From the sequence record OR538032.1: a stretch of DNA of 64,000 nt; one strand, written 5' to 3'. Of the stretch, positions 1 to 64,000 are shown in pieces. The translations under genes were made by a program, and so were the position numbers. Each line of letters opens with the position of its first letter. Within the stretch, counting starts at the first letter, position 1. The notes under the pieces were generated by a model, which was given only the letters and a program-made list of their open reading frames with translations, had not been told where the DNA came from and ran no database searches.

Positions 1-572
1 ACGACTGTGTTGATACGTTCAACGGCATCATTCGTGAACACGTGTACAACACGTCAGAGCCATTCATTCCCGGTGAATATCTCGTGACTCAAATGCCAGT
101 AATGGTTTCAAACGGCAAATATCCTGTTTGTGTCATTGAAAATGGTGAAGTTGTGAAAATTCTAGACGTTCGCCAGAAGACTATCGACGGGATGCTACCA
201 AAAGTAGACAATGAAGCGTTTGATGTTGCTGTGCTGACTGTTGAGAAAGAAGATGGCAACGTGTATGAGTTCACAGTACTGTGGGATGACCTACAGAAAG
301 AGCGTTTTGCTCGTTACTTGTCTGTTGCTGCTGGTACTTACAAGTCAATGCGTGGTAATACAAAGCGTTACTGGCGTGCTTTCTGGGGTTTGAAAGAGCA
401 AATGATTGAAACTAAGTCTCTTGGTGCATCAACTGTTCACAAATCGCAAGGTACAACTGTCAAAGGCGTGTGCTTGTACACTCAAGACATGGGGTACGCT
501 GAGCCAGAGATTCTACAGCAATTGGTCTACGTTGGTTTGACTCGACCTACTGATTGGGCATTGTACAATTAA
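1..572 (+). CDS. dda: Dda-like SF1B DNA helicase, C-terminal part (5' truncated by window)
   Basis: SF1 motifs STVHKSQG and LVYVGLTRP; frame open from the window edge. Confidence 0.85.
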   Translation, partial: DCVDTFNGIIREHVYNTSEPFIPGEYLVTQMPVMVSNGKYPVCVIENGEVVKILDVRQKTIDGMLPKVDNEAFDVAVLTVEKEDGNVYEFTVLWDDLQKERFARYLSVAAGTYKSMRGNTKRYWRAFWGLKEQMIETKSLGASTVHKSQGTTVKGVCLYTQDMGYAEPEILQQLVYVGLTRPTDWALYN

Positions 573-577
573 TTTCA

Positions 578-650
578 AAAAGTAGTTGACAGAGCGTGTG
601 AGTGGCTGTAATATGTCACTCAACGCCTAACAAAACAAGAGAACAAAATC
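578..650 (+). promoter_or_regulatory. Early sigma70-like promoter and leader
   Basis: TTGACA(586)-17-TAATAT(609); GAGAAC leader; 34 nt identical to 50224-50257. Confidence 0.8.
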
Positions 651-980
651 ATGAAATTTAAACTACCGACGTTTACACGACCTAACTGGCTCGACAACAC
701 AATCATTCTTGCTGAAGAAGCAAAATCACATCCGCGCATCACTGCTGCTGTTCTTGTTGCTGTATTAGCAATGGGTTATGTGGCATACACTCGTGTGCCT
801 GCAATTGCATCCTGTACGTGGACTGCTGTTGTTGATCAATCAGTGCCGTGGGACTTGTGGCGTCATAACATGTGGAACAACAACTGTCAGTACTACAATG
901 GCACACGTTGGATTGCACTAGAAAAAGTCATGGACGTTGGTGCAGGTCACACTGAAGAGCTTGAGGATCTAGCACAATGA
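651..980 (+). CDS. Membrane-anchored hypothetical protein
   Basis: TM segment ITAAVLVAVLAMGYVAY; two Cys and several Trp in C-terminal domain. Confidence 0.7.
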   Translation: MKFKLPTFTRPNWLDNTIILAEEAKSHPRITAAVLVAVLAMGYVAYTRVPAIASCTWTAVVDQSVPWDLWRHNMWNNNCQYYNGTRWIALEKVMDVGAGHTEELEDLAQ

Positions 981-1156
981 TCTTAGCAACGGCTGAAGAA
1001 GTGCAAGAATACTTAGACAAAGCGCGTGCATGGTTATGCACGCCGTCTGGTAGAATGTTCAACGATTGTAAGTCTGTTGCTCGTACTGCATACGCTGAAG
1101 CACTAGCAAATGTAGACGGTAAAACTATCTACAATCTGAGACAAACAGAAAATTAA
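977..1156 (+). CDS. Hypothetical protein, 59 aa (below ORF-track cutoff)
   Basis: ATGA overlap with upstream stop; hand-translated MILATAEEVQEYL... Confidence 0.6.
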   Translation: MILATAEEVQEYLDKARAWLCTPSGRMFNDCKSVARTAYAEALANVDGKTIYNLRQTEN

Positions 1157-1223
1157 CAACATATTCATATTATATTAATGAATATTATATAACATTTCGA
1201 TAAATACAAGTGAGTGAAATATA

Positions 1224-1985
1224 ATGAGTATTGCAACTACATCTGGTCATCGCTTTGGTATGCTTGTTGAATCAATTGCAACGGGCTTACGTGGTACTGT
1301 AATTGGTATCACACAATGTATCGCGGGCTGCGAACTGCTTGAAGTTCAGTCAAAAGACAACAAAGGCATCGCCCGAACACACGTTTTTAGCTCAAAACTG
1401 GTTGAAATTATCAATTCTGACCGTGTAGATGAGTACGAAGCTATCTTTGCCGAGACTAATACGACTATGCCGATTCGTCTTGGTGATGAAGTAGAAGACA
1501 CAGTTTCAGAAGCGAAAGGGATCGTAACTGAAATTCAATACTCAGTGAATGCAGCACCGAATGTGCTTTTGATCAAGCCATACTCAGAGCATGAAACGAA
1601 TATTTATGCATCTGCGCGGGTCATTAGCTGTAAGAAAACGGGTCACTCGATTCATGATAAGATCATCAACAATCGTTTAAAACGTGAGCGTGATGAGCTT
1701 AAAGTGGAGCTGCTGCAAAAAGCTCGATGCATGGCAACTGGCGCGACTGGCTTAGTCACTGCCATTTTCAATCAAGCTAGTGGAACAATCTCAGTTGGCA
1801 TTCAGCCCGTGAGTAAAGAGGGGCGACTACTCGATACTCATTATACTGACATTGAATTAGTCGAAATCATCACTGAAGAAGCAAAGCAAATCGTTCAACC
1901 GAAAGAGACAAAGCTGAAGAAAAGTGGCTCACTGCGCTCTCATGAACTGTCTTCGCTGAAACGCAGTGGTATGCATACAGTGTAA
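1224..1985 (+). CDS. Hypothetical protein with three tandem beta-rich repeats
   Basis: Repeats GMLVESIATGLRGTVIGI / GDEVEDTVSEAKGIVTEI / QKARCMATGATGLVTAI. Confidence 0.7.
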   Translation: MSIATTSGHRFGMLVESIATGLRGTVIGITQCIAGCELLEVQSKDNKGIARTHVFSSKLVEIINSDRVDEYEAIFAETNTTMPIRLGDEVEDTVSEAKGIVTEIQYSVNAAPNVLLIKPYSEHETNIYASARVISCKKTGHSIHDKIINNRLKRERDELKVELLQKARCMATGATGLVTAIFNQASGTISVGIQPVSKEGRLLDTHYTDIELVEIITEEAKQIVQPKETKLKKSGSLRSHELSSLKRSGMHTV

Positions 1986-2048
1986 GAAAACAAACTCGCG
2001 TTACATATGTTGCACGTGTGCAGGTAATTTAGCACAAGGAAGCACATT

Positions 2049-2516
2049 ATGAAAATCGCATTGTTATTATTGACTGTGGCTTTACTGCCACAAATAGCGA
2101 ACGCTCACGTTCATGACGATTGGATGACAGTTCACCGCGTGGATGTTCGCACTCATGAGCTAATACATACAGCAAGTACGACCTCAACCAATCATCTTGC
2201 TGTCCTCAGCATTGACTGTGATAAGTCAGTCACGTTATATGAAGCAAGAGACTATTTGATTGCCTCGAATCCGGATGACGTTTGGTATTCTATCGACGGA
2301 AATCCATATGTGCGAATCAAAAACGATCAGCTTAAACATCAAGCGTCTGTTACTACCTTTGTCGGTAGTATCAAAGCGATTGAGACACTTAAAACAGGCA
2401 ATGAACTCGAATATGTTGTTAACAACAACGTTCGAGGAGTGAAATATTCGTATCACTTCAGTCTGAAAGGAATGAATGATGCATACGAAGCATTAGGTGA
2501 ATTATGTAAGTGGTAA
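2049..2516 (+). CDS. Secreted/periplasmic hypothetical protein
   Basis: Signal peptide MKIALLLLTVALLPQIANA; two Cys; RBS AAGGA. Confidence 0.7.
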   Translation: MKIALLLLTVALLPQIANAHVHDDWMTVHRVDVRTHELIHTASTTSTNHLAVLSIDCDKSVTLYEARDYLIASNPDDVWYSIDGNPYVRIKNDQLKHQASVTTFVGSIKAIETLKTGNELEYVVNNNVRGVKYSYHFSLKGMNDAYEALGELCKW

Positions 2517-2520
2517 CACT

Positions 2521-3039
2521 ATGAAAATTATATTCTTGGATATTGACGGCGTTCTAAACAATGCTTTAGAAGCCGATGAGCACAAGGACGTGCTACTTAA
2601 TGGTGAGTATCAGGGGATTTATTCTCCTCGATGCGTAGACCGCTTAAACGATCTCGTTGAAATGACTGACGCACGCATTGTCCTTACCAGTGTGTGGCGT
2701 TGTGGTCTGTCAATTGATGAGATCAACACAGTGCTTCGAGCCATGGGAGTCAACGCTGAATGCATTGGTAAAACCGATATGCTCGATCACAAATACTCAT
2801 GGGCGTTTCGTGGCAATGAGATTCTTAAATGGATTCATGACAACGAAGAGCTTATTGGTAAACGTAGATACGAGTATCGAAGCTATGTCATCTTAGATGA
2901 TGACACTGATATGCTGTTATGGCAACGTCATAACTATGTAAACTGCGACCCTGAGATTGGCATGACTGATCGCGTGGTCGCAAAAGCTGCTGCAATACTG
3001 AATAACGCACCTTGTACCGATACTGGTCAAGAGTTTTAA
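2521..3039 (+). CDS. HAD-superfamily hydrolase (HAD_SAK_2-like)
   Basis: IFLDIDGVLN, IVLTSVWR, YVILDDD motifs; start moved to ATG 2521. Confidence 0.75.
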   Translation: MKIIFLDIDGVLNNALEADEHKDVLLNGEYQGIYSPRCVDRLNDLVEMTDARIVLTSVWRCGLSIDEINTVLRAMGVNAECIGKTDMLDHKYSWAFRGNEILKWIHDNEELIGKRRYEYRSYVILDDDTDMLLWQRHNYVNCDPEIGMTDRVVAKAAAILNNAPCTDTGQEF

Positions 3040-3113
3040 AAAGTAGTTGACACGCACAATAAAAGATGTAATAATCTAATCTCAATCAACAATGACAAAA
3101 TGGGGAGCCCAAC
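3040..3113 (+). promoter_or_regulatory. Early promoter of natV
   Basis: TTGACA(3047)...TAATAAT; leader AAAATGGGGAGCC. Confidence 0.7.
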
Positions 3114-4139
3114 ATGTCACACGCAATCTTTATCGGACGTTTTCGTCCATTCCACAACGGTCATCTATCTGCAATCACTCAAGCATTCGACGCGCTTGAC
3201 TTAGATAAGATGACTATCTTAATCGGTAGCTCTAACCGACATCGTTCAGTTAAAAACCCTTTCACGTTCGAAGAAGTACGCGATATGATGGGTGTTGCAT
3301 TGCCTGATCACATTCGAAGCAAAGTTCGCTTTGTACCGCTTGGTGATTACGCGAAAGACGACGTTTGGCAGTCAAATGTTCGTTCTCGTGCAAGAGGCGC
3401 AACTCACATCGTTGGTTACGACAAAGACGAAAGCAGCTACTACCTCAAGCTATTCCCTGAGCTAAAGCTATTTCAACCTGAACCAGTGAAGATGTATAAC
3501 AAAGTTATCTCTGCAACTGACTTCAGAGAACTGTATTTCAGCGAGATTCTACTGAATCACCCTGTAATGTCTGGTCTTATCCCTAAAGAAACGATGATGT
3601 TTCTTGATAACTGGAGCAAAACAGAGTTTTTCACTGAAATGAAAGCTGAATACGATAGCTCAGTGCGAGAAATCGAGAAGTTTAAAGACTATCCTTACCA
3701 AGGTCACTTGAATATCGCGTGTGCTGATAACGTTGTTACGTGTGCAGGTCATGTTCTTCTTGTTGAGCGTAAGTTCAACCCAGGCAAAGGCTGTTTAGCA
3801 TTACCTGGCGGTCATAAGCATGAGAAAGAAACATTCTTAGATGCTGCGATTCGTGAACTGCAAGAAGAAACTAATATCAAAGTACCTGAAAAAGTACTGC
3901 GTGGCTCGCTTGTGGGTGAAAAGATGTTCGATAATCCAAATCGCTCTTACCCTCACACTCGCATCACAATGGCATATCACTTGAAAGTGCAGCCAAACCC
4001 AGACAACACTTTCCCGAAAGTGAAACCTGCTGATGATGCTGTATCAGCGAAATGGTATCCACTGAGTGAAGTGCGCGACATGCAAGAACGTTTGTATGAC
4101 GATCACTACCAAATCATTCAGTATTTCACTGGCATCTAA
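3114..4139 (+). CDS. natV: Bifunctional NMN adenylyltransferase / ADP-ribose pyrophosphatase (NadM-Nudix)
   Basis: GRFRPFHNGH nucleotidyltransferase motif, ISAT, Nudix box GGHKHEKETFLDAAIRELQEETNI. Confidence 0.92.
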   Translation: MSHAIFIGRFRPFHNGHLSAITQAFDALDLDKMTILIGSSNRHRSVKNPFTFEEVRDMMGVALPDHIRSKVRFVPLGDYAKDDVWQSNVRSRARGATHIVGYDKDESSYYLKLFPELKLFQPEPVKMYNKVISATDFRELYFSEILLNHPVMSGLIPKETMMFLDNWSKTEFFTEMKAEYDSSVREIEKFKDYPYQGHLNIACADNVVTCAGHVLLVERKFNPGKGCLALPGGHKHEKETFLDAAIRELQEETNIKVPEKVLRGSLVGEKMFDNPNRSYPHTRITMAYHLKVQPNPDNTFPKVKPADDAVSAKWYPLSEVRDMQERLYDDHYQIIQYFTGI

Positions 4140-4147
4140 TAACTAAC

Positions 4148-4166
4148 GGGGCAGCAATGCCCCTTT
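4148..4166 (+). terminator. Intrinsic terminator
   Basis: GGGGCA-GCAA-TGCCCC-TTT. Confidence 0.65.
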
Positions 4167-4177
4167 GAGGAAATATT

Positions 4178-4453
4178 ATGAACATCAATCTGCTTATTCG
4201 CAATGAAGTGAAGAACAACACGAGTCGTTATGCTACGGCATACGACATCATGGACGATATGCTTGAGAAGTTCCCTCAAGCGCGTGCCTCTGCTGCGAAA
4301 AACGATGGAACAATGAAGAACAGCACACTGCGACGTGAAATCGCTCGTGCTCTTGATAACTCAAGCAACTGGAAAGCAATCGGCAAGACCGAGACTGGTC
4401 GTAAACTATACGAACGCTTACCTAATGGCAATTCACTAGAGAACTTTGTATGA
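4178..4453 (+). CDS. Hypothetical protein
   Basis: RBS GAGG; coupled to next ORF. Confidence 0.7.
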   Translation: MNINLLIRNEVKNNTSRYATAYDIMDDMLEKFPQARASAAKNDGTMKNSTLRREIARALDNSSNWKAIGKTETGRKLYERLPNGNSLENFV

Positions 4454-5076
4454 ACGCATATGACTTAGTAAGAAAAATGCAAAAGGTTGTTAACTCTTGC
4501 GAGACAATTGAACAACTACGTAATGCAAGAAAGTATCTCATGCGCTGTCAAGACTATGCACTAGATGGTGGCAATGACAATTACATCACTACTATCATGG
4601 TAGAAGTTGATGACTTAGATGAACGCATTACCAATAAGATCGTTGAGTTGTCTGATACTCGTGGCATGAACGCTATCGAAACTGGCATTATCAAAGTCGG
4701 CATTGATATTCATGGAGTCATTGACCAATCACCAGAGTTCTTCGCGCTGTTAAGCAAACTACCAGTTGAAGTGCATATCATCACTGGCATTAAAGAAGAA
4801 CTCGACACTGATGTACCAGATGACTTAGAGTACGATCACTGGTTCTCGATCCATCAAGAGTGTGAAGATCGCGGCGTTGAAATCAAATACGACGAGAAAG
4901 GGCGCCCATGGGTCGATGATGAAATCTGGAACAACATGAAAGCAGAATACTGCAAAGAGAACCACATCAACATCATGATCGATGACTCACCAACGTATGC
5001 TAAAACATTCGAAGGTCTTGATACATTCTACTTGCAACTAACCAATACTGTTCGTGATGAATGGAGACGCAAATGA
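4450..5076 (+). CDS. Hypothetical protein with C-terminal HAD-like domain
   Basis: GIDIHGVID (variant of DxDGV) and IMIDDSP motifs. Confidence 0.6.
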   Translation: MNAYDLVRKMQKVVNSCETIEQLRNARKYLMRCQDYALDGGNDNYITTIMVEVDDLDERITNKIVELSDTRGMNAIETGIIKVGIDIHGVIDQSPEFFALLSKLPVEVHIITGIKEELDTDVPDDLEYDHWFSIHQECEDRGVEIKYDEKGRPWVDDEIWNNMKAEYCKENHINIMIDDSPTYAKTFEGLDTFYLQLTNTVRDEWRRK

Positions 5077-5258
5077 AAAACTTCGGCATTATAGACCGTG
5101 AAGGCAAACATCTACTTGAACTCGATGTTGACAATGAACTAAAAGTCATGGCAATCTTCTCTGAAATTGAAGATGCTAACCGTGTGCTGTACAAATTTGG
5201 CTTTGATAAGCAAGGCTTTCGCGTAATCGAACTAAAACCACTTGAGAAGAAAGTATGA
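5073..5258 (+). CDS. Hypothetical protein
   Basis: ATGA coupling; start MKNFG. Confidence 0.65.
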   Translation: MKNFGIIDREGKHLLELDVDNELKVMAIFSEIEDANRVLYKFGFDKQGFRVIELKPLEKKV

Positions 5259-5464
5259 ATGTAGCAAATGTAATGTCACAACACGCATCAATCCAATATG
5301 CGTTGATTAGCTATCTTGATGCTCAATACGACGGCGAAGGTCATATCGAATATGCTGAATACTTCGAAGACATTCAAGCATGGGAAGTTCAATACTACGA
5401 TGGTGAGTTCTTACATGAGCTAACCGTTACTGCACAAGCAATTGAGCAATGGATGAACAAATGA
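5255..5464 (+). CDS. Hypothetical acidic protein
   Basis: ATGA coupling. Confidence 0.65.
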   Translation: MNVANVMSQHASIQYALISYLDAQYDGEGHIEYAEYFEDIQAWEVQYYDGEFLHELTVTAQAIEQWMNK

Positions 5465-5667
5465 TTGACCAAACAATGTCAGACTACAGTCGCATCATGA
5501 ATGCAATTGAAGAATATTTGGACTTGCGACATTATCAATACACTGATGTCATTCAATATGATAAAGAACGTAAGGGCTTTGATGTCGCGATTGTAGAAGA
5601 AACTGAAAACGGATCCGAATACCTAGATGTATTCGTGCCAAACGAAAGGCTAGAAACATTCCTATGA
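5461..5667 (+). CDS. Hypothetical acidic protein
   Basis: ATGA coupling; start MIDQT. Confidence 0.65.
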   Translation: MIDQTMSDYSRIMNAIEEYLDLRHYQYTDVIQYDKERKGFDVAIVEETENGSEYLDVFVPNERLETFL

Positions 5668-5897
5668 ATATAAACGATGTAATGATCTCACACGAGCAAA
5701 TCATGAAGTCATTGCATCGTGTCATAGAAAGTCGCACTGATAATCGCGTTGTCGAAATCACTTACGATAAAGACAAAATGTATTTCATTGTGACTCTAAG
5801 CTCATCCGATGCCGTCGCCGATGACGTTTATCAATGGACGATGAAAGTCACCAACGAAACAATAGACAATCAAATGCACATGGAGAAGTTCAGATGA
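5664..5897 (+). CDS. Hypothetical protein
   Basis: ATGA coupling. Confidence 0.65.
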   Translation: MNINDVMISHEQIMKSLHRVIESRTDNRVVEITYDKDKMYFIVTLSSSDAVADDVYQWTMKVTNETIDNQMHMEKFR

Positions 5898-6067
5898 AAC
5901 TACCAGAATACTTGAGCCACGTTACTGTAAAAGAAAACGTAATCATAATCGACTCAGCGCGAGATAAAGCGTTGGTCGTCGATTATCTAACCAATATCAA
6001 AGCACGATTCCATATCGTCCAAAAGACGATTAGCCGCTGCGAAATCCACGTGAAGAGAACATCATGA
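5894..6067 (+). CDS. Hypothetical protein
   Basis: ATGA coupling; start MKLPEY; RBS GGAG. Confidence 0.6.
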   Translation: MKLPEYLSHVTVKENVIIIDSARDKALVVDYLTNIKARFHIVQKTISRCEIHVKRTS

Positions 6068-6393
6068 AAGAACTACTGAACACACTGAATCAAGTTGAAA
6101 CTCAAATCGCTAAACAGTTCGGTCTCGACCATCTATGGCACGGACTAGTAGACTGCACTAATAGCGTATTCGCTGCCGATAACGATGATCTACTAAAAGC
6201 ACGTGAATTCCAATACGCTGATACAGAGAAAGCAATCACAGAAGGCGACTGCTATGGCATTGAAGTATACGGCACAAGCGTATGGCTATCAACTGATGGC
6301 AAATACGTATTGACTGTAGCTGATGACGGCTGTGGCAATCGAGACTTCTATATCTTCGATGCGTCTAAGCACTCAGATTGCGAAATGTACTAA
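6064..6393 (+). CDS. Hypothetical protein
   Basis: ATGA coupling; last gene before terminator. Confidence 0.7.
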   Translation: MKELLNTLNQVETQIAKQFGLDHLWHGLVDCTNSVFAADNDDLLKAREFQYADTEKAITEGDCYGIEVYGTSVWLSTDGKYVLTVADDGCGNRDFYIFDASKHSDCEMY

Positions 6394-6401
6394 AAACAAA
6401 T

Positions 6402-6471
6402 AAAAAGGGTTGACAGATGTCAGCCCTTTTCTGTATTATACAACTACTGAAACGAAACAAGGAAAATCATT
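6402..6471 (+). promoter_or_regulatory. Fused terminator / early promoter
   Basis: AAAAGGGTTGAC-AGAT-GTCAGCCCTTTT hairpin containing TTGACA; TATTAT at 6434. Confidence 0.75.
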
Positions 6472-6663
6472 ATGACTACAGTAATTCTATTAGGCGCAGT
6501 AATGTTCATCATTCTATTACTCGTGCTAGTAAACGAAATGCGCCCGTTCATGTCAGAAGAAAACAAAACTATGATGCTGACGTTCGCCGTAGCTATCAGC
6601 TTAATCAATCTGTCCTTTATCGTGAAGTACGCAAGCTTCTTCCAATTACTACTGGAGAAATAA
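6472..6663 (+). CDS. Small two-TM membrane protein
   Basis: Two hydrophobic segments; RBS AAGGA. Confidence 0.65.
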   Translation: MTTVILLGAVMFIILLLVLVNEMRPFMSEENKTMMLTFAVAISLINLSFIVKYASFFQLLLEK

Positions 6664-6666
6664 ATC

Positions 6667-6822
6667 ATGTCACTAACCGCTATGCTATTGACATTACTAT
6701 GCTGTGCAATACTCACTGGCATTAGTGTCTTCAGCTTCATCAACAAACCCGGATTCTTTAGCTTACTATTCGCATTAGTATTCGGCACTGTCTCTTATGT
6801 TATGCTAATGGCTATCGTATGA
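6667..6822 (+). CDS. Small membrane protein, 51 aa
   Basis: Hand-translated MSLTAMLLTLLCC...; coupled to next ORF by ATGA. Confidence 0.55.
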   Translation: MSLTAMLLTLLCCAILTGISVFSFINKPGFFSLLFALVFGTVSYVMLMAIV

Positions 6823-7154
6823 GCGCAATACTATTAATGAAAATCGGTATATCTCTAATGATATTCGGCATCGCGCTACTCGTGCTCGGCAATATCACTA
6901 TATGGTATCTTAAACGTAGAGAGAAAACTATGAACCAAACAACTCAATCAATCCGCGCTATCTGTGTTGACAATCAATCAACTCGTATAGACAAGCCAGA
7001 ACCACCTACTGGCTTAACAGAAGGCAAAGAGTATGTCGTTCACATGTATAACGTAAACGAACATATCAATAAACCACCTATGATTCGTATCACTAACGAT
7101 CTAGGTCAACGCGCAAGCTATGTCGCTTCTCGATTCAATCTAATAGTAGGATAA
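6819..7154 (+). CDS. Membrane-anchored hypothetical protein
   Basis: N-terminal TM segment; small beta-rich C-terminal domain. Confidence 0.65.
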   Translation: MSAILLMKIGISLMIFGIALLVLGNITIWYLKRREKTMNQTTQSIRAICVDNQSTRIDKPEPPTGLTEGKEYVVHMYNVNEHINKPPMIRITNDLGQRASYVASRFNLIVG

Positions 7155-7157
7155 CTC

Positions 7158-7325
7158 ATGTTTGTACTATCACTCTTAATGCTTATTCTCGTTGTATATC
7201 TGTTTGTAACCGATAAAACAAACCGCACAATTCCTTTCATGATACTGCTAATAGCAACTGCGTTTAACTCTATCATACACTATTACCTCATGGATATTCT
7301 CTCATTGAGCGTTAGTCTATCGTAA
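7158..7325 (+). CDS. Small membrane protein, 55 aa
   Basis: Hand-translated MFVLSLLMLILVV...; RBS AGGA. Confidence 0.5.
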   Translation: MFVLSLLMLILVVYLFVTDKTNRTIPFMILLIATAFNSIIHYYLMDILSLSVSLS

Positions 7326-7868
7326 TAGCTTCTATCAGATAGTAGCTCAAAACCGCTTAGAATGCGATTCAGAACGTCTCAGAGCATGGTACAGATACAA
7401 TGCTTTTTAATATATCGCACCATGCCTCGTTAAAATCATCTTGGTAAGGAAAACCGTGTAAAAAGCCAGTTGGTCAGATACGGTAAGTTACTGAAAAAAC
7501 TTCGGAAATACACGATTTTAATCAGTTGAAAGACTATGCTGCAACACGTGTGTAATATAGTGAAAAAATCGGTGAACCCTCATCGGCTCCTGTGTAGAAA
7601 AATGCAGTTGCTGATGGTACTCGCCTTATGAAAATCTAAATCGCTTCGCATCTTTCCGCTTGACAGCCAATGCCATTCTGTGAGAGAATGAGAAGAGATT
7701 TGAACCGCCGACGGAGGTAATTGTGATTACATTGGCGTTATTTTATATGAGTCGCGACATGCAATACAGTGAGCGACCAAGTGACTTGTATCTCGGTACA
7801 TGTATTTTAGACTTTGCATTAATCATTACGTTGTTCTGTGGTGTAATGATGTTCACGGGGAATTGGTA
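7326..7868. other. Long non-coding tract, candidate replication origin or packaging site
   Basis: Longest gene-free gap in window; 21-bp near-palindrome at 7327-7347; A-tracts; C/G skew flips across it; possible promoter TTGACA(7660)-18-GAGAAT. Confidence 0.4.
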
Positions 7869-8177
7869 ATGAGACGATTTAAACTTGGTAATCTCTTACG
7901 CGGTGGTTTTGCTGGTGATTTTGAGACGATAGAAGAAGCATGGGAGAAGCTTGGTTCACGCTTTCTACTGTCATTTCCGTGTGATGCATGGTCAAAAGAG
8001 CGTGGTGTTTACATCAATGAAGACGGCGGTCGGCATGTTTACATGTATGTAAAAGAAGAGAACAAGTATGGTCATCTTGATTGGGCTATGTGTAAAGGTG
8101 ATGTGTTTTACATGAAAGACCGCGTGCCGGTTACTGCTGACGATTATGAATACTGTCGTGATGCTGAATTTTTCTAA
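7869..8177 (+). CDS. Hypothetical protein
   Basis: Start MRRFKL at 7869; RBS GGGG. Confidence 0.65.
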   Translation: MRRFKLGNLLRGGFAGDFETIEEAWEKLGSRFLLSFPCDAWSKERGVYINEDGGRHVYMYVKEENKYGHLDWAMCKGDVFYMKDRVPVTADDYEYCRDAEFF

Positions 8178-8186
8178 GGGTTAAAG

Positions 8187-8792
8187 ATGAAAAGAGTTGA
8201 GTTACACAAGAAAGTGGTAGACAAGCAAGCTGTTCTTCCAGATCATTCTCATGTGCAAGTTGAGACGTATTACCACACGTACAAGGGTTACATGAATTAT
8301 CTAACTGGTTTGCGTGGTGTAGAAGGTGATCAGTATCTACTTGTTACAGATGATGGTCGTTTTGTTCGAGTAGAAGAGAAGCATCTAAACGGTCAAGAGC
8401 AGAAACAGCGCAAGATCAGTGGTGGTTTAATTGATGTACGAGCGCGTTTGCAACTGCCAGCGAAAGATTGGGATTGGTATGACTGTATCTGGCGTAATGG
8501 TAAGATTGTTTACAAGTACCGCGAGACAGATTTCGTTACTGAAGAACACGAGTTAGTGGTTGGTGAGATAGTAGACATTTACGAGTCTAACGACTTTAAT
8601 GGTGATTATCCGCATGATGCTACAGTGGTGTTATCTAGACCGAAGCAAATGGTACTTGAAGCATATGGTAAACTAGTAGTGTTTACAGTGCCGAAAGAGC
8701 CATGTGGTGATAGTTTAGTCTCTGACTGTGGTGATTATCGTATTGCTGGTAATTACGCCGCGAGTGAATACGACGAAGAACTGCATTCGTAA
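8187..8792 (+). CDS. Hypothetical protein
   Basis: 201-aa ORF; RBS AAGG. Confidence 0.7.
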   Translation: MKRVELHKKVVDKQAVLPDHSHVQVETYYHTYKGYMNYLTGLRGVEGDQYLLVTDDGRFVRVEEKHLNGQEQKQRKISGGLIDVRARLQLPAKDWDWYDCIWRNGKIVYKYRETDFVTEEHELVVGEIVDIYESNDFNGDYPHDATVVLSRPKQMVLEAYGKLVVFTVPKEPCGDSLVSDCGDYRIAGNYAASEYDEELHS

Positions 8793-8797
8793 TTGAA

Positions 8798-8876
8798 GAA
8801 AAGGGTTGACGCTTGTCAGCCCTTTCTTGTATTATCTCTATATCGAAACGACATCGACTAACAGAGAGAGAAAATT
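8798..8876 (+). promoter_or_regulatory. Fused terminator / early promoter
   Basis: AAAGGGTTGAC-GCTT-GTCAGCCCTTT; TATTAT at 8830; ATCGAAACGA leader. Confidence 0.8.
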
Positions 8877-9233
8877 ATGTTTAACGCTACTACTGTTCTG
8901 AATCAACTAACTGCTTCAAACCATGGTCATTCACGTCTTGTTGCTATGACTGGTGCTAAGAATATCATGCAATCTGTAGAAAATCGTTTTGTTTCTTTCA
9001 AGTTGCCGAAAGCAGTACGTGGTATTAACTACGTGAAAATCACTCTGACTGACGCTGATTTGTATGATATTGAGTTTGGTAAGCAATCTAGCAAAGCTTG
9101 TCCAGACATGAAAGCAATTGGTATTAAAGTGATGATGCCGCATTACGCTCAGAAGAAAGTCGTAAATGGTGTATACAACGACATGCTAAAAGAGATTTTC
9201 GAGCAAGAAACTGGTCTTTATTTGTCACTTTAA
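8877..9233 (+). CDS. Hypothetical early protein
   Basis: First gene after early promoter. Confidence 0.75.
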   Translation: MFNATTVLNQLTASNHGHSRLVAMTGAKNIMQSVENRFVSFKLPKAVRGINYVKITLTDADLYDIEFGKQSSKACPDMKAIGIKVMMPHYAQKKVVNGVYNDMLKEIFEQETGLYLSL

Positions 9234-9235
9234 GC

Positions 9236-9312
9236 AAAAAGTGGTTGCATGGTGTAGCCACTTACTGTATTATCTCTATATCGAAACGAGAACGACTAAC
9301 AGAGAGAACATT
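9236..9312 (+). promoter_or_regulatory. Fused terminator / early promoter
   Basis: AAGTGGTTGC-ATGGT-GTAGCCACTT; TTGCAT-17-TATTAT; ATCGAAACGA...GAGAGAACATTATG. Confidence 0.8.
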
Positions 9313-9594
9313 ATGTTTAACCAAGTAGAAAGCAAAATCCGTGAATTCAAGACACGCATCGAAGCTAACGAAGAGCCGACTATCGTATGGCCCGAGTTAG
9401 CAGAGTACATCGAAACGCTATTGAAATTCGCTGGTGTTACTATTGGTTGGGGTGATTTCAATGAAATGATTATTGAACATATCTCTAGTTGGGAAGATGT
9501 ATCGTGGGAATACACTGAAGCGCGTTACCAGCCAAACAACATTGAGCTTGTGAAGTCTATTCTATTGCCATTTGCAGTGTTCAAAAACTACTAA
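9313..9594 (+). CDS. Hypothetical early protein
   Basis: Start at leader ATG 9313 (track start lies inside the promoter). Confidence 0.75.
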   Translation: MFNQVESKIREFKTRIEANEEPTIVWPELAEYIETLLKFAGVTIGWGDFNEMIIEHISSWEDVSWEYTEARYQPNNIELVKSILLPFAVFKNY

Positions 9595-9617
9595 TTCGCC
9601 AAAAAAGAGAGAAAATT

Positions 9618-10007
9618 ATGCAAAATAACACCGAAATTCGCCGTGTAATCAGCGAAAAAGCACTTGAATTACGTCAAAACACCGAGATTTTGAGTGATGA
9701 CGACTCTTACACGTGTCATATTCTTGAAGATCACGTTGCTGACACGCTTGGCGAGCATTGTCGCTTAGAAAGTATGCTTCTCATTCATGATCTTGGTATT
9801 GCTTTTTGTAAGCATGTACGCGCTGAACCAGAAGCTGTTTTCGGTCGTGAATTGAATTCAACCACGGTTGAATACATCGACGAGATACTTACACACAAGC
9901 TTACTGCATTTGTACATAGCATTTCGCGTTCATTTGACGATGACGAAGGTATTGAGTTTGCAGATGTGCGTAAAGCATGGTTAAAATTCTTGATTAATTC
10001 ACTATAA
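9618..10007 (+). CDS. Hypothetical protein, paralogue of 10344-10757
   Basis: AFVHSISRSF...RKAWLKFL motif. Confidence 0.75.
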   Translation: MQNNTEIRRVISEKALELRQNTEILSDDDSYTCHILEDHVADTLGEHCRLESMLLIHDLGIAFCKHVRAEPEAVFGRELNSTTVEYIDEILTHKLTAFVHSISRSFDDDEGIEFADVRKAWLKFLINSL

Positions 10008-10011
10008 AGTG

Positions 10012-10083
10012 CAAAAAGTGGTTGCGTGCTGTAGCCACTTTCTGTATTATCTCTATATCGAAACGAGATACAGAGAGAACATT
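10012..10083 (+). promoter_or_regulatory. Fused terminator / early promoter
   Basis: AAAGTGGTTGC-GTGCT-GTAGCCACTTT; TATTAT; ATCGAAACGAGA leader. Confidence 0.8.
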
Positions 10084-10332
10084 ATGAACTTAATCACACG
10101 CAGCAAAATCAATCACGATTCACTTTGGCTTAAAATCATTGCTTCTGACAAGAGCGAAGTAAAGCTATTCATCGGTCGTACTGGTGTAAAAATCAGTCAC
10201 AAAACGACTGCTGCTTCAGCTACTGTTATTCGTGAAGTTGCGAACAACGTAAACAAAATGTTCAATGAGCTATACAAGAGTGGTTTGCCTTACGGTCAAA
10301 TCATTGAGAAAATCGAAGCCGCTTACAAATAA
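10084..10332 (+). CDS. Hypothetical early protein
   Basis: Start at leader ATG 10084. Confidence 0.75.
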   Translation: MNLITRSKINHDSLWLKIIASDKSEVKLFIGRTGVKISHKTTAASATVIREVANNVNKMFNELYKSGLPYGQIIEKIEAAYK

Positions 10333-10343
10333 GGGATAAAAAT

Positions 10344-10757
10344 ATGTCTTACAATGTCGTGCCAGTTATTAAGAAAACAGCTTTAGCCATGTCTGAAGAC
10401 GATTCACTCTTACGTGACACGTTCGCGTATAGCTGCTGTGTCGTCTGTGATAAGGCAGCACTTGAAATCGACGATGAATTGCCAGAGAGTGATTATGCCG
10501 TAATCTGGACAACTTGCAATCGCTTTGTTGAAAAAGCAGGTGAAGCGTTCTTGCGTCGAGTAATTGCCGATACCAAGTCTGTCCTTGGCTTTGATATACC
10601 GCAATTGGTTAAAAACGAGATTCTAGAAGATCTTGAATACGATATGGTTGGTGCTTTTGTTCATACACTAGCGCGTTCATACGGGCCGTTGAATGAAGAG
10701 CATTTTGTACTTGCTCGTAAAGCATGGCTGCAATTTTTATCAAAATATGAGGGTTAG
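10344..10757 (+). CDS. Hypothetical protein, paralogue of 9618-10007
   Basis: AFVHTLARSY...RKAWLQFL motif. Confidence 0.75.
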   Translation: MSYNVVPVIKKTALAMSEDDSLLRDTFAYSCCVVCDKAALEIDDELPESDYAVIWTTCNRFVEKAGEAFLRRVIADTKSVLGFDIPQLVKNEILEDLEYDMVGAFVHTLARSYGPLNEEHFVLARKAWLQFLSKYEG

Positions 10758-10759
10758 AA

Positions 10760-11110
10760 ATGACTTTAGCTGAATTAGCAGTAGACCATCCGTATTACTG
10801 TGCTGACTGTAATTACTACAGTCGCGAAGCTGGTGCAACTTACGACACAATGAAAGAGTTTTTAGACGAGTTCGAAGACGCTGACGTTGACTACAACCTT
10901 GTTTTTCGTTGGGATGTAAAGCCGATTTTAGACGATGAACACGACAAGCCAACTGGTGAGTTTTACGCTGAAGTCTTTATCATGCAGCAACGCAAAGGTA
11001 TTTTCGCGCCGTTTTACATTCGTTCTATTACGGAAGATGACGTGCCGCGTTTTGTCGAGTACTTGAAGCCGCATAAAGAACGCCTTGAAGAAATCTGGAT
11101 GCCGCTATGA
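10760..11110 (+). CDS. Hypothetical protein
   Basis: HPYYC...NLVFRWD motifs; RBS GAGG. Confidence 0.7.
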   Translation: MTLAELAVDHPYYCADCNYYSREAGATYDTMKEFLDEFEDADVDYNLVFRWDVKPILDDEHDKPTGEFYAEVFIMQQRKGIFAPFYIRSITEDDVPRFVEYLKPHKERLEEIWMPL

Positions 11111-11355
11111 TTCTGAATATCTTAATGTGGTACTTCGGGATTGCACTTGTGTACTTTCTTTACTGTGAAGCACACGACTGGATTTTGTACTTCAAGAACG
11201 GTCGTCGTGCAGACAACAAGTTCCCGATTACACACTCTGGCACTCATACGCTTTATTTGTTTATGGGTTTATTATGGTTCCCTTTGATGTTACTTTTGTT
11301 AAAGTGTGAACTTGAACTGCGTTTTAAAATGGTGAAACTATGGCTGAAGAAGTAA
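11107..11355 (+). CDS. Membrane protein
   Basis: Two hydrophobic segments; ATGA coupling. Confidence 0.65.
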   Translation: MILNILMWYFGIALVYFLYCEAHDWILYFKNGRRADNKFPITHSGTHTLYLFMGLLWFPLMLLLLKCELELRFKMVKLWLKK

Positions 11356-11651
11356 AAGACTATGACCGCGCTGTTGTCGTGATCAACTACAAGAGTGGTA
11401 GAGCCGTTGCGTTTTGGGTTTATTCCTTTACGCATGAAGAAACGATGCGTGGCGCGTCTGTTGAGTGGCATTCAGCGACCAATCCGCTTGATGAAAAAGA
11501 GAGTAATGAACTTCGTGAGCGTTTAGCACGTCAGAACATTGCATTGTTAGAAGACCCAGTTCGACTCGCTACCGACGTTTCAGACATTGAAAGTATCTGG
11601 GTAGCAGAGCGTTATCTAGGTCAAGATGGGGAAATTCCAGAAGATGAGTGA
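11340..11651 (+). CDS. Hypothetical protein
   Basis: Overlapping operon gene. Confidence 0.65.
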   Translation: MAEEVKDYDRAVVVINYKSGRAVAFWVYSFTHEETMRGASVEWHSATNPLDEKESNELRERLARQNIALLEDPVRLATDVSDIESIWVAERYLGQDGEIPEDE

Positions 11652-11874
11652 TTTAATTGCAGGTATTGTCGGCGTGTTCGTCGTCCTTTTCATGGCAATT
11701 GTCGGTCTAGTGTGGTCGATTATTGAGTTTATCATTGGTGTGCTTGTGCTACTAGGGGCAGTAGTAGTGGGTATTATCGCGACTGTACTAGGCGCTGCAA
11801 TTGCAACGATTGCATGGCCATTTGTAGAAGCGCGAAAAGCTTACAAAGAACACCGTCGCAAGAAGAATGATTAA
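11644..11874 (+). CDS. Membrane protein
   Basis: Long hydrophobic hairpin with basic tail; start MSDLI. Confidence 0.65.
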   Translation: MSDLIAGIVGVFVVLFMAIVGLVWSIIEFIIGVLVLLGAVVVGIIATVLGAAIATIAWPFVEARKAYKEHRRKKND

Positions 11875-12187
11875 TCTAAGATCATTGATTGCCAGAGTCA
11901 AACAAGAACGTGATGGCCCCGTAATGGATGAATGTCGCTGTACTGTATGTCATAAAGACTTTGCAGTTGCAGATTGCATTCATGATTACGGGCATCATGA
12001 CGGTTGGGAAATGCCGCCTTATACTGAAATTCAATGTCCCGAATGTGAATGTGGCGGTTGTATTGAAGATTTCTGGTCGAGCGATAAAGCCGTTCTTGAA
12101 TATGGTGAATATCTTCAAGAGCACGAATCGAGTCGATTTGAAGAATACAAGTCGTATTTCCCAGATGTGTATGGAGAGACAAAATGA
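11867..12187 (+). CDS. Zn-ribbon hypothetical protein
   Basis: CTVC ... CPEC. Confidence 0.65.
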   Translation: MINLRSLIARVKQERDGPVMDECRCTVCHKDFAVADCIHDYGHHDGWEMPPYTEIQCPECECGGCIEDFWSSDKAVLEYGEYLQEHESSRFEEYKSYFPDVYGETK

Positions 12188-12618
12188 TTTACCGTTTCTG
12201 GAAAACACCCGATAATATCTGTCTCATTGAAATGACAGACGACCATGCCAACGAAGGCACACGAGCTTACATGACCGATATGCATGATCTATACAATGAA
12301 AATCATGGTCGTTATATGCTTCTTGGTAACGTTCATTCTTGGGGTACGATTGACTTCACCACTTACGATATCCGTGAGTTACGTTGTCTCGGTTCGATTG
12401 AAACTGAAGAACTGACGCTTTCGGCACAAGATAAATCAGTCTTGTCTCGGACGGTTGGTAAAGAAGGGTTCGATTACGCCATGTTGCATTACAGCGATTA
12501 CCAGTCTGTAGAGTATAATGTCGTCGAGTCAAGAGAGTTTCACGCGCTGAGAAACAACTTGATTAACGCACGAACTGAACTCGAAACGTGGTTACAGCTA
12601 CAAGGGATAGTAGAATGA
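12184..12618 (+). CDS. Hypothetical protein
   Basis: ATGA coupling; RBS GGAG. Confidence 0.7.
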   Translation: MIYRFWKTPDNICLIEMTDDHANEGTRAYMTDMHDLYNENHGRYMLLGNVHSWGTIDFTTYDIRELRCLGSIETEELTLSAQDKSVLSRTVGKEGFDYAMLHYSDYQSVEYNVVESREFHALRNNLINARTELETWLQLQGIVE

Positions 12619-12800
12619 ACGTAGGTGATGTTGTTAAAGTCACTGCTGCGCCAGCTAGTCGTTATCACAACATCGACGGTCAGCCAGTGACTATAATTGC
12701 AATTACTGAACATGACAACAAGCCGTTGTACGTGTTCTTTCATGGCGGTCAGAACGGCACTGGTTATGGTGCAATGCAAGAACACGGGTTTAAACGATGA
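12615..12800 (+). CDS. Small SH3/KOW-like hypothetical protein
   Basis: MNVGDVVKV start; ATGA coupling. Confidence 0.6.
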   Translation: MNVGDVVKVTAAPASRYHNIDGQPVTIIAITEHDNKPLYVFFHGGQNGTGYGAMQEHGFKR

Positions 12801-12952
12801 ACAAAATGTACGCCGTCCGTTCTTCTCTATACGGGTTGTTATGGAAAGTCGTTATCTTCGCGGACAACTACGACCGCAGAACTGTTTCATATCATTTCAC
12901 TTACAACGGGGCTTATGAGCTTTGTCGTAAGCTAAACGAGGAAAGGCAATGA
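12797..12952 (+). CDS. Hypothetical protein, 51 aa
   Basis: ATGA-coupled at both ends; hand-translated. Confidence 0.55.
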   Translation: MNKMYAVRSSLYGLLWKVVIFADNYDRRTVSYHFTYNGAYELCRKLNEERQ

Positions 12953-13416
12953 TACAGGTACAACAAGTTTCACTAGACATTGACCAATGGCTTGAATATG
13001 CTTTGCAGAAATTCGAAGACGCGAAATCGCAATATCTCAAAGCCGTTGCTACAGCGAATGCATTCTCATGGAAGAAAGAAGAGCCAGTTCTGGTGAAAAC
13101 GTTCTTCATGGAATACGGTGGTGAAAGTGATCCCCGTTATCTGCTTGAGTTCTGGTCTGAAGTCAATGCATATATTGACGAGCACACGAGCGACGACTGG
13201 CAGTTTTGTTGTATTGAAGAAAACGAGTATGACGCCAACGATGACCCGTATGAAGATTACGAAATGCTATCGACTTCTATTGCAGTATATGCAACGGTCA
13301 AAGGCGATGATTACACGCAGTCTGAAGAGTATCGAGCGTTGAAAGATGACGTTGATCGTTGTCTAGAGCATCTATTAGAATGCAAGGAAAATTTCAAGCG
13401 GGAGTTTAACAAATGA
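12949..13416 (+). CDS. Hypothetical acidic protein
   Basis: ATGA coupling. Confidence 0.7.
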   Translation: MIQVQQVSLDIDQWLEYALQKFEDAKSQYLKAVATANAFSWKKEEPVLVKTFFMEYGGESDPRYLLEFWSEVNAYIDEHTSDDWQFCCIEENEYDANDDPYEDYEMLSTSIAVYATVKGDDYTQSEEYRALKDDVDRCLEHLLECKENFKREFNK

Positions 13417-13739
13417 GCCAAATGGAATACAATAAAGGCGTATTGCACCCGGCTAGCAAGTCGATTGAAGAACTAGCTGAAGAACTAGTGACAGATTTAC
13501 CAAGCTATTACGATTCTAAAGTCGAATATCTCTTGGATAATCATGTCGATTATGGGCTAGTTTTGGTTTGTGACAAGCCTTACACTGTCACTTTTGAAGC
13601 CGAACGCGAAGATCTGTATCAGATTGCACGTGCTGACGTTCAAGAAAACGGTGATATTCATTTCGAGACGTATCACTATAACGGTGGTGCTCATTGGACT
13701 GAAGTTGTAGAAGGTGCATTACGTGAGGTTAAGCAATGA
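13413..13739 (+). CDS. Hypothetical protein
   Basis: ATGA coupling; RBS GGAG. Confidence 0.7.
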   Translation: MSQMEYNKGVLHPASKSIEELAEELVTDLPSYYDSKVEYLLDNHVDYGLVLVCDKPYTVTFEAEREDLYQIARADVQENGDIHFETYHYNGGAHWTEVVEGALREVKQ

Positions 13740-13909
13740 TCATTCTTGAGTTTATTTTTACTCTATTAGCCGCATACGCAGGGAACTACATCGGTCGTTA
13801 TATCACGGTGAATAATGGCACATACACTAAGCCGTACCCGTTTGCGTTTGAAAATCTAAATCACGAAGTCAATTGGGTATTGGCGATTGTACTAATGGTG
13901 ATTATCTAA
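13736..13909 (+). CDS. Small membrane protein, 57 aa
   Basis: ATGA start, TAATG overlap with tk. Confidence 0.55.
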   Translation: MIILEFIFTLLAAYAGNYIGRYITVNNGTYTKPYPFAFENLNHEVNWVLAIVLMVII

Positions 13910-14493
13910 TGGCAAAACTTTACTACAATTATTCCGCTATGAACGCGGGCAAATCTGCACAGCTATTACAAGCTGCTCATAACTACGAACAAACTGGTTC
14001 TACTGTGTGGTATTTTAACTACTATCAAGACGACCGTTTTGGTGGTGTTGGCAAGATCTCAAGTCGTATTGGCTTAGAGCATGACGCAGTGTTATACAGT
14101 GAAGAGTTCGATTTCATTGACTATGCTTTATTTGAGCGAGTTCCAGCCGCGATTTTCGTCGATGAATGTCAGTTCCTTACTGAGAAACAAGTACTTCAGC
14201 TTGCTACGCTGGTTGATCAGTACAACATTCCAGTGCTTTGTTACGGTATACGCAATGATTACATGGGTAATTTGTTTGCGGGTTCTGCTGCATTGATGTG
14301 TCATGCCGATGAGATTCGCGAAATCAAAGCCATGTGTTCAGTCGAGGGTTGTCATAAGAAAGCAACTCATATCGGCTTGTATATCGGTGGTGAGCGTGTA
14401 ACACAAGGCGAACAGACATATATTGGTGATACTGATTACCGTAGTATGTGTCGTAAGCATTTTCTAAGGGATGCAAATGGACAGAGTACTTGA
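13909..14493 (+). CDS. tk: Thymidine kinase
   Basis: YSAMNAGKS P-loop, FVDECQF, CYGIRNDY, Zn site C...C and SMCRKH. Confidence 0.93.
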   Translation: MAKLYYNYSAMNAGKSAQLLQAAHNYEQTGSTVWYFNYYQDDRFGGVGKISSRIGLEHDAVLYSEEFDFIDYALFERVPAAIFVDECQFLTEKQVLQLATLVDQYNIPVLCYGIRNDYMGNLFAGSAALMCHADEIREIKAMCSVEGCHKKATHIGLYIGGERVTQGEQTYIGDTDYRSMCRKHFLRDANGQST

Positions 14494-14779
14494 ATTGGAG
14501 TCGCAGATTGCGGCTCTGCAACGGGAATTACAAGACGAGCGTAACCGATGTCGTCATACTCGCGTTACATATGAGTTCAAGTCGAATACGGGTAATTACG
14601 ATCCGCATTCTGATTGCTACTGGAATGAAGTGCAGTGCATTGACTGCGGTTCTCGTATGCACTTCGACTCAGATGATGACAATGTGAATTATCGTCTTGC
14701 TGGTGTAATCGGTTCTGAAGGTAAAGTTGAGAAGCACGATTACGAGACATATTTGAAAGTGAAAAAGGAACTAGAATGA
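14477..14779 (+). CDS. Hypothetical Cys-containing protein
   Basis: Coiled coil then CRH...CIDC. Confidence 0.65.
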   Translation: MDRVLELESQIAALQRELQDERNRCRHTRVTYEFKSNTGNYDPHSDCYWNEVQCIDCGSRMHFDSDDDNVNYRLAGVIGSEGKVEKHDYETYLKVKKELE

Positions 14780-15126
14780 AGTACGTACGTTATACTGAAT
14801 TCAACGACAACGAAGGCGAGACATGGCATCGTTTTATCCCGATGACAGATCCGTGTTTAGACAAGTTTCTAGATGTCATGAAGCTAGTTGAAGATGACCC
14901 CGAAGAAGCGTATTCGATTGAAGTCGATGCCAACGGAAAGCTTGTCCAATACGATGAGTCATACGTAAAAGTGCTAGTGGACGAAGCAGCCATGTATATG
15001 AGCGGTTACATGAACATGTATGCCGTATGTAATATTAACGAAAAGCTATTCGAATGGGTTGCCGATGTCGAAAATGACGTTGAAGCAGTTTGCGAAATGC
15101 TATACAAGATGGGGTGGGCGAAATGA
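14776..15126 (+). CDS. Hypothetical protein
   Basis: ATGA coupling. Confidence 0.7.
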   Translation: MKYVRYTEFNDNEGETWHRFIPMTDPCLDKFLDVMKLVEDDPEEAYSIEVDANGKLVQYDESYVKVLVDEAAMYMSGYMNMYAVCNINEKLFEWVADVENDVEAVCEMLYKMGWAK

Positions 15127-15446
15127 GCCAAGCACTATATGACGCAGTAAAAGCGTACAACGACGAACATGGTTATTCAAACGAGCCAGATTCGATGTAC
15201 GAGACGTTTGTAGAATGTCTAAGCAAACGCATTGTACAAGAAGAAACTGAATCTGAGCATCGTTGGTATGATGTTCGTTCTGTTGTACATGCTGTTGACA
15301 TCGACGGGACAGAGCGATACTTCCAGACCTTTGATTATCATATTACTGGTGATAACTGTGCCAGTGACATGGATTTAGACATGCCGACGCTTGATGATGT
15401 AACAGAAGTTCATCCGCATCAAGTAACCATGACTGTTTACAAGTAA
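15123..15446 (+). CDS. Hypothetical acidic protein
   Basis: ATGA coupling; start MSQAL. Confidence 0.7.
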   Translation: MSQALYDAVKAYNDEHGYSNEPDSMYETFVECLSKRIVQEETESEHRWYDVRSVVHAVDIDGTERYFQTFDYHITGDNCASDMDLDMPTLDDVTEVHPHQVTMTVYK

Positions 15447-15739
15447 TGGACATCGGTACATTAACTGCGTTATGTGAGCGGGCAGCGTTGTTGTCTGTTC
15501 ACTTACCAGTTGAGAAGCGTGACCGTTGTCTATCTATGATTGATGTGCTTCTAGCGAATTCATATTGGCCCGATCTAAAGATTGGTGGATGGTTAGAGCA
15601 CATTATCACAGTGTGCATTGAAAACGGTATAACGACTATCGACGCAGAGCGTGAATTCAGCCGTCCGATAAAACATGCGTATTACAGAAGTATAGGTCTT
15701 GAACCGCCAGTTACTATTGACTTATCCAGAGCCCCTTAA
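15446..15739 (+). CDS. Hypothetical protein
   Basis: TAATG coupling; stop codon lies in terminator loop. Confidence 0.7.
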   Translation: MDIGTLTALCERAALLSVHLPVEKRDRCLSMIDVLLANSYWPDLKIGGWLEHIITVCIENGITTIDAEREFSRPIKHAYYRSIGLEPPVTIDLSRAP

Positions 15740-15752
15740 TTGGGGCTTTTTT
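15730..15752 (+). terminator. Intrinsic terminator (copy 1 of 3 identical)
   Basis: AGCCCC-TTAATT-GGGGCTTTTTT. Confidence 0.8.
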
Positions 15753-15782
15753 AGGTCTGAAGAAAAAGTTTAAGTTTTTTGC

Positions 15783-15875
15783 AAAAAGTGGTTGCATGGC
15801 GAATGGTAATCTCCTATTATAGCTACATCGAAACGAGATACACAATCTTAAACGACTTAACTAAGAGAGAACATT
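15783..15875 (+). promoter_or_regulatory. Early promoter and leader
   Basis: AAAAAGTGGTTGCAT...TATTATAGCTACATCGAAACGAGA...GAGAGAACATTATG. Confidence 0.75.
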
Positions 15876-16475
15876 ATGCCAAGCAATCTAAACAACATCA
15901 AAATCAAAGACATTCGCGAATTCGGTATCAGCACTATTTCATACAAAGATTTCACTATCTTTGCTACTGAAGAAGCTGACGAGATTGTTCTACGCGCTGC
16001 TGTAGAATACGATGAGAACTCAGACGCTCACGTATCAGTTACTGAAGTGTGTGGTGACACTCTGAAAGAAGCGAAAGCTTACCTACAAGCTGAATTGAAC
16101 GACGTTGAGCACACTGCTGGTCAGATTGCTGAAATGGCGATTGCACTCGACTTCACTGGTCAATACGACGTTCTAGTTGAGAAATTCAACGCGCCAAAAG
16201 CGAAGCCAGTTGCAGTAGTCGCTCCTGTAGCTAAAGTATCTGCTCCAGTAGAAGAGACTAAGCCAGCGCCTAAGAAGACTAACGCACGCGGTGCTGCTGC
16301 ACGTGAGCTAGTCGCTGAGAAAGCAACTGAAGTTACAGGTCTGACTGACATCACTTTCGAACAGCGTGGCAAATACAAAGACTGGTACATCATGGGTACT
16401 GACGCTGAAGGCGAAGCATTTGAGCAACGTCTAGACGTATTCAAGAAGAAACTAGTAGTAATGGGAGCATTGTAA
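15876..16475 (+). CDS. Hypothetical two-domain protein with Ala/Pro/Lys/Val linker
   Basis: Linker APKAKPVAVVAPVAKVSAPVEETKPAPKK. Confidence 0.75.
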   Translation: MPSNLNNIKIKDIREFGISTISYKDFTIFATEEADEIVLRAAVEYDENSDAHVSVTEVCGDTLKEAKAYLQAELNDVEHTAGQIAEMAIALDFTGQYDVLVEKFNAPKAKPVAVVAPVAKVSAPVEETKPAPKKTNARGAAARELVAEKATEVTGLTDITFEQRGKYKDWYIMGTDAEGEAFEQRLDVFKKKLVVMGAL

Positions 16476-16645
16476 TGGTTAATCAAGTACGACGTATCAA
16501 TGGTGATGATTACATTGTCAAGTCTCACCGTGACAACAAGTGTGAAGTACAAAAGCTTTCACATATTGAATTAGTTCTTGACACGTACGACGTTCACGAG
16601 CTAGAATCTTTCGAACTTATTACAACACTATCTGATACTTTTTAA
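16475..16645 (+). CDS. Hypothetical protein, 56 aa
   Basis: TAATG coupling; RBS GGAG; hand-translated. Confidence 0.55.
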   Translation: MVNQVRRINGDDYIVKSHRDNKCEVQKLSHIELVLDTYDVHELESFELITTLSDTF

Positions 16646-16654
16646 GGACATATT

Positions 16655-17215
16655 ATGAACATCAAAGCAGGTCAAATCGTAGTTTCAACGGCAACATCAC
16701 ACAAGTCAGTTGGCAAGAATGGCGAGTACGGATTGGTTATGCACGCCAACAACACTCTAGCAATCGTATATTGGCCAAACGCAGGTCGTTGTGTCAAACA
16801 GTTTTTCAAAAATGCGACTATTGCATATGCGCCGTCTAGAACTACGTTTAATACCAATATCAATCGCGATAAAGCCGAAGCTGCATACGCACAATACAAA
16901 AACGATACTAAACCAGCAAAACGCAAACAAGAAAGTGAAGATAATAGTCAACCGTCATTGAATACGCCGATGGGATATGCAGTTGCGTTGATGCGCAATG
17001 ACTTATCAGCACGAGAACTAATTTCGATGCATGATGGTCTTATTTCGTCTGAGCAAATGTATTTGAGACACGTTGAGCGAGTTACTGGCGAATCAGCCTC
17101 GATTCACAGTGCGAAGATACAGTTACAGAAAACACTGCGTGCTCAAGAGCTATCAGAAATCGACGCAGAGATTAAGCGCCTTGAGCAACTAAAAGCACAA
17201 CTTGCAAACAAATAA
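16655..17215 (+). CDS. Hypothetical protein (beta-rich N-terminus, coiled-coil C-terminus)
   Basis: RBS AAGGA; heptads at C-terminus. Confidence 0.7.
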   Translation: MNIKAGQIVVSTATSHKSVGKNGEYGLVMHANNTLAIVYWPNAGRCVKQFFKNATIAYAPSRTTFNTNINRDKAEAAYAQYKNDTKPAKRKQESEDNSQPSLNTPMGYAVALMRNDLSARELISMHDGLISSEQMYLRHVERVTGESASIHSAKIQLQKTLRAQELSEIDAEIKRLEQLKAQLANK

Positions 17216-17247
17216 AACTTTATACCCAAACTTGAGAGAAAAACATT

Positions 17248-17805
17248 ATGAACAAATCAGTACAACTAGTAATCGCATTCGCTGGAACTTACATGCCAAC
17301 TGCATACGAACTTGGTCAGAACTTCTATGATGAAAGCAAAAGCAAGACATATATTGACTCGGTGCGTCGTCAATGTGCTAAAGAGCTTGAAGAAGGCGTG
17401 AAAGCGGGATTGCTAACTCGTGTTAAAGGTAAGAAGTATGCTGGTTCAACTAAGTTCGCGCATCGTTACACATGTCGTAAGTACGCTGATAAGATTGGTC
17501 TAAAGAACGTACCTTACCGTGACGGTCGTAATGCTCCACCACGCACTGGCATTATTGCACTGATTGAAAAATGCGTTGCTGAAATGATTATCGACAAAAC
17601 GTACCGTCACAAGAAGTTCACTTCAAACGAAGTTGGTATCGCTACTGTCATTCAATACATTCGCGAAGGAAAAACACCTGCTGCACGCAAGATCTTGAGC
17701 AGCCACGCGAACACATATGAAAAGAACGTGAAGTACGTTGTTCGCAATCACCGTGGTGTTCTTGATGACAAAGGGCTTAACTTACGCGACTTAGTGAAAG
17801 CATAA
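17248..17805 (+). CDS. Basic hypothetical protein
   Basis: GAGAG leader; Lys/Arg-rich. Confidence 0.7.
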   Translation: MNKSVQLVIAFAGTYMPTAYELGQNFYDESKSKTYIDSVRRQCAKELEEGVKAGLLTRVKGKKYAGSTKFAHRYTCRKYADKIGLKNVPYRDGRNAPPRTGIIALIEKCVAEMIIDKTYRHKKFTSNEVGIATVIQYIREGKTPAARKILSSHANTYEKNVKYVVRNHRGVLDDKGLNLRDLVKA

Positions 17806-17851
17806 TGCAACCAATAGATGTAAGAGATAGAATTGAACACGGGGCTACCAA

Positions 17852-18445
17852 ATGCACAAAATGACAGTTCATGTATGTGACTACTGCGACTTTCAAAGCA
17901 TATTACCAAAAGAAGTCGAAGCGCATGAAAAGCGTTGCGCACAGCACGACACGTTTTTAAAAGTCAAAGCGATTCAGCAAGCACAAGCTCATGCCTATCT
18001 TGATACGATTCGATTGCGTGCATGTTCGTTCAAGCACTTGTTTGAAATCATTCAAGACGAGGAAGACATGATCATCGAAGCGGTTCAGGTGTTGCACTTC
18101 TACGGCGAAGAGCGTAAAACACCGCGTATGATGAACTTCAAATGGAAATACTGTCATTTCTGTCACGAGCACGAGCAGTTTCGAGAACAGCGCAAGACAC
18201 ACAGCGCGCCAGTCGGTGAGAAAACTTGCCCGATGTGGTCAGAAAACAAAGACGACATCAAGAGCGGTCTTGCTTGTGCTATTGAATGCACATGGGAACA
18301 TCAAGGTAGTCGTAAATCAGTAGATCGCTATCGTAAATACCTTGGTTATATTCCGGGTGTGAATACTGGCTCAGGTGGTGGTGTTGATAAAGTTCATTAC
18401 TATCTGACACTGTGGAAAGATGATTTCCCATTAATTCAAAAATAA
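17852..18445 (+). CDS. Hypothetical protein with N-terminal C2HC Zn finger
   Basis: CDYC...HEKRC; GVNTGSGGG near C-terminus. Confidence 0.7.
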   Translation: MHKMTVHVCDYCDFQSILPKEVEAHEKRCAQHDTFLKVKAIQQAQAHAYLDTIRLRACSFKHLFEIIQDEEDMIIEAVQVLHFYGEERKTPRMMNFKWKYCHFCHEHEQFREQRKTHSAPVGEKTCPMWSENKDDIKSGLACAIECTWEHQGSRKSVDRYRKYLGYIPGVNTGSGGGVDKVHYYLTLWKDDFPLIQK

Positions 18446-18449
18446 CCAA

Positions 18450-18516
18450 AGAAAGGGGTTGCTTCGGCAGCCCTTTTTGCGTATTATAGCTCTATCGAAA
18501 CGAAAGAGAGAACATT
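18450..18516 (+). promoter_or_regulatory. Fused terminator / early promoter
   Basis: GGGTTGC-TTCG-GCAGCCC-TTTTT; TTGCTT-17-TATTAT. Confidence 0.8.
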
Positions 18517-18759
18517 ATGACTTCAGTAATCAACGAAAAATTCATGACAGTGATTCACAAAGCACAAGACGCAGTTGTTGCTGAAAATGCTTCTTTCGAT
18601 TACGTAGCATCTAACGCTGAGATCGCAACTGACATTTGGCACAATCACATGACTCCGTTCGAGCGTCTAGAGTTTGTTCAGTTGTTCACTAACGAGTCTC
18701 TAGTGATTGAACGCCGTTACGACCTTGCGCTTTGGTTAATTGAAAATTCTTTGAAATAA
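18517..18759 (+). CDS. Hypothetical early protein
   Basis: Leader-driven ATG. Confidence 0.75.
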   Translation: MTSVINEKFMTVIHKAQDAVVAENASFDYVASNAEIATDIWHNHMTPFERLEFVQLFTNESLVIERRYDLALWLIENSLK

Positions 18760-18817
18760 TGCTTGACGAGTTTCACCAAAAAGCCGATAATAGCTACATC
18801 AAAACGAGGAGAACATT
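18757..18817 (+). promoter_or_regulatory. Early promoter
   Basis: TTGACG(18763)-17-GATAAT; ATCAAAACGAGGAGAACATTATG. Confidence 0.7.
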
Positions 18818-19108
18818 ATGAACTACACAACTGAAACAATCAAAGCATGTCTTGAACTAGTTGCAACTTTGAAATCAGACAAGATTACAAAAGGCAACGT
18901 AGAGAAGCTACGCGCCGCATATCGTGCTCAATCTGACCAAGAAGTGTCTATTGCTATGTCTTCTATCTGTTCGATTGCAGAGCGTCATTTAGACCGCAAA
19001 GCAGCGAATCGTCCTGCAATGAGCAAGTGTGCTGAGTCTTACTTGAACTTTGATTGGCGTACAATCCCGGGTTGTGTTGGTTTTTCACGTGAAGTACTAG
19101 AGGTATAG
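18818..19108 (+). CDS. Hypothetical early protein
   Basis: Leader-driven ATG. Confidence 0.75.
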   Translation: MNYTTETIKACLELVATLKSDKITKGNVEKLRAAYRAQSDQEVSIAMSSICSIAERHLDRKAANRPAMSKCAESYLNFDWRTIPGCVGFSREVLEV

Positions 19109-19109
19109 C

Positions 19110-19220
19110 ATGAGCAAGATCGACGAAGCGTTTTTCTGCATTTTATTTTACCTATGCGTGTTTGTATACAAAACACGTTGGTTTCTAATTGGTATGGGGG
19201 TAGCATGGTTAGTCTTTTAA
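19110..19220 (+). CDS. Small hydrophobic peptide, 36 aa
   Basis: RBS GAGG; MSKIDEAFFCILFYLCVFVY... Confidence 0.45.
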   Translation: MSKIDEAFFCILFYLCVFVYKTRWFLIGMGVAWLVF

Positions 19221-19486
19221 AAGCAGTTAACAGTGAGTTCACAGACAAGACGGGTTATGTTTTGCCTGTTGAAATCGCAGAGAAAGTATCACGCGAGTGT
19301 GAGCAAGAATATTGGAATACGTTTTACACTCATGATTGCACGTCGTTAGACACTGCTGACCGCGATGTTGTATTCGATATGATTGCCGCAGAACTTGGAT
19401 TTGAAGACGGATGGCCAATGTACGGTTCGTCTGAAGAGTACACAAACAAATTTTGGCAAGCAATTCAAAAACTGGAGAAAGCATGA
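19205..19486 (+). CDS. Hypothetical protein
   Basis: Start uncertain (19154 or 19205); ATGA coupling at 3' end. Confidence 0.6.
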   Translation: MVSLLKAVNSEFTDKTGYVLPVEIAEKVSRECEQEYWNTFYTHDCTSLDTADRDVVFDMIAAELGFEDGWPMYGSSEEYTNKFWQAIQKLEKA

Positions 19487-19770
19487 AATTTTTAGCTAAA
19501 GTGAAAGAGTGGCTGTTCCCTACTATCACGCCACCATCAATTGGTGATAAATTTCGCCAAACCGAGAAAGATTGGGTTGACACTGAACGCGAAGCGACTA
19601 TAATCGAAGTCACCAACGTATCGAAAGACGGGAAATACGTGAAATACGAGTTCACGCAAATTGAAGGTAAGCCTGTTGTGCAGTCGCTTTCACTCAGTAG
19701 CTACTCATCAACGAGCACGTATGAAATCCCGACACAACACCTTTACAGATTATTTGAGAAAGTAGAATGA
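19483..19770 (+). CDS. Hypothetical protein, paralogous family with 20194 and 20622
   Basis: SIGDKF...IIEVTNVSKDGKYVKYEF. Confidence 0.7.
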   Translation: MKFLAKVKEWLFPTITPPSIGDKFRQTEKDWVDTEREATIIEVTNVSKDGKYVKYEFTQIEGKPVVQSLSLSSYSSTSTYEIPTQHLYRLFEKVE

Positions 19771-20183
19771 CACGAATCAATTGTATGCCGGTTGAAACGC
19801 TCTCTGACAAGCATTTGCTTGCAGAGTACAAAGAGATAACCAGACCGTTTAACAAGGTTGAGAAGCGCATACAAGCGCATACAATGGGTAATGTGACTAT
19901 TCCTAGTCATTACGTACTTGGTACAGGTCACGAAACGTTCTTTTTTGATAAGTTGCATTATCTTTACGTTCGTTATCGTGACCTTTGTGAAGAGTTATTA
20001 CATCGTGGCGTGAATATCAACGTTGATCAGTTCGATGAGATTTGTGAATGGATTGAACGAACGTTCGTTGACACGCCATATTGGAACTATTGGACACCGC
20101 GACCAGAAGACATGTATTTGAACATGGCGCGATTAGTAAAGCGTAGCAATTTCGACGCTGCAAAAGAAGAAGCACTAAACTGA
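19767..20183 (+). CDS. denV: Pyrimidine-dimer DNA glycosylase / endonuclease V
   Basis: MTRIN N-terminus, HLLAEYKEITR, YVLGTGHETFFFDKL. Confidence 0.92.
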   Translation: MTRINCMPVETLSDKHLLAEYKEITRPFNKVEKRIQAHTMGNVTIPSHYVLGTGHETFFFDKLHYLYVRYRDLCEELLHRGVNINVDQFDEICEWIERTFVDTPYWNYWTPRPEDMYLNMARLVKRSNFDAAKEEALN

Positions 20184-20193
20184 GGAAATTATT

Positions 20194-20625
20194 ATGGCAC
20201 TAGCACCCGACCCTAGAGAAGAGCTACCTGAACGTTTTGACTTCAAGATGCCAGAAGAGCCTAAGACTCGCAAGACGAACTGCAAAGTAACTGAAGAGAA
20301 AGACAAGAACATCTTCAAGATCATCATGTTCTGGTTCTTCTTTGCGATATTTGGTATTGCAGTTGCAGCGTTCTTTGGGGTTTTCAGCAAGATAGAAATT
20401 GGGGATCGTTATTACCTTCTGCAAGACGTGGGATGGGAACGCTCTCAAAGCGTATTGTTCGGTATTGAAATCACAGACGTGAATTACGCAGCCGAGCGAG
20501 TACGGTACAAGTACATCAACTTAGATGCTGTAGATGAGAAAGAAATGGCGTTTAGTGCTTTGAAACGTTCTTACGTACCGGCTGACAGTGTTGAAATCAA
20601 TCACTCTATGGAGAAAACAAAATGA
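20194..20625 (+). CDS. Membrane-anchored protein, paralogous family
   Basis: TM segment; EIGDRY...IEITDVNYAAERVRYKY. Confidence 0.7.
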   Translation: MALAPDPREELPERFDFKMPEEPKTRKTNCKVTEEKDKNIFKIIMFWFFFAIFGIAVAAFFGVFSKIEIGDRYYLLQDVGWERSQSVLFGIEITDVNYAAERVRYKYINLDAVDEKEMAFSALKRSYVPADSVEINHSMEKTK

Positions 20626-20975
20626 CAGCGACCAAATTCGTAGGCTCAATCGTAGCTGTATGGCTTGGTATTATATTTCTCGTAGCCATGAACATCACTG
20701 GGTATTCGTTATTCAAACCAGACATTAAAGTTGGTGACGTATATCAGTCTGTCAAAGAAGCAGAATTTGCCAGTGACCCCGATGAAGTAACGATCATCGA
20801 AATCACTGAAATCAGCAAAGACGGCGATGACGTTCGTTACATTTACAAAATGATAGACAACAAGGCGTATGAAAACGACGATCCATATCATTGGAAAATG
20901 AAAAAGCGTTATATCTACCGTTACTATGAGAAACTTGATTATGAAAGCAACGCAAAAACAGATCGAACTATGTAA
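20622..20975 (+). CDS. Membrane-anchored protein, paralogous family
   Basis: TM segment; KVGDVY...IIEITEISKDGDDVRYIY. Confidence 0.7.
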   Translation: MTATKFVGSIVAVWLGIIFLVAMNITGYSLFKPDIKVGDVYQSVKEAEFASDPDEVTIIEITEISKDGDDVRYIYKMIDNKAYENDDPYHWKMKKRYIYRYYEKLDYESNAKTDRTM

Positions 20976-21165
20976 CTTACTCATTGACAACGGTGCTCCG
21001 TTTGAACTAAAACACCCACACGAAGATTCCATCGAAGCTGCTGATCAGTTCATCAAAGCGAATCGTCATTATCTACAGCGTGGTATCGTCAAGCACGAGA
21101 ACTATTATCACAAAGCAGTTGAGAACGGTTTGATGCCTGAAGACATCGGTGTGTGGAATATGTAA
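20941..21165 (+). CDS. Hypothetical protein
   Basis: Start MKATQKQ. Confidence 0.6.
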   Translation: MKATQKQIELCNLLIDNGAPFELKHPHEDSIEAADQFIKANRHYLQRGIVKHENYYHKAVENGLMPEDIGVWNM

Positions 21166-21228
21166 AAAGTGGTTGCAAAGCCGAATCAGATGCGTATAAT
21201 GAACTCATCAACTAAAGAGAGACACGTT
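21164..21228 (+). promoter_or_regulatory. Early promoter
   Basis: TTGCAA(21173)-16-TATAAT; GAGAG leader. Confidence 0.7.
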
Positions 21229-21417
21229 ATGATTTTGAAATACATCATAATGCAATACGACGAAAAAGACGTAACGTATCACGACGAGTCTGTTTTCGAC
21301 TATCAACCAATATTCGTATCGTATGATTCTGCCGAAGCAATTGCCAAACTTGAATTGATGCGAAGATCTGAAACTAAAACACGTTGGTTTGCTTGCCACG
21401 TTGAGGAAGAGAAATGA
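21229..21417 (+). CDS. Hypothetical protein
   Basis: Start at leader ATG 21229. Confidence 0.65.
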   Translation: MILKYIIMQYDEKDVTYHDESVFDYQPIFVSYDSAEAIAKLELMRRSETKTRWFACHVEEEK

Positions 21418-21624
21418 GCTTTAAAACACGAGTACAAATTTGGCGCGTCGCACGAGTCATTGTGATGTTCACTTACAATCTCTCGGTCGCTATCTCGCGT
21501 AGCTTCTAACACACGAGGGATGGTATGCAGTTCACGCTATCCCTAAACGACTTATCACCAATGGGATTCGACGAGTTCAACAAAGCCGTCGATAAAGTCA
21601 GGGAAGAATCAGAGGAAGAAAATT

Positions 21625-21849
21625 ATGAAAGTAGTATACGAAAATGCGACAAAGCACGAGAAAGGTCTGCTTGTTTACTTGCATTTCAATGACGAGACTG
21701 AATATCGTGTTGGTAAGAATGGCACTGTTCAGCGTGGTAAGTCGTTTCACGGCAAAGTAAAGCGCGGTGAAAAGGTCTACGCAAACGAACATGTTGTCGG
21801 TCACAAAAGCAACACGCTTGAAGAAGCGAACAAGCGAGTATTCAAATGA
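21625..21849 (+). CDS. Basic hypothetical protein
   Basis: RBS GAGGA; ATGA coupling. Confidence 0.65.
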   Translation: MKVVYENATKHEKGLLVYLHFNDETEYRVGKNGTVQRGKSFHGKVKRGEKVYANEHVVGHKSNTLEEANKRVFK

Positions 21850-22229
21850 ACGATAACGAACTAAAAGGCTTACCAACTGACATCGACTTGCTAGAAACAG
21901 CAATTCAGTTGCTCAAAGCAAAACCTTATGATCAGCGCCGTCTAGAGCATTTAGCAAATGTCATGACTCGCGTTCAACCTCAAATACTCAAGCGAAAAGC
22001 TGAACTTGACTGCTGGGCAGTGAAGCCATTCACCAGAATGGATATGAAAAAGCTACAAATCGTACCAACGAACGGCGTGTTTTATCAAGAACAATTGATT
22101 CACACGTACGACAAAGACGCTCAAGCGTTTCACATGCTTGATTATTTCAAAGAGAACGACATCAAATCATATGGTGAGTTTCTTGACCATCTTAGCGAAT
22201 TGGAGAATAAAGTATGCACGCAGGTGTAA
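21846..22229 (+). CDS. Hypothetical protein
   Basis: ATGA coupling. Confidence 0.7.
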   Translation: MNDNELKGLPTDIDLLETAIQLLKAKPYDQRRLEHLANVMTRVQPQILKRKAELDCWAVKPFTRMDMKKLQIVPTNGVFYQEQLIHTYDKDAQAFHMLDYFKENDIKSYGEFLDHLSELENKVCTQV

Positions 22230-23194
22230 TTGGCAAGTTCAACAACTATCATCAAGGTCATTTCAAATTGATCAAGTTCGCGCTATCGCTTGCAGACAAA
22301 GTAACTGTTTTGCTTTGCACTGAAGACACTGACCCGATTCCAGTTGAAACGCGCATGAAGTGGATGCACCAGGACTTCGGTAATCGCATTAGCATTAGTG
22401 TAATCTGTCCGAGTGATGAAAATCTATCGAACAAATCAGAGTCCGACCGCGAAGTATCGAAGCAGTGGGCTGCTTTTATCGACGAGCGTTACCCTGAAAT
22501 TGATGCATTCGTTGGTTCTGAGCAATACATCAATTACTGTGCTGAGTACGGTAACTTTGACGGAATCATTTACGATGAAGAACGCGAGATCACTCCTTGC
22601 TCAAGCACTTCGGTTCGCGAGAACGATTCTCACGAGTTCTACAGCCCGAGCGCACAACAAGACCGAGTACGTCGAATTGCATTCATCGGTCCCGAGTCTT
22701 GTGGTAAGTCATGGAACGCAGCATCAATCGCAGCCGCTAACGGGTATGAACTTGTACTCGAAGCAGCACGCGACATCATGAGCGATAATCACTACACTGA
22801 ACACGATGTTCTTGAGTTCGCGATTGCACAAACTGCACGAATCGAAGCAACCGGTAAAGAAAGTGACACTGTAATCGTTGATTCTTCAGCTATTACGTCG
22901 GCAGTTTACAGTCAGTTTCAATTCAATCAATCATCGGTTCTTCTGAATGCATTAGCTGCTTTTGAAAACATTGATGCTTATGTACTCTTCCGACCAAACT
23001 GTGAGTTTGTTCAAGATGGTACACGCACACAGACGCAAGAAGACCGCGAACGCTGGTTTGAACTTGCAAAGGCTATGCTTCTTCGATTGAACAAGCCATT
23101 CTTGATTGTTCAGAAAGGGCAGAATTGGGAAGAACGTTTACACGAAACGGCAAGTCATGTTTCACTACTGAGAGATAAAGTAAAATGGGTATAA
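22214..23194 (+). CDS. nadR: NadR-type NMN adenylyltransferase / ribosylnicotinamide kinase (no HTH)
   Basis: GKFNNYHQGH, SSTSVR, P-loop GPESCGKS, IVDSSAITS, DGTR. Confidence 0.9.
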   Translation: MHAGVIGKFNNYHQGHFKLIKFALSLADKVTVLLCTEDTDPIPVETRMKWMHQDFGNRISISVICPSDENLSNKSESDREVSKQWAAFIDERYPEIDAFVGSEQYINYCAEYGNFDGIIYDEEREITPCSSTSVRENDSHEFYSPSAQQDRVRRIAFIGPESCGKSWNAASIAAANGYELVLEAARDIMSDNHYTEHDVLEFAIAQTARIEATGKESDTVIVDSSAITSAVYSQFQFNQSSVLLNALAAFENIDAYVLFRPNCEFVQDGTRTQTQEDRERWFELAKAMLLRLNKPFLIVQKGQNWEERLHETASHVSLLRDKVKWV

Positions 23195-23523
23195 TCTGGA
23201 TTTCAAATATTGCGATTGTCGTAGCGACGTTACTGGTGACATTCATCATCAAGTGTGTGTTCATGGTCGACATTGGGTGGGAACGTTACTTAGACAAACT
23301 GCAACGCTTTAAGTACCGCCATTTGTTCACTCGTGAAGTTCATGAATATTTCGAAGATCACAAACACGACGATATGCCATTCTGGTGTTTTTCGTTCATC
23401 ATTCTTGATATAGTCTGTTTGGGAGTATTGTGGTTAATCGCACACTTCGCGCCAGTTGTTGCAGTGGTTGTATTACTGCTTACTCTAATTCGAATCATTG
23501 TGATTAAGGTGAAAAAATGTTAG
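23185..23523 (+). CDS. Membrane protein
   Basis: Multiple TM segments. Confidence 0.65.
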   Translation: MGIIWISNIAIVVATLLVTFIIKCVFMVDIGWERYLDKLQRFKYRHLFTREVHEYFEDHKHDDMPFWCFSFIILDIVCLGVLWLIAHFAPVVAVVVLLLTLIRIIVIKVKKC

Positions 23524-23861
23524 TCAAGACGATTTCTTCAATTCTTCTACTGGCGTGGTTAATCAACTTAGCCATACCAGTTATTATATCGCTCGGCGGG
23601 ATGTTGATAAACTTCATGTTCCGCAGTGAAATCCCATTTGTTAAATGGGCTGAATCGTACCAAGAGTTCAAATATGGTTGGCTATTTGGGCCATACATGG
23701 AAGGTGACGATCACGCAATTGCGTTTTTCATGCTTGATTTGATTGTAGGATTCATAGTAACATTAATCAGCCTGTGGCTGATTGAGCAAAGCATCGTCGT
23801 GTGGTTGATTATCGCCATGCCATTCATTGTCCGATTTATTACAGGGTTGATTAAAAAATGA
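23517..23861 (+). CDS. Membrane protein
   Basis: Multiple TM segments. Confidence 0.65.
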   Translation: MLVKTISSILLLAWLINLAIPVIISLGGMLINFMFRSEIPFVKWAESYQEFKYGWLFGPYMEGDDHAIAFFMLDLIVGFIVTLISLWLIEQSIVVWLIIAMPFIVRFITGLIKK

Positions 23862-24124
23862 GTTTAGCAAATTACACCGAGAACGCTCTCCGCGAAGAAC
23901 TACAACGTCGCGAAGCTGAACGCGAACTACTTGGTAGCATTCAAGTAGTACTTGACAAGACACCGGTTCAAGAAGTCGAAACACGACTAGTCAATTTGGC
24001 TAAATCGTACCTCGAAGATGAATTGCAAGATCGAGAAATCGACACGCAATATGCATATGAAGAGATTATGATGCTCGTATACGGTAAAGACGTGTTTGAT
24101 AAACTGAATCGTCTTCGTCGCTAA
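23858..24124 (+). CDS. Hypothetical protein
   Basis: ATGA coupling. Confidence 0.7.
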   Translation: MSLANYTENALREELQRREAERELLGSIQVVLDKTPVQEVETRLVNLAKSYLEDELQDREIDTQYAYEEIMMLVYGKDVFDKLNRLRR

Positions 24125-24148
24125 CAATTACTTTGAGAGAAATATATC

Positions 24149-24814
24149 ATGTTTGATTTACTGTTTAACATTAACCACACTGTGTTTTCAATTGGTGATT
24201 ATGCAGTGTCTGGTCTAGAACTCTGGGCAACTCTTACTGGTTTGATTTGTGTCATCATGGCACGAATGAATATGAAGCACAACTTCACAGTCGGCATTGT
24301 GAACTGTATCGGGTTCGCAATTCTGTTCTTCCAGATTCAGTTGTATAGTGACGTGCTCTTGCAGGGGTTCTTCATTGCAATGTCGATCTTCGGCTTCTAT
24401 CAATGGAACAAACAAGGTACAGATGAAGTCAAAATCCGTTACTTGAAGATGCGTAAATTCGCAGGTTCGATTGTAGCGACGTTGATTGGTACTGCGGCAC
24501 TCGCGTACTTCATCGACCCGATTATGAACTTCAGTGGTTCACTGCTTGTTACCGATTACGTACACGCCCCTGCTGAACTCGCTGTGCAAGATGCATTCAC
24601 GACTGTAGCAAGTATCATGGCGTTTATGCTCATGATTCAGCGTAAAGTCGAAGCATGGTGGTACTGGGTTGCAGTAAACGTAGTGTGCATCGTGAACTAC
24701 AGCACGCAGGGCGTAATTGTAGTTGCTGCTGAATACTGCATTTTCCTAGCAAACGCGCTTTATGCAATCGTAATCTGGCATAAAGAAGGCATGAAAAACG
24801 AGGCACAAGCATGA
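24149..24814 (+). CDS. pnuC: Nicotinamide riboside transporter PnuC
   Basis: Polytopic; FFQIQLYSD, GFYQW, DAFTTVAS, QRKVEAWWYW; near nadR. Confidence 0.9.
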   Translation: MFDLLFNINHTVFSIGDYAVSGLELWATLTGLICVIMARMNMKHNFTVGIVNCIGFAILFFQIQLYSDVLLQGFFIAMSIFGFYQWNKQGTDEVKIRYLKMRKFAGSIVATLIGTAALAYFIDPIMNFSGSLLVTDYVHAPAELAVQDAFTTVASIMAFMLMIQRKVEAWWYWVAVNVVCIVNYSTQGVIVVAAEYCIFLANALYAIVIWHKEGMKNEAQA

Positions 24815-25059
24815 ATACATGGGACGAAGTGAAAGACGCTGTAAACGGCGTCTTCAAAACAACAGGTGAATTCACAAAGCGTTTCCCAGATACTGACGTA
24901 GTAGCAGTTGTTTTTGATAACGCACTACCGCAAGCACTAGACAAAGCGTTGCAGCTTGCATTCATTCACAATCTCGACCGTAACAGCGTTGATTGTCAAG
25001 TCATGTTAAACGGTTACGAGCAACTAAAAACAAAAGGTTGGATTGGCGATGGTTGTTAA
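24811..25059 (+). CDS. Hypothetical protein
   Basis: ATGA coupling. Confidence 0.65.
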   Translation: MNTWDEVKDAVNGVFKTTGEFTKRFPDTDVVAVVFDNALPQALDKALQLAFIHNLDRNSVDCQVMLNGYEQLKTKGWIGDGC

Positions 25060-25336
25060 AGGGTTACCTGTTTATCTAGTCGGCGCACCGGTCATCATGA
25101 TCGATGCGCAAACTAAAGCTCCACTAAATGGCACGGAAGGTGATGTCGAAAAGCAAGTATTGGAAATGCGAAGCTTCTTGAGCAAGCCGAACTGGTGGCT
25201 TGAGAAAGTACTTGAAGAACTCGCTGACGGTGCGATTCAAGAAGGCGCAACTGCCCTGTACTTGTATGACGTTGATCATCACGCAGAAATCCCGGGTACT
25301 GGTATCATTTACAAGCTTCGCGGGGCGTGGGCATGA
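25049..25336 (+). CDS. Hypothetical protein
   Basis: Overlapping operon gene; start approximate. Confidence 0.65.
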   Translation: MVVKGLPVYLVGAPVIMIDAQTKAPLNGTEGDVEKQVLEMRSFLSKPNWWLEKVLEELADGAIQEGATALYLYDVDHHAEIPGTGIIYKLRGAWA

Positions 25337-25830
25337 CATATCGAAAGTTCAACTTACGTGAGAACTTCGAACACTGCACTGAAGAGCAAATGACCGATTT
25401 GCATTTCGTATTTGATAAAGTCGAACCTTATTGGCGAGATTGCAAAATGCTAACCGAAGAGCAACGTTTTCGTTTAGCTCAGTGTCATGCAATGGCGGTT
25501 GTTCGAACGTTGAAGAACGCGATTATCGACGGCAAGCGTAATCGTATTATGAATCGACTACGACAAGAAGAAGCGGATCGACTATACAATGGCGATCAAT
25601 CAAAGCTATACTTGTACTACCCGCACCACTTAGTTGATGAAGAGTATCCGTTTCGCGCCGAATGGTGGGTAAGCTATTGCGAACAAGATATTGAAAACAT
25701 CGAAATCGCGCTTCAGAAAAGTCGCTATAGTGAAGGTCGCTTTATGAGCCGTGACCGTTATCACCTTGAAACGATGATGGAAGTTTTTGATGTAGTACGT
25801 GAAAAACTTGAAAGAAGATTCTTGATGTAG
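25333..25830 (+). CDS. Hypothetical protein
   Basis: ATGA coupling; start MTYRK. Confidence 0.7.
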   Translation: MTYRKFNLRENFEHCTEEQMTDLHFVFDKVEPYWRDCKMLTEEQRFRLAQCHAMAVVRTLKNAIIDGKRNRIMNRLRQEEADRLYNGDQSKLYLYYPHHLVDEEYPFRAEWWVSYCEQDIENIEIALQKSRYSEGRFMSRDRYHLETMMEVFDVVREKLERRFLM

Positions 25831-25872
25831 CGATTTGATTCGTGTATACTCTTAAAAAAAAAGGAGTATCAC

Positions 25873-26067
25873 ATGAACCAAGTACCAGATTTAATCTTCC
25901 ATCTAATGAACGACAATGAAATCATCACAATGTGTTTCATTGTCGTACTAACACTCGTGATAATGCACGCGATTACGTTCAAGAATTGCGCTGTGTTATT
26001 CATTTCATCATTCATTCACGGCATCATGACGTTTGTTGCCTTGTTCTATACGCCTATGGGAGGCTAA
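25873..26067 (+). CDS. Small membrane protein
   Basis: RBS AAGGAG; two TM segments. Confidence 0.65.
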   Translation: MNQVPDLIFHLMNDNEIITMCFIVVLTLVIMHAITFKNCAVLFISSFIHGIMTFVALFYTPMGG

Positions 26068-26068
26068 T

Positions 26069-26338
26069 ATGAGCGCACCTAGTACTGCACATTTCTTCGC
26101 TGTTCATGAGAATGGTGAGCGAGAACATTTAGGTCACATTTTCTGCAACTGTGGTTGGTTCTTTCATGAAGAACACTTCTTGGCTGATATTGCAGACGAC
26201 ATCGAACGCAGTCAGATTCTAAACGGCACTATGAAGAAAGGTGTTGAGTGGGATTATGTCGTTGCATACGGCATGGCATGGTCAAAAGAAACTGTCATGA
26301 GCCACTTACCAGATCTCGCACCAGTGAGAGGTGAGTAA
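26069..26338 (+). CDS. Hypothetical protein
   Basis: RBS GGGAGG; start MSAPS. Confidence 0.7.
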   Translation: MSAPSTAHFFAVHENGEREHLGHIFCNCGWFFHEEHFLADIADDIERSQILNGTMKKGVEWDYVVAYGMAWSKETVMSHLPDLAPVRGE

Positions 26339-26556
26339 TGTTAGATGCATTGCATTTCACTATCATCAAATCGCCAGTGATATTCTCTGTCATTGCGATT
26401 GTTCTAGGCGCGCTCATCATGGGAATTTGTGAATCGCTAGATGAGATTGTTTACAATGAAGATGCTGGTATTGTCATCCCTATCTTATTGGCGTTCATAG
26501 TCGCATTCGGTTCTATCGTGTATTGCGGCATTTTCTATGAACCATCATACTTCTAA
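26338..26556 (+). CDS. Small membrane protein
   Basis: TAATG coupling; two TM segments. Confidence 0.65.
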   Translation: MLDALHFTIIKSPVIFSVIAIVLGALIMGICESLDEIVYNEDAGIVIPILLAFIVAFGSIVYCGIFYEPSYF

Positions 26557-26577
26557 GACGCTTCGGCGTCTTTTTTT
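26555..26577 (+). terminator. Intrinsic terminator
   Basis: AAGACGC-TTCG-GCGTCTT-TTTTT. Confidence 0.85.
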
Positions 26578-26595
26578 GTATCTGAGAAAAATATT

Positions 26596-26668
26596 TGAAA
26601 AGTGGTTGCATTGCATGTCGTTTATGCCTAATATAGCTTCATCGAAACGAGATACGAAAGAGAACATT
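26596..26668 (+). promoter_or_regulatory. Early promoter and leader
   Basis: AAAAGTGGTTGCAT...CCTAATATAGCTTCATCGAAACGAGA...AGAGAACATTATG. Confidence 0.75.
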
Positions 26669-27031
26669 ATGAAAACTCATCTACGCGACAATGCAGTAAC
26701 AAGCACAACTCACATTGAACTTGAAATCACGACACCTGTTCTTGGTTGGTTCAACAATGAATTCAATCAAGCTGACGGCTGGGTGATTGTTGCACTAGAC
26801 GAGTTCGAAAAAGCGTTTCTTGAAAATGCATCAATCGACCACTCAAATGTGTATCGCGTCATGAACGATGATCGCACTAGCTTGTGTCGCATCAACGTTG
26901 AAAAAGAGACATATGCGTTTCTTGACAACGCTGAACTAATGGAAACTGGTATGTACAAGTTCGAGCGTCCTGCGAAATACCGCTCACTGTACATTGACAG
27001 CAAGAATGAGCTATTCAACCAAGGGAAATAA
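26669..27031 (+). CDS. Hypothetical early protein
   Basis: Start at leader ATG 26669. Confidence 0.75.
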   Translation: MKTHLRDNAVTSTTHIELEITTPVLGWFNNEFNQADGWVIVALDEFEKAFLENASIDHSNVYRVMNDDRTSLCRINVEKETYAFLDNAELMETGMYKFERPAKYRSLYIDSKNELFNQGK

Positions 27032-27032
27032 C

Positions 27033-27263
27033 ATGTTAAAGTTAACTGTATTTGATATTGAAACAATTGTACAGGTCGGTATGCCGATTCGTGTGCAGAA
27101 TGTACGCACCGAAGAAGTATTTACGACGCATGTCGGCTTGATTCGCGGTCACTTTGTTGCAGTGTATGACGATGACAGCATTTACATTTTCACTGACGGC
27201 ACTCGCTTAGATGAAACTGAGCTATTTCGCCTAGCTGACAACGCAACCCTAACACACATTTAA
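27033..27263 (+). CDS. Hypothetical protein
   Basis: RBS AAGGGA; start MLKLT. Confidence 0.65.
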   Translation: MLKLTVFDIETIVQVGMPIRVQNVRTEEVFTTHVGLIRGHFVAVYDDDSIYIFTDGTRLDETELFRLADNATLTHI

Positions 27264-27273
27264 GGAAAACATC

Positions 27274-27513
27274 ATGTTTGGTTTTGTAGAAGATATTTTT
27301 GACAGCGCAGTTAACACAGTAGACGACTTTATCAACGATCCGATTGGTCAAACTGTGCATCACGCAACTTCACCTATTCGCGACGCTGCTGAGATCATCG
27401 ACGGTCTAACTGAAGGCGAAATCCGAGGCATGGCTATTGCACGACTAGGTGCAGATGTCGCGGCTGGCATGGCAATTTCTGAAATCATCGAAGTACTTGA
27501 GTTGGGAGAGTAA
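27274..27513 (+). CDS. Hypothetical acidic amphipathic protein
   Basis: RBS AAGGA. Confidence 0.7.
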   Translation: MFGFVEDIFDSAVNTVDDFINDPIGQTVHHATSPIRDAAEIIDGLTEGEIRGMAIARLGADVAAGMAISEIIEVLELGE

Positions 27514-27515
27514 CA

Positions 27516-27794
27516 ATGACTGAAGCAAAACAAAGTATCTGGCTACCACATGTAACGTTAACTTACTTTCATGCATTCTTATTATTAGTCAACTTGTGGA
27601 CTGCTTCGACAATCTACGAACATTCTGTACCAATGCTGATCGGTCTAATACCTGGCATGGCTATCGGTCTGAGTGTCATGCTTGTAGTGAATCTATATGA
27701 AAAGAACTCAGAAACGTTTATCGCAGACGTTAAAAAGCCAATTCAACTACTGCTTACCAAGATTCGCGGTAAGATAGGTAAGAAAGATGTCTAA
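27516..27794 (+). CDS. Membrane protein
   Basis: Two TM segments. Confidence 0.65.
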   Translation: MTEAKQSIWLPHVTLTYFHAFLLLVNLWTASTIYEHSVPMLIGLIPGMAIGLSVMLVVNLYEKNSETFIADVKKPIQLLLTKIRGKIGKKDV

Positions 27795-27957
27795 AGCAAT
27801 CTTCACGCTATTTCGAATAGTATCAATCTACGGGGTTGGTGTGGTGACACCGACTCTATATGCAAGCAACCCGTTGACAGTTATCGCGCCAGCTATGGTA
27901 GTTATCGGATTTGGAATTTCACTAATCTCGGATATAGTATCAAATGAAAAAAACTAA
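27787..27957 (+). CDS. Small membrane protein, 56 aa
   Basis: Hand-translated MSKAIFTLFRIV... Confidence 0.5.
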   Translation: MSKAIFTLFRIVSIYGVGVVTPTLYASNPLTVIAPAMVVIGFGISLISDIVSNEKN

Positions 27958-28681
27958 AATCACAGCACAAATCGGTATGATGTCTCTTTGTGGTGTATCA
28001 GGTTCATTCCCATTCTCACACGGTAACTACTGTAGCAACACACAAGGCTATTACTTTGTCAATCTATGGGCAGAGAATCTTAAACATCTAGTAGCTAACG
28101 ATTACTTGCCTGACGGGCAAATCGAAGTGCTGCTGTTTAGAGACAATAAGCGCCAGAACTACGTTTATGCCTACGTTATTGACGAGCGTGTGCCGAAAGA
28201 AGCACTCCATGCGCCATACTTCTGCGGCATTGCGACCTCAGTTGAGATCATGCGCTATCATCATCAAACGCCAGACGATAAATGTCTATGCCATTCTGAA
28301 GACCACAGATTGCTTAGTATGCGTTCGCAAGACATGAAAGGTCGTTCAGTACGTCATTGCCCTGAGTGTGACACTCGCTACACGATTCAGCTACCGAGGC
28401 GCAACGATGTCTTCCGTGTTCAGACGTTCTCCGAGGATGGTTGGCACAAGTGGAATCTGTTCTATCACAAAGACGGTGTTTTCTACACGATTCCCGAAAA
28501 CGAGCCGGTAGCTGCCGAAGACATCATCAAGGTCGACGCGAAACCTGTCAGTAACTTCGGTACTGGCGAAGAACAGCAAGCGGCAATCTCGCTTGAAGAG
28601 TTCAACTTCAGCGGCGTTGTTGAGAAAGCTGTCCCGAAAATCGAGAATGGTCAGACTCGATATGAAGTTGTACAAAAATAG
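27944..28681 (+). CDS. Hypothetical Cys-rich protein
   Basis: CLCH...CPEC Zn-binding pattern. Confidence 0.7.
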   Translation: MKKTKITAQIGMMSLCGVSGSFPFSHGNYCSNTQGYYFVNLWAENLKHLVANDYLPDGQIEVLLFRDNKRQNYVYAYVIDERVPKEALHAPYFCGIATSVEIMRYHHQTPDDKCLCHSEDHRLLSMRSQDMKGRSVRHCPECDTRYTIQLPRRNDVFRVQTFSEDGWHKWNLFYHKDGVFYTIPENEPVAAEDIIKVDAKPVSNFGTGEEQQAAISLEEFNFSGVVEKAVPKIENGQTRYEVVQK

Positions 28682-28754
28682 TACAAAAATCGGCGTTCCT
28701 GCGGAGCTGAGTGTCTGGCGACACTGTATCAGCTCCTTGGGTATTGAGGTACTT

Positions 28755-29072
28755 ATGGTATTCACTGAAGAGCAGCTTGATCAAATCGAGCACAACTACT
28801 CGCATATTGATACTGTCAATCTTGCAGATAGAAAGGGCGTGCCACAAGCGAAGTATGTCATAGAGATACGACAAGGTACGTATACTAAGTTCAAAACATC
28901 TTGGTTAAGTCAAGATTCATGCGAAGAACGAGATATTGACCCAGAGCTAGTCGGCTACTGGATTCTATCTCACGAAATCGACCCTTATTGGTACTCAGTT
29001 CAAGAATGTTTGAAAGAGTATGAATGGGAACGAGCACACGAAGTAACAGTCACAACATGGGAAGCAATTTAA
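28755..29072 (+). CDS. Hypothetical protein
   Basis: RBS GAGG before ATG 28755 (alternative start 28662). Confidence 0.65.
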   Translation: MVFTEEQLDQIEHNYSHIDTVNLADRKGVPQAKYVIEIRQGTYTKFKTSWLSQDSCEERDIDPELVGYWILSHEIDPYWYSVQECLKEYEWERAHEVTVTTWEAI

Positions 29073-29446
29073 TGAGCACAAATTCAAGCATTAGCATTAC
29101 ACAAGAAAACGGTCACGTTCGTTCAATCTACTGTCACTGGGATGGTGGTATGTGGACGGGTGGCGTAGCTGAAACCCTGATCGAGAACTATCGCACCGAA
29201 GCTGAAGTCAATGCACTGATCGACCAAGGTGGCTGTAGCTCACTAGGCGGCACAATCGAAGATAGCGTTTTCTACGCACGTGACCGCGGCGAAGAACTTG
29301 AAATCTACATCGACAACATCCCAGAGCAAGAATACAACTACATGTTCCGCGACGGAAAGTGGTTTGTATGTTGCCCTGAAACAAATTGGGAAGATGTCGT
29401 TCTAACAAATGAACTTCGTGTTGAACTTGAAAACTGTGAAGAGTAG
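29072..29446 (+). CDS. Conserved-looking phage hypothetical protein
   Basis: MSTNSSI...SIYCHWDG, QEYNYMF motifs; TAATG coupling. Confidence 0.75.
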   Translation: MSTNSSISITQENGHVRSIYCHWDGGMWTGGVAETLIENYRTEAEVNALIDQGGCSSLGGTIEDSVFYARDRGEELEIYIDNIPEQEYNYMFRDGKWFVCCPETNWEDVVLTNELRVELENCEE

Positions 29447-29448
29447 TC

Positions 29449-29811
29449 ATGCCAGAATATAAACCCGCAGAAACAATCAAAGACCCTGCCGGTCGCGAAT
29501 ATCAGATCGGCGCGTATTATAAAGTGCGCTGCACTGACAATGGGCCGTTCGGTTATGGTGAAACTAAAATCGTCCCAATGACTGAAAATTTTGATTTTGC
29601 ATATCACGAAGTCGAAGAAGTCCACGGCGTGTTTGGTACAATTCGCAAGCCGCCACCGAAACTAATCGAAGGTAGAGCATATATGTTCTACATGCGCGAT
29701 TCTAACGAGCGTAGCGTGGGTATATGGGGCGGAATAGACAAAGGCTTTGTATGCGGTCCCGTTAATCTTAAAATGTCTCAAATCGACGCACAGACGCTCT
29801 CAGAGGTATAG
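29449..29811 (+). CDS. Hypothetical protein
   Basis: Operon position. Confidence 0.7.
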   Translation: MPEYKPAETIKDPAGREYQIGAYYKVRCTDNGPFGYGETKIVPMTENFDFAYHEVEEVHGVFGTIRKPPPKLIEGRAYMFYMRDSNERSVGIWGGIDKGFVCGPVNLKMSQIDAQTLSEV

Positions 29812-30090
29812 ATGAAAACTACGTTCTTTAATGCATCGGGAAATGAAATGACTTATCAATGGTTTCACATCCCGTTTGCTTATACTAAAGTGAATCTTGG
29901 TAACAAACAGCTTGTAATTGCTGAGGTATCACGCGGCGGTCGAAGTATCGCTTATGCATTACGAAACAATGAAACTGGTCGTATTGGTATGATTCGATTC
30001 ACAACGGTGCTTGAAGATCGTAAGCGTGGCAAATACTTCGAATACAAAGGCAATAAAGTGTTCTTGAAAGATGTCGGGGTTGTTCTATGA
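29812..30090 (+). CDS. Hypothetical protein
   Basis: RBS GAGG. Confidence 0.7.
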   Translation: MKTTFFNASGNEMTYQWFHIPFAYTKVNLGNKQLVIAEVSRGGRSIAYALRNNETGRIGMIRFTTVLEDRKRGKYFEYKGNKVFLKDVGVVL

Positions 30091-30266
30091 AATGTGAAAT
30101 CTGTGGACACCCTGACGGGTACAGTGACGGTGTTGGTATGATTCTGTGCAATGACTGCTACAGTGTAGCAAGAAAGCCATTAATCGGTTACACTGAAGAC
30201 AATCAGCCAGTTATCGTGCCACCGTCACTTGTAGACAAAATCAAAAAACTTTTCGAAAAGGGTTGA
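30087..30266 (+). CDS. Small Zn-finger protein, 59 aa
   Basis: CEIC...CNDC; its TGA stop lies within the next -35 box. Confidence 0.6.
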   Translation: MKCEICGHPDGYSDGVGMILCNDCYSVARKPLIGYTEDNQPVIVPPSLVDKIKKLFEKG

Positions 30267-30327
30267 CTTCGGTCAGCCCTTTCTTGTATTATTCTCATAT
30301 CGAAACGAAACACGAAAAGAGAACATT
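30255..30327 (+). promoter_or_regulatory. Fused terminator / early promoter
   Basis: AAAGGGTTGAC-TTCG-GTCAGCCCTTT; TATTAT at 30287. Confidence 0.8.
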
Positions 30328-30618
30328 ATGATTACACTATCTACTAACAAAGAACAACTAGCTATCTTCTGCGTACTTGATTCAGCACTTAGTGCTCCAA
30401 TCATGAACTTCGTTGAAACGAAGACAGTTCTAGACATGACTGTGTATCATCTTGTATTATCTCGCGAAGATGTTCTTGCACTAGCAAAAGCAGTTGAAGC
30501 AAGTGACTTTGATCACGAAGATGAGTTCGGTCTTATCTTTAACGAAACAATGTCAGAACTGCTTTTTGAAATCTACGAAGAAAACGACACAGAATCTGTT
30601 CACGGTATCGCACTATAA
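30328..30618 (+). CDS. Hypothetical acidic early protein
   Basis: Leader-driven ATG. Confidence 0.75.
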   Translation: MITLSTNKEQLAIFCVLDSALSAPIMNFVETKTVLDMTVYHLVLSREDVLALAKAVEASDFDHEDEFGLIFNETMSELLFEIYEENDTESVHGIAL

Positions 30619-30628
30619 GGAGCGCATT

Positions 30629-31081
30629 ATGATTTACTCATTATCACCTGTACTTTGGTCTTTTCAAGATGTTGAACGCGAAACAGGTCTTCGCATTTGG
30701 GAAGAAATGATCCCTAACGTCGAAGGTACTGGCATTCGTCTGTTTGCTGCGAAGTACAATCAATTTGTATTCGACGCTGTTCACCCTAAAGTACCGCTGT
30801 GCGATCACTTTAACGTACTGCCGCCTCTTGATGCAACAATCAACTTTCATAGCAATAGCTATACGATTGTTATCATCACTGAAGATTCATTCGATGTGCT
30901 CTTCTCAGAGCGTGCAAGCGAACGCACAATCGCAGACGTTGAACGTATCATTAATGATGCCGCAGAGAGTTGGAACGAACATCGTCTTTGTACTCACGAG
31001 CAGCGTTATACAATCGAGTGGTGCAGTGCTATTCAAGACTACATCATTAATACAGTCACGTTTGATCGCAAGTGGAGCTAA
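30629..31081 (+). CDS. Hypothetical protein
   Basis: RBS AAGGAG before ATG 30629. Confidence 0.7.
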   Translation: MIYSLSPVLWSFQDVERETGLRIWEEMIPNVEGTGIRLFAAKYNQFVFDAVHPKVPLCDHFNVLPPLDATINFHSNSYTIVIITEDSFDVLFSERASERTIADVERIINDAAESWNEHRLCTHEQRYTIEWCSAIQDYIINTVTFDRKWS

Positions 31082-31083
31082 TC

Positions 31084-31350
31084 ATGGAATACATGTCTTT
31101 CATTGCGTTTATTGGTTTTGTTGCATATGCAATATACATTCTAGTAAGAAAAGAACCTTGCAAGCACGACTGGATTACTATCAAAGACGAGACGACAAAA
31201 TCTCGCGGCGAAATATACGGCGAAATGACTGGCAAAGTTCCGTCACCTCGTAACTCGTATCACATGGAAGAGCTTACAAAGCGCAAACGTATCATAATTT
31301 TAAGCTGCTGCAAGTGCGGTAAGCTAGACAAAACAGTGGAGCATATCTAA
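31084..31350 (+). CDS. Membrane-anchored Cys-containing protein
   Basis: TM segment, CKHDW...CCKC. Confidence 0.65.
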   Translation: MEYMSFIAFIGFVAYAIYILVRKEPCKHDWITIKDETTKSRGEIYGEMTGKVPSPRNSYHMEELTKRKRIIILSCCKCGKLDKTVEHI

Positions 31351-31628
31351 TGCAGTACACACTTGATTTACTCAATGAAAAGCTTGAATCTCTCAAGTCA
31401 GAACAATTCGGTTGGGTTGTTGCATTACCTAAAAAACAAGGTGATGACATTGCAACTGTTCAGAAAATCATTACTGACATTGCAGTTCAGATTACATCAA
31501 TCGAGCACGATATTAAACTAATCGAAGCAGCACGCGGTCTAAATGCAAGAGTAGTTAAGCAAATCGTTGATGAGCATTACCGCGAACATTACAAACTTGA
31601 CGAAAACGACAACTTCATCGGAGATTAA
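31350..31628 (+). CDS. Coiled-coil hypothetical protein
   Basis: TAATG coupling. Confidence 0.65.
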   Translation: MQYTLDLLNEKLESLKSEQFGWVVALPKKQGDDIATVQKIITDIAVQITSIEHDIKLIEAARGLNARVVKQIVDEHYREHYKLDENDNFIGD

Positions 31629-31629
31629 C

Positions 31630-32454
31630 ATGGAAATTGAAATCGAGCGCAAATGGCTAGTTACTGCTGAACAGTATCGTGAATTCGTAAACTGGATGCA
31701 TTATCGCGATAACGGCGCCACTTCAATGAACATCTTTCAGCGTTATTTCAAGAAAGATGAGATCTCATTCGTCGATGGCTCGTTTTACATCAACAGTCGA
31801 GTGAAAGAAGGTCGCGGTTATTTGATTAAAGCACCGAAAGACTGTCCTGATCTAACTGGCGTGAATCTACGCAAGCTAGGTGCGCGTATGCGACTAACCA
31901 CGTCTGAGATCTTCTTTGACAAGCTTGAATTCACAATCAAGATCCCACACGGTGACGGCATTGCCAAGCGTGAAATCAACATCCCGCTTGAGTCTGGTTA
32001 TGCAGACTTGATCACAGATTCGATTGCGAAAGATGACAAGCTAAATCGCAATACAACCGAAGTCGTCCCGACGGGATTGATTAAAAAGGTTCGTTGGTCG
32101 GGTGAAGTTGACGACGTGCATTACGACGCTGACCGTTTCACGAATCGACCTTTTTACATCATCGAAGCTGAATTCAAAGATGAAGATGAAGCTGAATCAT
32201 TCGTTACACCGTTTGAGTTCATTCGCGAGGTGACAGAAGACAAGCGATTCAGCAACAAGCGAATGGCATGGAATCACGATGCCGCCGACGGGTTGGCTAG
32301 TAATATACGCCTGTATATCGAGAAGCTTGAGAAAGAAGCGAATGCATTGCGAAATGATACGCTAGTATCAATGCGCGAAAGCGTAACGAACGAAATCATG
32401 GCAGAACGTTACGAGAAAATTGCTCGTGATCTAAAACACATTGTAGGTGCGTAA
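31630..32454 (+). CDS. CYTH (triphosphate tunnel metalloenzyme) domain protein
   Basis: N-terminal EIERKWLV, RMR, EFTIK, KKVR, IIEAEF; RBS GGAG before ATG 31630. Confidence 0.8.
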   Translation: MEIEIERKWLVTAEQYREFVNWMHYRDNGATSMNIFQRYFKKDEISFVDGSFYINSRVKEGRGYLIKAPKDCPDLTGVNLRKLGARMRLTTSEIFFDKLEFTIKIPHGDGIAKREINIPLESGYADLITDSIAKDDKLNRNTTEVVPTGLIKKVRWSGEVDDVHYDADRFTNRPFYIIEAEFKDEDEAESFVTPFEFIREVTEDKRFSNKRMAWNHDAADGLASNIRLYIEKLEKEANALRNDTLVSMRESVTNEIMAERYEKIARDLKHIVGA

Positions 32455-32936
32455 TGAAAGTATATGCAATTCACATTAACAACTTAACAACTGGTATGAT
32501 GTGCGGGTCACCACTCGCACAAGGTTGTTTCAATCTAATCGTTGACCGTCTACCGAGAGAAGCAGTGTATGAACGTCACGGTCGCTTTCTGATTAGCAAC
32601 ACAGACGGCGTTTGGCGTCACTTTACAATCGGCGAACAAGGCGGATTTGCAGGTCGTACGTTCAAACTACGCATGAAGGGTGGTACTGTATTCAAGAACA
32701 AAGGCTATCATTATGAAGAATTCAAAGGTAATCTGTGGGATACTGCTGCTGGATTGCAAAAGTGCATGGAACTTGCTGGCGGTCCCTTGATGAGTGTTTC
32801 ACTGCGACCACATCACGAAAACGGCTGTTTCATTGGCGGGTATTACTTCAGTCAAGAAGAAATTCTCTTGAAGTTTAGCCACTTGATTCGTTTCGCACCC
32901 GCGACTCAAAACAGCGCGATTACATTCGGTGAGTAA
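32454..32936 (+). CDS. Hypothetical protein
   Basis: TAATG coupling. Confidence 0.7.
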   Translation: MKVYAIHINNLTTGMMCGSPLAQGCFNLIVDRLPREAVYERHGRFLISNTDGVWRHFTIGEQGGFAGRTFKLRMKGGTVFKNKGYHYEEFKGNLWDTAAGLQKCMELAGGPLMSVSLRPHHENGCFIGGYYFSQEEILLKFSHLIRFAPATQNSAITFGE

Positions 32937-32938
32937 AA

Positions 32939-33571
32939 ATGAAGATCAATAAATTTCAAGTAGACGGCAAGCCATTCTTGATGATTGATGACTTTCTACC
33001 TAGCGAAGTCGTTGATGAAATCGAGAACACGTTAAAATCAATTAACGATTGGGATCACGCCGACAACATCTTTGACTTCAATACGATTGTCAAAGACAAA
33101 ACCGCGATACTGCAAGGTGACCAATATCGTTTGCGAACTGGTGTGCTGGCTGAACTTGCTGAATCGACGCTTGACCGAATTCTTGAAATACTCGAAACTG
33201 AATTCGGATGCAAGTATGACAAGTCAGAACTTCGCAAAATAAACGAATGGGAATATGCGTTTCGTTTCAACACGTCATATTATGAAAAAGTAAACGATGA
33301 AATGCTGTTCCATTATGATAGCAAAGGCGTAACATTCATGTATATGCCGTGTGAACAGCATGACGACGGTACGTATTTTTTCTCTGACGGTGATCGTGAC
33401 AAGCACGTATACACACTGAAACATAAGCGCGGGTCGGTTGCGATATTCAATGCAAGCGATATTATGCATTGTAGCGCAAAACCGTCACCGTTAGATGAGT
33501 ATCGCTATACAATCGTTTGGCAGTTTGTGTTCCCACCTCATCTTAAACCAATCAGAGAAGTAATCGCATGA
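32939..33571 (+). CDS. 2OG-Fe(II) oxygenase
   Basis: IDDFL start, H-Y-D(FHYDS)...H(MHCS)...R(YRYTIV) pattern. Confidence 0.75.
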   Translation: MKINKFQVDGKPFLMIDDFLPSEVVDEIENTLKSINDWDHADNIFDFNTIVKDKTAILQGDQYRLRTGVLAELAESTLDRILEILETEFGCKYDKSELRKINEWEYAFRFNTSYYEKVNDEMLFHYDSKGVTFMYMPCEQHDDGTYFFSDGDRDKHVYTLKHKRGSVAIFNASDIMHCSAKPSPLDEYRYTIVWQFVFPPHLKPIREVIA

Positions 33572-34098
33572 ACAGTCACAGAGCAGAGATCATTCAATTA
33601 AAACGCCGCGTTTCTACGCTAGAAGAAATGGTGAAAACTCTCATGAACCGTGACGTTACACCCCGTAACGTTTTTGAAGATGAAGAAGACGAGCACATTT
33701 CATTGCATCCCGTCGATGACACGTTCGATATGTTCCGAATCAAGCGTGAGCTATTGCAAGCAATGTCTCAACAGTCGGTGCGTTATCTCGATATTACGTT
33801 CGAGAATTACCCGAACGTAGCGCGACACAAAGTGTATCAGAATCATCTAATGCAAGATGTCGGTATGTTAGATGCAGATCGCAAGAAACTTGCAAAGACT
33901 CGTTACATGATTGCCGATGAAATGTCAGTTGGTGATGAGTTTGAATGCCCTGGGTGTGGTGAGAAAGTCATCAAGAAATCTTATCAACATCGTTTCTGCG
34001 GCGTGAAGAAACAAGGTCAGAGCAATTGCAAAGACTTTATCAACAATTGGTTTAACCCTAGTCGATTAGAACGCACACTTGAATGGCTTGAAAAATGA
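33568..34098 (+). CDS. Hypothetical protein with C-terminal Zn finger
   Basis: CPGC...FCG...C. Confidence 0.7.
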   Translation: MNSHRAEIIQLKRRVSTLEEMVKTLMNRDVTPRNVFEDEEDEHISLHPVDDTFDMFRIKRELLQAMSQQSVRYLDITFENYPNVARHKVYQNHLMQDVGMLDADRKKLAKTRYMIADEMSVGDEFECPGCGEKVIKKSYQHRFCGVKKQGQSNCKDFINNWFNPSRLERTLEWLEK

Positions 34099-34343
34099 AG
34101 ATAAGAATAGTAAGATTCGAAGACGGTACGGGAAAATCACTGTATCGCATACAGTTCAAGAATTGGTATTGGCCATTCTGGACATTTTACAAACGCATGA
34201 ATGAAGCGGGAAGTGAAGGCATTGTTGAGTGTGAGACTATTGAAGGTGCAATTGAGTGTCTTCAATGCGACGCTCAACGAGAACTATACAAACAACGCGA
34301 GTTCAAAGAAGTTGTAGGAATTTATGATGATCAAATCCGTTAA
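34095..34343 (+). CDS. Hypothetical protein
   Basis: ATGA coupling. Confidence 0.65.
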   Translation: MKIRIVRFEDGTGKSLYRIQFKNWYWPFWTFYKRMNEAGSEGIVECETIEGAIECLQCDAQRELYKQREFKEVVGIYDDQIR

Positions 34344-34677
34344 AGCTTTATTCAGTAAACGCAAATGGAATGTGGTAGGTCGTTCTGAAAATCTCGATTT
34401 ATGGACGGTGACTGATCGTAGACCAAAGGTGAAGTGCCGATTGCTACTGAAAGAAGATCAGTTTGGCAATCGTGACTATGAACTTGACATGCTCGACGAT
34501 ACAAAATCAAATTACAACTCTCATACTCGATACTTGATGATTGATCAAATCATACCGAGAGAATACATTCAAAAGTTCTTGAAAGGTTGGTCAGTAGACA
34601 AAATCAACCGCATTTACGGGAAGACTGTCTTTACCATTGAGAAAACGCCATACGAGTCTTTCAAAGACTGGCGTTAA
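34324..34677 (+). CDS. Hypothetical protein
   Basis: Operon end, precedes terminator. Confidence 0.65.
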   Translation: MMIKSVKALFSKRKWNVVGRSENLDLWTVTDRRPKVKCRLLLKEDQFGNRDYELDMLDDTKSNYNSHTRYLMIDQIIPREYIQKFLKGWSVDKINRIYGKTVFTIEKTPYESFKDWR

Positions 34678-34681
34678 TAAA

Positions 34682-34704
34682 AGCCCCTTAATTGGGGCTT
34701 TTTT
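34682..34704 (+). terminator. Intrinsic terminator (copy 2 of 3 identical)
   Basis: AGCCCC-TTAATT-GGGGCTTTTTT. Confidence 0.8.
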
Positions 34705-34724
34705 AGGTTTGATGAAAATAATTG

Positions 34725-34798
34725 AAAAAAGTTATTGACGAGTGTTTAGAATTTGCCTAATATGTGTCTATCGAAACGAAACAGCGAAAGAGAAAATT
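34725..34798 (+). promoter_or_regulatory. Early promoter and leader
   Basis: TTGACG...CCTAATAT...ATCGAAACGA...AGAGAAAATTATG. Confidence 0.75.
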
Positions 34799-35128
34799 AT
34801 GACTACAATCACATTTACGAGCGACACTCACTTCGGTCACGCTTCTGTATCATCAAATGATTTAGTGACTAAGCTGTTCAAAGAGATTCTTCGCAAGAAT
34901 AACATTAGTTATCGCAAATTGTACCGCGAGAAACGCACGTCAGCGCATCGTAGCAACATTGACGGTAAGAGCGTACGATTCGTCGGGATTAGTCATACAA
35001 TCGCTGAGAAGCGCATACAAGACGTTTTAAACGAGTTCAACGCTATCATGCCAGATACTTACGTGGCTGAGTACAACAAGCCATGGTCTCGTTATGCATG
35101 TGCATCATTTCAAATTTTTAAGAAGTAG
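34799..35128 (+). CDS. Basic hypothetical protein with orphan metallophosphoesterase motif I
   Basis: FTSDTHFGH at N-terminus, no other calcineurin-like motifs. Confidence 0.7.
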   Translation: MTTITFTSDTHFGHASVSSNDLVTKLFKEILRKNNISYRKLYREKRTSAHRSNIDGKSVRFVGISHTIAEKRIQDVLNEFNAIMPDTYVAEYNKPWSRYACASFQIFKK

Positions 35129-35131
35129 ATT

Positions 35132-35479
35132 ATGATTAAAAAAGACGTTAGTCGCCTCACGGTAGGCGACATCAATTACGACACCGATTGGACGAGTACT
35201 ATCATCTTAGATGAAGGCGTCTACAAACTTTCAGGTGTTCAAAAAGACGGTGAGAAACTGCCTGACTTTGAGCACGAAGAACTTGAACACGTGATCGCGG
35301 TTGTTAATCAATCAATCGCTGATAGAACAAGCGGATCATTCATGCGACAGTTCAATCGTCACATTGTCATTGAATCGACAAACAGCTTGCTGCATGTTCG
35401 CTTAGGTTACGGTTCGTATGATAGTAAATCACCAATGCATTACTTGCACGAGATTAAAATCGAGGTTAAAAATGACTAA
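35132..35479 (+). CDS. Hypothetical protein
   Basis: Operon position. Confidence 0.7.
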   Translation: MIKKDVSRLTVGDINYDTDWTSTIILDEGVYKLSGVQKDGEKLPDFEHEELEHVIAVVNQSIADRTSGSFMRQFNRHIVIESTNSLLHVRLGYGSYDSKSPMHYLHEIKIEVKND

Positions 35480-35906
35480 AGGTTGGTCAGATTACGAGCT
35501 TGAAGGTCGCTCAAAACAAGAACCTGTTCGACACAAGATGCAAGATTCAGTCGATGAAATGTGTCGTATTATGCGAGACGAGCATGATCGTTTCAGCGTC
35601 TCGACTCACACGGTTGATTTCGACAATGGGATTGAGTTATGGCGCAGCGATATGACTTGCATTTGGACTGGTAGAACTACTCAAAAGGTATTCACGTGGG
35701 AGCAAGCAAAACAGCTTCGTGATGCATATGACGACGGTATGCAGACTAAGAAGACTAAAGCACAAGAAGAAATCGAACGCAAATTCTTGCGCAAAAAACA
35801 ACGTCCTCAAGAGGCAGTAGCTGAGAAAAATAGTGATCGTGGCATTGGCGTTGAAATGGTTGGGATTAAGAAGTCAGATAAACGCTGGTGGGAGTTTTGG
35901 AAATGA
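35472..35906 (+). CDS. Hypothetical protein
   Basis: RBS GAGG before ATG 35472; C-terminus KRWWEFWK. Confidence 0.7.
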   Translation: MTKGWSDYELEGRSKQEPVRHKMQDSVDEMCRIMRDEHDRFSVSTHTVDFDNGIELWRSDMTCIWTGRTTQKVFTWEQAKQLRDAYDDGMQTKKTKAQEEIERKFLRKKQRPQEAVAEKNSDRGIGVEMVGIKKSDKRWWEFWK

Positions 35907-36367
35907 AATCACAAGAAGAATTTGCACGCCAAGCAATGCGCGTAAGAGCAGCCGTTGGCTTGTTTGATACAGACATTAGCTTCCAAGAAGCATTAAACGA
36001 TGATTTGTCTCATCGTGGTCAGCGTGTCATGTCTGCGTTGCCAGACAACATTCAGTTCATGTGGCAGAAACGCGACGAAATGAACGAAAAGATTTTAGCT
36101 GAAATCAGTTGTATCCAAAAACGCATTGACAAAACGCTATGCGAAATCAACGACCCGTTATATGCAATCGGCAAATACGTAGCGAAGAAATCAGGCAAGC
36201 CGTTTAAAGGTGGCGAAGATATTGTCAAAGTGACGGGTATTACAAGACACCCTCACGTCGATGGGTATGCGTTTACTTACAACTACTCAGAAGAAGACGG
36301 TACACTGGCACAATCATACATTCACACAGCTATGGTAATTATCAACTATTCTAGTTTGAAATTATGA
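35903..36367 (+). CDS. Hypothetical protein
   Basis: ATGA coupling; RBS GGGAG. Confidence 0.7.
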   Translation: MKSQEEFARQAMRVRAAVGLFDTDISFQEALNDDLSHRGQRVMSALPDNIQFMWQKRDEMNEKILAEISCIQKRIDKTLCEINDPLYAIGKYVAKKSGKPFKGGEDIVKVTGITRHPHVDGYAFTYNYSEEDGTLAQSYIHTAMVIINYSSLKL

Positions 36368-36834
36368 TCATTTATGAAAACGGGATCCCCGTCAAGACTC
36401 ACGAACATCAACCAGAGAGTAAAACAATGTTAGAAAAAGTAAACGAATTTGTAAAAGCAAAGCCACTTGTATCACTTGCACTTGCCGTTGCAATCGGTGT
36501 AATTGGTACTAAAGTGATTCAATCTGATCCACTTGCTGAAAAACCGCTATTGAAATACCGCGTCGTGTACGAATACAACAAAGATTACGGTCGTGATTGT
36601 GGTGATTTAGGCGACGGTTACTACTGGTACACGCAAGAACTCAACGAAGGCATCATCTTCGATAACTGGAAGCCAAGTGGCTGGTGTTCAGAAACTGAAT
36701 CAGGTGCGCGTGAGTTGGCAGAAAGCGCGATTAAAAAGCGCATCGAAACTGAAAACTCGAAAGCGCGTGTATATCAAGCATGGGCAACTAAGGAAGACTC
36801 GGTTCGTTTCGAGCCTCTAAAGGTGAATGAATGA
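36364..36834 (+). CDS. Membrane-anchored protein
   Basis: TM segment PLVSLALAVAIGVIG; two Cys. Confidence 0.7.
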   Translation: MIIYENGIPVKTHEHQPESKTMLEKVNEFVKAKPLVSLALAVAIGVIGTKVIQSDPLAEKPLLKYRVVYEYNKDYGRDCGDLGDGYYWYTQELNEGIIFDNWKPSGWCSETESGARELAESAIKKRIETENSKARVYQAWATKEDSVRFEPLKVNE

Positions 36835-37160
36835 TCTCACTAGGTACATTGATTGCACTGTTCGCAGTGCATTTCATTGCAGATTTCTTCGTACAAACTG
36901 AACATCAAGCAATGAACAAGAGCAAATACATATGGCCATTAGCTAGACACTGCCTAACATACGCACTGTGCTTCTTGCCATTTGGTATTATGTTCGCAAT
37001 CGTAACTGGTATACTGCACATGGTTGTCGATTACATGACTTCAAGAATGACAAGCTCACTTTGGGCGAAAGGTGAAACTCGTAAATTCTTCCAAGTCATC
37101 GGGTTCGATCAGTTCTTACATGCAGTTAGTTTAGTAACGATGTACGTAATTTTGAATTAA
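36831..37160 (+). CDS. DUF3307-like membrane protein
   Basis: HFIADFFVQT, LARH, HMVVDY, GFDQFLH. Confidence 0.75.
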   Translation: MISLGTLIALFAVHFIADFFVQTEHQAMNKSKYIWPLARHCLTYALCFLPFGIMFAIVTGILHMVVDYMTSRMTSSLWAKGETRKFFQVIGFDQFLHAVSLVTMYVILN

Positions 37161-37165
37161 TTAAA

Positions 37166-37242
37166 GAAAAGTGGTTGCTCTATGCAGCCACTTTCTGTAT
37201 TATAGCTACATCAAGTGACGAGTTAAACAAAAAGAGAACATT
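37166..37242 (+). promoter_or_regulatory. Fused terminator / early promoter
   Basis: AAAGTGGTTGC-TCTAT-GCAGCCACTTT; TTGCTC-17-TATTAT. Confidence 0.8.
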
Positions 37243-37491
37243 ATGAAAATCAATCTTCGCAAACTTCTAATGTGGTGGGACGAAAACGAACAAGCTGCTG
37301 ACGAGTTCACGAACTTCGTGCTTGAGTATGCAATGAAAGCTGGTAGTGACAACTTCATTTCAGATTATGCAACGTATCTTCGTGATTCTGGCAAGTACAC
37401 TGTGCCAAATCTAGCTGACTTAGAATCTCTTCTTCGCCATGCGGGATTGAAATCTGAGTTTGATGGTCGTCACACTCGAATCGTTCTATAA
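37243..37491 (+). CDS. Hypothetical early protein
   Basis: Leader-driven ATG. Confidence 0.75.
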   Translation: MKINLRKLLMWWDENEQAADEFTNFVLEYAMKAGSDNFISDYATYLRDSGKYTVPNLADLESLLRHAGLKSEFDGRHTRIVL

Positions 37492-37500
37492 GAGGTCAAT

Positions 37501-37920
37501 ATGTTAAAGAAAATATGGCAAACATTATTTCCAGACCCTGAATGGAAAGTAGCAGCATACACAGCTCAGAAGTCGTTCGATGTATCTAGCTCTTGGTGTC
37601 ACAAGGGGGTTATTAAGTGTCGTGCAGTTATTCTAGTAGACAAGCATGACCGCCGACAAGTTAGAGTCGTATTCGATGAGTACGATTATGGTCGAGAAAT
37701 ATCAGCGTACAATGAGAACTTAATTCGAAAAATCTTATCGAGTAATAGTCTGGCATTGATTCGAGGCTCGATGAGTACTAGAAAGTTGAATAGCTATGAT
37801 GGATTTGATCTGTGCGAACACCACGAAGCATTCTACGATTGGGAAACATTCAAGAATAACTTCATTTATGGTGAAGTTGATTTATGCGGGAACTTAATTG
37901 AGAAAAGCGAAGCGGAATAG
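37501..37920 (+). CDS. Hypothetical protein
   Basis: RBS GAGG. Confidence 0.7.
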   Translation: MLKKIWQTLFPDPEWKVAAYTAQKSFDVSSSWCHKGVIKCRAVILVDKHDRRQVRVVFDEYDYGREISAYNENLIRKILSSNSLALIRGSMSTRKLNSYDGFDLCEHHEAFYDWETFKNNFIYGEVDLCGNLIEKSEAE

Positions 37921-37925
37921 CCAAC

Positions 37926-37948
37926 TGAGGCGGAAAAATTCCGTCTCA
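37926..37948 (+). terminator. Hairpin, possible terminator or processing stem
   Basis: TGAGGCGGAA-AAA-TTCCGTCTCA (one G-T pair), no long T tract. Confidence 0.4.
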
Positions 37949-37950
37949 TC

Positions 37951-38001
37951 TTAGTAGAATTAGTAGTTTTAGTGAAGTTAGTAATATTAGGAGTATTAGA
38001 A
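37951..38001 (+). repeat. Six TTAG-headed units with exact 9-bp period
   Basis: TTAG at 37951, 37960, 37969, 37978, 37987, 37996. Confidence 0.85.
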
Positions 38002-38696
38002 TGAAGAAGCTCGTACTTGTAGCTGCCGCTGCTGTAGCTCTTGTTGGATGTGGTGATTTGCCACGTCTGGAAACTAAGACAGACAAGAAATTCACCACGG
38101 TTAATGCAGTTGTGAACAAAAAAGAGCGTGAAATGATTAACTACTGGATGGCAGATGCTGACGGTAGTAACTATCTTTACAACAAGCTTTGGACTGCTCT
38201 TGCTACTCGTAACAAATACGGTTCTAATGCTGTGCGTCGTTCAGATGATGAAGTCCCGTTCTGTGATGTCATTGTAGCCCTTGCTAAATCTGAAGAAGGT
38301 ATTCGAAGCACGTACGAGCGCACATTTAACAATCAGTGGCGAACTCAATACGGCATTAGTCTTAATCAGCAATGTGGCTATACTCCACCAGAAACACTCG
38401 AAGAGCAAGCAGAGCGCATTGAGCAACTTGAAATGCAAGCTGATTTGAAAAAGCGTGAGCAACAAGCACAGAGTATTGAAACGCTTGATGACGTTGCCGA
38501 CGCGACGACTGAGTTACTTGATCCGCATGAGTACGACTATCTGATCGAATCGGCACGCGAGTGTAATCGAGCCAAAACCAAATTGCTTGAACTAACGCAA
38601 GCAGGCAAACCTCTGACACAAGCTGACGGCTCAGATGCACGTAAGCTAATTATCGAATGCAAAATGCATAAACTTGAAGTTGAATTGAATAAGTGA
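38001..38696 (+). CDS. Lipoprotein, paralogue of 50544-51263
   Basis: Lipobox ALVG-C; EVPFCDVI, NQW..QYGI, CNRAK, KLEVELNK. Confidence 0.8.
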   Translation: MKKLVLVAAAAVALVGCGDLPRLETKTDKKFTTVNAVVNKKEREMINYWMADADGSNYLYNKLWTALATRNKYGSNAVRRSDDEVPFCDVIVALAKSEEGIRSTYERTFNNQWRTQYGISLNQQCGYTPPETLEEQAERIEQLEMQADLKKREQQAQSIETLDDVADATTELLDPHEYDYLIESARECNRAKTKLLELTQAGKPLTQADGSDARKLIIECKMHKLEVELNK

Positions 38697-38703
38697 GAAA
38701 AGC

Positions 38704-39486
38704 ATGTTGAGAACAAATATTGCGATTGAAGAACTGAAAATCCGAATGCATCCGTTCGATCAAGTTGCGAACGCAAACAACGACGATAGCTCAGTTCGCG
38801 ACTGGCGGCAAATCCCTGACGTTGCTAATGACAATATCCTGAAGAACTCGGTTCTGCCGTCGTGGGTAATTCGAGAGTTTCACTGGCGTGATATTTCATT
38901 CAATCAACCATCAATGGGTGATCTGCTCGTTGAGTACAAAACAGAAGCAGGTGAAATTGGTAAGTGCCAATCGCATTATCTCGGTGAACTTGATGATTGC
39001 AAGTTCTGGCGCCCTGACATTGTATCTTTGAATGCTCAGTTCATTGATTCAAAAGACGTTGATAAAGCCCTTGCCGAATTGCAAGCCGTTGATGTGTTTG
39101 ACGCCTCACAAGGATTCGCTGACGGTCGACCTGACCCGGTTAGTCACAATGAACACGGTATCACCGATGATGAGCTTGAAGCTGCAATCGTCGAAGCTGA
39201 AATGGCAGCGGCTGTGGATGCTTTAAAAGTTGAGTCGCAATCGTTGTTCGATCCAGATCATGTTTATTACATGAATGAAAAGTATTATATTATCGGTGAC
39301 GACCCGTTTGACGAAAATTACTGCTATGCGTTGAATGCTGCAAAATACCCACAGCGTATTGCAAAATCTCAAATCGTAACCGATGAGCAATACAAAGAAG
39401 CCGAAGTGTTGAAGAGTCAGTTCCCGCAGATGTGGACTGCTCAAGATTACGCAAAGCTTGCTAAGTTCATTCGCAGCAAAAAGTAG
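38704..39486 (+). CDS. Hypothetical acidic protein
   Basis: 260-aa ORF; no motif recognised. Confidence 0.7.
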   Translation: MLRTNIAIEELKIRMHPFDQVANANNDDSSVRDWRQIPDVANDNILKNSVLPSWVIREFHWRDISFNQPSMGDLLVEYKTEAGEIGKCQSHYLGELDDCKFWRPDIVSLNAQFIDSKDVDKALAELQAVDVFDASQGFADGRPDPVSHNEHGITDDELEAAIVEAEMAAAVDALKVESQSLFDPDHVYYMNEKYYIIGDDPFDENYCYALNAAKYPQRIAKSQIVTDEQYKEAEVLKSQFPQMWTAQDYAKLAKFIRSKK

Positions 39487-39491
39487 TTCCG

Positions 39492-39522
39492 ATGCGGGTT
39501 GTTACGACATCCCGCATAAATA
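39492..39522 (+). promoter_or_regulatory. Hairpin overlapping a T4 late-promoter-like CATAAATA
   Basis: ATGCGGG...CCCGCAT stem; CATAAATA at 39515-39522 (T4 late consensus TATAAATA). Confidence 0.45.
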
Positions 39523-39554
39523 GTTCTATATGGACTAACAAGGAAATTACGACA

Positions 39555-40085
39555 ATGCCAACTCCTACAACAGGTGCGATTTCAATCGGTACCGTTCGTG
39601 ATTATTTCAGTAGAACCGGCGCTGCTTCATTGTCTCAGTACTACAGAGGCGGCGGTATTGTTCCTGATATTACTGAAAACGCTCACGTACCAACTTCAGG
39701 CGCGATTAGCTTGAATGATTTGCGCGGTGTATATCGCTTGTCAACGTATACGACATCGTTTACGACAACATACAACACCACGGTTTCGACATCGAATACG
39801 ACTTCGCGTAGTACGTCAAGAAGTACAACTAGAAGTACTGCATACAATACAACTCGCTCGACTGCGTATACTACTACTTGGACAACTAGTCGAACTACGT
39901 CGGTGACTAAAGGTTCGTATTCGACATCATACACGACTTCTCGTGCTACATCACGTTCAACAGCATATAGCACGACACGTTCAACAGCTTATACGTCTAC
40001 GTGGACAACATCATGGACAACTACGTACAACACAACAATATCAACATCAAACACAACTTCACGAAGCACGCAAGTTGCAGTTTAA
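39555..40085 (+). CDS. Ser/Thr-rich repeat protein, probable fibre/needle or modification substrate
   Basis: RBS AAGGAA; start MPTPTT; two GAIS-type motifs; 28 tetrapeptide units around a TKGS turn. Confidence 0.8.
   Translation: MPTPTTGAISIGTVRDYFSRTGAASLSQYYRGGGIVPDITENAHVPTSGAISLNDLRGVYRLSTYTTSFTTTYNTTVSTSNTTSRSTSRSTTRSTAYNTTRSTAYTTTWTTSRTTSVTKGSYSTSYTTSRATSRSTAYSTTRSTAYTSTWTTSWTTTYNTTISTSNTTSRSTQVAV
39747..40082 (+). repeat. Coding tetrapeptide repeat (large residue + three mostly S/T), 14+14 units
   Basis: Y/F/W/R/V/I/N every fourth residue; arms share TTTYNTT[VI]STSNTTSRST and RSTAY.TTRSTAYT.TWTTS blocks. Confidence 0.9.
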
Positions 40086-40097
40086 CAAGGTTAAATT

Positions 40098-40316
40098 ATG
40101 AGCTACAATGAAGAACACGAGAACCGAATCAACGAGCTTGAGAACAAGGTTTCAAAGCTTGAGTCGATAATTGAAAATCTGGTTGAGTCAATGACTTCGA
40201 ACAGCGAAGCTATTATCGAACATATTGCATCACTTGAGACCGAGAGAGATTCGATTCTTGCATCATATGATGACAAACTTAATGAGATCGTGACCAAATA
40301 TGAACCCAAGCAATAG
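40098..40316 (+). CDS. Small coiled-coil protein
   Basis: Heptads INELENKVSKLESIIENL. Confidence 0.7.
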   Translation: MSYNEEHENRINELENKVSKLESIIENLVESMTSNSEAIIEHIASLETERDSILASYDDKLNEIVTKYEPKQ

Positions 40317-41154
40317 AGAAATGACTGGGTTCAATAACATTTCTCGCACCGGTAAGTTGAAATTACAAGCCGATGCAGACAACGTCCGTGCCATGTGTAT
40401 GGACGTTGTTCGTTTATTGAACTCCAAAAATATACCATCTAACTTCGACATCAATCACAATGACGGTGGTAACATCGGCGTGCATGAATGGGTGTCACAA
40501 ATCCGCTTCATTCACTTGAAATACATGAACGTTAATTTTCAAACGAAGATTTTCAAGCATGCCTATCACAACACTGAAAACGTCGTTGACTATTTTGACA
40601 CGTTCAAACATTCTGACAAATATCATCTTTCAGCGAAGCCTCGATTCTTAGAATATGAAAACGTCGTATTTCTATGCGGATCGAATGTACTTGAATTGGC
40701 AATTGACTTTGACAAGATTGATGCGTTGGTCGAACAATATCCTGATTTGGTGATTAAACCTCACCCGATTACGACGTTGTATTACATCAATATGCTTAAA
40801 TCTCGATATGGTTCAAAGCGAATTCTATCTCAGAAGATCAGTGGTGTTGATGTGCTTAAAGCTTCTAAACGTGTTTGGCTGCCTTCAACGTCTGAGTTCT
40901 GGTTCAGTGCTTTGAACTACGACAAAGAAATCGGGTTTATATCTAAAGATGGTTTCTGTGGAACATACACGTCAATCATCAACGCAGTGTGGGAATTGCA
41001 TGAAGAAACTGGTGATTCGCTGAAAGATATTGTGAATAAAATTATCTCGTCACCTTACTCAGGTCTTTATGGTAATATGACAGACTTTGAAGCGCATCAC
41101 GAGAAATACTGCAATGTGATTCTAGAACTCGGGGGCAATTTCGATAATGTATGA
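40300..41154 (+). CDS. GT-B fold glycosyltransferase-like (KpsS/sialyltransferase-type motifs)
   Basis: LVIKPHP followed by VLKASKRVWLPSTSEFWFSALNYDKEI. Confidence 0.6.
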   Translation: MNPSNREMTGFNNISRTGKLKLQADADNVRAMCMDVVRLLNSKNIPSNFDINHNDGGNIGVHEWVSQIRFIHLKYMNVNFQTKIFKHAYHNTENVVDYFDTFKHSDKYHLSAKPRFLEYENVVFLCGSNVLELAIDFDKIDALVEQYPDLVIKPHPITTLYYINMLKSRYGSKRILSQKISGVDVLKASKRVWLPSTSEFWFSALNYDKEIGFISKDGFCGTYTSIINAVWELHEETGDSLKDIVNKIISSPYSGLYGNMTDFEAHHEKYCNVILELGGNFDNV

Positions 41155-41779
41155 TTATGTAATTCACACGTCGATCAGTGACAAAAGTCAGTTAAACCAA
41201 CTTGCAATGTTTGTCGGGTCTTTCATCGAGACACACAAGAAAGGTCGCGTTGTCTGCGTGACTGATCTTGAACTTGATTTCACGATGCCTCGGCTGTCAT
41301 TTGAGAAAAAACTACCCGAAGAGTACGTTTTCATTTCAGTTGACAATCTATTTTTGCAAAAAACATACGGCGTGGTTAGCTACATTGATAGCGGCACTTG
41401 GCGATGTACTTGGCAAAAGAATGACCATGATGAGTTCGTTATTAAAAAGCATGGCGAAAGAAGCGGGTTGATTAACCCTGATATTGCGATTGCAAATTAC
41501 AATGTTTCGAGACATGGTGACCTCGACATGTATTACAACGCGCTTCGTTACATTGAGAACGCCATCACGATCAACTGCAAAGACTTTGCTCCTGCTGCTG
41601 AGAATAAAATCAACAGCTTTTACACGCTTGTATTTCCATGGGAGATTTATTTTCACGTTATGATCACTTACCAAGAGTATATTGATTCTGAATACGTTGA
41701 GCGAGTTCGCGCTAACTGTCATAAGTTCGCACACTCGGTTTATTACAGAAAATCAGGGTTGTTGCGTGATGGGTTATGA
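41147..41779 (+). CDS. Possible degenerate GT-A (GT8-like) glycosyltransferase
   Basis: AMFVGSFIETH...VVCVTD and YVFISVDNLF (imperfect DxD). Confidence 0.35.
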   Translation: MYDYVIHTSISDKSQLNQLAMFVGSFIETHKKGRVVCVTDLELDFTMPRLSFEKKLPEEYVFISVDNLFLQKTYGVVSYIDSGTWRCTWQKNDHDEFVIKKHGERSGLINPDIAIANYNVSRHGDLDMYYNALRYIENAITINCKDFAPAAENKINSFYTLVFPWEIYFHVMITYQEYIDSEYVERVRANCHKFAHSVYYRKSGLLRDGL

Positions 41780-42452
41780 TGAGATAATTCTAGTATCTGG
41801 GCTTGATAGTTTAGTTCTATACGAATTTCTTGAACGAAAGCCACACCCTGTTTACTTTAAATGGGGTTTTGCTATCGACGAACTTGAAATGGCTGCTTTG
41901 CCTGAAGAAACAACTATCATAGAAATGCCAGAGATTTTGCATTTGAAACATGATCCGTATGAGTTCAAGACGCCACGAAATCCCGATTTAATTGGTCGGA
42001 ATACGTTGATGTTTAACTCAGTTTTCCATGCATTTAGACCAAACGTAATTTATCGCGGGATGTTGAAAGGTGATGATTTCTATTACGACGCATCGCCTAC
42101 GCATTCGGATGAAATCGCAGCTATGTGGTCGAAAATGCTGAATAAAGATTGTCGAATTGAACAACCGTTCAAAGACAAAACGAAACGTGACATAATGCAA
42201 ATGGCGGTTGAATACGGGATTGACGCGAATTCATTGCAGCATTGTTACAATCGAGAACATAACTGTGGTCGATGTAGCAAGTGTGTAGATGCACATGTTA
42301 ATTCTATGTATACCGACAATCCAGACATCATGTGGCTGAAACGAATAGTTAATGACTCGGGTATGGCAGCATTGGCTAATCACATGTTTGGTGTTGATAC
42401 CGTTGACAGAATCAAGGAATTTCTAGATGAATTTGATCGAACAGACCGCTGA
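41769..42452 (+). CDS. QueC-like PP-loop ATPase
   Basis: VSGLDS, GRNTLMF, YYDAS, EQPF...TKRDI, CYNREHNCGRCSKC; start moved to ATG 41769. Confidence 0.75.
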   Translation: MGYDEIILVSGLDSLVLYEFLERKPHPVYFKWGFAIDELEMAALPEETTIIEMPEILHLKHDPYEFKTPRNPDLIGRNTLMFNSVFHAFRPNVIYRGMLKGDDFYYDASPTHSDEIAAMWSKMLNKDCRIEQPFKDKTKRDIMQMAVEYGIDANSLQHCYNREHNCGRCSKCVDAHVNSMYTDNPDIMWLKRIVNDSGMAALANHMFGVDTVDRIKEFLDEFDRTDR

Positions 42453-43320
42453 TAAATTCGAGCATAGTTACCGAGAAGACGTTCAAGGCGTACAGTGGTA
42501 TTTCGGTAGTCGAACGCATGATTTTTATCTGTATGGAATAGACTCTCTTATTGATAAAGTCAAAGACTACGATTTTATTGAAATCAAGCATGTTCAAGAG
42601 GGTACGCTGGTTAAACGAGGCGAAGCTGCGGTCACGATTACGATTACAGATCATAGTCGTATCGCATATGGGAACATGATTGAAACATTGTTGTACAATG
42701 AGTTGTGGTATTCGAGCACGGTCGGTACGATTTTACACCGTTGCCTTGATGTGTTGCATGAAAACGGCTATGACGCTCGGTCAGCATACCCTCAAATCGG
42801 ACGAGCGAGTTCAACGCCAGAACAATCAGCTAAAGCAAGGGATATGTTCGCTCGTATATTTTATCAATCATCGAATGAGAAAATACCCGTTGCGATGCAC
42901 AGTGATATTCTAATCAACGGTGAGGAATATTGCATGGAGCATTATAACGGCATCATGATTGATACTTTCGATAAGCAAGCTTGCATTGACTTGATCAACA
43001 AGAAAGACTTTCGAGGGACTGTGATGGTTGACTCTCAGCCAATAATTGAAACAATTGAGAAAGTTCTAGCTGAAACAAAATGCTTTGTTGCACAAGCTGA
43101 AAGTGTTACACTCGATGAGTGGATAGAGATAGTGCGACATTTTAAAGGTAATAATCGAATTTTCTACGGGATTGGTAGCTTTGCATTTAGCAATATATCA
43201 CGAGACACATTTGGGTTGATTTACAAAGTGTGTGCAGTTAAGAGAAACGACAATTGGATCGGTGTTTCAAAGATGACGACAGGTAAACAAACATCGGCTG
43301 GTTATAAGGTTATAGGTTAG
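42427..43320 (+). CDS. Compact divergent NAMPT/NadV-like phosphoribosyltransferase
   Basis: Colinear motifs with NadV at 46486: EGTLV, IETLL...LWYSSTVGT, MHS, IDTFD, YGIG...SRDT, SKM. Confidence 0.75.
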   Translation: MNLIEQTADKFEHSYREDVQGVQWYFGSRTHDFYLYGIDSLIDKVKDYDFIEIKHVQEGTLVKRGEAAVTITITDHSRIAYGNMIETLLYNELWYSSTVGTILHRCLDVLHENGYDARSAYPQIGRASSTPEQSAKARDMFARIFYQSSNEKIPVAMHSDILINGEEYCMEHYNGIMIDTFDKQACIDLINKKDFRGTVMVDSQPIIETIEKVLAETKCFVAQAESVTLDEWIEIVRHFKGNNRIFYGIGSFAFSNISRDTFGLIYKVCAVKRNDNWIGVSKMTTGKQTSAGYKVIG

Positions 43321-43322
43321 TT

Positions 43323-44312
43323 ATGAATTATTGTATATCGCCATTTACATCGCCGTCTATTACACCAGACGGTTTTAAAATTTGCACCATGCCGGGTCAG
43401 AAAGTATACCCTGATATTTCATTCTGGAATAGTGATGAAGTGATCAAGATTCGCGAACAGATTATCGCTGGTGAAATACCTGAATCGTGTAAGACATGTC
43501 GTAGTATGCGTGACGGGTTGATTGTGTCAAAAGAAAAACCAACTGATACTCATGTTGACTTGAATTTCAAAGCTCTTTACATTGCGCGGTCGAACAAGTG
43601 TGAATATGCTTGTGAAATGTGCAGTTCATCAATCTCACATAGCTATGACAAGAAATACAATGACGGTAAGTTGGGGATTATCGAGAATGACTTTGATGTT
43701 ATTCCGTACCTGCACGAAACACAAGCCGTTGCTATTTCGGGCGGGAACCCTGTCATTGACAAAAAGGTTGCAGAGATTCTTGAGAATCTAGACCCTGACG
43801 TGGTAAAACATTTCATCATTACCTCAAATGGTACAGTCTTTCCAGACAGATTCTTGAATGCAATTAAGCGATTGAAATGCAACGCGACTATGATATTCTC
43901 TATGGACGGACCGAAAGAGTTTAATGAAGTGGTTCGATCTGGTGCGAAGCAAGAGAGAATCTATCGCACCATTAATCGAGTTCTTGACGAGATTGAAGAT
44001 TACCCAAACTTGCATGTGGCAATTGAATACACTTTCACGAATAAGTCAATTCATCACTACGTTGATTTGTATGATGAAATGCTCTTCGAGATCAACCCGA
44101 AGCATTTGAAAAACAACAAAGTTAATGTGATTGCGAATATGTGTACATACCCGCATCACCTTAGCGTTACAACTGTTCCCAAATCCGTCATTGATGACAT
44201 ATTGTTCAATCAGTTGCCATATTTGAGAAAGCAACCCAGCCCATTGTCAAATCAATTCAAACTTGGTTATGATAAGTTTTTGACTCAGTATCACAACAGC
44301 GTGATTATGTGA
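43323..44312 (+). CDS. Radical SAM protein with N-terminal twitch domain
   Basis: YCISPF..C..CKTC N-terminus; CEYACEMC; SGGNP; TSNGT; SMDG. Confidence 0.85.
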   Translation: MNYCISPFTSPSITPDGFKICTMPGQKVYPDISFWNSDEVIKIREQIIAGEIPESCKTCRSMRDGLIVSKEKPTDTHVDLNFKALYIARSNKCEYACEMCSSSISHSYDKKYNDGKLGIIENDFDVIPYLHETQAVAISGGNPVIDKKVAEILENLDPDVVKHFIITSNGTVFPDRFLNAIKRLKCNATMIFSMDGPKEFNEVVRSGAKQERIYRTINRVLDEIEDYPNLHVAIEYTFTNKSIHHYVDLYDEMLFEINPKHLKNNKVNVIANMCTYPHHLSVTTVPKSVIDDILFNQLPYLRKQPSPLSNQFKLGYDKFLTQYHNSVIM

Positions 44313-45429
44313 TCAGATCATACGCTTTGATGTGTGAGTAAAACTCTGGACACGCAGACGATAAATTAGTTTTCGTCTTCGTGTCTATTCTCTTGTTAAG
44401 CACAAAGAATTCAGGGTTGAATTTACAAACACTGTGTTTCAGAGTAAGACATTCAGCAACGTGCTTGAATGGTCTAGACAAATCCTCACGCCCATCTTTT
44501 AAATACGCTTCTTCTTTCACTTTGAATCTTGATAATAGCTGGTCTCGAAATGCAACTGGAATGTTGTAAATTGAGTATGGATTATCAGGCTCACCAACGA
44601 CATGTACAGACAGACGTACACGTTCACCATCATAAAGCGAATCAAAATCTGAAACCAGTGTTTCAAGATGTTCAAGAGTCACGTTTGACACGGTCGCAGT
44701 GATAACTACATCAAAGTGTTCCTTGATGATTTCAATGTTTGATTTGACTTTCTTGATGTCTGCAAACAATCGAATATAATCTTGGTATTCTCGTAGACCG
44801 TCGATTGATACGAACACCGTTGATGCATTAGCTTCTTTAAGCGATTTGATGAGATCTGAGCCATCGGCTAACACTAGTGATGAACCATTCGTGAAAATAT
44901 TCACCGTGCCTTTAATGTCGCCTACGCTGCGAAGAACTTCAGGAGCATTTGACGAGCGGGTAATTTCACCACCTAGAATTGTCAATGATGAAAGCCCTTT
45001 GCTGATTGTGTTGATTGTCGTACTCAAATCATTGAATCGAGTACTTGAATCTTCTTCATTAAACAATCTAGCTTTCAAGTCTGATAATTTGCTATAGCAG
45101 TAACGACAAGCGTGGTTACATTCATTACTAGGGAATACTTGTAGCCAGCGAACTGAATCGGCAGGCATGATTGGTGAAACTTCAGAATCGTGTTCGGTTA
45201 GGCGCTGTGGATCATTATCAGTGATGCACATTTGACATGCCTTTGATAGCTTGCTCATGTCGTGGTTTAGCATTGCTTCACGATAAGCGACAAGCTTTTC
45301 ATCATTCCAAGCGTCTGCTAGTGTTTTTTCATCAGTAAACCATTCATAATCAGCCGAACAGCAAAACGTAATTTGATTGTTTGCTCGTGTGATGAACTGC
45401 TTGAACGGCATATAACATAGTGGTTTCAT
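44305..45429 (-). CDS. Radical SAM protein with N-terminal twitch domain
   Basis: LCYMPF..FCC..CQMC; CNHACRYC; LGGE; FTNGS; SIDG. Confidence 0.85.
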   Translation of the reverse strand: MKPLCYMPFKQFITRANNQITFCCSADYEWFTDEKTLADAWNDEKLVAYREAMLNHDMSKLSKACQMCITDNDPQRLTEHDSEVSPIMPADSVRWLQVFPSNECNHACRYCYSKLSDLKARLFNEEDSSTRFNDLSTTINTISKGLSSLTILGGEITRSSNAPEVLRSVGDIKGTVNIFTNGSSLVLADGSDLIKSLKEANASTVFVSIDGLREYQDYIRLFADIKKVKSNIEIIKEHFDVVITATVSNVTLEHLETLVSDFDSLYDGERVRLSVHVVGEPDNPYSIYNIPVAFRDQLLSRFKVKEEAYLKDGREDLSRPFKHVAECLTLKHSVCKFNPEFFVLNKRIDTKTKTNLSSACPEFYSHIKAYDLIT

Positions 45430-45439
45430 GCTTCTGTCC

Positions 45440-46012
45440 TTAGTTAAAAATGCTACTTGTATATATAGCGGTCTTCAGGGCATTGAAATGATCGTCAACT
45501 CTATTCACGTGTATGCATTCAATGTCAAATCTTTCTTGGATTTCTCGGATGTTGTCTAGCGAGTCGTCGATGAAGTACTTCACATCATGCAGTTCACACA
45601 GCTTCTCGACATACTTTGCCTTCGAGTCGAAGTACTCAATCGAAATCACTTCACTTATCATTCCTGGGAATAACGCATTTAGATTATGCACGCGATTTGA
45701 CCATGAAGTTCTACTCATGCTGAACTTGGTTAGTGCAATGATGTTATAACGGTCTGAGAGTTCGCGTAACGCATCGTAAGCGTCTTCATATGCTGGTATG
45801 TACTTTGCACACTCATGTTCATTGTATGCCCCTATAAGCTTTCCTAGTTGCATGTCGCTCACGTTAATAAATAAAGAGCGTGCATCGGTATCAGTATTTG
45901 AACCGTTGATATTCAAATTATCAAGCATGCCTAATTGCATCATGAAGAATGGCAAGTTGGCTTTCCAGTTAAGCAAAACCCCGTCTACATCTATGATGAT
46001 AGTCTTTTTCAT
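45440..46012 (-). CDS. HAD phosphatase, 5'(3')-nucleotidase-like
   Basis: IDVDGVLL, ALTK, K, FIDDSLDN; RBS GAGG. Confidence 0.8.
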   Translation of the reverse strand: MKKTIIIDVDGVLLNWKANLPFFMMQLGMLDNLNINGSNTDTDARSLFINVSDMQLGKLIGAYNEHECAKYIPAYEDAYDALRELSDRYNIIALTKFSMSRTSWSNRVHNLNALFPGMISEVISIEYFDSKAKYVEKLCELHDVKYFIDDSLDNIREIQERFDIECIHVNRVDDHFNALKTAIYTSSIFN

Positions 46013-46043
46013 TACTACCTCGAAAAAAAATTAAAATTTTTCG

Positions 46044-46147
46044 AAAAAAAGTATTGACACTTCGTTTCGTTCATGTAATACTTATCTCAACTTAACGAAA
46101 CAAGTTAAACAAACAAGACAACATTTAATCAAAAAAAGGAAATACAC
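46044..46147 (+). promoter_or_regulatory. Early promoter
   Basis: A-tract, TTGACA(46054)...TAATACT; RBS AAGGA. Confidence 0.7.
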
Positions 46148-46384
46148 ATGAAAAACTTCAAATCAATCGCAACTGCACTTCTTCTAACTATGACTTTCTC
46201 TGCTGGTGCTTTCGCACACGGCTCAGGTGGTACGCTAGGTGGTAACCTTGGCATCGAAATGTGCAAAATCGGAGCAATCAACTGCGGCTTCCCTAAACAA
46301 GAAGTTAAAGTTGAAAAAGAAGCACCAAAAGCTGAAAAGGCTGAGGTGAAAGAAGTTAAGCTGGCAACTGATCTGACAGCTTAA
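46148..46384 (+). CDS. Small secreted protein
   Basis: Signal peptide ending AGAFA; mature part with C-x6-C and Lys/Glu tail. Confidence 0.7.
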   Translation: MKNFKSIATALLLTMTFSAGAFAHGSGGTLGGNLGIEMCKIGAINCGFPKQEVKVEKEAPKAEKAEVKEVKLATDLTA

Positions 46385-46387
46385 TTG

Positions 46388-46414
46388 AAATGTGCAGATT
46401 CGTCTGCACATTTT
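46388..46414 (+). terminator. Intrinsic terminator
   Basis: AAATGTGCAGA-TTCG-TCTGCACATTT-T. Confidence 0.8.
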
Positions 46415-46485
46415 GTTTAATAACGACGCATCGAGACATATACTAAAGTCTCACACACAATCAAGCATAAAATGGGAGCCATACA

Positions 46486-47979
46486 ATGCTAAATCTTACT
46501 CAAAATATCGCAATCGCAACTGACAGCTACAAAGTTTCACACTGGTCTCAATTCCCTCGTGGTCTAGAGTACAGCCAATATTACGTCGAAAGCCGGGGTG
46601 GTAAGTTCGACAAAATTATGGTCGATGGTATGGCATACATGTGTCGTATTCTCGAAAAAGGTGTTTCGATGAACGATGTCAAGCGTGCGAAACGTCTGTT
46701 CAAAAAGCACTTCGGTTCTGAAGTCTTCAATGACAAGGGTTGGGACATCATCGTTAACGAACTGAAAGGCAAACTGCCTATTAAGATTCGTGCGGTCAAA
46801 GAAGGTACTGTAGTACCAGTTAAACACCCTATCTTGACGATTGAGAACACAGATCCGCGTTTTGGTTGGCTGCCTGGCTATCTTGAAACGTTCATCTTGC
46901 GTGCTCTTTGGTACCCGACAACTGTAGCAACGATCTCGTTCGAAGTGAAGAAAATCATTCGCCAATTCATGAAGAAGACGGTTGATGATGAACGCATTGC
47001 AGAACAAGAGCCGTTCAAACTTCACGACTTTGGTTCTCGTGGTGTATCAAGTGGCGAATCAGCGGCTATCGGCGGCTCTGCTCACTTGAAAAACTTCTTG
47101 GGTACTGACACTGTAGAAGCACTTGTTGCAGTTGAAGAACTTTACGCTGAAGATGTTGAAGATTTCATTGCGGGATTCTCTATCCCTGCACGTGAACACT
47201 CAACAACTACAATCTACAAAGAAGTTGGTGAAGATCAAGCATTCTTGAACTCTATCGAGCAATGGGGTGCGGCATTATACGCTTGTGTAATGGACAGCTA
47301 CGACTACGAAGCAGCAATGAATCGTGTCTCGACTGGTCGCTTCAAAGAGCTAATCATCAGCAAAGGCGGTACGTTTGTTGCTCGTCCTGACTCTGGTGTG
47401 CCTGTAGATGTAGTAATGAAAGGTCTTGAGATTCTTGGTAAAAACGTTGGTTATACAATCAACAGCAAGGGTTACAAAGTATTGCACCCTAGCTACCGCA
47501 TCATTCAAGGCGACGGCGTGAACATCGAAGAAATTCGTCGAATTCTGTCTTACATGGAAAGTAAAGGCTGGTCGGCAGAAAACATTGCATTTGGCATGGG
47601 TGGTGGTTTGCTTCAGCAACTCGACCGTGATACTCAACGCTTTGCAATGAAAATGTCAGCGGCAATCATCAACGGCGAATACGTTAGCGTGTTCAAAATG
47701 CCGAAGACTGACCCGACAAAAGCATCAAAAGCAGGTTTCTTAGATTTGATTGCAGTCGATGCAGACAATCCGAACCCAGCGGCTCGTGGTTACGTGACGT
47801 TCTCTTCTGAAGATTACGACAATCGCGTACACCCGAAAAGCGTGATGCAGACAATCTTTGAAGACGGTGTAACAGTTGCTGACTTCTCACTCGAAGAAGC
47901 TCGTAAACTGTCTGACGTACAAGCTGATTTCCTGAACGAAGGTGAATGGAAAATCGCGAAAAAGATTCAAACTGCGTAA
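46486..47979 (+). CDS. nadV: Nicotinamide phosphoribosyltransferase
   Basis: ATDSYKVSH, LHDFGSRG, GTDT, PAREHS, RPDSG, QGDGV, GMGGGLLQ, RDT. Confidence 0.95.
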   Translation: MLNLTQNIAIATDSYKVSHWSQFPRGLEYSQYYVESRGGKFDKIMVDGMAYMCRILEKGVSMNDVKRAKRLFKKHFGSEVFNDKGWDIIVNELKGKLPIKIRAVKEGTVVPVKHPILTIENTDPRFGWLPGYLETFILRALWYPTTVATISFEVKKIIRQFMKKTVDDERIAEQEPFKLHDFGSRGVSSGESAAIGGSAHLKNFLGTDTVEALVAVEELYAEDVEDFIAGFSIPAREHSTTTIYKEVGEDQAFLNSIEQWGAALYACVMDSYDYEAAMNRVSTGRFKELIISKGGTFVARPDSGVPVDVVMKGLEILGKNVGYTINSKGYKVLHPSYRIIQGDGVNIEEIRRILSYMESKGWSAENIAFGMGGGLLQQLDRDTQRFAMKMSAAIINGEYVSVFKMPKTDPTKASKAGFLDLIAVDADNPNPAARGYVTFSSEDYDNRVHPKSVMQTIFEDGVTVADFSLEEARKLSDVQADFLNEGEWKIAKKIQTA

Positions 47980-48010
47980 AACGTGACATTGATCACTAAA
48001 AATCGTAAAT

Positions 48011-48086
48011 TTAGGGTTGCTTCGGCAGCCCTTTTTTCGTATTATAGCTACATCGAAACGAGATACGAAAACAAAGAGAGAACATT
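48011..48086 (+). promoter_or_regulatory. Fused terminator / early promoter
   Basis: GGGTTGC-TTCG-GCAGCCC-TTTTTT; TTGCTT-17-TATTAT; ATCGAAACGAGA. Confidence 0.8.
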
Positions 48087-48413
48087 ATGCAACTAACTTC
48101 TAAAATGACTAAAGCTCAAAAAACTAAAGTTGTTGAAGGTTTCAACTTCGAGCGTGAAACAGGTCAAAGTCAATACAAATACCGCAACGGTACTTACAAC
48201 ATGGAAGGCGGTGATGTTGCACGTCGATTCAATCTAATCTCTACTATCGTGACTGGTAAGCCAGCGATTATTCCTGAAGCGACAGTTGCTGATTTCGACC
48301 GCATTGTTCTTATGCAAGCAATGACTGATCAGTTCTTAACAATGAGTGCTGGTAAAGCTTCTCTTGAAGAATCTAACGAATTTGGTAAAAAAGTGCTTGC
48401 ACACTTCGCTTAA
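48087..48413 (+). CDS. Hypothetical early protein
   Basis: Leader-driven ATG. Confidence 0.75.
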   Translation: MQLTSKMTKAQKTKVVEGFNFERETGQSQYKYRNGTYNMEGGDVARRFNLISTIVTGKPAIIPEATVADFDRIVLMQAMTDQFLTMSAGKASLEESNEFGKKVLAHFA

Positions 48414-48454
48414 TTCAATTAGAATACTTACATCAACTGAGAAGAGAGAACATT

Positions 48455-48697
48455 ATGAAAGCAACTATCCCACAACTTAAAAAGAAAATCAATTCACTTG
48501 CTGACAAATACGGTTACGCTTTTGATAAAAACGCACCGTACTACGTAAACGACGGTCGCATCAAAGCAATCGAAGCTGCCATCATTACTGTCAAAGAAGA
48601 CGGTGAAGCGAATCCAACTCGTCGCTACGAAATCAGCGAAAAGCAGCTTGTGTCACTGAACAACTGGGTTCGTGATTTGAAACACAAATATCTGTGA
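48455..48697 (+). CDS. Hypothetical protein
   Basis: GAGAGAACATTATG leader. Confidence 0.75.
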   Translation: MKATIPQLKKKINSLADKYGYAFDKNAPYYVNDGRIKAIEAAIITVKEDGEANPTRRYEISEKQLVSLNNWVRDLKHKYL

Positions 48698-48703
48698 GGT
48701 AGT

Positions 48704-48943
48704 ATGTACGCAATACAAGCAACTAGTCATTTCGTTCAATTCGTTCTAAAGAGCGTGAGCGTAAATGGCTTCCCGAAATACGTGCCAATGTATACGTTTA
48801 ATTTGGGAATCATAACAACATTCGCAACTCTTGAAGAATGTCAAAAGTTCATCGACGAGTACGATCCCAACCCCGACGCATGTCTGCCATGGCGTGCATA
48901 TAAACTACACGATCTTGAAATCGCTCAACTGGAGACAAAATAA
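48704..48943 (+). CDS. Hypothetical protein
   Basis: RBS GAGG. Confidence 0.65.
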   Translation: MYAIQATSHFVQFVLKSVSVNGFPKYVPMYTFNLGIITTFATLEECQKFIDEYDPNPDACLPWRAYKLHDLEIAQLETK

Positions 48944-50211
48944 TGGGTTCATTTAACACTACTTGCGCAATCACTCGTACACCAATTCAAGAAGGCGGTC
49001 TTGCGCGTGTCTTTTTCTTAGAAATGGACGCATTTGCAACAAACTATTACGGTCGTCAAGGTCTGTTTAAGAACATCATGATGGGATGTGGTTGCTACCC
49101 ATGGGATAATTTCAAGATCATCGGTTACCCGCTGCTCGGCAAATATGCCGATTACAACAATTACGAGTTTGAAGATGCAGATATGGCTAATATGACGCTG
49201 GCTGCAATCAACAAACGATACGTACCAAATCGAGTAGCTGAAGGTAAGACGCTTGAAGATTACAATGAATATCATGATTACATGGAAATCGACGAGATTT
49301 CAGACATGAGTCAGCTTCAAGATATGGAACACAGTGGTTCGCTTCGAGTTAAAGGTGCGCATGGTAATGTAACTGCGGTTGTTAAAATGGCAATGCATGA
49401 AGAAGTGTACCAAATGATGCTTGAAGGTAACGTGACTGAGGGTTGGGGTGATGATGCGAAGACATATTCATTTGCCGACGACTTGAAACGTCTCACAGAT
49501 AAGTATAGTGGTTCAGTATCAGGTTTTGATGCATTAACCGAGCAACAACAGAAGCGAATGAATGACATGCGTGATGAGCTTTACGCTAAGGCTGACGCGG
49601 GCGAAATCAATGAACGCACTGGCGAACCATATACTCGTGAAGAGGCTGACAAGAGCTTCGAACAAATGGTTGAATGGCTTGCTGAAGACCGTATTGAGCT
49701 TGGCGGCGAACGCGCTGAATGGTTTGCACATCAATCTCATAGCCGAGATATGGCAAATCTTAAAGACAATCAAGAACTACTTCACAAACTAGCTGAAGCA
49801 GTCGTAGGTGCAAAATGGTGTGCTCGATGGATGATGTGTAACAACTACGAATTTGCACCTGTGATGACATGCGGTCAAGATTACGATACTGCTTCTCATG
49901 CGTCGCGTCTTCGTAAGCTTGCTGACATCATCGAATCGAAGAAAAACAAATATCACTACGAAGAGCACGTTGAACTTGATGTAGTTCGTTCTGAGCGCGT
50001 TGAACTGTCTCTAAGTAATCTGAAAGAGCGTTTTGCTGATTGGTACGATGAAGATGAACAAGAATATCAAGATCTACTGTCAGCGATTGAAAGTGTAAAA
50101 GAACAATCAAGCTTTGTTTACGGTGATGGTTCTATTTTCGATAAATTCATTGAAGAATACGACGTTCTACGTGATGTTGAAGAAAATACACAAATTCATT
50201 TCAAAAAGTAG
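48943..50211 (+). CDS. Large acidic hypothetical protein
   Basis: 422 aa; MGSFNTTCAITRTPI start; TAATG coupling. Confidence 0.75.
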   Translation: MGSFNTTCAITRTPIQEGGLARVFFLEMDAFATNYYGRQGLFKNIMMGCGCYPWDNFKIIGYPLLGKYADYNNYEFEDADMANMTLAAINKRYVPNRVAEGKTLEDYNEYHDYMEIDEISDMSQLQDMEHSGSLRVKGAHGNVTAVVKMAMHEEVYQMMLEGNVTEGWGDDAKTYSFADDLKRLTDKYSGSVSGFDALTEQQQKRMNDMRDELYAKADAGEINERTGEPYTREEADKSFEQMVEWLAEDRIELGGERAEWFAHQSHSRDMANLKDNQELLHKLAEAVVGAKWCARWMMCNNYEFAPVMTCGQDYDTASHASRLRKLADIIESKKNKYHYEEHVELDVVRSERVELSLSNLKERFADWYDEDEQEYQDLLSAIESVKEQSSFVYGDGSIFDKFIEEYDVLRDVEENTQIHFKK

Positions 50212-50271
50212 TTGACAAGGTGCGTGAGTGGCTGTAATATGTCACTCAACGCCTAACGAGAGAACAATATT
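50204..50271 (+). promoter_or_regulatory. Early promoter, duplicate of 578-650
   Basis: AAAAGTAGTTGACA...GTGAGTGGCTGTAATATGTCACTCAACGCCTAAC. Confidence 0.8.
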
Positions 50272-50532
50272 ATGAAAGATGAAATTACGCTGCACATTAA
50301 GAATCATTGGTTGCACCGTCGCGCATATTTCGTACTTTACAATAAACCGATGAAATTCAGAAAGAAAGCATTGGCTGAGTGGGAAGAAAAACGCAGTGAA
50401 TTTTGGTACGTAGTTCAACGACTTAATCCTGAGTTTTTCGCGCAGTGTCCTGAAGGTATGCAACCGTATTTGTCTTGCGTACCAACCCCGCGCAATGGCG
50501 CACAATACTTCTACATCAAATTTGACAAATAA
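50272..50532 (+). CDS. Hypothetical protein
   Basis: Leader-driven ATG. Confidence 0.7.
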   Translation: MKDEITLHIKNHWLHRRAYFVLYNKPMKFRKKALAEWEEKRSEFWYVVQRLNPEFFAQCPEGMQPYLSCVPTPRNGAQYFYIKFDK

Positions 50533-50543
50533 GAGAGAACATC

Positions 50544-51263
50544 ATGAAAAAATTAATCGCAATCGTAGCACTAGCAGCATCAGTAGCAATGACTGGTTGT
50601 ACTGACACCATCGACAATTCAGCAACTGATCAGCTAAAAGCAGCCATGCCAGTTCTTTCTCAAACTGAAAAAGATATGCTGAATGTATTCGCTGCTCCGA
50701 ACTTCTTGAGCCGTTACGACAACATGTATGCAGAAGTGGTCAAAAATCGCGTACACTTCGGTCAGAAGCCGATTCCACGAGCAGATACAGAAGTGCCGTT
50801 CTGTGATGTAATCGACGCTGTAATCGCAGCAGAGCGCGAAAACAATCTAACAGAACGTGATTACTCACTGAGCAATCAATGGAAGATGAAATACGGCATC
50901 ACACTTCTTGAGCAATGTAATCAATCAGACCGTGCTCGTATTGAAATGCAGATCGCTAAAGCAAAAGCCGATGCTGAAGCAGCTAAAGATCGAGTAATCA
51001 TCGAAGAACAAGAATTCAGCAAGAAAGAAATCAAAGCTGAGAAAATCATCGAAGACACCGTTGTAATCAAAGATGATGTGCTACTATCACCTGAACTTGT
51101 TCGTGAACTACGTGGCTCAGTTAAAGACTGTAATCGCGCTAAAGTCAAGCTAATGAGTGTAGTTGATGCCGGTGAGCAGCTAACTACAAAGCACTACGAC
51201 GAAGTTAAAGGTCTAGTTCTACAGTGTGAAATGTTGAAACTAGAAGTCGAACTCAACAAATAA
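50544..51263 (+). CDS. Lipoprotein, paralogue of 38001-38696
   Basis: Lipobox AMTG-C; EVPFCDVI, NQW..KYGI, CNRAK, KLEVELNK. Confidence 0.8.
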   Translation: MKKLIAIVALAASVAMTGCTDTIDNSATDQLKAAMPVLSQTEKDMLNVFAAPNFLSRYDNMYAEVVKNRVHFGQKPIPRADTEVPFCDVIDAVIAAERENNLTERDYSLSNQWKMKYGITLLEQCNQSDRARIEMQIAKAKADAEAAKDRVIIEEQEFSKKEIKAEKIIEDTVVIKDDVLLSPELVRELRGSVKDCNRAKVKLMSVVDAGEQLTTKHYDEVKGLVLQCEMLKLEVELNK

Positions 51264-51283
51264 CATGACTTGAATCACATAAA

Positions 51284-51306
51284 AGCCCCTTAATTGGGGC
51301 TTTTTT
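51284..51306 (+). terminator. Intrinsic terminator (copy 3 of 3 identical)
   Basis: AGCCCC-TTAATT-GGGGCTTTTTT. Confidence 0.8.
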
Positions 51307-51311
51307 CGTTT

Positions 51312-51381
51312 TAGCGGTTGTATGATGAATGGCAATTGCCTAATATAGCTACATCGAAACGACGAACACAAAGAGAACATT
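51312..51381 (+). promoter_or_regulatory. Early promoter and leader
   Basis: GGTTGTAT...CCTAATATAGCTACATCGAAACGA...AGAGAACATTATG. Confidence 0.7.
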
Positions 51382-51690
51382 ATGATTATCACAGACTTCC
51401 ACGCATTTGCACGCAGCGACATCGACTATAACGATAACGAGTACTTTTACATCGTAGCTGAACTACCATGCGGTTTTCGATTCGCACTTCAGGGAACTAA
51501 TTTCGGTGATGATGGTGACCGAGCAGAACGTTTCGCAGATAAGATTAATAAAGCGGGGCGTATTGACACAAATAATTGGTCAGAGATTGACCCTTGCTAT
51601 GGGTCTGAAGCTCATCAACGAATCGGTGATTTTCATCTAATGAGCGAAGATGAACTCGAACACGGTAGAAAAATGGGTTATTGGTTATAA
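51382..51690 (+). CDS. Hypothetical early protein
   Basis: Leader-driven ATG. Confidence 0.75.
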   Translation: MIITDFHAFARSDIDYNDNEYFYIVAELPCGFRFALQGTNFGDDGDRAERFADKINKAGRIDTNNWSEIDPCYGSEAHQRIGDFHLMSEDELEHGRKMGYWL

Positions 51691-51691
51691 A

Positions 51692-51714
51692 AAAGGGAGC
51701 ACTAAGCTCCCTTT
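51692..51714. terminator. Bidirectional terminator between convergent genes
   Basis: AAAGGGAGC-ACTAA-GCTCCCTTT. Confidence 0.75.
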
Positions 51715-51715
51715 C

Positions 51716-52768
51716 TCATTTCACCATTTTGATTTGAATCTGATTGTCCATGTAAGCCATTTTCTTTTCAAATTCAACATCATATTCTGGTCGATGTTCG
51801 TATTCGACTGAAAGCATTTGCTTCAGACAACGGTACAATTCCGACTTGTAATACCCTTCTTTCATTCCCTTCATCTGTTCATATTGCTTTTTCATAGCAG
51901 CTTTGATTATCTTCGGGTCCATGAATTTGATTGACATTTCTCGCGGTGCTTTTACTGTGCCAAAGTCAACAAACACCTGAGCCTTTTCAGCTACTTGAAT
52001 GAAGTCATAAATCGTGTCATAACTCATTCGACTTAGCGTGTGGTGCATACAAACATGTTTGCTATGTTCTTTTAGCAACGGTACATTTGCAAGCATCAAG
52101 TCGTGGTCGATGTTCTGACGAATGTATTCGTTGCGCTCTTTTCCGCCGTCACATGAAATTGTAAACACTAGACGATGTTTGTACTTTTTACATATGGCTA
52201 GAATCTTCTTCGCAAGTGTCGTATGCAACACAGTACCATTTGTCAGAATGTAAACTTCCGCATTTGTTTCTTCCATGACTTCAGTCAGAACTTCGACTGT
52301 TCTCTTGTCCATGAACGGTTCGCCGCCGTATAGCACAACAGTTTCAACACCCTTCGGGATACTGAAATCGAGTTGTGTGTAATCGTAATGGTCGTCAATG
52401 TCATACAAGTCCATGTATGTTTTGCTATTCTTGCCATAGCACATTCGACACGCTAGGTTACATTTGTTTGACATCAATATTTGAATTGTTCTAGGATGCT
52501 CTTCGAGTGCTTCATATTCGAAGTACTTCTGATCAGACAATTCGCCATAACTCATACATTCTTTGCAGTATTCTGGTAAAGTGTCATACTCAAACATTTT
52601 GGCACGATGTTCATTGATGATGTCACTGTGCCACCAGTCTTCAACGTTCGGGAATGGTTCACTTAGCTGAGAACAGCAAATGTGATACCCATCTGGTTTT
52701 GCGTCACGTGTATTAAAGGGAGAGCCACAAAGTGGTCTCTTCCCGTCTTTAAATCCGAATTTATCCAT
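51716..52768 (-). CDS. Radical SAM protein with N-terminal twitch domain
   Basis: LCGSPF..ICC..CKEC; CNLACRMC; YGGEPF; LTNGT; SCDG. Confidence 0.85.
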   Translation of the reverse strand: MDKFGFKDGKRPLCGSPFNTRDAKPDGYHICCSQLSEPFPNVEDWWHSDIINEHRAKMFEYDTLPEYCKECMSYGELSDQKYFEYEALEEHPRTIQILMSNKCNLACRMCYGKNSKTYMDLYDIDDHYDYTQLDFSIPKGVETVVLYGGEPFMDKRTVEVLTEVMEETNAEVYILTNGTVLHTTLAKKILAICKKYKHRLVFTISCDGGKERNEYIRQNIDHDLMLANVPLLKEHSKHVCMHHTLSRMSYDTIYDFIQVAEKAQVFVDFGTVKAPREMSIKFMDPKIIKAAMKKQYEQMKGMKEGYYKSELYRCLKQMLSVEYEHRPEYDVEFEKKMAYMDNQIQIKMVK

Positions 52769-53040
52769 TAATCTAGCTCATCAAGAAGTGATTGAAATTC
52801 TTCGTCGCGTTCAGCGTCGATTGTACCAGTCATCAACTCTGTTAGAGTCTTCAACGACTTGATCTCTGGTGGTTGAGGGCGTAGATCTTCGAGAATGTGA
52901 ATGATTGACTCGGCTGGGAGATCGTGATTTACAATCTCATCAGGCAGGTGGTGTTTGTAAACGCAGTCGTCGCCCCAATCAATAACTACTGCATGTTCCC
53001 ATTTGTCGATTTCTAGTATTTTAAAATTTGGTTTCATCAT
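52768..53040 (-). CDS. Small acidic hypothetical protein
   Basis: ATGA and TAATG coupling to both neighbours; start MMKPNF. Confidence 0.7.
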   Translation of the reverse strand: MMKPNFKILEIDKWEHAVVIDWGDDCVYKHHLPDEIVNHDLPAESIIHILEDLRPQPPEIKSLKTLTELMTGTIDAERDEEFQSLLDELD

Positions 53041-54038
53041 AAGCCCCAGAGTTCTTTCCAATGTGTTTTAGCATCTTGTCGATACTTCTCAATGTCAAAT
53101 TTTTGATATTTCTGTTCGATTGCATCATCAATGACGCGAATCAACGTATCATTGTTTATATCAGCACGAATCACTGGGAAAATAAAATCCCTTGTGTAAG
53201 GTGCGTCATGCTGAACAATACAAGGTATGTACTGACATGCTTCTAATAACGCATATGGCATAATCTCGATTCTAGACATATGAAGCAAAACTTTACTTTT
53301 CATCATATGTGCCATGACTCGCTCACGCCGTTGACAAGTTTCGACTATACAATCAACCCCACTCGGGATTCTTATTGGTTCGGTTGTGAATAGACGAATT
53401 TTAAGACCGCTGTATGCAAGCGCGTTTAGCATTTCGGGTATCTGCTTACGTTTGTATGCACCTGACACGATAATCACGTCAGACGCTTCAGCAGCGTCAA
53501 TATCAGCTTGTGATATAGACGGAAGCTCAAATGGTTCAAATGCAGTCACATGTTTGCCACCAATTACTTCTCGACCCCATTGTGCAATCCCGTTCGATTG
53601 AGCAATGTTAGTGACTAATGACGTTGACATCATGTGTCGCCATTGAGGTAAGTTGTAAATTTGATGAATGTCCATGTATTCGCGATATGAATCTGGTACT
53701 ATCAAGTCACCGAAATGATGTTGGTTGTAACAACGGCGCTTCGCTTCGATACATGCGCGGAGTGCTTCATATGAATGCGTGTAGATAATCGCTTCGCTAT
53801 CAATCGCGTTGATAACCATTGCGTTTGCCTTGTAGTCTTTATAAGACCGTTTCGTTAAAATGAAGTCACACCCGAAATCCCATTTGCTCACGTGTGGACA
53901 CGATTCGTCTCCGAGTACAATAACTTTGACATCACAGTTTAGTGATTGCATTAAACGAACGTGATCTTGAATGAATGTGTAAATACCGCCGCCAATTCCC
54001 AACATAAAGTCAGTTACTACGTAGCGAACTTTTTTCAT
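53037..54038 (-). CDS. GT4-like glycosyltransferase
   Basis: GIGGGIYTF acceptor loop; E-x7-E motif EIMPYALLEA followed by IPCI; RBS AGGAG. Confidence 0.7.
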   Translation of the reverse strand: MKKVRYVVTDFMLGIGGGIYTFIQDHVRLMQSLNCDVKVIVLGDESCPHVSKWDFGCDFILTKRSYKDYKANAMVINAIDSEAIIYTHSYEALRACIEAKRRCYNQHHFGDLIVPDSYREYMDIHQIYNLPQWRHMMSTSLVTNIAQSNGIAQWGREVIGGKHVTAFEPFELPSISQADIDAAEASDVIIVSGAYKRKQIPEMLNALAYSGLKIRLFTTEPIRIPSGVDCIVETCQRRERVMAHMMKSKVLLHMSRIEIMPYALLEACQYIPCIVQHDAPYTRDFIFPVIRADINNDTLIRVIDDAIEQKYQKFDIEKYRQDAKTHWKELWGL

Positions 54039-54039
54039 A

Positions 54040-54107
54040 AAAAGTGTTGACTCCTACTGTGTTTGTCTGTAGACTAATTGTATCTCAAGCAGACTGGGAA
54101 TTAAACA
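54040..54107 (+). promoter_or_regulatory. Promoter whose -35 overlaps the RBS of the opposite-strand GT gene
   Basis: TTGACT-17-TAGACT; complement reads AGGAGTCAA. Confidence 0.65.
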
Positions 54108-54314
54108 ATGCGACTATTATCTCAAGACCTAGTTCGCTTACGTGTAGAAGAGCTACCGTTCGTGAATTTAAGTGTTGAAACGCAGATCAAAATATGCGAT
54201 TATCTCAACACGCTCGACGATGAGACTATTTACTCGCTTGAGAAGCATACTGAGACACCGCAAGGTGCAAGAAAACTATTAAACTTTTTATTAAAGAAGA
54301 TTGGAGACACATAA
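54108..54314 (+). CDS. Hypothetical protein
   Basis: First gene after promoter. Confidence 0.65.
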   Translation: MRLLSQDLVRLRVEELPFVNLSVETQIKICDYLNTLDDETIYSLEKHTETPQGARKLLNFLLKKIGDT

Positions 54315-54315
54315 T

Positions 54316-54792
54316 ATGGCATATGAATCAGTTTTTAACGGTACAAACCGTTACAAAGTTCTACGTGAAGGTCGTGAATACATCAACAAAGTTGCACATC
54401 GTCATGGCGCAGTTGACAAAGGTATTTACGTCACTATGGACTATCACGTGATTGATCGCATCATGGATCATTCGTTCCCTGCACGTGTATTTGAAATCAT
54501 CGTTGGTCGATTGATCAAAAATCACCAAGACGAGATTTTGAAAATCGCGAATATGCCAGCAGAAGAACGACCGAAGCACATCAATGTGTACGGCAACAAG
54601 CCAGATTCACCGTACATGGTTGGCATTACAATCAACAAAGCGCAAACAGGTAAAGTTTATGTGAACTTGAGAACGTGCTATAAAGAACGCAACAGCAAAT
54701 ACCGTCAACGCATCATCGAAGCATACAAGATTCGTGTAAAATCTTCTTCAGAACTTGAAGGCGCAGAAAGTGAGGTTGATTCAGATCAATAA
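54316..54792 (+). CDS. regB: Probable RegB-like endoribonuclease
   Basis: YHVIDRIMD...KNHQDEILKIANMP...VGIT...LRTC resembles T4 RegB as I recall it; not aligned by tool. Confidence 0.45.
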   Translation: MAYESVFNGTNRYKVLREGREYINKVAHRHGAVDKGIYVTMDYHVIDRIMDHSFPARVFEIIVGRLIKNHQDEILKIANMPAEERPKHINVYGNKPDSPYMVGITINKAQTGKVYVNLRTCYKERNSKYRQRIIEAYKIRVKSSSELEGAESEVDSDQ

Positions 54793-54824
54793 ATAGAAAA
54801 CAATTAACAAACGAGGGAATTTTG

Positions 54825-57050
54825 ATGCTTGTAGTGAAGTCTTCTGGCATTACAGAAGAATTTGAAGAAAGTAAATTGATGCGCGTACTTGGTGACGCAT
54901 GTAAGAATACGACAATTGATCCACATCAATTACTTGCCCGCGTGAAAGCTCAACTTAGCGACGGGATGACGAGCAAAGACATTCAAAAGGCAGCGATCAA
55001 AATCGCTGCCGATAGCATTTCAGTAGAAGAGCCAGATTATCAATACGTCGCGGCTCGACTGGCTATGTATGGTCTTCGCAAAGATGTATATGGTCAATTC
55101 GACCCTATTCCATTCAAACAACTCATTGAAAGAAACACTGCAATCGAAGTTTACGATTCCGAGATTCTTGAAAAATGGTCAGACTCAGAGCTAGAATACC
55201 TGGAATCTCAAGTCAAGCATGAGCGCGACTTTGATTTTGCGTATGCAGGTGTAATGCAATTCAAAGAAAAATACTTGTGCAAAAACCGTGGTACTGGTGC
55301 GATTTACGAAACACCGCAATATGCTTACATGCTCATTGCTATGTGTTTGCACCAAGAAGAGAAATACGACCGATTAAAGCACGTTATTGACTTTTATAAC
55401 GCTGTTTCAACTCAAAAACTTTCGCTACCTACACCGATTATGGCAGGCGTTCGTACCCCGACACGTCAATTTAGCTCGTGTGTGAAAATCGAATCTGGCG
55501 ACTCGCTGCGTTCGATCAACAAGGTATCTGAAGCTATCGTTGATTACATTAGTAAACGTGCGGGTATTGGCGTAAACGGTGGTGCAATTCGAGCAGAGGG
55601 TTCGGTTGTACGTGCGGGTGAAATTCGTCACACTGGCGTAATTCCTTTCTGGAAACACTTTCAGACTGCGGTTAAATCGTGTTCTCAAGGTGGTGTACGT
55701 GGCGGTGCTGCGACTCTGACTTACCCGATCTGGCACTTAGAAGTAGAAAAGCTTCTTGTTCTGAAGAACAACAAAGGTGTTGAAGAGAACCGTATTCGTC
55801 ATCTTGACTACAGCGTATCAATTAACCGATTGATGATGCAACGCCTGGTTAATAACGAGTACATCACGCTATTCAGCCCCGATGAGCGTCACGGTGCGCT
55901 TTACGGTGAGTATCACACAAACCCAGAAGAGTTTGAGCGTCTTTACCTAGAGCTTGAAGCTGATCCGAAAGTGCGCAAGAAACGCATCAAGGCAACTGAA
56001 CTATTCAGTATCTTTGGTCAAGAGCGTTCAAGTACGGGTCGTATCTACCCGATCTTCGTAGATAACTTGAATGCACAGTCACCGTACATCGAAGCAATCA
56101 AGCAATCTAACTTGTGTATGGAAATCGCGCTACCGACGTACCCGCTTGGTACTTCATATGAAGAAATCGCACTTTGTACGCTTGCTGCTTACAACTTAGG
56201 TGCAATCGAATCGCCGAGTGAATTTGCTCGACTGGCGCCAATCGTTATTCGTGCGCTTGATAATCTACTAGATTACCAAGATTATCCAGTAGAAGCCGCT
56301 GAAAAAGCAAAATATCGTCGCGCATTGGGTATCGGTATCACTAACTTTGCATATTTCTTGGCAAAGAACTTCGTTGGATACGACTCATCAGCTAAGTATC
56401 TCGTGCATGAATGGATGGAAGCAATGTCTTACTACAACATTCAAGCATCAATGATGTTAGCAAAAGAGCGTGGCGCGAACAAATGGCATCGTAAGACGCG
56501 CTGGGCTAAAGGTCAGTTGCCAATTGACTGGTACAATAAAAATGTTGATAAGCTTGTCAAGCCGAATTATAATCTAGACTGGGAAGCACTTCGCGCTGAC
56601 GTAATTCGTTACGGTATGCGAAATGACACCACTTCAGCTTTCATGCCATGTGAAAGTAGTTCTCAGATTAGCAACAGCACGAACGGTATTGAGCCACCAC
56701 GTGGTCTAGTATCGACTAAGCAATCAAAAGATGGCGTTTTCAACCAAGTTGTGCCTGAAGTTGACTTGCTGAAAGATGAATACGGACTTGCGTGGAAAGT
56801 TTGCGAAAAAGATAACTTTGGTTATCTGACGCTAGTTGCAATCATGCAGAAGTTTGTTGATCAAAGCATTTCAGCGAACCAATATTACGATCCTTCTAAA
56901 TTCCCAAATGGGAAGATTCCGATGGAACGTATTTTTGAAGAACTAGCGTTCTGTAGCCATTACGGTATCAAGACTCTTTATTATTCTAACACTCGTGACG
57001 GTGCTGACGGCACTGAAGACGGGGAAGACTGTGACGGTTGCAAAGTTTAA
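54825..57050 (+). CDS. nrdA: Class Ia ribonucleotide reductase alpha subunit
   Basis: ATP cone, PTPIM, FSSC, QGGVRGG, QSNLCMEI, MPCESSS, TLYY, C-terminal CDGC. Confidence 0.96.
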   Translation: MLVVKSSGITEEFEESKLMRVLGDACKNTTIDPHQLLARVKAQLSDGMTSKDIQKAAIKIAADSISVEEPDYQYVAARLAMYGLRKDVYGQFDPIPFKQLIERNTAIEVYDSEILEKWSDSELEYLESQVKHERDFDFAYAGVMQFKEKYLCKNRGTGAIYETPQYAYMLIAMCLHQEEKYDRLKHVIDFYNAVSTQKLSLPTPIMAGVRTPTRQFSSCVKIESGDSLRSINKVSEAIVDYISKRAGIGVNGGAIRAEGSVVRAGEIRHTGVIPFWKHFQTAVKSCSQGGVRGGAATLTYPIWHLEVEKLLVLKNNKGVEENRIRHLDYSVSINRLMMQRLVNNEYITLFSPDERHGALYGEYHTNPEEFERLYLELEADPKVRKKRIKATELFSIFGQERSSTGRIYPIFVDNLNAQSPYIEAIKQSNLCMEIALPTYPLGTSYEEIALCTLAAYNLGAIESPSEFARLAPIVIRALDNLLDYQDYPVEAAEKAKYRRALGIGITNFAYFLAKNFVGYDSSAKYLVHEWMEAMSYYNIQASMMLAKERGANKWHRKTRWAKGQLPIDWYNKNVDKLVKPNYNLDWEALRADVIRYGMRNDTTSAFMPCESSSQISNSTNGIEPPRGLVSTKQSKDGVFNQVVPEVDLLKDEYGLAWKVCEKDNFGYLTLVAIMQKFVDQSISANQYYDPSKFPNGKIPMERIFEELAFCSHYGIKTLYYSNTRDGADGTEDGEDCDGCKV

Positions 57051-57059
57051 GGTAGATAC

Positions 57060-58184
57060 ATGTCTAAGACGATTTTCAATAAAAATAAGGTTGACCATCT
57101 TGGTCAACCTCTTTTCTTGGGCGAAGACCCAAACATTTCACGATTCGAAACGGTAAAACACGGCGTATTCGAACAGCTTACTGAAAAACAACTTTCATTC
57201 TTCTGGCGTCCAGAAGAAGTCGATTTGACTCTTGACTCTCAAGAATTTGATCGAATGCCTGAACACTGGAAACACGTGTTCACGCAAAATCTGAAGTATC
57301 AATCACTGCTAGACTCAGTGCAGGGTCGTGCGCCTAATATCGCGTTCTTGCCTATCTGTAGTGACAACTCGCTTGAAAACTGGATCACTACGTGGGACTT
57401 CAGTGAAACTATTCACAGTCGCTCTTACACGCACATCATGCGTAACTTGTATTCAAACCCGAGTGCGGTGTTTGACGAAATTGTTCTTGACAAGTCAATC
57501 ATGGCACGTGCTGAAGCAGTTACCGAGCATTATGACAAGCTAATTGCCGAAACGCAAAAGCTAAATCAGCTCAAAACTATGAATCTAGATGAAGCTCACA
57601 TTCTTATGCAAGAGAGTGCAGTGAAAGAAGCTCTTTATCTGTGTATGCACGCAGTAAATGCTCTTGAAGCTATTCGATTCTACGTTTCATTCGCGTGTAC
57701 GTTCAACTTTGCCGAGCAAGGCATTATGGAAGGTAACGCTAAAGTAATGAAGCTGATTGCTCGTGATGAACAGCTTCACTTGAAAGGTACACAAGCGTTA
57801 ATCAGCATCTGGCAGAACTACAAAGACGACCCAGAAATGGCAGAAATTTCGCTTCGCCTTCAACCAGAAGCCGAAAAGATTTTCATGCAAGTCGTTGATC
57901 AAGAGAAAGAATGGGCACATTCTCTGTTCTCACAAGGTACAGTTCCAGGTCTAAACGCTCAAATTCTTTGTGAATATGTTGAATATCTTGCAGATAGTCG
58001 TATGCGTTCAGTTGGTTTGAATAGTCCGTACCCTCGACGTAAACACCCACTTCCATGGATTCGTAAGTGGCTAAATAGTGATTCAGTACAAGTGGCAGCG
58101 CAAGAAGCTGAACTTAGTTCGTACCTTGTTGGTCAGATTGATTCGACAGTACGCCCTGAATTCCTAAAAACGTTAGAGGTGTAA
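57060..58184 (+). CDS. nrdB: Class Ia ribonucleotide reductase beta subunit
   Basis: FWRPEE, DSVQG, ETIHSRSY, EAIRFYVSF, RDEQLH. Confidence 0.96.
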   Translation: MSKTIFNKNKVDHLGQPLFLGEDPNISRFETVKHGVFEQLTEKQLSFFWRPEEVDLTLDSQEFDRMPEHWKHVFTQNLKYQSLLDSVQGRAPNIAFLPICSDNSLENWITTWDFSETIHSRSYTHIMRNLYSNPSAVFDEIVLDKSIMARAEAVTEHYDKLIAETQKLNQLKTMNLDEAHILMQESAVKEALYLCMHAVNALEAIRFYVSFACTFNFAEQGIMEGNAKVMKLIARDEQLHLKGTQALISIWQNYKDDPEMAEISLRLQPEAEKIFMQVVDQEKEWAHSLFSQGTVPGLNAQILCEYVEYLADSRMRSVGLNSPYPRRKHPLPWIRKWLNSDSVQVAAQEAELSSYLVGQIDSTVRPEFLKTLEV

Positions 58185-58185
58185 T

Positions 58186-58485
58186 TTGGTAGAAATATTT
58201 GGTTGGGACGAAAGCGATTTTCGCTGCGTTCCTTGCTTGAAAGCAAAACGACTAGCTGAAACACGCGGCATGATCTTTGACTTCATCCCGCTTGCAAAAG
58301 AAAAGGTAACAGACGCACACAAACACAATCGAGAAGAACTAGAAAGGCGAATGCATGAAATGGGTAAAGAGCTAAAGACTCTCCCTCAAGTGTTCTTCGA
58401 CGGTGTTCATGTGGGTGGTTTTGACGACTTCAAGGCTAAGATACATTCCATTGAAGAAGCTCGTTGGGATGCACGCATCAAATAA
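58186..58485 (+). CDS. nrdC: Glutaredoxin/thioredoxin (T4 NrdC-like), TTG start
   Basis: CVPC, TLPQVF, HVGGFDD. Confidence 0.85.
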   Translation: MVEIFGWDESDFRCVPCLKAKRLAETRGMIFDFIPLAKEKVTDAHKHNREELERRMHEMGKELKTLPQVFFDGVHVGGFDDFKAKIHSIEEARWDARIK

Positions 58486-58489
58486 TTAA

Positions 58490-58559
58490 AGAAAAGGGTT
58501 GACACATGTCAGCCCTTTTTTGTATGCTTCGTTTGCTAAATCGACAAAGAGTGAGAAAT
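58490..58559 (+). promoter_or_regulatory. Fused terminator / promoter
   Basis: AAAAGGGTTGAC-ACAT-GTCAGCCCTTTT; TATGCT at 58523. Confidence 0.75.
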
Positions 58560-59132
58560 ATGAAAAAGCTAATGACACTGCTTCTAGCAGTTTGCGCGTT
58601 CAATGCATCTGCAAGCAATGTATGTCACGTCAAGTTCAACGGTCAAGAACTATCCGAGAAGCAATGGCACAATGTTCGTGCTGTGTTCATCAACGGCTGG
58701 TACAATGACTTGAGTTGGTCACTTGCTGCTATCGCTATTGTCGAATCTAGTGCTGGTGAGCAAATGATTAACAATCGAACGAAAGATTATGGTTTGATGC
58801 AAAACAACATCAAAACTGCGACTGCTCGATTGAAACGATGGGAGAAAGCGGGTCGAGACTTCGGTCCCTATGATCTCAACAATCCAGAAGATGTAAAAAC
58901 AATATTGCTTACTGACCGTACGGTTTCAGTTCAGCTTGCAATTGAAGAGCTTGAATACTGGAAGAAGATACGCGGTAAAAACAACTGGCGTGAAATCTAT
59001 GCGAGTTACAATGGGGGTTTTTACAAAGATAAAACATGGGAAGCGCGTGCTGAAAAGTACTCTGAAAAAATCGTAATGACTATGCGCAAACTAAAACCTT
59101 GCAAAGAGCAACTATTGAGAGGGTTATACTAA
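58560..59132 (+). CDS. Secreted lytic transglycosylase / lysozyme-fold protein (T4 Vs.1-like)
   Basis: Signal peptide; AIAIVESS, YGLMQ, ASYNGG. Confidence 0.75.
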   Translation: MKKLMTLLLAVCAFNASASNVCHVKFNGQELSEKQWHNVRAVFINGWYNDLSWSLAAIAIVESSAGEQMINNRTKDYGLMQNNIKTATARLKRWEKAGRDFGPYDLNNPEDVKTILLTDRTVSVQLAIEELEYWKKIRGKNNWREIYASYNGGFYKDKTWEARAEKYSEKIVMTMRKLKPCKEQLLRGLY

Positions 59133-59317
59133 TGGGACAGATATTAATTTGGGCAACTGCGTGGGCGATTGTGATGAACAATCAGTGGATGTTGAAAATC
59201 TTTTGTGCGTTTGGTTGGCACACGTGGGAATATACGAAAGGCAGTAAGCGCGTATGTAAGCATTGCCAGAAGCGTCAAAGCCTAATTCGTGTCGGCAATG
59301 ACACTGAATGGAAATAA
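59132..59317 (+). CDS. Small membrane/Zn-ribbon protein
   Basis: TAATG coupling; CAFGWH...CKHC. Confidence 0.6.
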   Translation: MGQILIWATAWAIVMNNQWMLKIFCAFGWHTWEYTKGSKRVCKHCQKRQSLIRVGNDTEWK

Positions 59318-59332
59318 ATTAAAAAAAAAATG

Positions 59333-59418
59333 AAAAAAGTGGTTGCGTTGGTCTCAAAAATCATTAATATAGACGGTGTTGAAGAGAACAACGCAACTAA
59401 CTAAAGAGAGAACATTAT
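59333..59418 (+). promoter_or_regulatory. Early promoter and leader
   Basis: A-tract, GTGGTTGCG...TAATAT; GAGAGAACATTAT. Confidence 0.7.
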
Positions 59419-60423
59419 ATGCAAGCTATCATCACTAACGCACTTTACCGCAACACTGAAATCAACGGCACTTACACTCTAATCGAGAAAGTTTGGAATA
59501 GCTCAGACGCAGCACCAAAAAATGGTCGTATGAAAATCATGCTTGACGGTGCAGTACGTACTATTCGCGTTAATAAAGAAGACGTGCAATACGTTGATGA
59601 AGCTGACGCATCACAAACAGCAGTACCTGCACTTGCACCAGTAATTGAAGCTGAAACTGAAGAGCAAATCGCACAACGCATCACTGAAGCGTTTGAAGCA
59701 ATGGACATTTTCACAATCGGTGCTATCGCTGGTCACGTTAAATCACTAATTATCTCTGGTGCAGCAGGTGTTGGTAAGACGTTCACACTTGAGCGCGAAC
59801 TAAACAAAGCTCAAGATCGCGGTGACATTAACTTCAAGAAAGTTGCTGGTACATGTTCTGGTATCGGTCTGTTCACCAAGCTTTGGGAATGTCGCAACCC
59901 AGGTGATGTTCTTCTTCTAGATGACGTAGACGTTTTCAAAGACGAAGATCAGCTAAACCTTCTTAAAGCAGCACTAGACACTGGTGAAGAGCGTTGGGTT
60001 TCTTGGATGAAAGCAAGTTCTTACCTAGAAGAGCAAGGTATCGAGCAAGAATTCTTGTTTGAAGGTACAGTAATCTTTATCTCAAACAAAGACTTCGACC
60101 GTGAACTTGATGCAAACACAAAGTTATCACCGCACTTCAGCGCACTGATTTCACGTAGCATCTACCTTGATCTTGGTGTTCACACTAAAGAAGAAATCAT
60201 GGTTCGCATCAAGCAAGTTGTTACAGCAACTACAATGCTAGAAGACCTTGGTCTAAACGGCGAGCAGATTGCTGAAATGCTAGTGTGGATTGAAAAGCAC
60301 ATGCTTGAACTGCGTACACTATCACTACGCACGTGTTTACACATTGCAGACATGATGCTAACATCACCTACTAAATGGGAAATGCTTGCTAAGATGACTA
60401 TGCTATCTAAGAAGCGTAAATAA
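59419..60423 (+). CDS. AAA+ family ATPase
   Basis: Walker A GAAGVGKT, Walker B LLLDDVD, IFISN, ALISRS. Confidence 0.85.
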   Translation: MQAIITNALYRNTEINGTYTLIEKVWNSSDAAPKNGRMKIMLDGAVRTIRVNKEDVQYVDEADASQTAVPALAPVIEAETEEQIAQRITEAFEAMDIFTIGAIAGHVKSLIISGAAGVGKTFTLERELNKAQDRGDINFKKVAGTCSGIGLFTKLWECRNPGDVLLLDDVDVFKDEDQLNLLKAALDTGEERWVSWMKASSYLEEQGIEQEFLFEGTVIFISNKDFDRELDANTKLSPHFSALISRSIYLDLGVHTKEEIMVRIKQVVTATTMLEDLGLNGEQIAEMLVWIEKHMLELRTLSLRTCLHIADMMLTSPTKWEMLAKMTMLSKKRK

Positions 60424-60432
60424 ACTCTTTGA

Positions 60433-60454
60433 GGGGCTGAAAAGCCCCGTTTTT
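60433..60454 (+). terminator. Intrinsic terminator
   Basis: GGGGCT-GAAA-AGCCCC-GTTTTT. Confidence 0.75.
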
Positions 60455-60468
60455 CATATGAGGGATAT

Positions 60469-61755
60469 ATGCAACGTACACTATCAAGTATCGTTAATGA
60501 CGAAGCGTTAGAATACGCTATGTACACAATTGAAAACCGAGCACTAGCAAACGGGATTGATGGTCTTAAACCTGTTCAGCGATTTGTTCTGTACAACGTG
60601 ATTAAAGACGCTAGTACATCGTTTGACAAGGTCGCAGCGTTAGGTAGCTCAGTGTCAAAGATTGGTTACAATCATGGTGAGACTTCGGCACAAGACGCTC
60701 TAGCACTAATGGCAGCAGAATGGCAGAACAATGTCCCGATTGTACAAGGGCGCGGCAACTTCGGTTCTCGAATGGTTAAAGAGTCGGCTTCTGCTCGTTA
60801 CGTTTATGCAAAGCTGCATGACAATTTTGATCTGTACTTCAAAGACATTCACTTGTCGCCTGAACATAAAGATCTCGAACACGTGCCGCCACAGTTTTAT
60901 GTGCCTGTACTTCCGATGATTCTCATGAACGGTGTTCAAGGGATTGCGACGGGTTTCGCGTGTAACATTCTACCGCATGACCCTGAGTGGGTTAAGAAAG
61001 CTGTTCTTGAATATCTAGCGGGTAAAGAAATCAGCGAACCAGTTGTTAAGTTCCCTGAGTTTTACGGCAAGATTGAAAAGCTCGAACATAACAAATATGC
61101 TCAGATTGGTACAGTTGAAATTAGCGGTCTGACTGCGGTTGTTACTGAAATCCCGACAGGATTCGATCACGCGAAATACATCATTGAACTTGACAAACTC
61201 GTTGAGAAAGGTAAAATCAGTAGCTACGTAGACGAGACTAGCGAAACGTTTCAGTTTCGTGTGCGATTCAAACGTGGCGCGAAGATGACTGAAGAATCTG
61301 TAATCAAGACTCTGAAGCTGCAAAGCACTTTCACGCAGAACATCAACGTCATCGACGAGAACTATCAAATTCGTCATTTTGACGACGTGAGAGAGCTTGT
61401 GAAGTGGTTTGTTGATTTTCGCATGTCGTTCTTACCTAAACGCATTCAAGACTCGACAGAGCGCACAGAGAAGCGTGCTTCACTAGCAATTGCAAAAGTT
61501 GAGTTTATCAAACGTGTTGTTTCGGGTACAATTATATTATTCGGTAAGAAGCGTGCTGAAGTAGCAGCAGAACTTAAAGCCGATGAAGCATTTTCTGAGC
61601 ATGTTACAGAGCTTCTAAATATGTCGGTCGACAAAATGACTGACGATGAGATTGCTCGTCTTGAGAAAGATGCCGCAGTAGCTCAGAAAGAACTTTCCTA
61701 CTGGCAGAAAACAACTGCACAGAAAGAGTTTATCAAAGACATCAAGGCAATATAA
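60469..61755 (+). CDS. 52: DNA topoisomerase II medium subunit (T4 gp52 / GyrA-like)
   Basis: DGLKPVQR, YNHGE, GNFGSR, ASARY (catalytic Tyr), GIATGF. Confidence 0.93.
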   Translation: MQRTLSSIVNDEALEYAMYTIENRALANGIDGLKPVQRFVLYNVIKDASTSFDKVAALGSSVSKIGYNHGETSAQDALALMAAEWQNNVPIVQGRGNFGSRMVKESASARYVYAKLHDNFDLYFKDIHLSPEHKDLEHVPPQFYVPVLPMILMNGVQGIATGFACNILPHDPEWVKKAVLEYLAGKEISEPVVKFPEFYGKIEKLEHNKYAQIGTVEISGLTAVVTEIPTGFDHAKYIIELDKLVEKGKISSYVDETSETFQFRVRFKRGAKMTEESVIKTLKLQSTFTQNINVIDENYQIRHFDDVRELVKWFVDFRMSFLPKRIQDSTERTEKRASLAIAKVEFIKRVVSGTIILFGKKRAEVAAELKADEAFSEHVTELLNMSVDKMTDDEIARLEKDAAVAQKELSYWQKTTAQKEFIKDIKAI

Positions 61756-61997
61756 TGAACATAATCGTCGAAAACGGCAACATTTTGCCGACTGATCAAG
61801 CGACGTTATTTGCTGACGAAGAAGTATTGAGAGTGCCTGGCACTTTCAATCTTACTGACTTGGTTTGTCATCTTGGTCTTTACAAATCAAAATCACAAGC
61901 CAGACAAGCGAATCGTGTCGGTGAAATCCCGACTGGTTACACTGAATTCAAAGGCAATAAGAAAACGCCTTTGTACGTCTGGAATCCAACAGAGTAA
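61755..61997 (+). CDS. Small protein, S4-like fragment
   Basis: LVCHLGLYKSKSQARQ resembles S4 RNA-binding helix-turn-helix. Confidence 0.55.
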   Translation: MNIIVENGNILPTDQATLFADEEVLRVPGTFNLTDLVCHLGLYKSKSQARQANRVGEIPTGYTEFKGNKKTPLYVWNPTE

Positions 61998-62005
61998 GGT
62001 AAATT

Positions 62006-62887
62006 ATGCAGGTAAGATGGACAGAAATGTTTTACAGCATTCAAGGCGAAGGGAAATACACTGGTCAAGCTAGTTTATTCTTTCGCTTCTGGGGTTGTAA
62101 CTTAGAATGTCACGGCTTCGGGCAAGAAGATCCGACGAATAAAGATACATGGGTATTAGACTTCAAAGACTACGACCCGAAAGCTAACAACGTGACTTCA
62201 GTCGAAGAACTGCCTGTATGGACTCGTGGATGTGACTCTTCTTACACGTGGGCTAAAAAGTATGCTCATCTTGCTTCAAAGTCTGAAGTTGCAGACGTAT
62301 GCGAAGCAATGCTTGAGAAACTGCCTAATCGAGTTTGGGGAGATATTCATTGGGTAATTACAGGTGGTGAGCCGATGATGAATCAAGCTCAAATCATCGA
62401 AATGATGAATTACTTCATCAAAATTGACAATTATCCAAAACATGTCACGATTGAAACTAATGGTACGCGAGAACTCAAGCCAGAATTTGCAGAGCGTTGG
62501 GCGCTAATTCAGTGGAATACGCATCGTAATGTTCACTTGAGTTTCAGCGTGTCGGCTAAGTTGTACAACGTAACGGGCGAAGTGCATGAAAAAGCAATCA
62601 AGCCAAAAGTTGTCAACAAGTATGCACGCATCGGAGAAGTCTGGCTCAAGCCAGTCGTCGTAGACAAGGAAGCGTGTTGGGACGAGCTTGATGCTGTGAT
62701 CGCACAGTTCAAAGCAGAACGCAACTTACACAACGTTCCAGTGTATATCATGCCATGTGGTGCTACTCAAGAAGAGCAAGAGCAAGATGGTTATATGGCG
62801 TCAATCGCAGGGAAAGCATTGGCGCGTGGTTACAACGTTTCTGTACGAACACACGTATGGATTTGGGGTAACGCGGTGGGCACGTAA
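62006..62887 (+). CDS. queE: 7-carboxy-7-deazaguanine synthase (radical SAM)
   Basis: EMFYSIQGEG, FFRFWGCNLEC...CDS, ITGGEP, IETNGT, RTHVWIWG. Confidence 0.88.
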   Translation: MQVRWTEMFYSIQGEGKYTGQASLFFRFWGCNLECHGFGQEDPTNKDTWVLDFKDYDPKANNVTSVEELPVWTRGCDSSYTWAKKYAHLASKSEVADVCEAMLEKLPNRVWGDIHWVITGGEPMMNQAQIIEMMNYFIKIDNYPKHVTIETNGTRELKPEFAERWALIQWNTHRNVHLSFSVSAKLYNVTGEVHEKAIKPKVVNKYARIGEVWLKPVVVDKEACWDELDAVIAQFKAERNLHNVPVYIMPCGATQEEQEQDGYMASIAGKALARGYNVSVRTHVWIWGNAVGT

Positions 62888-62897
62888 GTGCCCTTTT
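62878..62897 (+). terminator. Intrinsic terminator containing the queE stop codon
   Basis: GGGCAC-GTAA-GTGCCC-TTTT. Confidence 0.75.
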
Positions 62898-62922
62898 ATT
62901 CCCTTTGAAGTGAGAAATTATT

Positions 62923-63177
62923 ATGATTCTATTTGGTCACGTGGTTGGTACAATCGGTATGATTCTAATCTGTCTAGCATTCTGGATGGTGACGAGTGAA
63001 AAATATAAGCCTACCGATGATAAGTACTTGTGGACTAATATGTCGGGTGCTATACTGCTTACGATTAGCTTGCTAATCAACTTCAATCTCGGTAGCTTCA
63101 TGATTGAGCTATTCTGGATTTACATTAGCGGCACCGCGCTATACAAGAACTACAAATTGCGAAAAAACGCTAAATAG
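62923..63177 (+). CDS. Three-TM membrane protein (CBU_0592-like)
   Basis: GTIG...Y...N..GA..L..SL....N......E.FW..I pattern. Confidence 0.65.
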   Translation: MILFGHVVGTIGMILICLAFWMVTSEKYKPTDDKYLWTNMSGAILLTISLLINFNLGSFMIELFWIYISGTALYKNYKLRKNAK

Positions 63178-63242
63178 TAGTTGATAAGCTTGTCGATTCG
63201 TGTATAATCAACTGCGAATCGACAAACAAACTGGAGAATCTA
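63172..63242 (+). promoter_or_regulatory. Promoter with 11-bp inverted repeat flanking the -10 box
   Basis: TTGATA-16-TATAAT; TTGTCGATTCG / CGAATCGACAA. Confidence 0.7.
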
Positions 63243-63401
63243 ATGTCTAAAAATAAAAAGCCAAGCAATAAGCCACAAAACTTCGTTGCAAAGCACATGA
63301 ATACTTTCAATCATGCTTCAGTTGAAGAAGATAGAAAGAAGAAATCAAAGCGTTTAACTAAGCGCAAAATGAAACACAAAGGGAAAGCCTATGATGAATG
63401 A
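63243..63401 (+). CDS. Small basic protein, 52 aa
   Basis: RBS GGAG; NFVAKH...DRKKK...KHK; hand-translated. Confidence 0.65.
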   Translation: MSKNKKPSNKPQNFVAKHMNTFNHASVEEDRKKKSKRLTKRKMKHKGKAYDE

Positions 63402-63690
63402 TGTTTTAGCTGGTATACCCATGCCGCCTCAGAAACCCAAGTTCATCCCAGAATCTGACGACCATCAATTCTTTCACGATTGTGCTGGGTTTGATTGGTT
63501 CTATCAATTCAGTGATGATCACAGCGTATATCTTCGCGGTGAACGTGAATTGTCTAAGCTAAAGTCGCGAATGACAAACGAACGCAGAAATAAAATCTAT
63601 GAAGCGTGGTGTCAGTATATGTTCAGCGGTCCCAATTTCGGGCTAGAGCAACACCCTGAACCAAAGTGGGAAGATTTTAAAGATGCATAA
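63391..63690 (+). CDS. Hypothetical protein
   Basis: FDWFYQFSDD...GERE motif. Confidence 0.7.
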   Translation: MMNDVLAGIPMPPQKPKFIPESDDHQFFHDCAGFDWFYQFSDDHSVYLRGERELSKLKSRMTNERRNKIYEAWCQYMFSGPNFGLEQHPEPKWEDFKDA

Positions 63691-63952
63691 AGATGTACTC
63701 GGCAATGTAATCGAAATGAAAGATATTGTGTTTCGTCTTTCGAAAGAGAGATTATGCGTCGAACCGTGCATCGTAACCGGGTTTACACAGTACAAAGTGC
63801 TGTTAAATGATGGTCTTCAATGCGACCCAAATCGTGTCGTCGTTGTGACCGAACAAATTCAAAATAACGGTATCGACTTGTGGTCAAACACACTCGAATT
63901 CAAATATCGTGAGTATATCATCAAAGGCTATAAACGCCTGCAAAATAAGTGA
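63683..63952 (+). CDS. Hypothetical SH3-like protein
   Basis: KDVLGNVIEMKDIV start. Confidence 0.65.
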   Translation: MHKDVLGNVIEMKDIVFRLSKERLCVEPCIVTGFTQYKVLLNDGLQCDPNRVVVVTEQIQNNGIDLWSNTLEFKYREYIIKGYKRLQNK

Positions 63953-64000
63953 GAAAAACATGACATTCTTTCAAAAACTAGTAGCAATCTTCACCAACAC

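Follow-up and report, generated by a model that had tools for sequence, protein, structure and literature searches.

The window that we analyzed, a stretch of 64,000 nucleotides, derives from Vibrio phage PG216, a KVP40-like Schizotequatrovirus; a megablast search of the region recovered this phage (OR538032.1) at 100% identity and identical coordinates, and the region is 96 to 98% identical to the KVP40 genes KVP40.0254-0262. The island studied here comprises nine genes, listed with the basis of each call:

39555..40085, + strand: Thr/Ser repeat protein, 176 aa, putatively appendage-type (ORF and translation, homologues)
40098..40316, + strand: coiled-coil protein, 72 aa (weak Pfam coiled-coil matches; phrog_5851)
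40300..41154, + strand: GT-B-fold glycosyltransferase-like protein, 284 aa (AF2 model, Foldseek, weak Pfam GT52 match)
41147..41779, + strand: 210-aa protein with an N-terminal beta-alpha-beta stretch (vibriophages only; AF2 pLDDT 50)
41766..42452, + strand: QueC-family PP-loop protein, 228 aa (PF06508, 36 bits)
42427..43320, + strand: trimmed type II phosphoribosyltransferase, NAMPT/NAPRT-like, 297 aa (PF04095, 27 bits)
43323..44312, + strand: radical SAM protein of the N-terminal twitch type, 329 aa (PF04055; NF033640; phrog_14086)
44305..45429, - strand: paralogous N-terminal-twitch radical SAM protein, 374 aa (PF04055, 50 bits; NF033640)
45440..46012, - strand: HAD-superfamily phosphatase-like protein, T4 30.2-like, 190 aa (phrog_420, DxDG motif)

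From the coiled-coil gene onward, successive + strand genes overlap by 17, 8, 14, and 26 nt, after which comes a 2-nt gap, and the overlapping stop and start codons reported in the earlier note are therefore real; the two radical SAM genes are convergent. The gene run is present as that note described it, and ORF, family, and structure searches bore out eight of its nine gene labels. The island lies among early-looking small ORFs outside the structural region of the genome, with a true NadV gene 0.5 kb downstream, and no T4-type late promoter consensus was found in the window.

The ORF of the first gene opens at 39492, and every homologue begins at the "MP..." that corresponds to 39555. Residues 1 to 62 make up an N-terminal domain that is conserved and contains YYRGG..VP as well as two "SGxIS.." motifs, while residues 63 to 176 form a Thr/Ser tail with a strict period of 4, [T][T/S][R/W/Y/F/K][S/T/N], interrupted centrally by a KGSY linker where relatives have CxxGxC. 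The autocorrelation of the tail is 18 to 25 at lag 4 versus 0 to 3 at lags 1 to 3 and 5 to 7, and is also high at lags 8 and 12, which are multiples of 4; the underlying DNA has essentially no tandem repeat (one 12-nt unit in 1.9 copies). Homologues, some of them unannotated, are present in the vibriophages D479, F86, and 6E35.1a. The N-terminal domain recurs in small ORFs directly 3' of tail-fibre genes in Xanthomonas, Stenotrophomonas, and Ralstonia phages, is joined to other C-terminal domains in RTH11, DLP_6, and YL1, and in L051 sits immediately upstream of a homologue of the GT-B gene; its position behind tail-fibre genes fits the fibre or appendage role proposed earlier for the 39555 product. 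The one relevant virion proteome, that of 6E35.1a, lists none of the island proteins, but the Ser/Thr ORF is missing from the annotation of that study and was thus undetectable in it.

The Thr/Ser repeat protein, the small coiled-coil ORF, and the 284-aa GT-B enzyme constitute a module that recurs elsewhere. The AF2 model of the 284-aa protein (pLDDT 80, pTM 0.81) and the Foldseek results agree on a GT-B fold, as the earlier label had it; the best PDB matches were KpsC (8fuw, 2e-5), WbbB (8csd, 3e-5), KrkA, and LpxB, albeit with low TM-scores of 0.35 to 0.48. Family alignments of 25 sequences with 18 to 26% identity revealed invariant K153-x-H155-P156 (the "HP" motif, in the region covered by the weak GT52 match), G127-x-N129, G182, E199, K107-Y108, and G255, with a nearly invariant S198 beside E199, and the never-varying KxHP, GxN, E199, and G182 are residues of a donor-binding or catalytic kind. 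The HP motif is common to beta-Kdo transferases and CMP-sialic-acid transferases, and beta-Kdo transferases are defined by a QxxxD nucleophile motif (PMC10148158), which the 284-aa enzyme lacks.

Homologues of the GT-B enzyme form 25 non-redundant clusters in T4-like and T7-like phages, and upstream DNA was available for 24 of these. Using a 40-aa window with at least 50% Thr+Ser as the threshold, we identified a Thr/Ser-rich ORF or fibre C-terminus just upstream of the GT-B gene in 18 of the 24, compared with 0.7% of 1703 background ORFs at the same richness; the other six clusters fell under the threshold (0.40 to 0.475). The upstream ORF is instead Thr/Tyr-rich in L008 and L009 and is a non-repeat 492-aa ORF in DLP_6. 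In the Caulobacter phages Lullwater and Cr30 and in T4-like metagenomic phages, GT-B homologues end tail-fibre blocks and come right after either a Thr/Ser/Tyr-rich ORF or a large fibre ending in TSR/TxFN repeats, often with a coiled-coil ORF of 57 to 76 aa in between. The placement of the PG216 coiled-coil ORF matches that of these small ORFs (positional analogues in L011, L013, L014, L052, and DLP_6), and an HMM of the vibriophage coiled-coil family detected no sequence homology outside vibriophages. Retention of the pairing of Thr/Ser repeat and GT-B enzyme across unrelated phages upholds the proposal that the first product is functionally tied to its neighboring enzymes.

A second recurring module is the pair of a divergent QueC-like and a trimmed NAMPT-like enzyme, both of which keep metal- or phosphate-site residues and have lost the canonical signatures; the canonical enzymes themselves are encoded elsewhere in the phage genome. 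The QueC-like protein has a variant xSGxDS loop in place of the SGGxDS of canonical QueC, retains four invariant Zn-site cysteines (C160, C167, C170, and C173), and scores 28.5 bits against TIGR00364 (cut-off, 150); its closest PDB match is Cap9 (9nto_B), followed by QueC, and it is distinct from the canonical QueC of the phage, the canonical 7-deazaguanine cluster being located elsewhere in KVP40. The NAMPT-like protein, which aligns with the phage's own NadV at an hhalign probability of 96%, retains the catalytic-type His158, D202-S203, and a GIGS..RDT phosphate loop but is shortened by about 80 residues at the N-terminus and has lost part of the base-binding segment; its family has very few members among 1.84e9 representatives, and its gene is the most conserved of the block, with about 50% identity between clades.

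Three unrelated metagenomic phages have the same pair within a tail or tail-fibre module. L064 has the order giant fibres, 291-aa protein that has a Gly-rich tail and a similar motif at its N-terminus, QueC-like protein (hhalign probability 99.9%), NAMPT-like protein, and Collar-domain protein; in L066 a repeat fibre lies on one side of the pair and a tail-tip protein on the other; and L067 has the order Peptidase_S74 fibre, 166-aa ORF, QueC-like protein, radical SAM protein, NAMPT-like protein, and second QueC-like protein. An HMM of the N-terminal domain of the Thr/Ser protein matched the ORFs upstream of the pair weakly (E-values of 0.009 in L064 and 0.41 in L067). The earlier note named enzymes occurring independently of any Ser/Thr-rich protein as an observation that would refute it; for this pair that is partly the case, as in L064 it accompanies a Gly-rich protein instead. 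Tail-fibre regions are hot spots for accessory genes as well.

The remaining genes have a narrower distribution. The 210-aa protein has no match in Pfam, NCBIfam, PADLOC, or PDB, only four relatives among 5.8e9 proteins, an occurrence limited to vibriophages, and no link to ORFs downstream of the GT-B gene in other phages. Foldseek with its AF2 model (pLDDT 50) listed GT-A enzymes at the top, the best E-value being a nonsignificant 0.086, and the "GT-A-like" label given to it earlier was not confirmed; its N-terminal beta-alpha-beta stretch is compatible with a GT-A/Rossmann-like start. Both radical SAM proteins have the N-terminal-twitch NF033640 as their best family (117 bits for 43323..44312 and 127 bits for 44305..45429; cut-off, 170). 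The former has a CxxxCxxC motif and N-terminal auxiliary-cluster cysteines, and among isolated phages the family of the latter is found only in these vibriophages. The HAD protein (phrog_420 at 5e-39, weak PF00702 match) closes the island on its right side, an edge position that it also has in D479, F86, and 6E35.1a, and is a doubtful member of the system.

Searches by tblastn with each of five core genes (Ser/Thr N-terminal domain, GT-B, 210-aa, QueC-like, and NAMPT-like) recovered the same 35 vibriophage records, and all five are jointly missing from nt-1, CZ01, K566, and K567. The block persists at 31 to 51% amino acid identity in the divergent D479, F86, and 6E35.1a, and its conservation across these phages, including a rearranged form in D479, indicates that the arrangement is more than chance. 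The vibriophages are a single lineage, and common descent may account for the co-occurrence.

From the genes present, their folds and families, the conserved motifs, and the observed synteny and co-occurrence, we infer a substrate relationship, a virion location, and a chemistry as follows. Our preferred reading, to which we give slightly less than even weight, is that a small virion-appendage protein and the enzymes tailoring it are encoded side by side at this locus, in two modules that also exist separately in other phages. In the first, the GT-B enzyme would O-glycosylate the period-4 Thr/Ser tail, possibly using a CMP-activated ulosonic-acid-type donor already made by the host, such as CMP-Kdo, as the His-Pro motif and the closest folds (KpsC and WbbB) suggest, and the coiled-coil protein would be an accessory or assembly factor. 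In the second, the QueC-like and NAMPT-like proteins would work jointly, with a fibre-associated protein of the same class as their substrate or beneficiary. QueC-family enzymes conjugate a deazaguanine carboxylate to the N-terminus of a partner protein (10.1101/2025.04.06.647259; PMC13329287). The likeliest mechanism, though a speculative one, is by analogy with Cap9/QatC: the QueC-like enzyme would use ATP to activate a carboxylated heterocycle and then couple this to the protein, with the transferase-like NAMPT-like partner binding or ribosylating the base. The N-twitch radical SAM proteins, the 210-aa protein, and the HAD protein are vibriophage-specific additions, with a probable role in modifying the donor or the group attached. 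Several observations count against this reading: the setting of the locus among early-looking ORFs and the missing late promoter consensus, the missing QxxxD motif and low TM-scores of the GT-B enzyme, the weak HMM matches upstream of the QueC-like/NAMPT-like pair, the six GT-B clusters below the Thr+Ser threshold, the confinement of the vibriophage co-occurrence to one lineage, and the general tendency of tail-fibre regions to collect accessory genes. The earlier tailoring interpretation thus stands in linking the first product to the enzymes, while its suggestion that all of the enzymes build one adduct gives way to two separable modules, and its RiPP-like product finds little support (see below). 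A literature search found no published description of this gene combination, in keeping with the earlier view that it is not a described phage system, and the same pairings beside tail-fibre genes of unrelated phages raise the possibility that phages decorate appendages chemically by an undescribed route.

It is unlikely, though the strongest of the alternatives, that precursors of host LPS or capsule are the targets of the GT-B enzyme, radical SAM proteins, and partners during infection, with exclusion of superinfecting phages or prevention of progeny adsorption to debris as possible benefits and the Ser/Thr-rich protein as an unrelated neighbor. The closest structures to the GT-B protein are LPS and capsule enzymes, the locus is in a nonstructural region, an ISME J paper describes the region as an anti-defence island swapped as one unit, QD01 carries an additional RfaF-like heptosyltransferase, and K566/K567 have a different island at the same site, which has four genes for N-twitch radical SAM proteins and also encodes two GT8 (LPS-core-type) transferases, a GT4-like protein, a lipoprotein, and PagP. 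Such remodelling leaves unexplained the GT-B genes that follow Thr/Ser-rich proteins in tail-fibre blocks, far above background, and the QueC-like/NAMPT-like pair among fibre genes. In another reading, the coiled-coil and GT-B-fold proteins would be dedicated chaperones that transfer no sugar and, like T4 gp57A and gp38, help the repeat fibre to fold or attach: fibre gene, small coiled-coil ORF, and accessory gene is the usual fibre-chaperone layout, a Phage_tail_APC chaperone comes after the GT-B homologue in L009, and the QxxxD nucleophile motif is missing. We regard this as quite improbable, as the residues invariant across the divergent family are of the donor-site type rather than a surface patch, and the L011 module is adjoined by a GT1/GT2 fusion and a sulfotransferase, which are likewise glycan enzymes.

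Also improbable is a metabolic role unrelated to the first gene, in which the QueC-like, NAMPT-like, radical SAM, and HAD proteins would yield a free small molecule by synthesis or salvage, for instance a deazapurine nucleoside (following toyocamycin-like logic) or a compound related to NAD that counters host defences. The presence of a phosphoribosyltransferase and a phosphatase alongside QueC-type and radical SAM enzymes follows the logic of a deazapurine nucleoside pathway; the family assignments, the nearby NadV gene, and the heavy equipment of the phage for NAD salvage and 7-deazaguanine synthesis point the same way. However, both the QueC-like and NAMPT-like proteins score below the equivalog level of their canonical families and lack the SGGxDS loop and part of the base-binding segment, respectively, the radical SAM proteins are not QueE equivalogs, and the pair is embedded in tail or tail-fibre modules of three other phages. 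Least probable of all, and in our view very doubtful, is RiPP-like maturation, in which the radical SAM enzymes would cross-link the spaced aromatic and Arg residues of the tail into triceptide cyclophanes or related links. An R, W, Y, F, or K does occupy each fourth tail residue, and the radical SAM proteins weakly match peptide maturases, including the cyclophane-forming YhhB; however, neither a leader peptide nor an RRE domain was detected, nearly all other loci with a Thr/Ser repeat and a GT-B gene are without radical SAM genes, which weakens this reading, and K566 carries the same radical SAM family with glycosyltransferases and without the repeat protein.

The region corresponds to KVP40.0254-0262; PG216 itself returned it at 100% identity with the same coordinates, while KVP40, phi-pp2, and their relatives in the genus Schizotequatrovirus match at 96 to 98%. 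Every ORF listed in the earlier note is present in the window, and family searches confirmed its QueC-like (PF06508), NAPRT/NAMPT-like (PF04095), and T4 30.2-like HAD proteins as well as the two radical SAM proteins. The start that it gave for the Ser/Thr-rich ORF, 39555, is also correct: the ORF opens at 39492, but all homologs begin at the corresponding "MP". Neighboring genes overlap by 17, 8, 14, and 26 nt. The genes are as follows:

39555-40085 (+), Thr/Ser repeat protein, followed by a 72-aa coiled-coil protein
40300-41154 (+), 284-aa GT-B enzyme
41147-41779 (+), 210-aa protein
41766-42452 (+), QueC-like protein
42427-43320 (+), trimmed NAMPT-like protein
43323-44312 (+), radical SAM protein
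44305-45429 (-), radical SAM protein
45440-46012 (-), HAD protein

Our comparisons partly support a role for this locus in phage appendage tailoring, resolved into two recurrent fiber-associated modules: module A, which comprises the repeat protein, the coiled-coil protein, and the GT-B enzyme, and module B, the QueC-like and NAMPT-like pair. The chemistry proposed for the locus is putative. In the literature searched for either module, we found no publication describing it.

The tail of the repeat protein follows a strict period of 4, [T][T/S][R/W/Y/F/K][S/T/N], with a lag-4 autocorrelation of 18 to 25 compared to 0 to 3 at lags 1 to 3 and 5 to 7 (lags 8 and 12, as multiples of 4, are high too). 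A tandem repeat is essentially absent at the DNA level; selection on the protein therefore maintains this periodicity. An annotation as "cell wall mannoprotein" was rejected as a low-complexity artifact. We collected 59 loci for comparison and clustered their GT-B homologs at ≥60% identity, which gave 25 clusters; an upstream ORF on the same strand was classed as Thr/Ser rich if it contained a 40-aa window with at least 50% Thr plus Ser. Such an ORF is present in 18 of the 24 GT-B clusters that have upstream DNA, against a background of 0.7% of 1703 ORFs, and the upstream ORFs of the remaining clusters are mostly truncated or Thr/Tyr rich. The arrangement recurs in distant phages: in the T7-like Caulobacter phage Lullwater a tail fiber is followed by a 215-aa Thr-rich ORF and the GT-B homolog, and in the T4-like phage Cr30 a fiber is followed by a 116-aa Thr/Tyr-rich ORF, the GT-B homolog, and neck genes. 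Metagenomic T4-like contigs encode a fiber of 1000 to 1500 aa that ends in long TSR/TxFN repeats, then a 58- to 75-aa coiled-coil ORF, the GT-B homolog, and an ORF of 246 to 315 aa; in contigs such as L009 and L011 the block of repeat fiber, coiled coil, and GT-B lies directly upstream of the gp13/gp14/gp15 neck genes, the position of wac in T4. The coiled-coil ORFs of other phages are only positional analogs of the one in the window, for which an HMM found no homologs outside vibriophages. L011 additionally encodes an 887-aa GT1/GT2 fusion and a sulfotransferase at the block. In Stenotrophomonas phage DLP_6, a coiled-coil ORF, the GT-B homolog, a 250-aa ORF, and neck genes follow directly on an unannotated 492-aa ORF (L068:177-1655) that is not Thr/Ser rich.

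Residues 1 to 62 of the repeat protein recur in small ORFs placed directly after tail fiber genes in Xanthomonas phage RTH11, Stenotrophomonas phage DLP_6, Ralstonia phage YL1, and others, and the C-terminal domains of these ORFs differ widely (Ig-like or Gly rich). At one locus (L051) this domain lies directly upstream of a GT-B homolog. The pattern fits a domain that would anchor a virion appendage whose distal part is exchangeable. The single relevant virion proteome, that of vibriophage 6E35.1a, lists no protein of the island, but the Ser/Thr ORF is absent from its gene set, and the absence of the protein from that proteome is uninformative because the ORF is missing from the reannotation used. 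Gene callers routinely miss the repeat protein gene, which biases proteome searches. The gene is likewise unannotated in vibriophages D479 and F86; its copies in these three phages lie at L004:8263-8775, L005:8182-8739, and L006:9234-9767. Nearby, at 38001-38696 (+), the window encodes a lipoprotein-like protein of 231 aa whose signal peptide contains a Cys lipobox; low counts of the 6E35.1a homolog and of a paralog have been reported from virions (PMC12028318, Tables S4 and S8).

For the 284-aa enzyme of module A, a word-based protein search with the single sequence found only 2 close relatives, and a profile search with an alignment of close relatives returned only the KVP40 locus; a profile built from tblastn-derived vibriophage and Caulobacter phage relatives recovered 24 proteins. 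The AF2 model (pLDDT 80) has a modified GT-B fold with two domains, and its best solved-structure matches in Foldseek were KpsC, WbbB, and KrkA, followed by LpxB and other GT-B enzymes; the first three had E values of 2e-5 to 1e-3 and probabilities of 0.98 to 1.0, with TM-scores of only 0.29 to 0.48. An HP motif (K153-x-H155-P156) is invariant in 25 GT-B sequences. This motif is common to beta-Kdo transferases and CMP-sialic acid transferases, and its His protonates the CMP leaving group (PMC10148158). Beyond HP, E199 is the sole acidic residue that never varies, and the S198 before it is nearly invariant; two alignments of the family contain neither an invariant Gln nor a column for QxxxD, the motif of the Asp nucleophile. 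The GT52 model (PF07922) scored 19.6 bits, below the Pfam cutoff of 26.1, and the match spans only the HP region. With the retaining beta-Kdo transferases KpsC (GT107), WbbB (GT99), and KrkA, the 284-aa protein has in common two domains of a GT-B-derived fold and the invariant HP motif, but it differs from them in its smaller size, an identity of only 11 to 13%, and its acceptor, which would be a protein instead of a lipid-linked glycan. Given this modeled fold and motif, it is probably a GT-B, HP-motif transferase of the CMP-ulosonic acid type; as QxxxD is not conserved, we did not assign it to GT99 or GT107.

The enzymes of module B are divergent paralogs, since the canonical 7-deazaguanine cluster and NadV are located elsewhere in these genomes, the true NadV being a separate gene at 46486-47979. 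The QueC-like protein matches PF06508 (36.3 bits; cutoff, 22), and its score against the QueC equivalog TIGR00364 is 28.5 bits, below the cutoff of 150.3. In the 8 clade members compared, which represent at least 4 lineages, the zinc-site cysteines C160, C167, C170, and C173 are invariant, with a spacing of C-x6-C in place of C-x8-C. The PP-loop reads xSGxDS or GGxDS, in which only G12, D14, and S15 are invariant; the canonical QueC loop, SGGxDS (PMC13329287), does not occur in the clade. Among solved structures the best match of the clade is Cap9 (E = 2e-12), with QueC a close second. The NAMPT-like protein scores 27.4 bits against PF04095 (cutoff, 20.8) and 65.8 bits against the equivalog NF006629, below the cutoff of 405, and hhalign, used here because a MAFFT alignment misplaced the GR[AS]S segment, aligned it to NadV with a probability of 96%. 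At 297 aa versus 497 aa, it is shorter at the N terminus by ∼80 residues and has also lost some of the base-binding segment that follows the GR[AS]S motif. Its clade retains His158, D202-S203, and the phosphate loop R259-D260-T261 as invariant residues. The NadV/NAMPT of the KVP40 NARP2 NAD reconstitution pathway has a homologous type II phosphoribosyltransferase barrel with this His, Asp-Ser pair, and phosphate loop. A protein of 1877 aa in the representative library (P0032) contains 32 stretches matching NAMPT-like residues 197 to 256 (E = 2e-22); it looks like either a repeat protein built from this segment or a compositional artifact.

A HMMER search of 1.84 billion representatives placed only four other close clusters in the NAMPT-like family, three of them in phage contigs, where each has an adjoining QueC-like gene and lies inside a tail or fiber module. 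In L064, two giant fibers are followed by a 291-aa protein with a double "GxISM"-like motif and a Gly-rich tail, the QueC-like gene (hhalign probability, 99.9%), the NAMPT-like gene, and a Collar domain protein. The pair is flanked by a repeat fiber and a tail-tip protein in an SU10-like phage (L066), and L067 has a Peptidase_S74 fiber, a 166-aa ORF, a QueC-like gene, an RlmN-like radical SAM gene, the NAMPT-like gene, and a second QueC-like gene. The fourth cluster (L065) is bacterial looking and has no QueC-like neighbor. Scans for the family yielded nothing in metagenomes and, in genomes, one weak partial match in an Anaerolineae MAG. With the N-terminal-domain HMM of the repeat protein, the ORFs upstream of the pair gave E values of 0.009 (L064) and 0.41 (L067), so that their link to this domain is weak and based on the motif.

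Bacterial defense supplies a parallel to the QueC-like enzyme. Cap9 of type IV CBASS and QatC of QatABCD are QueC-family enzymes that conjugate a deazaguanine carboxylate to the N terminus of a partner protein (10.1101/2025.04.06.647259; PMC13329287), and this conjugation is a precedent for the proposed mechanism, in which the phage enzyme would by analogy join a base carboxylate to the appendage protein. The QueC fold and the Zn-cysteine site are shared, as is the pairing with a remodeled base-handling enzyme beside a small candidate substrate protein. The phage enzyme, however, has an xSGxDS PP-loop and resides in a tail fiber module, in contrast to a bacterial defense operon, and its partner is a trimmed NAMPT-like phosphoribosyltransferase in place of the TGT-like Cap10 or QatB. 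We detected no Cap10, CD-NTase, or Qat partners in the window or related loci, and PADLOC matched the QueC model only.

For both radical SAM proteins the best family is the N-terminal-twitch family NF033640 (117 and 127 bits, below the cutoff of 170), which has no assigned reaction; CxxxCxxC and N-terminal auxiliary cysteines occur in both translations. Viperin matches returned by PADLOC reflect generic radical SAM similarity. The HAD protein has an N-terminal DVDG motif and a strong match to phrog_420 (T4 30.2-like), with 19.1 bits against PF00702, below the cutoff of 26.4. The 210-aa protein is left unassigned, its earlier label "GT-A-like" being unconfirmed: it has only 4 relatives, its AF2 model is poor (pLDDT 50), GT-A enzymes dominate a Foldseek list whose best E value (0.086) is nonsignificant, there is no invariant DxD motif, and hhalign found no link to the 246- to 315-aa ORFs that follow the GT-B gene elsewhere. 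A third N-twitch paralog in the window (51716-52768, -; KVP40.0272), with small or unknown partners at 52768-53061 (-) and 53037-54038 (-), belongs to the core genome, since vibriophages nt-1, CZ01, K566, and K567, which lack the island copies, all carry it.

The core genes are inherited together. Each of five tblastn queries (the Ser/Thr N-terminal domain, GT-B, 210-aa, QueC-like, and NAMPT-like) matched 35 vibriophage records, and all five genes are jointly missing in nt-1, CZ01, K566, and K567. The QueC-like and NAMPT-like queries had no further matches in 50,697 phage records, not even to the canonical paralogs, while the GT-B and N-terminal-domain queries also matched phages of non-Vibrio hosts. 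D479 retains the core genes in a rearranged order with one radical SAM gene upstream, and 6E35.1a and F86 have an extra 223-aa ORF, a 307-aa ORF, and a nucleotidyltransferase.

A more far-reaching and in our judgment rather unlikely reading is that phages use a dedicated QueC-family ligase, paired with a trimmed NAMPT-like enzyme, to couple a nucleobase-type group (either a deazapurine or a pyridine carboxylate, and perhaps ribosylated) to a tail appendage protein, to which KVP40-like phages would add Kdo-type O-glycosylation of the period-4 Thr/Ser fiber tail. Remodeling of the host envelope is an alternative that we keep alive, in view of what occupies the same site in relatives. In K566 the interval from the conserved 260-aa gene to NadV is filled by a different island (L018, OZ196521.1 158000-176000) that encodes a lipoprotein of 475 aa, four N-twitch radical SAM proteins, two GT8 enzymes, a GT4-like enzyme, and PagP, and in vibriophage QD01 the HAD gene and NadV flank an additional gene, for an RfaF-like (GT9) heptosyltransferase (L002:13002-14177). 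These islands also show the radical SAM family in the company of glycan enzymes. RiPP-like maturation is a weaker reading, as neither an RRE nor a leader peptide was detected and most loci with a repeat protein and GT-B are without radical SAM genes. We likewise consider it less likely that the proteins are non-catalytic chaperones or that a free metabolite is involved.

In mycobacteriophages, capsid and tail proteins are glycosylated by enzymes that the phage itself encodes, and there, as here, the transferase gene adjoins that of its presumed target. The present system differs in its GT family, its Gram-negative hosts, and the dedicated period-4 Thr/Ser tail on a fiber-type protein, and the QueC-like/NAMPT-like module is additional. 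In bacteria, O-glycosylation of repeat proteins is known from serine-rich repeat adhesins with GtfA/B, flagellin with nonulosonic acids, and autotransporter heptosylation; these also have a transferase dedicated to, and encoded beside, the Ser/Thr-rich repeat substrate of a surface appendage, but we detected no sequence relationship, and the phage loci are set apart by their viral context and by a repeat period of 4 that includes R/W/Y/F/K.

Receptor-binding appendages determine phage host range and particle recognition, and their chemical tailoring has been documented in only a few phage groups. Our analysis yields an unannotated glycosyltransferase family with a repeat protein partner, found across marine T4-like, Caulobacter, and Vibrio phages; a further pair of enzymes, derived from those of queuosine and NAD metabolism, in tail or tail fiber modules; and an alternative reading for genes now filed as "QueC," "NAMPT," or "anti-defense." If the QueC-like enzyme does modify a protein, nucleobase-protein conjugation would reach from bacterial immunity to virus particles, and the proposed reaction would be the virion-side counterpart of the "deazaguanylation" performed by Cap9/QatC.

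Scans of the window for sigma-70 promoters and terminators were at chance level, and the T4 late-promoter octamer TATAAATA has no exact match anywhere in the 64 kb; the lack of this late-promoter consensus counts against the tailoring reading. A 78-aa ORF at 46148-46384 (+), between the HAD gene and NadV, has a signal-peptide-like N terminus and a Lys/Glu/Ala-rich tail. At 39494-39525, ∼30 nt upstream of the 39555 start, a GC-rich hairpin is followed by ATAAATAG; conservation of this element extends to KVP40 and QD01 but stops short of the more distant relatives.

What the first reader, a model, noticed from the sequence alone, without database searches (positions are those of the whole stretch)
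39747..40082. Self-complementary 112-aa beta-hairpin: all nine Arg residues face an aromatic residue
Seen: every fourth residue is large. Arm 1 reads Y F Y V N R R R Y R Y W R V, then a T-K-G-S turn (39906-39917), then arm 2 reads Y Y R R Y R Y W W Y I N R V, 14 units each. Folding at KG gives pairs V/Y, R/Y, W/R, Y/R, R/Y, Y/R, R/Y, R/W, R/W, N/Y, V/I, Y/N, F/R, Y/V, so no Arg faces Arg. Inference: a long antiparallel ribbon (about 53 residues per arm, roughly 18 nm if extended) held by a cation-pi ladder, probably oligomerising as a needle, with Ser/Thr exposed as O-glycosylation acceptors. Alternatively the Arg-Tyr/Trp pairs are cross-linking sites, since radical SAM Arg-Tyr and Trp-Arg cross-links are known in RiPPs such as ryptides and xenorceptides.
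Basis: partly seen in the sequence, partly recalled or inferred. Interest (0 to 1): 0.87.

Follow-up and report, generated by a model that had tools for sequence, protein, structure and literature searches.

The report
Fold-back threonine-rich ribbon phage protein
A small late gene of a KVP40-like Vibrio phage encodes a thin two-armed, threonine-rich ribbon in which every arginine of one arm faces an aromatic residue of the other. It belongs to a large, undescribed family of phage stalk proteins that always sit next to a sugar-transferase-like gene.

Summary
The window is Vibrio phage PG216 (KVP40-like). The feature is the C-terminal 112 residues of the KVP40.0254 homologue, whose true start is 39555. 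Every fourth residue is large, the residue two after it is always Thr, and folding at K-G pairs all nine Arg with Tyr, Trp or Phe (P about 0.001).

Diverged relatives keep this complementarity with different patterns. They also keep equal arm lengths and a central turn, which is flanked by a Cys pair in three lineages. Some relatives carry a 70-95 residue globular domain in place of the turn, so the arms form a stalk. Arms reach about 430 residues.

A conserved neighbour (window 40300-41154) models confidently as a GT-B-like fold nearest to beta-Kdo transferases. It lies directly downstream of such a Ser/Thr-rich gene in 72 of 73 informative viral contigs. It has the same 35-record distribution in Vibrio phages.

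Best reading: a late, probably virion-borne ribbon held by non-covalent cation-aromatic pairs and probably O-glycosylated.

AlphaFold was inconclusive, and no structure, Pfam family or paper describes the protein. Radical SAM cross-linking stays possible, because a radical SAM gene recurs with the system in several lineages. It is not general to the family.

The parts
39515..39522 (+). T4-type late-promoter-like octamer, 33 nt before the start codon
   Evidence: Read from the window. Its core is conserved in the upstream regions of QD01, VS2, K575, F86 and L014. The heptamer occurs only 5 times in 64 kb against 11.6 expected. Function is inferred.
39540..39545 (+). Shine-Dalgarno-like AAGGAA, 9 nt before the ATG
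   Evidence: Read from the window. It is conserved in the upstream alignment.
39555..40085 (+). Gene for the 176-aa protein (KVP40.0254 homologue; phi-pp2 pp2_249), stop codon included
   Evidence: ORF list. A profile of the N-terminal module aligns from its first position to the Met at 39555. phi-pp2 is annotated from this Met. Against KVP40 there are 14 nucleotide differences but only 4 amino-acid changes, none at a large position.
39555..39740 (+). N-terminal module of about 62 residues (two S-G-x-I-S motifs around Y-Y-R-G-G-G)
   Evidence: Conserved in all relatives. 5970 cluster representatives match at E <= 0.001, with many different C-terminal domains.
39747..39905 (+). Arm 1 of the ribbon, 14 four-residue units (Y65 to V117)
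39906..39917 (+). Turn T-K-G-S; K119-G120 is the fold centre
   Evidence: The blind fold-centre scan lands here. QD01 and VS2 keep the same turn. D479, K575 and F86 have a Gly/Lys turn flanked by two Cys.
39918..40082 (+). Arm 2 of the ribbon, 14 units (Y122 to V176)
40098..40316 (+). Small coiled-coil-like protein (72 aa, KVP40.0255 homologue)
   Evidence: PHROG 5851 and only weak coiled-coil Pfam hits. Homologues follow the ribbon gene in D479, K575 and L014. A similar 51-aa ORF is present in L016.
40300..41154 (+). GT-B-like, glycosyltransferase-like partner (284 aa, KVP40.0256 homologue)
   Evidence: AlphaFold2 pLDDT 85.8, pTM 0.85. Best Foldseek match is WbbB beta-Kdo transferase, E = 7.8e-5, followed by other GT-B enzymes. 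Invariant K-x-H-P and S-E. Adjacent to a Ser/Thr-rich gene in every context examined.
41147..46012 (.). Rest of the co-inherited cassette: 210-aa unknown, QueC-like PP-loop protein, short NAPRTase-like protein, two twitch-type radical SAM proteins (43323-44312 on +, 44305-45429 on -), and a HAD-like protein (45440-46012 on -)
   Evidence: Pfam and NCBIfam hits. The whole block is absent from VH7D and replaced by another block in K566. The orthologue of the 43323-44312 radical SAM gene is present in the same 35 Vibrio phage records as the ribbon gene.

Best explanation
Shown: the gene at 39555-40085 encodes a two-module protein. Its first 62 residues are a module found at the N-terminus of thousands of phage proteins with varied C-terminal domains. 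Its last 112 residues are two equal arms of four-residue units (large residue, small polar, Thr, small polar) joined by a K-G turn. When the arms are laid antiparallel, each Arg faces Tyr, Trp or Phe. Inferred from covariation: the arms pair as a two-stranded antiparallel beta ribbon about 17 nm long. One face carries cross-strand cation-aromatic pairs alternating with Thr-Thr pairs. The other face is all small hydroxyl residues. Inferred from relatives: the ribbon is a stalk. In other phages the same arms, 25 to about 430 residues each, carry a small globular domain at the fold point, and the genes sit after tail-fibre genes or in structural modules. The N-terminal module would anchor the base on the virion. 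A late-promoter-like motif fits a virion part. Inferred from gene linkage and fold: the downstream GT-B-like protein (40300-41154) O-glycosylates the Ser/Thr of the ribbon, perhaps with a CMP-activated acidic sugar. The radical SAM enzymes of the cassette may tailor that sugar or modify the protein.
For: Period and pairing in the window. Complementarity in diverged relatives with different patterns. For example, D479 has a run of six Arg facing a run of Trp/Tyr, and P0030 has a run of Tyr facing alternating Arg/Lys. The gapped fold-back alignments show 0 like-with-like pairs in these 20 proteins; five of the 29 IMG/VR relatives show 1 to 3 cation-cation pairs. Shuffle tests; 14 of 15 proteins have z >= 2, and the antiparallel score exceeds the parallel score in all 15. 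The stem runs from the end of the N-module to within 0-8 residues of the C-terminus in nearly all of the proteins (19 of 20; P0001 stops 20 residues short). QD01 is one unit shorter in both arms. A Cys pair flanks the turn in three lineages. Tip domains lie between the arms in P0022, P0030, P0068, P0088, L019 and L022. Long relatives have up to 53 cation-aromatic pairs. Partner gene. Sugar-nucleotide genes lie beside the pair in L072, and a family-1 glycosyltransferase in L019. Structural-module contexts. Late motif and start codon.
Against: No structure supports the ribbon. AlphaFold2 gave pLDDT 49 and a four-strand arrangement rather than one long hairpin. Its Foldseek matches were not significant. 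P0001 shows no significant complementarity. In strictly periodic relatives the alternation of Lys and Phe makes antiparallel complementarity partly automatic. In KVP40-like phages the gene is not beside tail-fibre genes. No virion proteome has looked for it; in the 6E35.1a study the ORF was missing from the annotation used. The partner lacks the Q-x-x-x-D nucleophile motif of retaining beta-Kdo transferases by sequence. Its TM-score to WbbB is only 0.47. No glycan has been observed.
Confidence: 0.55

Rival explanations
1. The facing Arg-Tyr/Trp pairs are sites of covalent cross-links made by the two twitch-type radical SAM enzymes of the cassette, as in radical SAM peptide maturation. The ribbon would then be a stapled product, and the non-covalent pairing serves mainly to template the chemistry.
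For: Two radical SAM proteins lie 3.2-5.3 kb downstream. Their best match is the twitch-domain radical SAM subfamily, followed by several peptide maturases, all below cut-off. The orthologue of 43323-44312 is in exactly the 35 Vibrio phage records that have the ribbon. In 6 of 80 IMG/VR loci a 45-50% identical orthologue lies between the Ser/Thr-rich gene and the GT-like gene. Ribbons with a nearby radical SAM gene use 85% Arg and 93% Tyr+Trp. Those without use 56% Arg and 36% Phe.
Against: About 66 of 72 IMG/VR loci with the gene pair have no CxxxCxxC protein within 4 kb, yet their arms keep the complementarity. The radical SAM genes near L014 are not BLASTP-similar to these. K566 carries four radical SAM genes together with three glycosyltransferase-like genes and no ribbon, which suggests sugar chemistry instead. 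The substrate is a 176-aa two-module protein, not a short leader-core peptide. The composition contrast rests on about four lineages.
Confidence: 0.15
2. The arms pair between chains rather than within one chain. The protein would then form a domain-swapped dimer, a trimeric shaft or an amyloid-like stack. The 'hairpin' would be an oligomeric fibre.
For: Most known phage fibres are trimers. A lone two-stranded ribbon 17 to 140 nm long seems fragile. AlphaFold2 preferred a four-strand sheet. The large-residue face has gaps (Thr-Thr pairs) into which a second ribbon could interdigitate.
Against: Arm 1 cannot pair with itself, because runs of Arg would face Arg in D479. The parallel arm alignment always scores lower than the antiparallel one. 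A Cys pair directly flanks the turn, and single compact tip domains join the arms, both of which fit an intramolecular fold-back. Arm 1 of one chain pairing with arm 2 of another would give the same covariation and cannot be excluded.
Confidence: 0.15
3. The region is a disordered, mucin-like Ser/Thr-rich spacer with no fixed pairing. The complementarity would be a by-product of duplication of short self-complementary blocks. The protein may not be part of the virion, and the surrounding region has been called an anti-defence island.
For: Low-complexity composition (73 of 114 residues are Ser or Thr). The arms are related by old direct repeats at 60-74% DNA identity. AlphaFold2 confidence was low. 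The label 'cell wall mannoprotein' reflects composition only. PMC12028318 describes the neighbouring genes as an anti-defence island.
Against: Disorder does not predict equal arm lengths over a 25 to 430 residue range, nor matched indels, zero like-with-like pairs in the 20 close relatives, invariant Thr in phase, or Cys pairs at the turn. Large positions are fully conserved among close relatives while small positions vary. Relatives lie in structural modules.
Confidence: 0.1

Closest known systems
Designed beta-hairpins stabilised by cross-strand aromatic or cation-pi pairs (tryptophan zippers and related model peptides; from general knowledge)
   Same: Large side chains sit on one face of a two-stranded antiparallel hairpin. 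With a two-residue K-G turn they fall at non-hydrogen-bonded positions. The stabilising principle, a cation facing an aromatic ring, is the same.
   Different: Those are peptides of 12-20 residues. Here the arms are 53 residues, and up to about 430 in relatives. The proteins are natural, the large pairs alternate with Thr-Thr pairs, and they serve as a stalk on a phage protein.
Serine-rich repeat glycoproteins of Gram-positive bacteria with dedicated GtfA/GtfB transferases (structures 5e9t and 7vfm appear among the weaker fold matches)
   Same: A Ser/Thr-rich repetitive stalk presents a binding domain and is encoded next to its own GT-B-type transferase.
   Different: No secretion signal or cell-wall anchor. 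The repeat has a four-residue code with large residues and two complementary arms. The partner's nearest fold is a beta-Kdo transferase, not GtfA.
T-even Gp38-type tail-fibre adhesins (Pfam PF05268)
   Same: A small protein with an N-terminal attachment part and a variable distal part. Relatives sharing this protein's N-terminal module carry the PF05268 glycine-rich domain instead of the ribbon.
   Different: The window protein has no PF05268 match. In P0025 the PF05268 match covers only the C-terminal part, so the N-terminal module is a different one. In KVP40-like phages the gene is not beside gene 37.
Retaining beta-Kdo glycosyltransferases WbbB (GT99) and KpsC (GT107) (PMC9587256, PMC10148158)
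   Same: The partner protein's model matches WbbB best (E = 7.8e-5), and KpsC is the top, non-significant, sequence-profile hit. It also keeps an invariant His-Pro motif.
   Different: No Q-x-x-x-D nucleophile motif is seen by sequence. The protein has only 284 residues. The presumed acceptor is a protein, not a glycan.
Radical SAM cross-linked peptides
   Same: Arg or Lys lies next to Tyr or Trp, and radical SAM genes are in the neighbourhood.
   Different: No short leader-core precursor. The radical SAM genes score below every peptide-maturase cut-off. The linkage is not general in the family.

Membership tests
   Window stem 67-116 with 123-172 of 176 residues. The same layout appears in 19 relatives and 29 IMG/VR proteins.
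   9 of 9 Arg in the window, P = 0.0011. 4 to 37 such pairs in relatives. No like-with-like pairs in the window or those 20 proteins; up to 3 cation-cation and 9 aromatic-aromatic pairs in the long IMG/VR relatives. Shuffle tests.
   Window 40300-41154. Adjacent in L008, L009, L013, L014, L016-L020 and L022. Adjacent in 72 of 80 IMG/VR loci; 7 of the other 8 lack upstream sequence.
Gp38 tail-fibre adhesin (PF05268) | Match to the PF05268 glycine-rich adhesin domain | tested here: not met
   No Pfam family at E <= 1.
Yeast Tir-type cell wall mannoprotein (the label in phi-pp2, PVA8 and QD01 records) | Sequence homology to Tir/Srp1 family proteins | tested here: not met
   No Pfam or NCBIfam family apart from a below-cut-off 'serine-rich protein' hit. 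The label comes from automatic annotation.
Radical SAM-modified peptide (RiPP) precursor | Cognate radical SAM maturase that reaches a curated family cut-off and lies adjacent | tested here: inconclusive
   Two radical SAM genes lie 3.2 kb downstream. The best hit is the twitch subfamily at 117 and 127 bits against a cut-off of 170. Peptide maturase models score 20-45 bits against cut-offs of 300-650.
Radical SAM-modified peptide (RiPP) precursor | Covalent cross-link in the mature product | not testable with these tools
   This needs mass spectrometry or a structure of the native protein.
Retaining beta-Kdo glycosyltransferase (GT99/GT107), for the partner protein | Modified GT-B fold resembling WbbB or KpsC | tested here: met
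   Foldseek top six matches are WbbB chains, E = 7.8e-5 to 9e-4, probability 0.99 to 1.0, TM 0.44-0.49. In BFVD a 'capsule polysaccharide biosynthesis protein' matches at E = 2e-3.
Retaining beta-Kdo glycosyltransferase (GT99/GT107), for the partner protein | Invariant His of the HP motif | tested here: met
   K153, H155 and P156 are invariant in 45 sequences. The motif's role is described in PMC10148158.
Retaining beta-Kdo glycosyltransferase (GT99/GT107), for the partner protein | Q-x-x-x-D motif with the Asp nucleophile | tested here: not met
   No such motif is among the invariant columns. The strand that precedes the equivalent place ends in an invariant G-x-N. A residue-level structural superposition could not be made.
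T4-type late gene | Late-promoter octamer shortly upstream of the start codon | tested here: inconclusive
   7 of 8 positions match at 39515-39522. The core is conserved in relatives and the heptamer is rare in the window. No transcript data are available.

The most novel reading that the evidence does not exclude
These proteins are a new class of biological fibre. A single chain folds back on itself into a two-stranded beta ribbon tens to more than a hundred nanometres long. It is zipped by a simple cation-aromatic code and coated with sugars by a dedicated transferase. In the Vibrio phage lineage it is also covalently stapled at the facing Arg-Tyr and Arg-Trp pairs by the co-inherited twitch radical SAM enzymes.
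Probability: 0.12. Interest if true: 0.95.

Novelty: new variant of a known kind. Interest (0 to 1): 0.78.

Why it matters
If the ribbon is real, it is a shaft architecture not found among solved phage fibres. Those are trimeric beta helices, beta spirals or coiled coils. It would also be a natural, very long version of the cation-pi hairpins that chemists design.

The pairing code is simple enough to read from sequence, so such stalks could be recognised directly in metagenomes. They appear to be common in marine phages: 120 relatives of the partner gene were found in IMG/VR alone.

Gene callers often miss these genes. In the K575, D484, F86 and re-annotated 6E35.1a records the ORF is replaced by small spurious ORFs, so virion proteomes cannot detect the protein.

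The near-obligate transferase partner points to widespread glycosylation of the attachment organelles of phages of Gram-negative hosts. That would bear on how phages meet host surfaces and on how they are recognised.

Tried and rejected
- **Pfam, NCBIfam and PHROGs on the protein:** no family with a known function.
- **PDB sequence and profile searches:** nothing for the protein, the tip domain or the partner.
- **AlphaFold2 on the protein with a 15-sequence alignment:** pLDDT 49, so not usable. Its Foldseek matches were pore-form hairpins at E >= 0.1 and I treat them as geometry only.
- **Virion proteome of phage 6E35.1a (PMC12028318):** uninformative, because the ORF is absent from the annotation searched.
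- **Literature searches:** gene identifiers, threonine-rich phage fibres, DUF7936 and the mannoprotein label returned no description. Tentaclins were checked and are unrelated.
- **A nucleic-acid-level explanation:** rejected. Only one 16-nt imperfect inverted repeat lies in the region.
- **A beta-solenoid:** rejected. In this protein the arms contain no Gly or Pro turn residues and the period is 4.
- **A membrane-inserting hairpin:** rejected. Neither face is hydrophobic.
- **Self-pairing of arm 1:** rejected.

Full report
**Identity of the window and the gene.** Bases 38000-42500 are identical to Vibrio phage PG216 at the same coordinates. They are 96-98% identical to KVP40, phi-pp2 and relatives. 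The finding lies in the homologue of KVP40.0254. That gene is annotated as hypothetical or, in some records, as 'cell wall mannoprotein'. The mannoprotein label comes from automatic annotation and reflects composition only.

The mechanical ORF starts at 39492, but the real start is the ATG at 39555. Four results support this:
- phi-pp2 is annotated from that Met.
- AAGGAA lies 9 nt upstream of it.
- A profile built from 250 N-terminal modules aligns from its first position to that Met.
- A late-promoter-like octamer at 39515-39522 lies inside the longer ORF.

The core of the octamer is conserved upstream of the gene in QD01, VS2, K575, F86 and the distant L014. The heptamer read off the window occurs only five times in 64 kb, against 11.6 expected.

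**The observation.** Coordinates 39747-40082 give 112 residues. The residue two after each large residue is Thr in every unit outside the turn. One face of an extended strand would therefore read large, Thr, large, Thr, and the other face would be small polar residues only.

All nine Arg face an aromatic residue. The significance tests gave:
- P = 0.0011 with arm 2 shuffled at the fixed register, and 0.003 with seven registers allowed.
- A blind scan of all fold centres picks K119-G120.
- 61 of 5000 label shuffles match the score when the best centre is taken each time.

**Relatives.** Homologues were read from phage records QD01, VS2, D479, K575, D484 and F86, and from metagenome proteins. 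All have the N-terminal module, two arms and a central Gly/Lys turn. D479, K575 and F86 add a Cys on each side of the turn.

The large-residue patterns differ between lineages, yet the complementarity holds. D479 has a run of Arg facing a run of Trp/Tyr. K575 has three Trp and a Tyr facing four Arg. P0030 has a run of Tyr facing alternating Arg and Lys. In those three, and in the other 17 proteins of this set, no cation faces a cation and no aromatic faces an aromatic within the stem.
- Shuffle tests with the best centre gave 2/5000 for D479, 1/5000 for K575 and 9/5000 for F86.
- With gapped alignment at the known centre, 14 of 15 proteins have z >= 2. Antiparallel scores always exceed parallel ones. 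P0001 is the exception.
- The stem spans the whole space between the N-module and the C-terminus.
- QD01 is one four-residue unit shorter than PG216 in both arms.
- Among near-identical phages, substitutions touch only small positions, plus one Ile/Val change. Against KVP40 silent changes outnumber replacements, 10 to 4.

**The arms are a stalk.** P0022, P0030, P0068 and P0088 have a 74-89 residue globular insert between the arms. The ORFs found through the partner gene, L019 (518 aa) and L022 (733 aa), have inserts of 68 and 93 residues between arms of about 210 and 312 residues. They show 37 and 34 cation-aromatic pairs and no like-with-like pairs.

In IMG/VR, 29 complete Ser/Thr-rich ORFs next to the partner gene show the same fold-back. 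Arms reach about 430 residues, with up to 53 cation-aromatic pairs and z above 7 in four cases. Five of the 29 have 1 to 3 cation-cation pairs, and most have a few aromatic-aromatic pairs. Many such ORFs run beyond the 4-kb flank, so they exceed 1300 residues. In strictly periodic members, alternating Lys and Phe with 6 and 4 residue spacings make antiparallel complementarity partly automatic. The aperiodic members therefore carry the weight of the argument.

**The partner gene.** The 284-aa product of 40300-41154 has only a weak GT52 Pfam hit (E = 6e-4) and no significant PDB sequence match. With a 45-sequence alignment it models at pLDDT 85.8 and pTM 0.85.

Foldseek places WbbB, a beta-Kdo transferase, first (E = 7.8e-5, probability 1.0, TM 0.47). 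Other GT-B enzymes follow. In BFVD a 'capsule polysaccharide biosynthesis protein' is the first named match.

Invariant residues include K-x-H-P and S-E. The His-Pro motif is shared by beta-Kdo and CMP-sialic acid transferases according to PMC10148158. That paper also defines a Q-x-x-x-D nucleophile motif, which I do not find here. I therefore call the protein GT-B-like and glycosyltransferase-like, not a member of GT99 or GT107.

**Linkage of the two genes.**
- The partner is adjacent to the ribbon gene in D479, K575, L013, L014, L016, L017 and L018.
- Starting from the partner, the upstream gene in L019, L020 and L022 is again a Ser/Thr-rich two-armed protein.
- In the phage collection the ribbon's N-module is found in 35 Vibrio records, plus 9 records of other hosts with other C-termini. 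The partner is found in the same 35 Vibrio records, plus 9 Caulobacter phage records.
- In Caulobacter phages Lullwater and Cr30 the order is tail-fibre-like gene, Thr/Tyr-rich gene, partner.
- Of 80 IMG/VR loci with the partner, 72 have a Ser/Thr-rich ORF directly upstream on the same strand. Seven of the other eight lack upstream sequence.
- Neighbours include gp13-like, connector, tail and Peptidase_S74 genes.
- L072 adds a sugar-nucleotide 4,6-dehydratase and a sugar C-methyltransferase. L019 adds a family-1 glycosyltransferase.

**The cassette and the radical SAM question.** In PG216 the ribbon gene opens a block that runs to 46012. It holds the coiled-coil ORF, the partner, a 210-aa unknown, a QueC-like protein, a short NAPRTase-like protein, two radical SAM proteins and a HAD-like protein.

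VH7D lacks the whole block. At the same site it has a protein with a related N-terminal motif and a different C-terminal domain. K566 has another block there: a lipoprotein, four radical SAM proteins and three glycosyltransferase-like proteins.

The radical SAM proteins match the twitch-domain subfamily best, below cut-off. The orthologue of 43323-44312 is in the same 35 Vibrio records. In six IMG/VR loci a 45-50% identical orthologue lies between the Ser/Thr-rich gene and the partner. Ribbons with such a neighbour are richer in Arg, Tyr and Trp and poorer in Lys and Phe.

Most loci have no such gene, and the radical SAM genes of L014 are unrelated by BLASTP. The enzyme could act on the sugar or on the protein, and I cannot tell which.

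**What failed.** AlphaFold2 on the ribbon protein gave pLDDT 49. It predicted long strands and a hairpin at K-G, but as a four-strand layout. Foldseek on that model was not significant. No paper in the library mentions the gene. The 6E35.1a virion proteome could not have detected it, because the ORF was not in that annotation.

**Verdict.** The fold-back ribbon is well supported by covariation but has not been seen in a structure. A virion location and glycosylation are inferences from context.

Noticed in passing
window 39492-39554: The annotated 197-aa ORF of KVP40 and PG216 starts 21 codons too early. The late-promoter-like motif and the ribosome-binding site lie inside that extension.
   Followed up: yes
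L009:2969-3746, L010:1469-2246, L011:1469-2282: In the K575, D484 and F86 records, and in the re-annotated 6E35.1a, the intact ribbon ORF is not called. Short ORFs in other frames or on the other strand are annotated instead, so the protein is invisible to proteomics that uses those annotations.
   Followed up: yes
L008:3001-3513, L009:3001-3534, L011:1501-2058: Two Cys flank the central turn in D479, K575/D484 and F86 but not in the KVP40 group. This could be a disulfide clamp or a metal site.
   Followed up: partly
L015:2474-3007 (VH7D gp152): At the site of the ribbon gene, VH7D has a 177-aa protein with three copies of the S-G-x-I-S-type motif and an unrelated C-terminal domain. A PagP-like gene follows it. 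The whole cassette is missing.
   Followed up: partly
L027:3042-14010 (K566): A different island occupies the same site: a lipoprotein, four radical SAM proteins, two GT8 proteins and one GT4-like protein.
   Followed up: partly
window 42427-43320 and 46486-47979: A short (297 aa) NAPRTase-like paralogue lies inside the cassette, 3 kb from the full-length NAMPT-type enzyme.
   Followed up: no
window 41766-42452: A QueC-like PP-loop protein scores far below the QueC equivalog cut-off (29 against 150 bits). PMC12028318 places the true preQ0 gene set elsewhere in the related phage 6E35.1a, so this copy probably has another substrate.
   Followed up: partly
L045:2246-3361, L054:1348-2319, L080:40-1101: In some relatives there are two consecutive Ser/Thr-rich ORFs. 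The first ends in a Gly run followed by a Hint/intein-like domain (Pfam Hint_2 E = 6.6e-4 in L054 only). This may mean self-processing or ligation of the arms.
   Followed up: partly
window 40098-40316; L016:1927-2082; L026:2193-2393: A 50-70 residue coiled-coil-like ORF recurs beside the ribbon or fibre gene. It might be a small assembly chaperone.
   Followed up: no
L016:900-1289, L017:2355-2756, L019:5888-6253, L022:5897-6334: A DUF7936 protein recurs next to the partner gene in marine contigs. No paper in the library mentions this domain.
   Followed up: no
whole window: The heptamer at the core of the late-promoter-like motif is depleted: 5 copies against 11.6 expected, 4 of them on the + strand.
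   Followed up: partly
window 40378-40410: A 14-bp stem-loop that looks like a terminator lies inside the partner's coding sequence.
   Followed up: no
window 39740-39815 with 39995-40070, and 39837-39886 with 39960-40009: The arms are built from two old direct-repeat blocks in mirrored order (A-B, turn, B-A). Each block pairs with its own copy, so each block is self-complementary in the cation-aromatic code.
   Followed up: partly

Follow-up and report, generated by a model that had tools for sequence, protein, structure and literature searches.

The QueC fold was recently found to serve beyond preQ0 synthesis: Cap9, from type IV CBASS, and QatC, from QatABCD, both act in bacterial immunity by linking a deazaguanine base to proteins. 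Cap9 has the motif set LxSGGxDS, Y/FxQx5E, YxDC and CEx6C, the first serine of its PP-loop is essential (as part of an S18A/S23A mutant), and a base-ribose enzyme, the TGT-like Cap10, is encoded alongside it. QatC combines a QueC core with a C-terminal helical extension, and QatB starts with MGTS. LarE, a PF06508-related PP-loop enzyme, adenylates the pyridine carboxylate of a mononucleotide, while the N-acetyl sugar amidotransferases of the WbpG/PseA type (PF06508 cluster 5) carry an SGGxDSxY loop and a CxxC(x)6CxC motif before a YDC triad (PMC13329287).

The locus described here, in a 64-kb stretch of DNA (the window) from a KVP40-like Vibrio phage that matches PG216 at 100% identity, holds a QueC-family paralogue among the following genes.

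39555..40085, + strand, Thr/Ser-rich low-complexity protein (KVP40.0254), likely start at the second Met
40098..40316, + strand, small 72-aa protein (KVP40.0255), conserved within the cassette, possibly coiled-coil (by eye)
40300..41154, + strand, 284-aa GT-like protein (KVP40.0256), sub-threshold GT52
41147..41779, + strand, conserved 210-aa protein (KVP40.0257, phrog_30897)
41769..42452, + strand, QueC-family paralogue (KVP40.0258 homologue, P0001), 227 aa, with an xSGxDS loop and a Cys4 zinc site
42427..43320, + strand, miniaturised NAMPT-family phosphoribosyltransferase paralogue (KVP40.0259), 297 aa
43323..44312, + strand, radical SAM enzyme with an N-terminal twitch domain (KVP40.0260)
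44305..45429, - strand, second twitch radical SAM paralogue (KVP40.0261), convergent with the operon
45440..46012, - strand, HAD-like T4 30.2 homologue

The open reading frame at 41769-42452 is real. It starts with the ATG at 41769 (RefSeq KVP40 takes the GTG at 41766), 11 nt downstream of an AGGG ribosome-binding site, and ends with a TGA stop at 42450-42452. The first-pass annotation had read QueC hallmarks in its product, together with an SGLDS loop, and every motif that it listed is there: the Arg-Asn pair (R77-N78), the P-x4-TK lysine (P133-FKDK-T138-K139), the CY-x5-CGRCSKC zinc motif (C159-Y-NREHN-C166-GR-C169-SK-C172) and the loop itself (S10-G-L-D-S14 against the canonical SGGxDS). 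In register the loop reads V-S-G-L-D-S, with a hydrophobic residue where the first serine stands. The cysteine spacing, C159-x6-C166-x2-C169-x2-C172, has a shorter first spacer than the canonical C(x)8CxxCxxC. At the canonical YxQxHxxE site the protein reads F-K-W-G-F-A-I-D-E, leaving just an aromatic residue and the final glutamate, and at the YPDC site Y105 and D107 are kept while the cysteine is replaced by alanine or serine. The residues matching R99, Y131 and Y189 of E. coli QueC are kept; Y35, an essential residue of the YxQxHxxE motif, is replaced by tryptophan.

The Pfam QueC model (PF06508) scores 36.7 bits against a cut-off of 22, over residues 76-173 only, and TIGR00364 scores 28.8 bits against an equivalog cut-off of 150.3, over residues 104-173 only; Pfam NAD_synthase gave no match to P0001 at E <= 0.01. 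The AlphaFold model (pLDDT 91.2) has the QueC fold, followed by some 50 aa of helical extension at the C-terminus. Taken with the Pfam score and the zinc cysteines, this predicted PP-loop fold places KVP40.0258 in the QueC superfamily. With canonical QueC (KVP40.0124 and B. subtilis 3BL5) P0001 has in common the fold, the four zinc cysteines, the VPxRN arginine, the YPDC tyrosine and aspartate and the lysine, but it departs from them in its altered PP-loop and in having lost both the YxQxHxxE motif and the YPDC cysteine.

The best structural match is Cap9 (PDB 9nto), with a Z of 16.6 for chain 9nto_B and an rmsd of 2.3 A over 167 residues; B. subtilis QueC gives 14.1 and QatC 13.0, and comparisons of the model with Cap9 and QueC structures overall span Z 13.8-16.6. 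Cap9 is also the only sequence match to P0001 in the PDB (E 1.9e-5). R86, Y115 and D117 of Cap9, which contact the conjugated 7-deazaguanine, align with R77, Y105 and D107, and like Cap9 P0001 has a zinc site and a PF-x4-K motif. However, the motif sets differ: the LxSGGxDS loop of Cap9 is xSGxDS in P0001 and its Y/FxQ is K-W-G-F. P0001, at 227 aa with its extension, is also larger than Cap9 (about 185 aa). Unlike the Cap9 operon, neither the window neighbourhood nor any related locus has a CD-NTase or Cap10, and whereas Cap9 is a component of a defence system, the paralogue is encoded by a phage and lies outside any defence island. Membership in Cap9 was rejected, as the PADLOC Cap9 model is not discriminating (48 bits for P0001 against 71-91 bits for canonical QueCs) and the tree puts the paralogue outside the Cap9-like clade. 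QatC has a C-terminal helical extension as P0001 does, and the structural alignment spans model residues 1-214, reaching the region of the helices by which QatC docks QatB, but P0001 has neither the N-terminal extension nor the motifs specific to QatC. The QatC HMM did not match P0001, and no qatA, qatB or qatD was found among the neighbours.

In the phylogeny, a check that the first-pass annotation had proposed against QueC and Cap9, the paralogue forms a separate clade (SH-aLRT 95) that groups with neither canonical phage QueC nor Cap9. This clade is tiny and confined to phages, with about seven clusters among 1.84 billion representatives. A pattern scan of IMG/VR for the paralogue returned KVP40 itself only, and a word-index protein search only close relatives. 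The SG[LIF]DS loop is invariant throughout the clade, down to 29% identity, so the short PP-loop is not a one-off mutation. The other invariant residues, at catalytic or ligand positions, are G11, D13, S14, E40, R77, K139 and the four cysteines; next to R77, N78 of P0001 is Asp or Thr in relatives, and the D107 position holds Asp or Glu. As the first serine of the PP-loop is absent from the whole clade, its use of ATP is not assured.

That the gene is a non-canonical paralogue was borne out by a search for canonical queC, in which the KVP40, VH1_2019 and PG216 records stood in for the window's own genome. A separate canonical QueC, KVP40.0124 (183 bits), is encoded about 59 kb away, next to FolE, QueD, DpdA2 and QueF, and is only 20% identical to KVP40.0258; the paralogue is thus not the only queC in the genome. 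No queD, queE, folE or transglycosylase gene lies in the paralogue's neighbourhood, which has NAMPT-like, radical SAM and GT-like genes instead. The first-pass annotation had placed queE at 62006, about 20 kb away; this frame (62006-62887) lies some 19.5 kb downstream of the paralogue and is KVP40.0284, listed as QueE (PMC8056088). The distance carries no weight, since the canonical queC gene lies remote from queE too.

The inheritance of the paralogue is independent of the deazaguanine DNA-modification genes. Among 22 records less than 99% identical to the QueC of KVP40, at least nine listed related phages, including VH7D, phi-Grn1 and phi-ST2, keep the deazaguanine pathway without the paralogue, and ValKK3, VH7D, phi-Grn1 and phi-ST2 are absent among the listed matches to both the paralogue and its NAMPT-like partner. 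Modified DNA has been measured in phi-Grn1 and phi-ST2, and DpdA2/DpdM of VH7D are functional in E. coli. Related phages whose deazaguanine modification works can do without the paralogue. Judged by sequence comparison, KVP40.0258 would be neither the phage's preQ0 synthase nor a copy for DNA-base modification. In several records it is nevertheless labelled 7-cyano-7-deazaguanine synthase (queC_1) or counted in the anti-restriction deazaguanine pathway, and the evidence argues against both annotations.

The most informative feature of the locus is the NAMPT-like gene, the sole universally conserved partner among the lineages examined. A NAMPT-family gene directly follows the QueC-like gene in all six (KVP40-type phages, L013, L016, L018, L022 and L026), with overlapping start and stop codons, and the miniaturised form was never met without a QueC-like gene. 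In the window KVP40.0259 shares 26 nt with the 3' end of the QueC-like gene and is served by a separate AAGGAA ribosome-binding site. The NAMPT fold and catalytic histidine are shared with the NARP2 (NadV/NatV) and Namat/NAMPT phage enzymes, but the protein is 200 aa shorter, with internal deletions. Mapped onto what we take to be the human NAMPT numbering, it keeps most PRPP- and phosphate-binding positions and has Met or Leu at the position presumably matching R311; the aspartate position that recognises the nicotinamide amide is not conserved. A literature search for QueC/NAMPT or QueC-like/phosphoribosyltransferase pairing found nothing relevant, and NARP3, considered as a related system, consists of PnuC and NadR and is unrelated. 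The first-pass annotation had considered a uronic or ulosonic sugar among the possible substrates; the invariable NAMPT-like partner suggests a ribosyl-phosphorylated heteroaromatic base instead.

The cassette is inherited with further genes. Among 50,697 phage records, the paralogue, the miniaturised NAMPT, radical SAM 0260, GT-like 0256 and the Thr-rich motif protein each occur in 35, all Vibrio phages and, going by the matches listed, one set; KVP40.0256 has partial matches in five Caulobacter phages besides. A radical SAM gene often accompanies the pair among the six lineages and is fused in one: the metagenomic protein P0004 combines a KVP40.0260 homologue and the QueC-like domain in one chain, and the fusion is found on three independent contigs. 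The GT52 match of KVP40.0256 reaches 19.6 bits against a threshold of 26.1, a language model gives no more than a weak lead from KVP40.0257 to nucleotide-sugar transferases, and PDB sequence searches with the two gave no match. The HAD-like gene at 45440-46012 adjoins the cassette in all T4-like versions, but its membership is uncertain because its PHROG family has a named T4 homologue (30.2).

KVP40.0254 is the candidate target of the cassette. Its N-terminal domain has two SGxIS-type motifs, and the SGxIS motif has one occurrence in the 64-kb window. The body of these motif proteins is of low complexity, Thr-rich in KVP40.0254 and Gly-rich and gp38-like elsewhere. In unrelated phages they lie directly upstream of the QueC-like genes, in L018 (a Chromobacterium phragmitis assembly) and L026, and beside a truncated QueC-like gene, in L016, whose motif protein is a match to GP38, an adhesin family in Pfam; no motif protein was found within 7 kb in L022. 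The L016 truncated copy lacks the Cys motif and directly follows the adhesin-like gene. In four non-T4 lineages the QueC-like/NAMPT pair sits inside tail-fibre modules. The first-pass annotation had spoken of a fibre/glycosyltransferase operon. The tie itself held, in that the paralogue is co-inherited with a fibre-like Thr-rich protein and GT-like genes; the glycosyltransferase assignment is sub-threshold, and the fibre label for the window's operon is a putative one carried over from relatives. Neighbours of tail-fibre genes are often unrelated morons, and in KVP40 the cassette is found beside NadV and not within the structural module, a position that would equally suit a metabolic role. No match to the T4-type late promoter TATAAATA was found in the window.

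The motif proteins have flexible N-termini, with Pro (KVP40.0254), Ser (L016, L026) or Gly (L018) at position 2. A conserved N-terminal Met-Gly acceptor, as in CdnD and QatB, is absent from them, and, unlike QatB, the candidate partner of the paralogue has no MGTS N-terminus. A conserved C-terminal Val was also considered and fails in 6E35.1a and L018. In a table of the 6E35.1a study an unlabelled numeric column, taken with its header unseen to record detection in virions, has no entries for the proteins of the cassette. A reading of the numeric columns as virion proteomics for the radical SAM enzyme was rejected; they appear, with the header unseen, to be evolutionary statistics of core genes.

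We tentatively favour a reading, still short of an even chance, in which KVP40.0258, as an ATP-dependent carboxylate-amine ligase or amidotransferase, modifies the fibre-like protein in partnership with the NAMPT-like phosphoribosyltransferase. The enzyme would be a catalytically active, re-specialised PF06508 PP-loop protein rather than a preQ0 synthase, using ATP to convert a planar heteroaromatic carboxylate to an acyl-adenylate and passing the activated carboxylate to an amine, which could be ammonia or else an amino group on a protein or on the glycan that it carries. The miniaturised NAMPT, presumably translationally coupled to it, would use PRPP to form the N-ribosidic bond to that base. 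The two, as a rule accompanied by a radical SAM enzyme, would belong to an accessory cassette whose common denominator is the tail-fibre-like protein with the double SGxIS motif, which it may mature or decorate. A more specific version, which we consider doubtful, draws on the analogy with Cap9/Cap10: the QueC-like ligase would attach a nicotinate-type carboxylate or 7-carboxy-7-deazaguanine to an amine of the SGxIS protein, for example at its flexible N-terminus, and the NAMPT-like enzyme would phosphoribosylate the tethered base. In both systems a base-ribose enzyme is encoded alongside, TGT-like in CBASS IV and NAMPT-like in the phage cassette.

Among the alternatives, a small-molecule pyridine-nucleotide pathway, for NAD-type salvage or anti-defence, is the one to which we give appreciable, if modest, weight. 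The miniaturised NAMPT would make a mononucleotide from nicotinate or a related pyridine carboxylate and PRPP, the QueC-like enzyme would amidate the free base or NaMN with ATP and ammonia, and the resulting NMN would feed the phage NMN adenylyltransferase, extending the known NadV/NatV route. Such a scheme fits an invariable partner that is a NadV paralogue retaining its histidine and most PRPP positions but not the nicotinamide-recognising aspartate, and it suits a family whose chemistry turns a carboxylate into an amide on a free heteroaromatic base (PMC13329287). LarE (Z 10-11 to P0001), which works on a nicotinate mononucleotide derivative, is a precedent coupling this fold to nicotinate-type nucleotides, though its reaction is a sulfur transfer, the QueC zinc motif is missing from it, and there is no larB or larC near the paralogue. 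The KVP40 cassette is about 3 kb from nadV (46486-47979 in the window), which encodes a characterised enzyme, the pair adjoins a NADAR-domain gene in L013, and NAD reconstitution is an established phage counter-defence. However, NadV and NARP2 belong to the core genes of these phages (18/18 genomes) whereas the pair is accessory; its 35-record spread is shared with the Thr-rich protein, GT-like and radical SAM genes, it lies in tail-fibre modules in four non-T4 lineages, the radical SAM fusion has no role in the scheme, and the NAD_synthase signal is absent.

A QueC-fold protein without catalysis, acting as a chaperone, an assembly factor or a decoy, for instance against host Cap9 or QatC systems, seems improbable. 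It would account for the clade-wide loss of the first PP-loop serine, for the truncated L016 copy, and for the flagging of a homologue as CBASS QueC by a DefenseFinder-type scan in the 6E35.1a study, but the invariance of D13, S14, E40, R77, K139 and the four cysteines down to 29% identity is unexpected for a scaffold, and the NAMPT partner keeps its catalytic histidine and phosphate-binding residues. We regard as unlikely a WbpG/PseA-like amidotransferase placing an amide or amidine on a sugar acid or acetamido sugar in a glycan with which the GT-like proteins would decorate the Thr/Ser-rich protein. The operon does have GT-like, HAD and radical SAM genes, sister lineages add 2OG-oxygenase-like, kinase-like and annotated nucleotidyl transferase genes, and PF06508 includes such enzymes. 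Read against the published description (PMC13329287), P0001 nevertheless lacks both SGGxDSxY and the reordered CxxC(x)6CxC while keeping the QueC-type base-contact residues; the GT52 match is below threshold, and GT-like genes are missing from L016, L018, L022 and L026, where the NAMPT-like gene is constant. Least probable is a spare or variant 7-deazaguanine enzyme for DNA modification, either a second preQ0 synthase or a QueC*-type ADG synthase. The family, the retained equivalents of R99, Y131 and Y189, and the phage's capacity to make CDG through QueE would allow it. Against it stand the full canonical QueC already present, the lost motifs and the low TIGR00364 score, and the phages that lack the paralogue, two of them with modified DNA. 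In addition, the outgroup relatives P0009 and P0010 (two neighbourhoods read) adjoin FolE and the clade members do not.

Under the favoured reading of a ligase or amidotransferase acting on a fibre-like protein, this clade would represent the re-use by phages of the scaffold seen in Cap9 and QatC, with a miniaturised NAMPT as a new and strictly conserved partner and with a plausible protein target. If the tethered-base version were true, a nucleotide such as an NMN-like group would be built directly on a virion protein. The cassette is a small, testable system of two to seven genes from a phage in culture, close relatives of which can be grown on laboratory Vibrio natriegens, and it raises the questions of which other carboxylates are ligated by the QueC fold and whether phage receptor-binding proteins are decorated with nucleobases or nucleotides. 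A cassette with an altered QueC and a shrunken NAMPT-like enzyme points to an undescribed modification chemistry.

Over the 5.7 kb around the gene for P0001, the QueC-like protein, the sequence equals that of Vibrio phage PG216 (100% identity, same coordinates) and has 96.7% identity to KVP40; we therefore assign the window, as its initial 64 kb, to the genome of a KVP40-like Schizotequatrovirus. Public databases already carry an annotation of the gene as such: the ORF is KVP40.0258, labelled 'QueC-like queuosine biosynthesis' in RefSeq and 'queC_1' in the VH1_2019 record. It has AGGG 11 nt 5' of its ATG and a start overlapped by the preceding gene, and its 3' end contains the start (42427) of the next gene, preceded by AAGGAA. 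The cassette includes:

39555-40085, plus strand: 0254, threonine-rich SGxIS-motif protein
40300-41154, plus strand: 0256, GT-like protein
41769-42452, plus strand: KVP40.0258, translated as P0001 (227 aa)
42427-43320, plus strand: 0259, mini-NAMPT
43323-44312, plus strand: 0260, twitch radical SAM protein

The first-pass annotation had noticed a QueC-like enzyme here, and this is confirmed, with every motif it named in place: S-G-L-D-S at 10-14, R77-N78, P133-x4-T-K139 and C159-Y-x5-C166-G-R-C169-S-K-C172. P0001 passes the Pfam QueC threshold (36.7 bits), with the match limited to residues 76-173, and falls far short of the NCBIfam QueC equivalog (28.8 vs 150.3 bits). Its AlphaFold model, built with 47 homologues as input, is confident (pLDDT 91.2). 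The closest structure is Cap9, the ligase of type IV CBASS (VIA Z 16.6, rmsd 2.3 A, 167 residues), followed by the QueCs of B. subtilis (Z 14.1) and Erwinia (13.8) and then QatC (13.0), whose alignment spans model residues 1-214. Cap9 is also the sole PDB sequence match (E 1.9e-5). The PADLOC 'QueC' (Cap9) model does not identify P0001 as Cap9, as it is not specific: canonical QueCs score 71-91 bits against 48 for P0001.

P0001 is not the phage's QueC. A PF06508 search of KVP40, VH1_2019 and one further near relative found two loci in each genome, which in KVP40 are a full-length 183-bit match at 73.7 kb and a 36-bit match, KVP40.0258. The former, KVP40.0124, lies beside FolE and KVP40.0120, 0122 and 0123, which are QueD, DpdA2 and QueF or QueF-L (Hutinet 2019, as quoted in PMC8056088). 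PG216, equal to the window, has an identical copy at 226,729-227,442, and P0001 shares 20% identity with KVP40.0124 over 136 residues. This canonical gene is present in 52 phage records; among the matches listed, ValKK3, VH7D, phi-Grn1, phi-ST2, R10Z, R11Z, Va3, XZ1 and PVA23 have it and no paralogue. Modified DNA has been measured in phi-Grn1 and phi-ST2, and the DpdA2/DpdM of VH7D function when expressed in E. coli (PMC10516641), so the paralogue is not needed for DNA modification. The window's assigned QueE, KVP40.0284 (62006-62887), matches QueE models weakly, mostly over its first ~35 residues; its best score, 48.6 bits, misses the cut-offs of 200-300 by far. It also weakly matches generic radical SAM families and, at 293 aa, is longer than the QueE models (208-238 positions).

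A profile-free exhaustive search of 1.84 billion cluster representatives with P0001 gave just 72 matches at E <= 1e-3, five of them at E <= 1e-10. In a quick maximum-likelihood tree P0001 and its relatives P0003-P0008 group in a single clade (SH-aLRT 95), which is sister to P0020 and separate both from the canonical group that includes KVP40.0124 and from a Cap9-like group with a CE-x6-C signature. Together with the separate canonical gene, this position bears out the earlier description of P0001 as a non-canonical paralogue. In register, the clade has h-S-G-[LIF]-D-S where all other sequences have S-G-G-x-D-S, and K-[WFL]-G-[FLM], R-[NDT] and Y-x-[DE]-[ASN] in place of D-Y-G-Q, R-N and Y-P-D-C. 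G11, D13, S14, E40, R77, K139 and the four cysteines are invariant within it. By sequence alignment, R77, Y105 and D107 match Cap9 R86, Y115 and D117, which in the structure of Cap9 with CdnD stack on the conjugated deazaguanine and hydrogen-bond to it. This pattern points to a functional active site that accepts a planar acid and handles the nucleotide in an altered way. The two outgroup relatives whose neighbourhoods were read, P0009 and P0010, have the SGGxDS loop, and their genes sit next to GTP cyclohydrolase I genes in ordinary deazaguanine clusters.

The first-pass annotation overlooked the key partner. In BLAST of the neighbours, each lineage found had a NAMPT-family gene following its QueC-like gene.

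NAMPT-like partners of the QueC-like gene
KVP40-type phages: 297 aa
L013, T4-like metagenomic contig: 288 aa, 51% identity
L016, on a contig that carries capsid and adaptor genes of the SU10 family: 289 aa, 36% identity; its start overlaps the preceding stop
L022, on another contig that has SU10-family adaptor genes, with P0020: 397 aa
L018, Chromobacterium phragmitis assembly: 404 aa
L026, related locus: 386 aa

The KVP40 mini-NAMPT model (pLDDT 90.3) has the NAMPT fold (Foldseek E about 1e-16, TMq about 0.8), and HMMER and MAFFT alignments show several residues conserved. On approximate equivalences to human NAMPT numbering, we take R126 to be R196, H158 the catalytic phospho-His and D202 part of the 'DSG' motif; D179/D182, R259-D260, K267, K282 and K287 presumably also correspond to NAMPT residues. 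The presumed counterpart of R311 is Met or Leu, unconserved in the clade. The stretch that we take to surround the Asp recognising the amide is missing or varies, which makes a change of base specificity probable. We found no description of the clade, its altered loop or its obligate NAMPT-like partner in the searched literature, which included a 2026 PF06508 survey.

A radical SAM protein is a further recurrent companion. P0004 (558 aa) fuses a QueC-like domain to an N-twitch homologue of KVP40.0260 (61% identity), at L013:8001-9677 and on L014 and L015, three independent contigs. At L018 and L026 another, small radical SAM-like gene sits between the QueC-like and NAMPT-like genes. The window holds a third twitch paralogue in a separate minus-strand cassette (51716-54038) amid plus-strand genes, with a small ORF and a homologue of KVP40.0274, which carries a PF00534 note.

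The QueC-like, mini-NAMPT, radical SAM and GT-like genes and the 0254 N-terminal domain each occur in 35 Vibrio phage records of 50,697 phage records, the same 35 among the matches listed; NadV and canonical QueC are more widely distributed. 0256 has 5 additional partial matches, in Caulobacter phages, and the 0254 domain has 3 additional matches, one annotated 'tail fiber domain'. That domain carries S-G-x-I-S-[LI]-x-x-[IV] and S-G-x-I-S-[LI]-N-D-L-R-G. When scanned for by regular expression, such motifs turned up once in the window and in L011, L013, L016, L018 and L026, and in neither of two loci with ordinary phage QueCs that served as controls; tblastn found the domain in D479. The motif protein of L018 and that of L026 are encoded directly 5' of the QueC-like gene and 3' of genes for tail fibres bearing S74 chaperone domains; at L022 there is no motif protein within 7 kb. 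The L016 motif protein is glycine-rich and exceeds the Pfam GP38 adhesin threshold (27 vs 25 bits).

Operon of L026 (3126-7020, after an S74-type tail fibre), in order
178-aa SGEIS-motif protein
QueC-like protein, loop V-G-G-F-D-S
radical SAM-like protein
NAMPT-like protein (386 aa)
second QueC-like protein, loop V-S-G-F-D-S

L016 also has a second, truncated QueC-like copy (12130-12585, 151 aa) directly 3' of the glycine-rich gp38-like adhesin gene; with loop S-G-L-S-S, its central region missing and no Cys motif, it may be a non-catalytic derivative. On comparative grounds, motif synteny, the GP38 match and the 35-record distribution argue fairly strongly that the cassette is linked to a fibre- or adhesin-like protein, which would be a candidate substrate. 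The reading of the first-pass annotation is thus supported in part: the paralogue is associated with a fibre-like protein cassette, and the carboxylates and target that it proposed are candidates.

A 210-223-aa protein lies between the QueC-like and NAMPT-like genes in 6E35.1a-type phages (L011:7671-8342) and L013 (9800-10432); its H-x-D ... H pattern resembles Fe(II)/2-oxoglutarate oxygenases by motif reading, with zero Pfam matches. Just 3' of the L013 cassette (14262-15579) are genes for a NADAR-domain protein and a PP-binding carrier protein. The KVP40.0252 homologue (window 38001-38696, 231 aa) starts with a lipoprotein-like signal sequence whose last residue is Cys; for its 6E35.1a counterpart, a supplementary table gives a value in a column that may stand for detection in virions.

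QueC, Cap9 and probably QatC adenylate the carboxylate of 7-carboxy-7-deazaguanine (CDG), which ammonia or a protein N-terminus then attacks, and in each known setting the family has as its partner an enzyme (TGT or DpdA; Cap10) that links a base of this kind to ribose. Here a PRPP-dependent NAMPT-like enzyme takes that partner's place. Because of this and the family chemistry, we propose that P0001 would form an acyl-adenylate on a planar heteroaromatic acid and pass the activated acyl group to an amine, and that the NAMPT-like partner would phosphoribosylate the same base.

Several observations count against this proposal. The first Ser of the PP-loop is absent, the motif proteins have no conserved Met-Gly acceptor and the cassette adjoins nadV. 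The T4-type late promoter TATAAATA has 0 matches on both strands of the whole window (1-64000), where 2.4 are expected by chance, and we saw no virion evidence for cassette proteins in the 6E35.1a supplementary table. The leading alternative is a small-molecule pathway in which the QueC-like and NAMPT-like enzymes convert nicotinate to NMN. The enzymes suit this pathway, but it is at odds with the gene distribution and leaves the radical SAM fusion unexplained.

QatC docks its protein substrate QatB on a base made of three C-terminal helices, and the C-terminal helices of the P0001 model fall mostly within the QatC structural alignment, to residue 214, a weak hint that P0001 too has a protein partner. 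Given the shared inheritance and synteny of the cassette, the most likely destination of the modification would be the fibre-like protein or its glycan.
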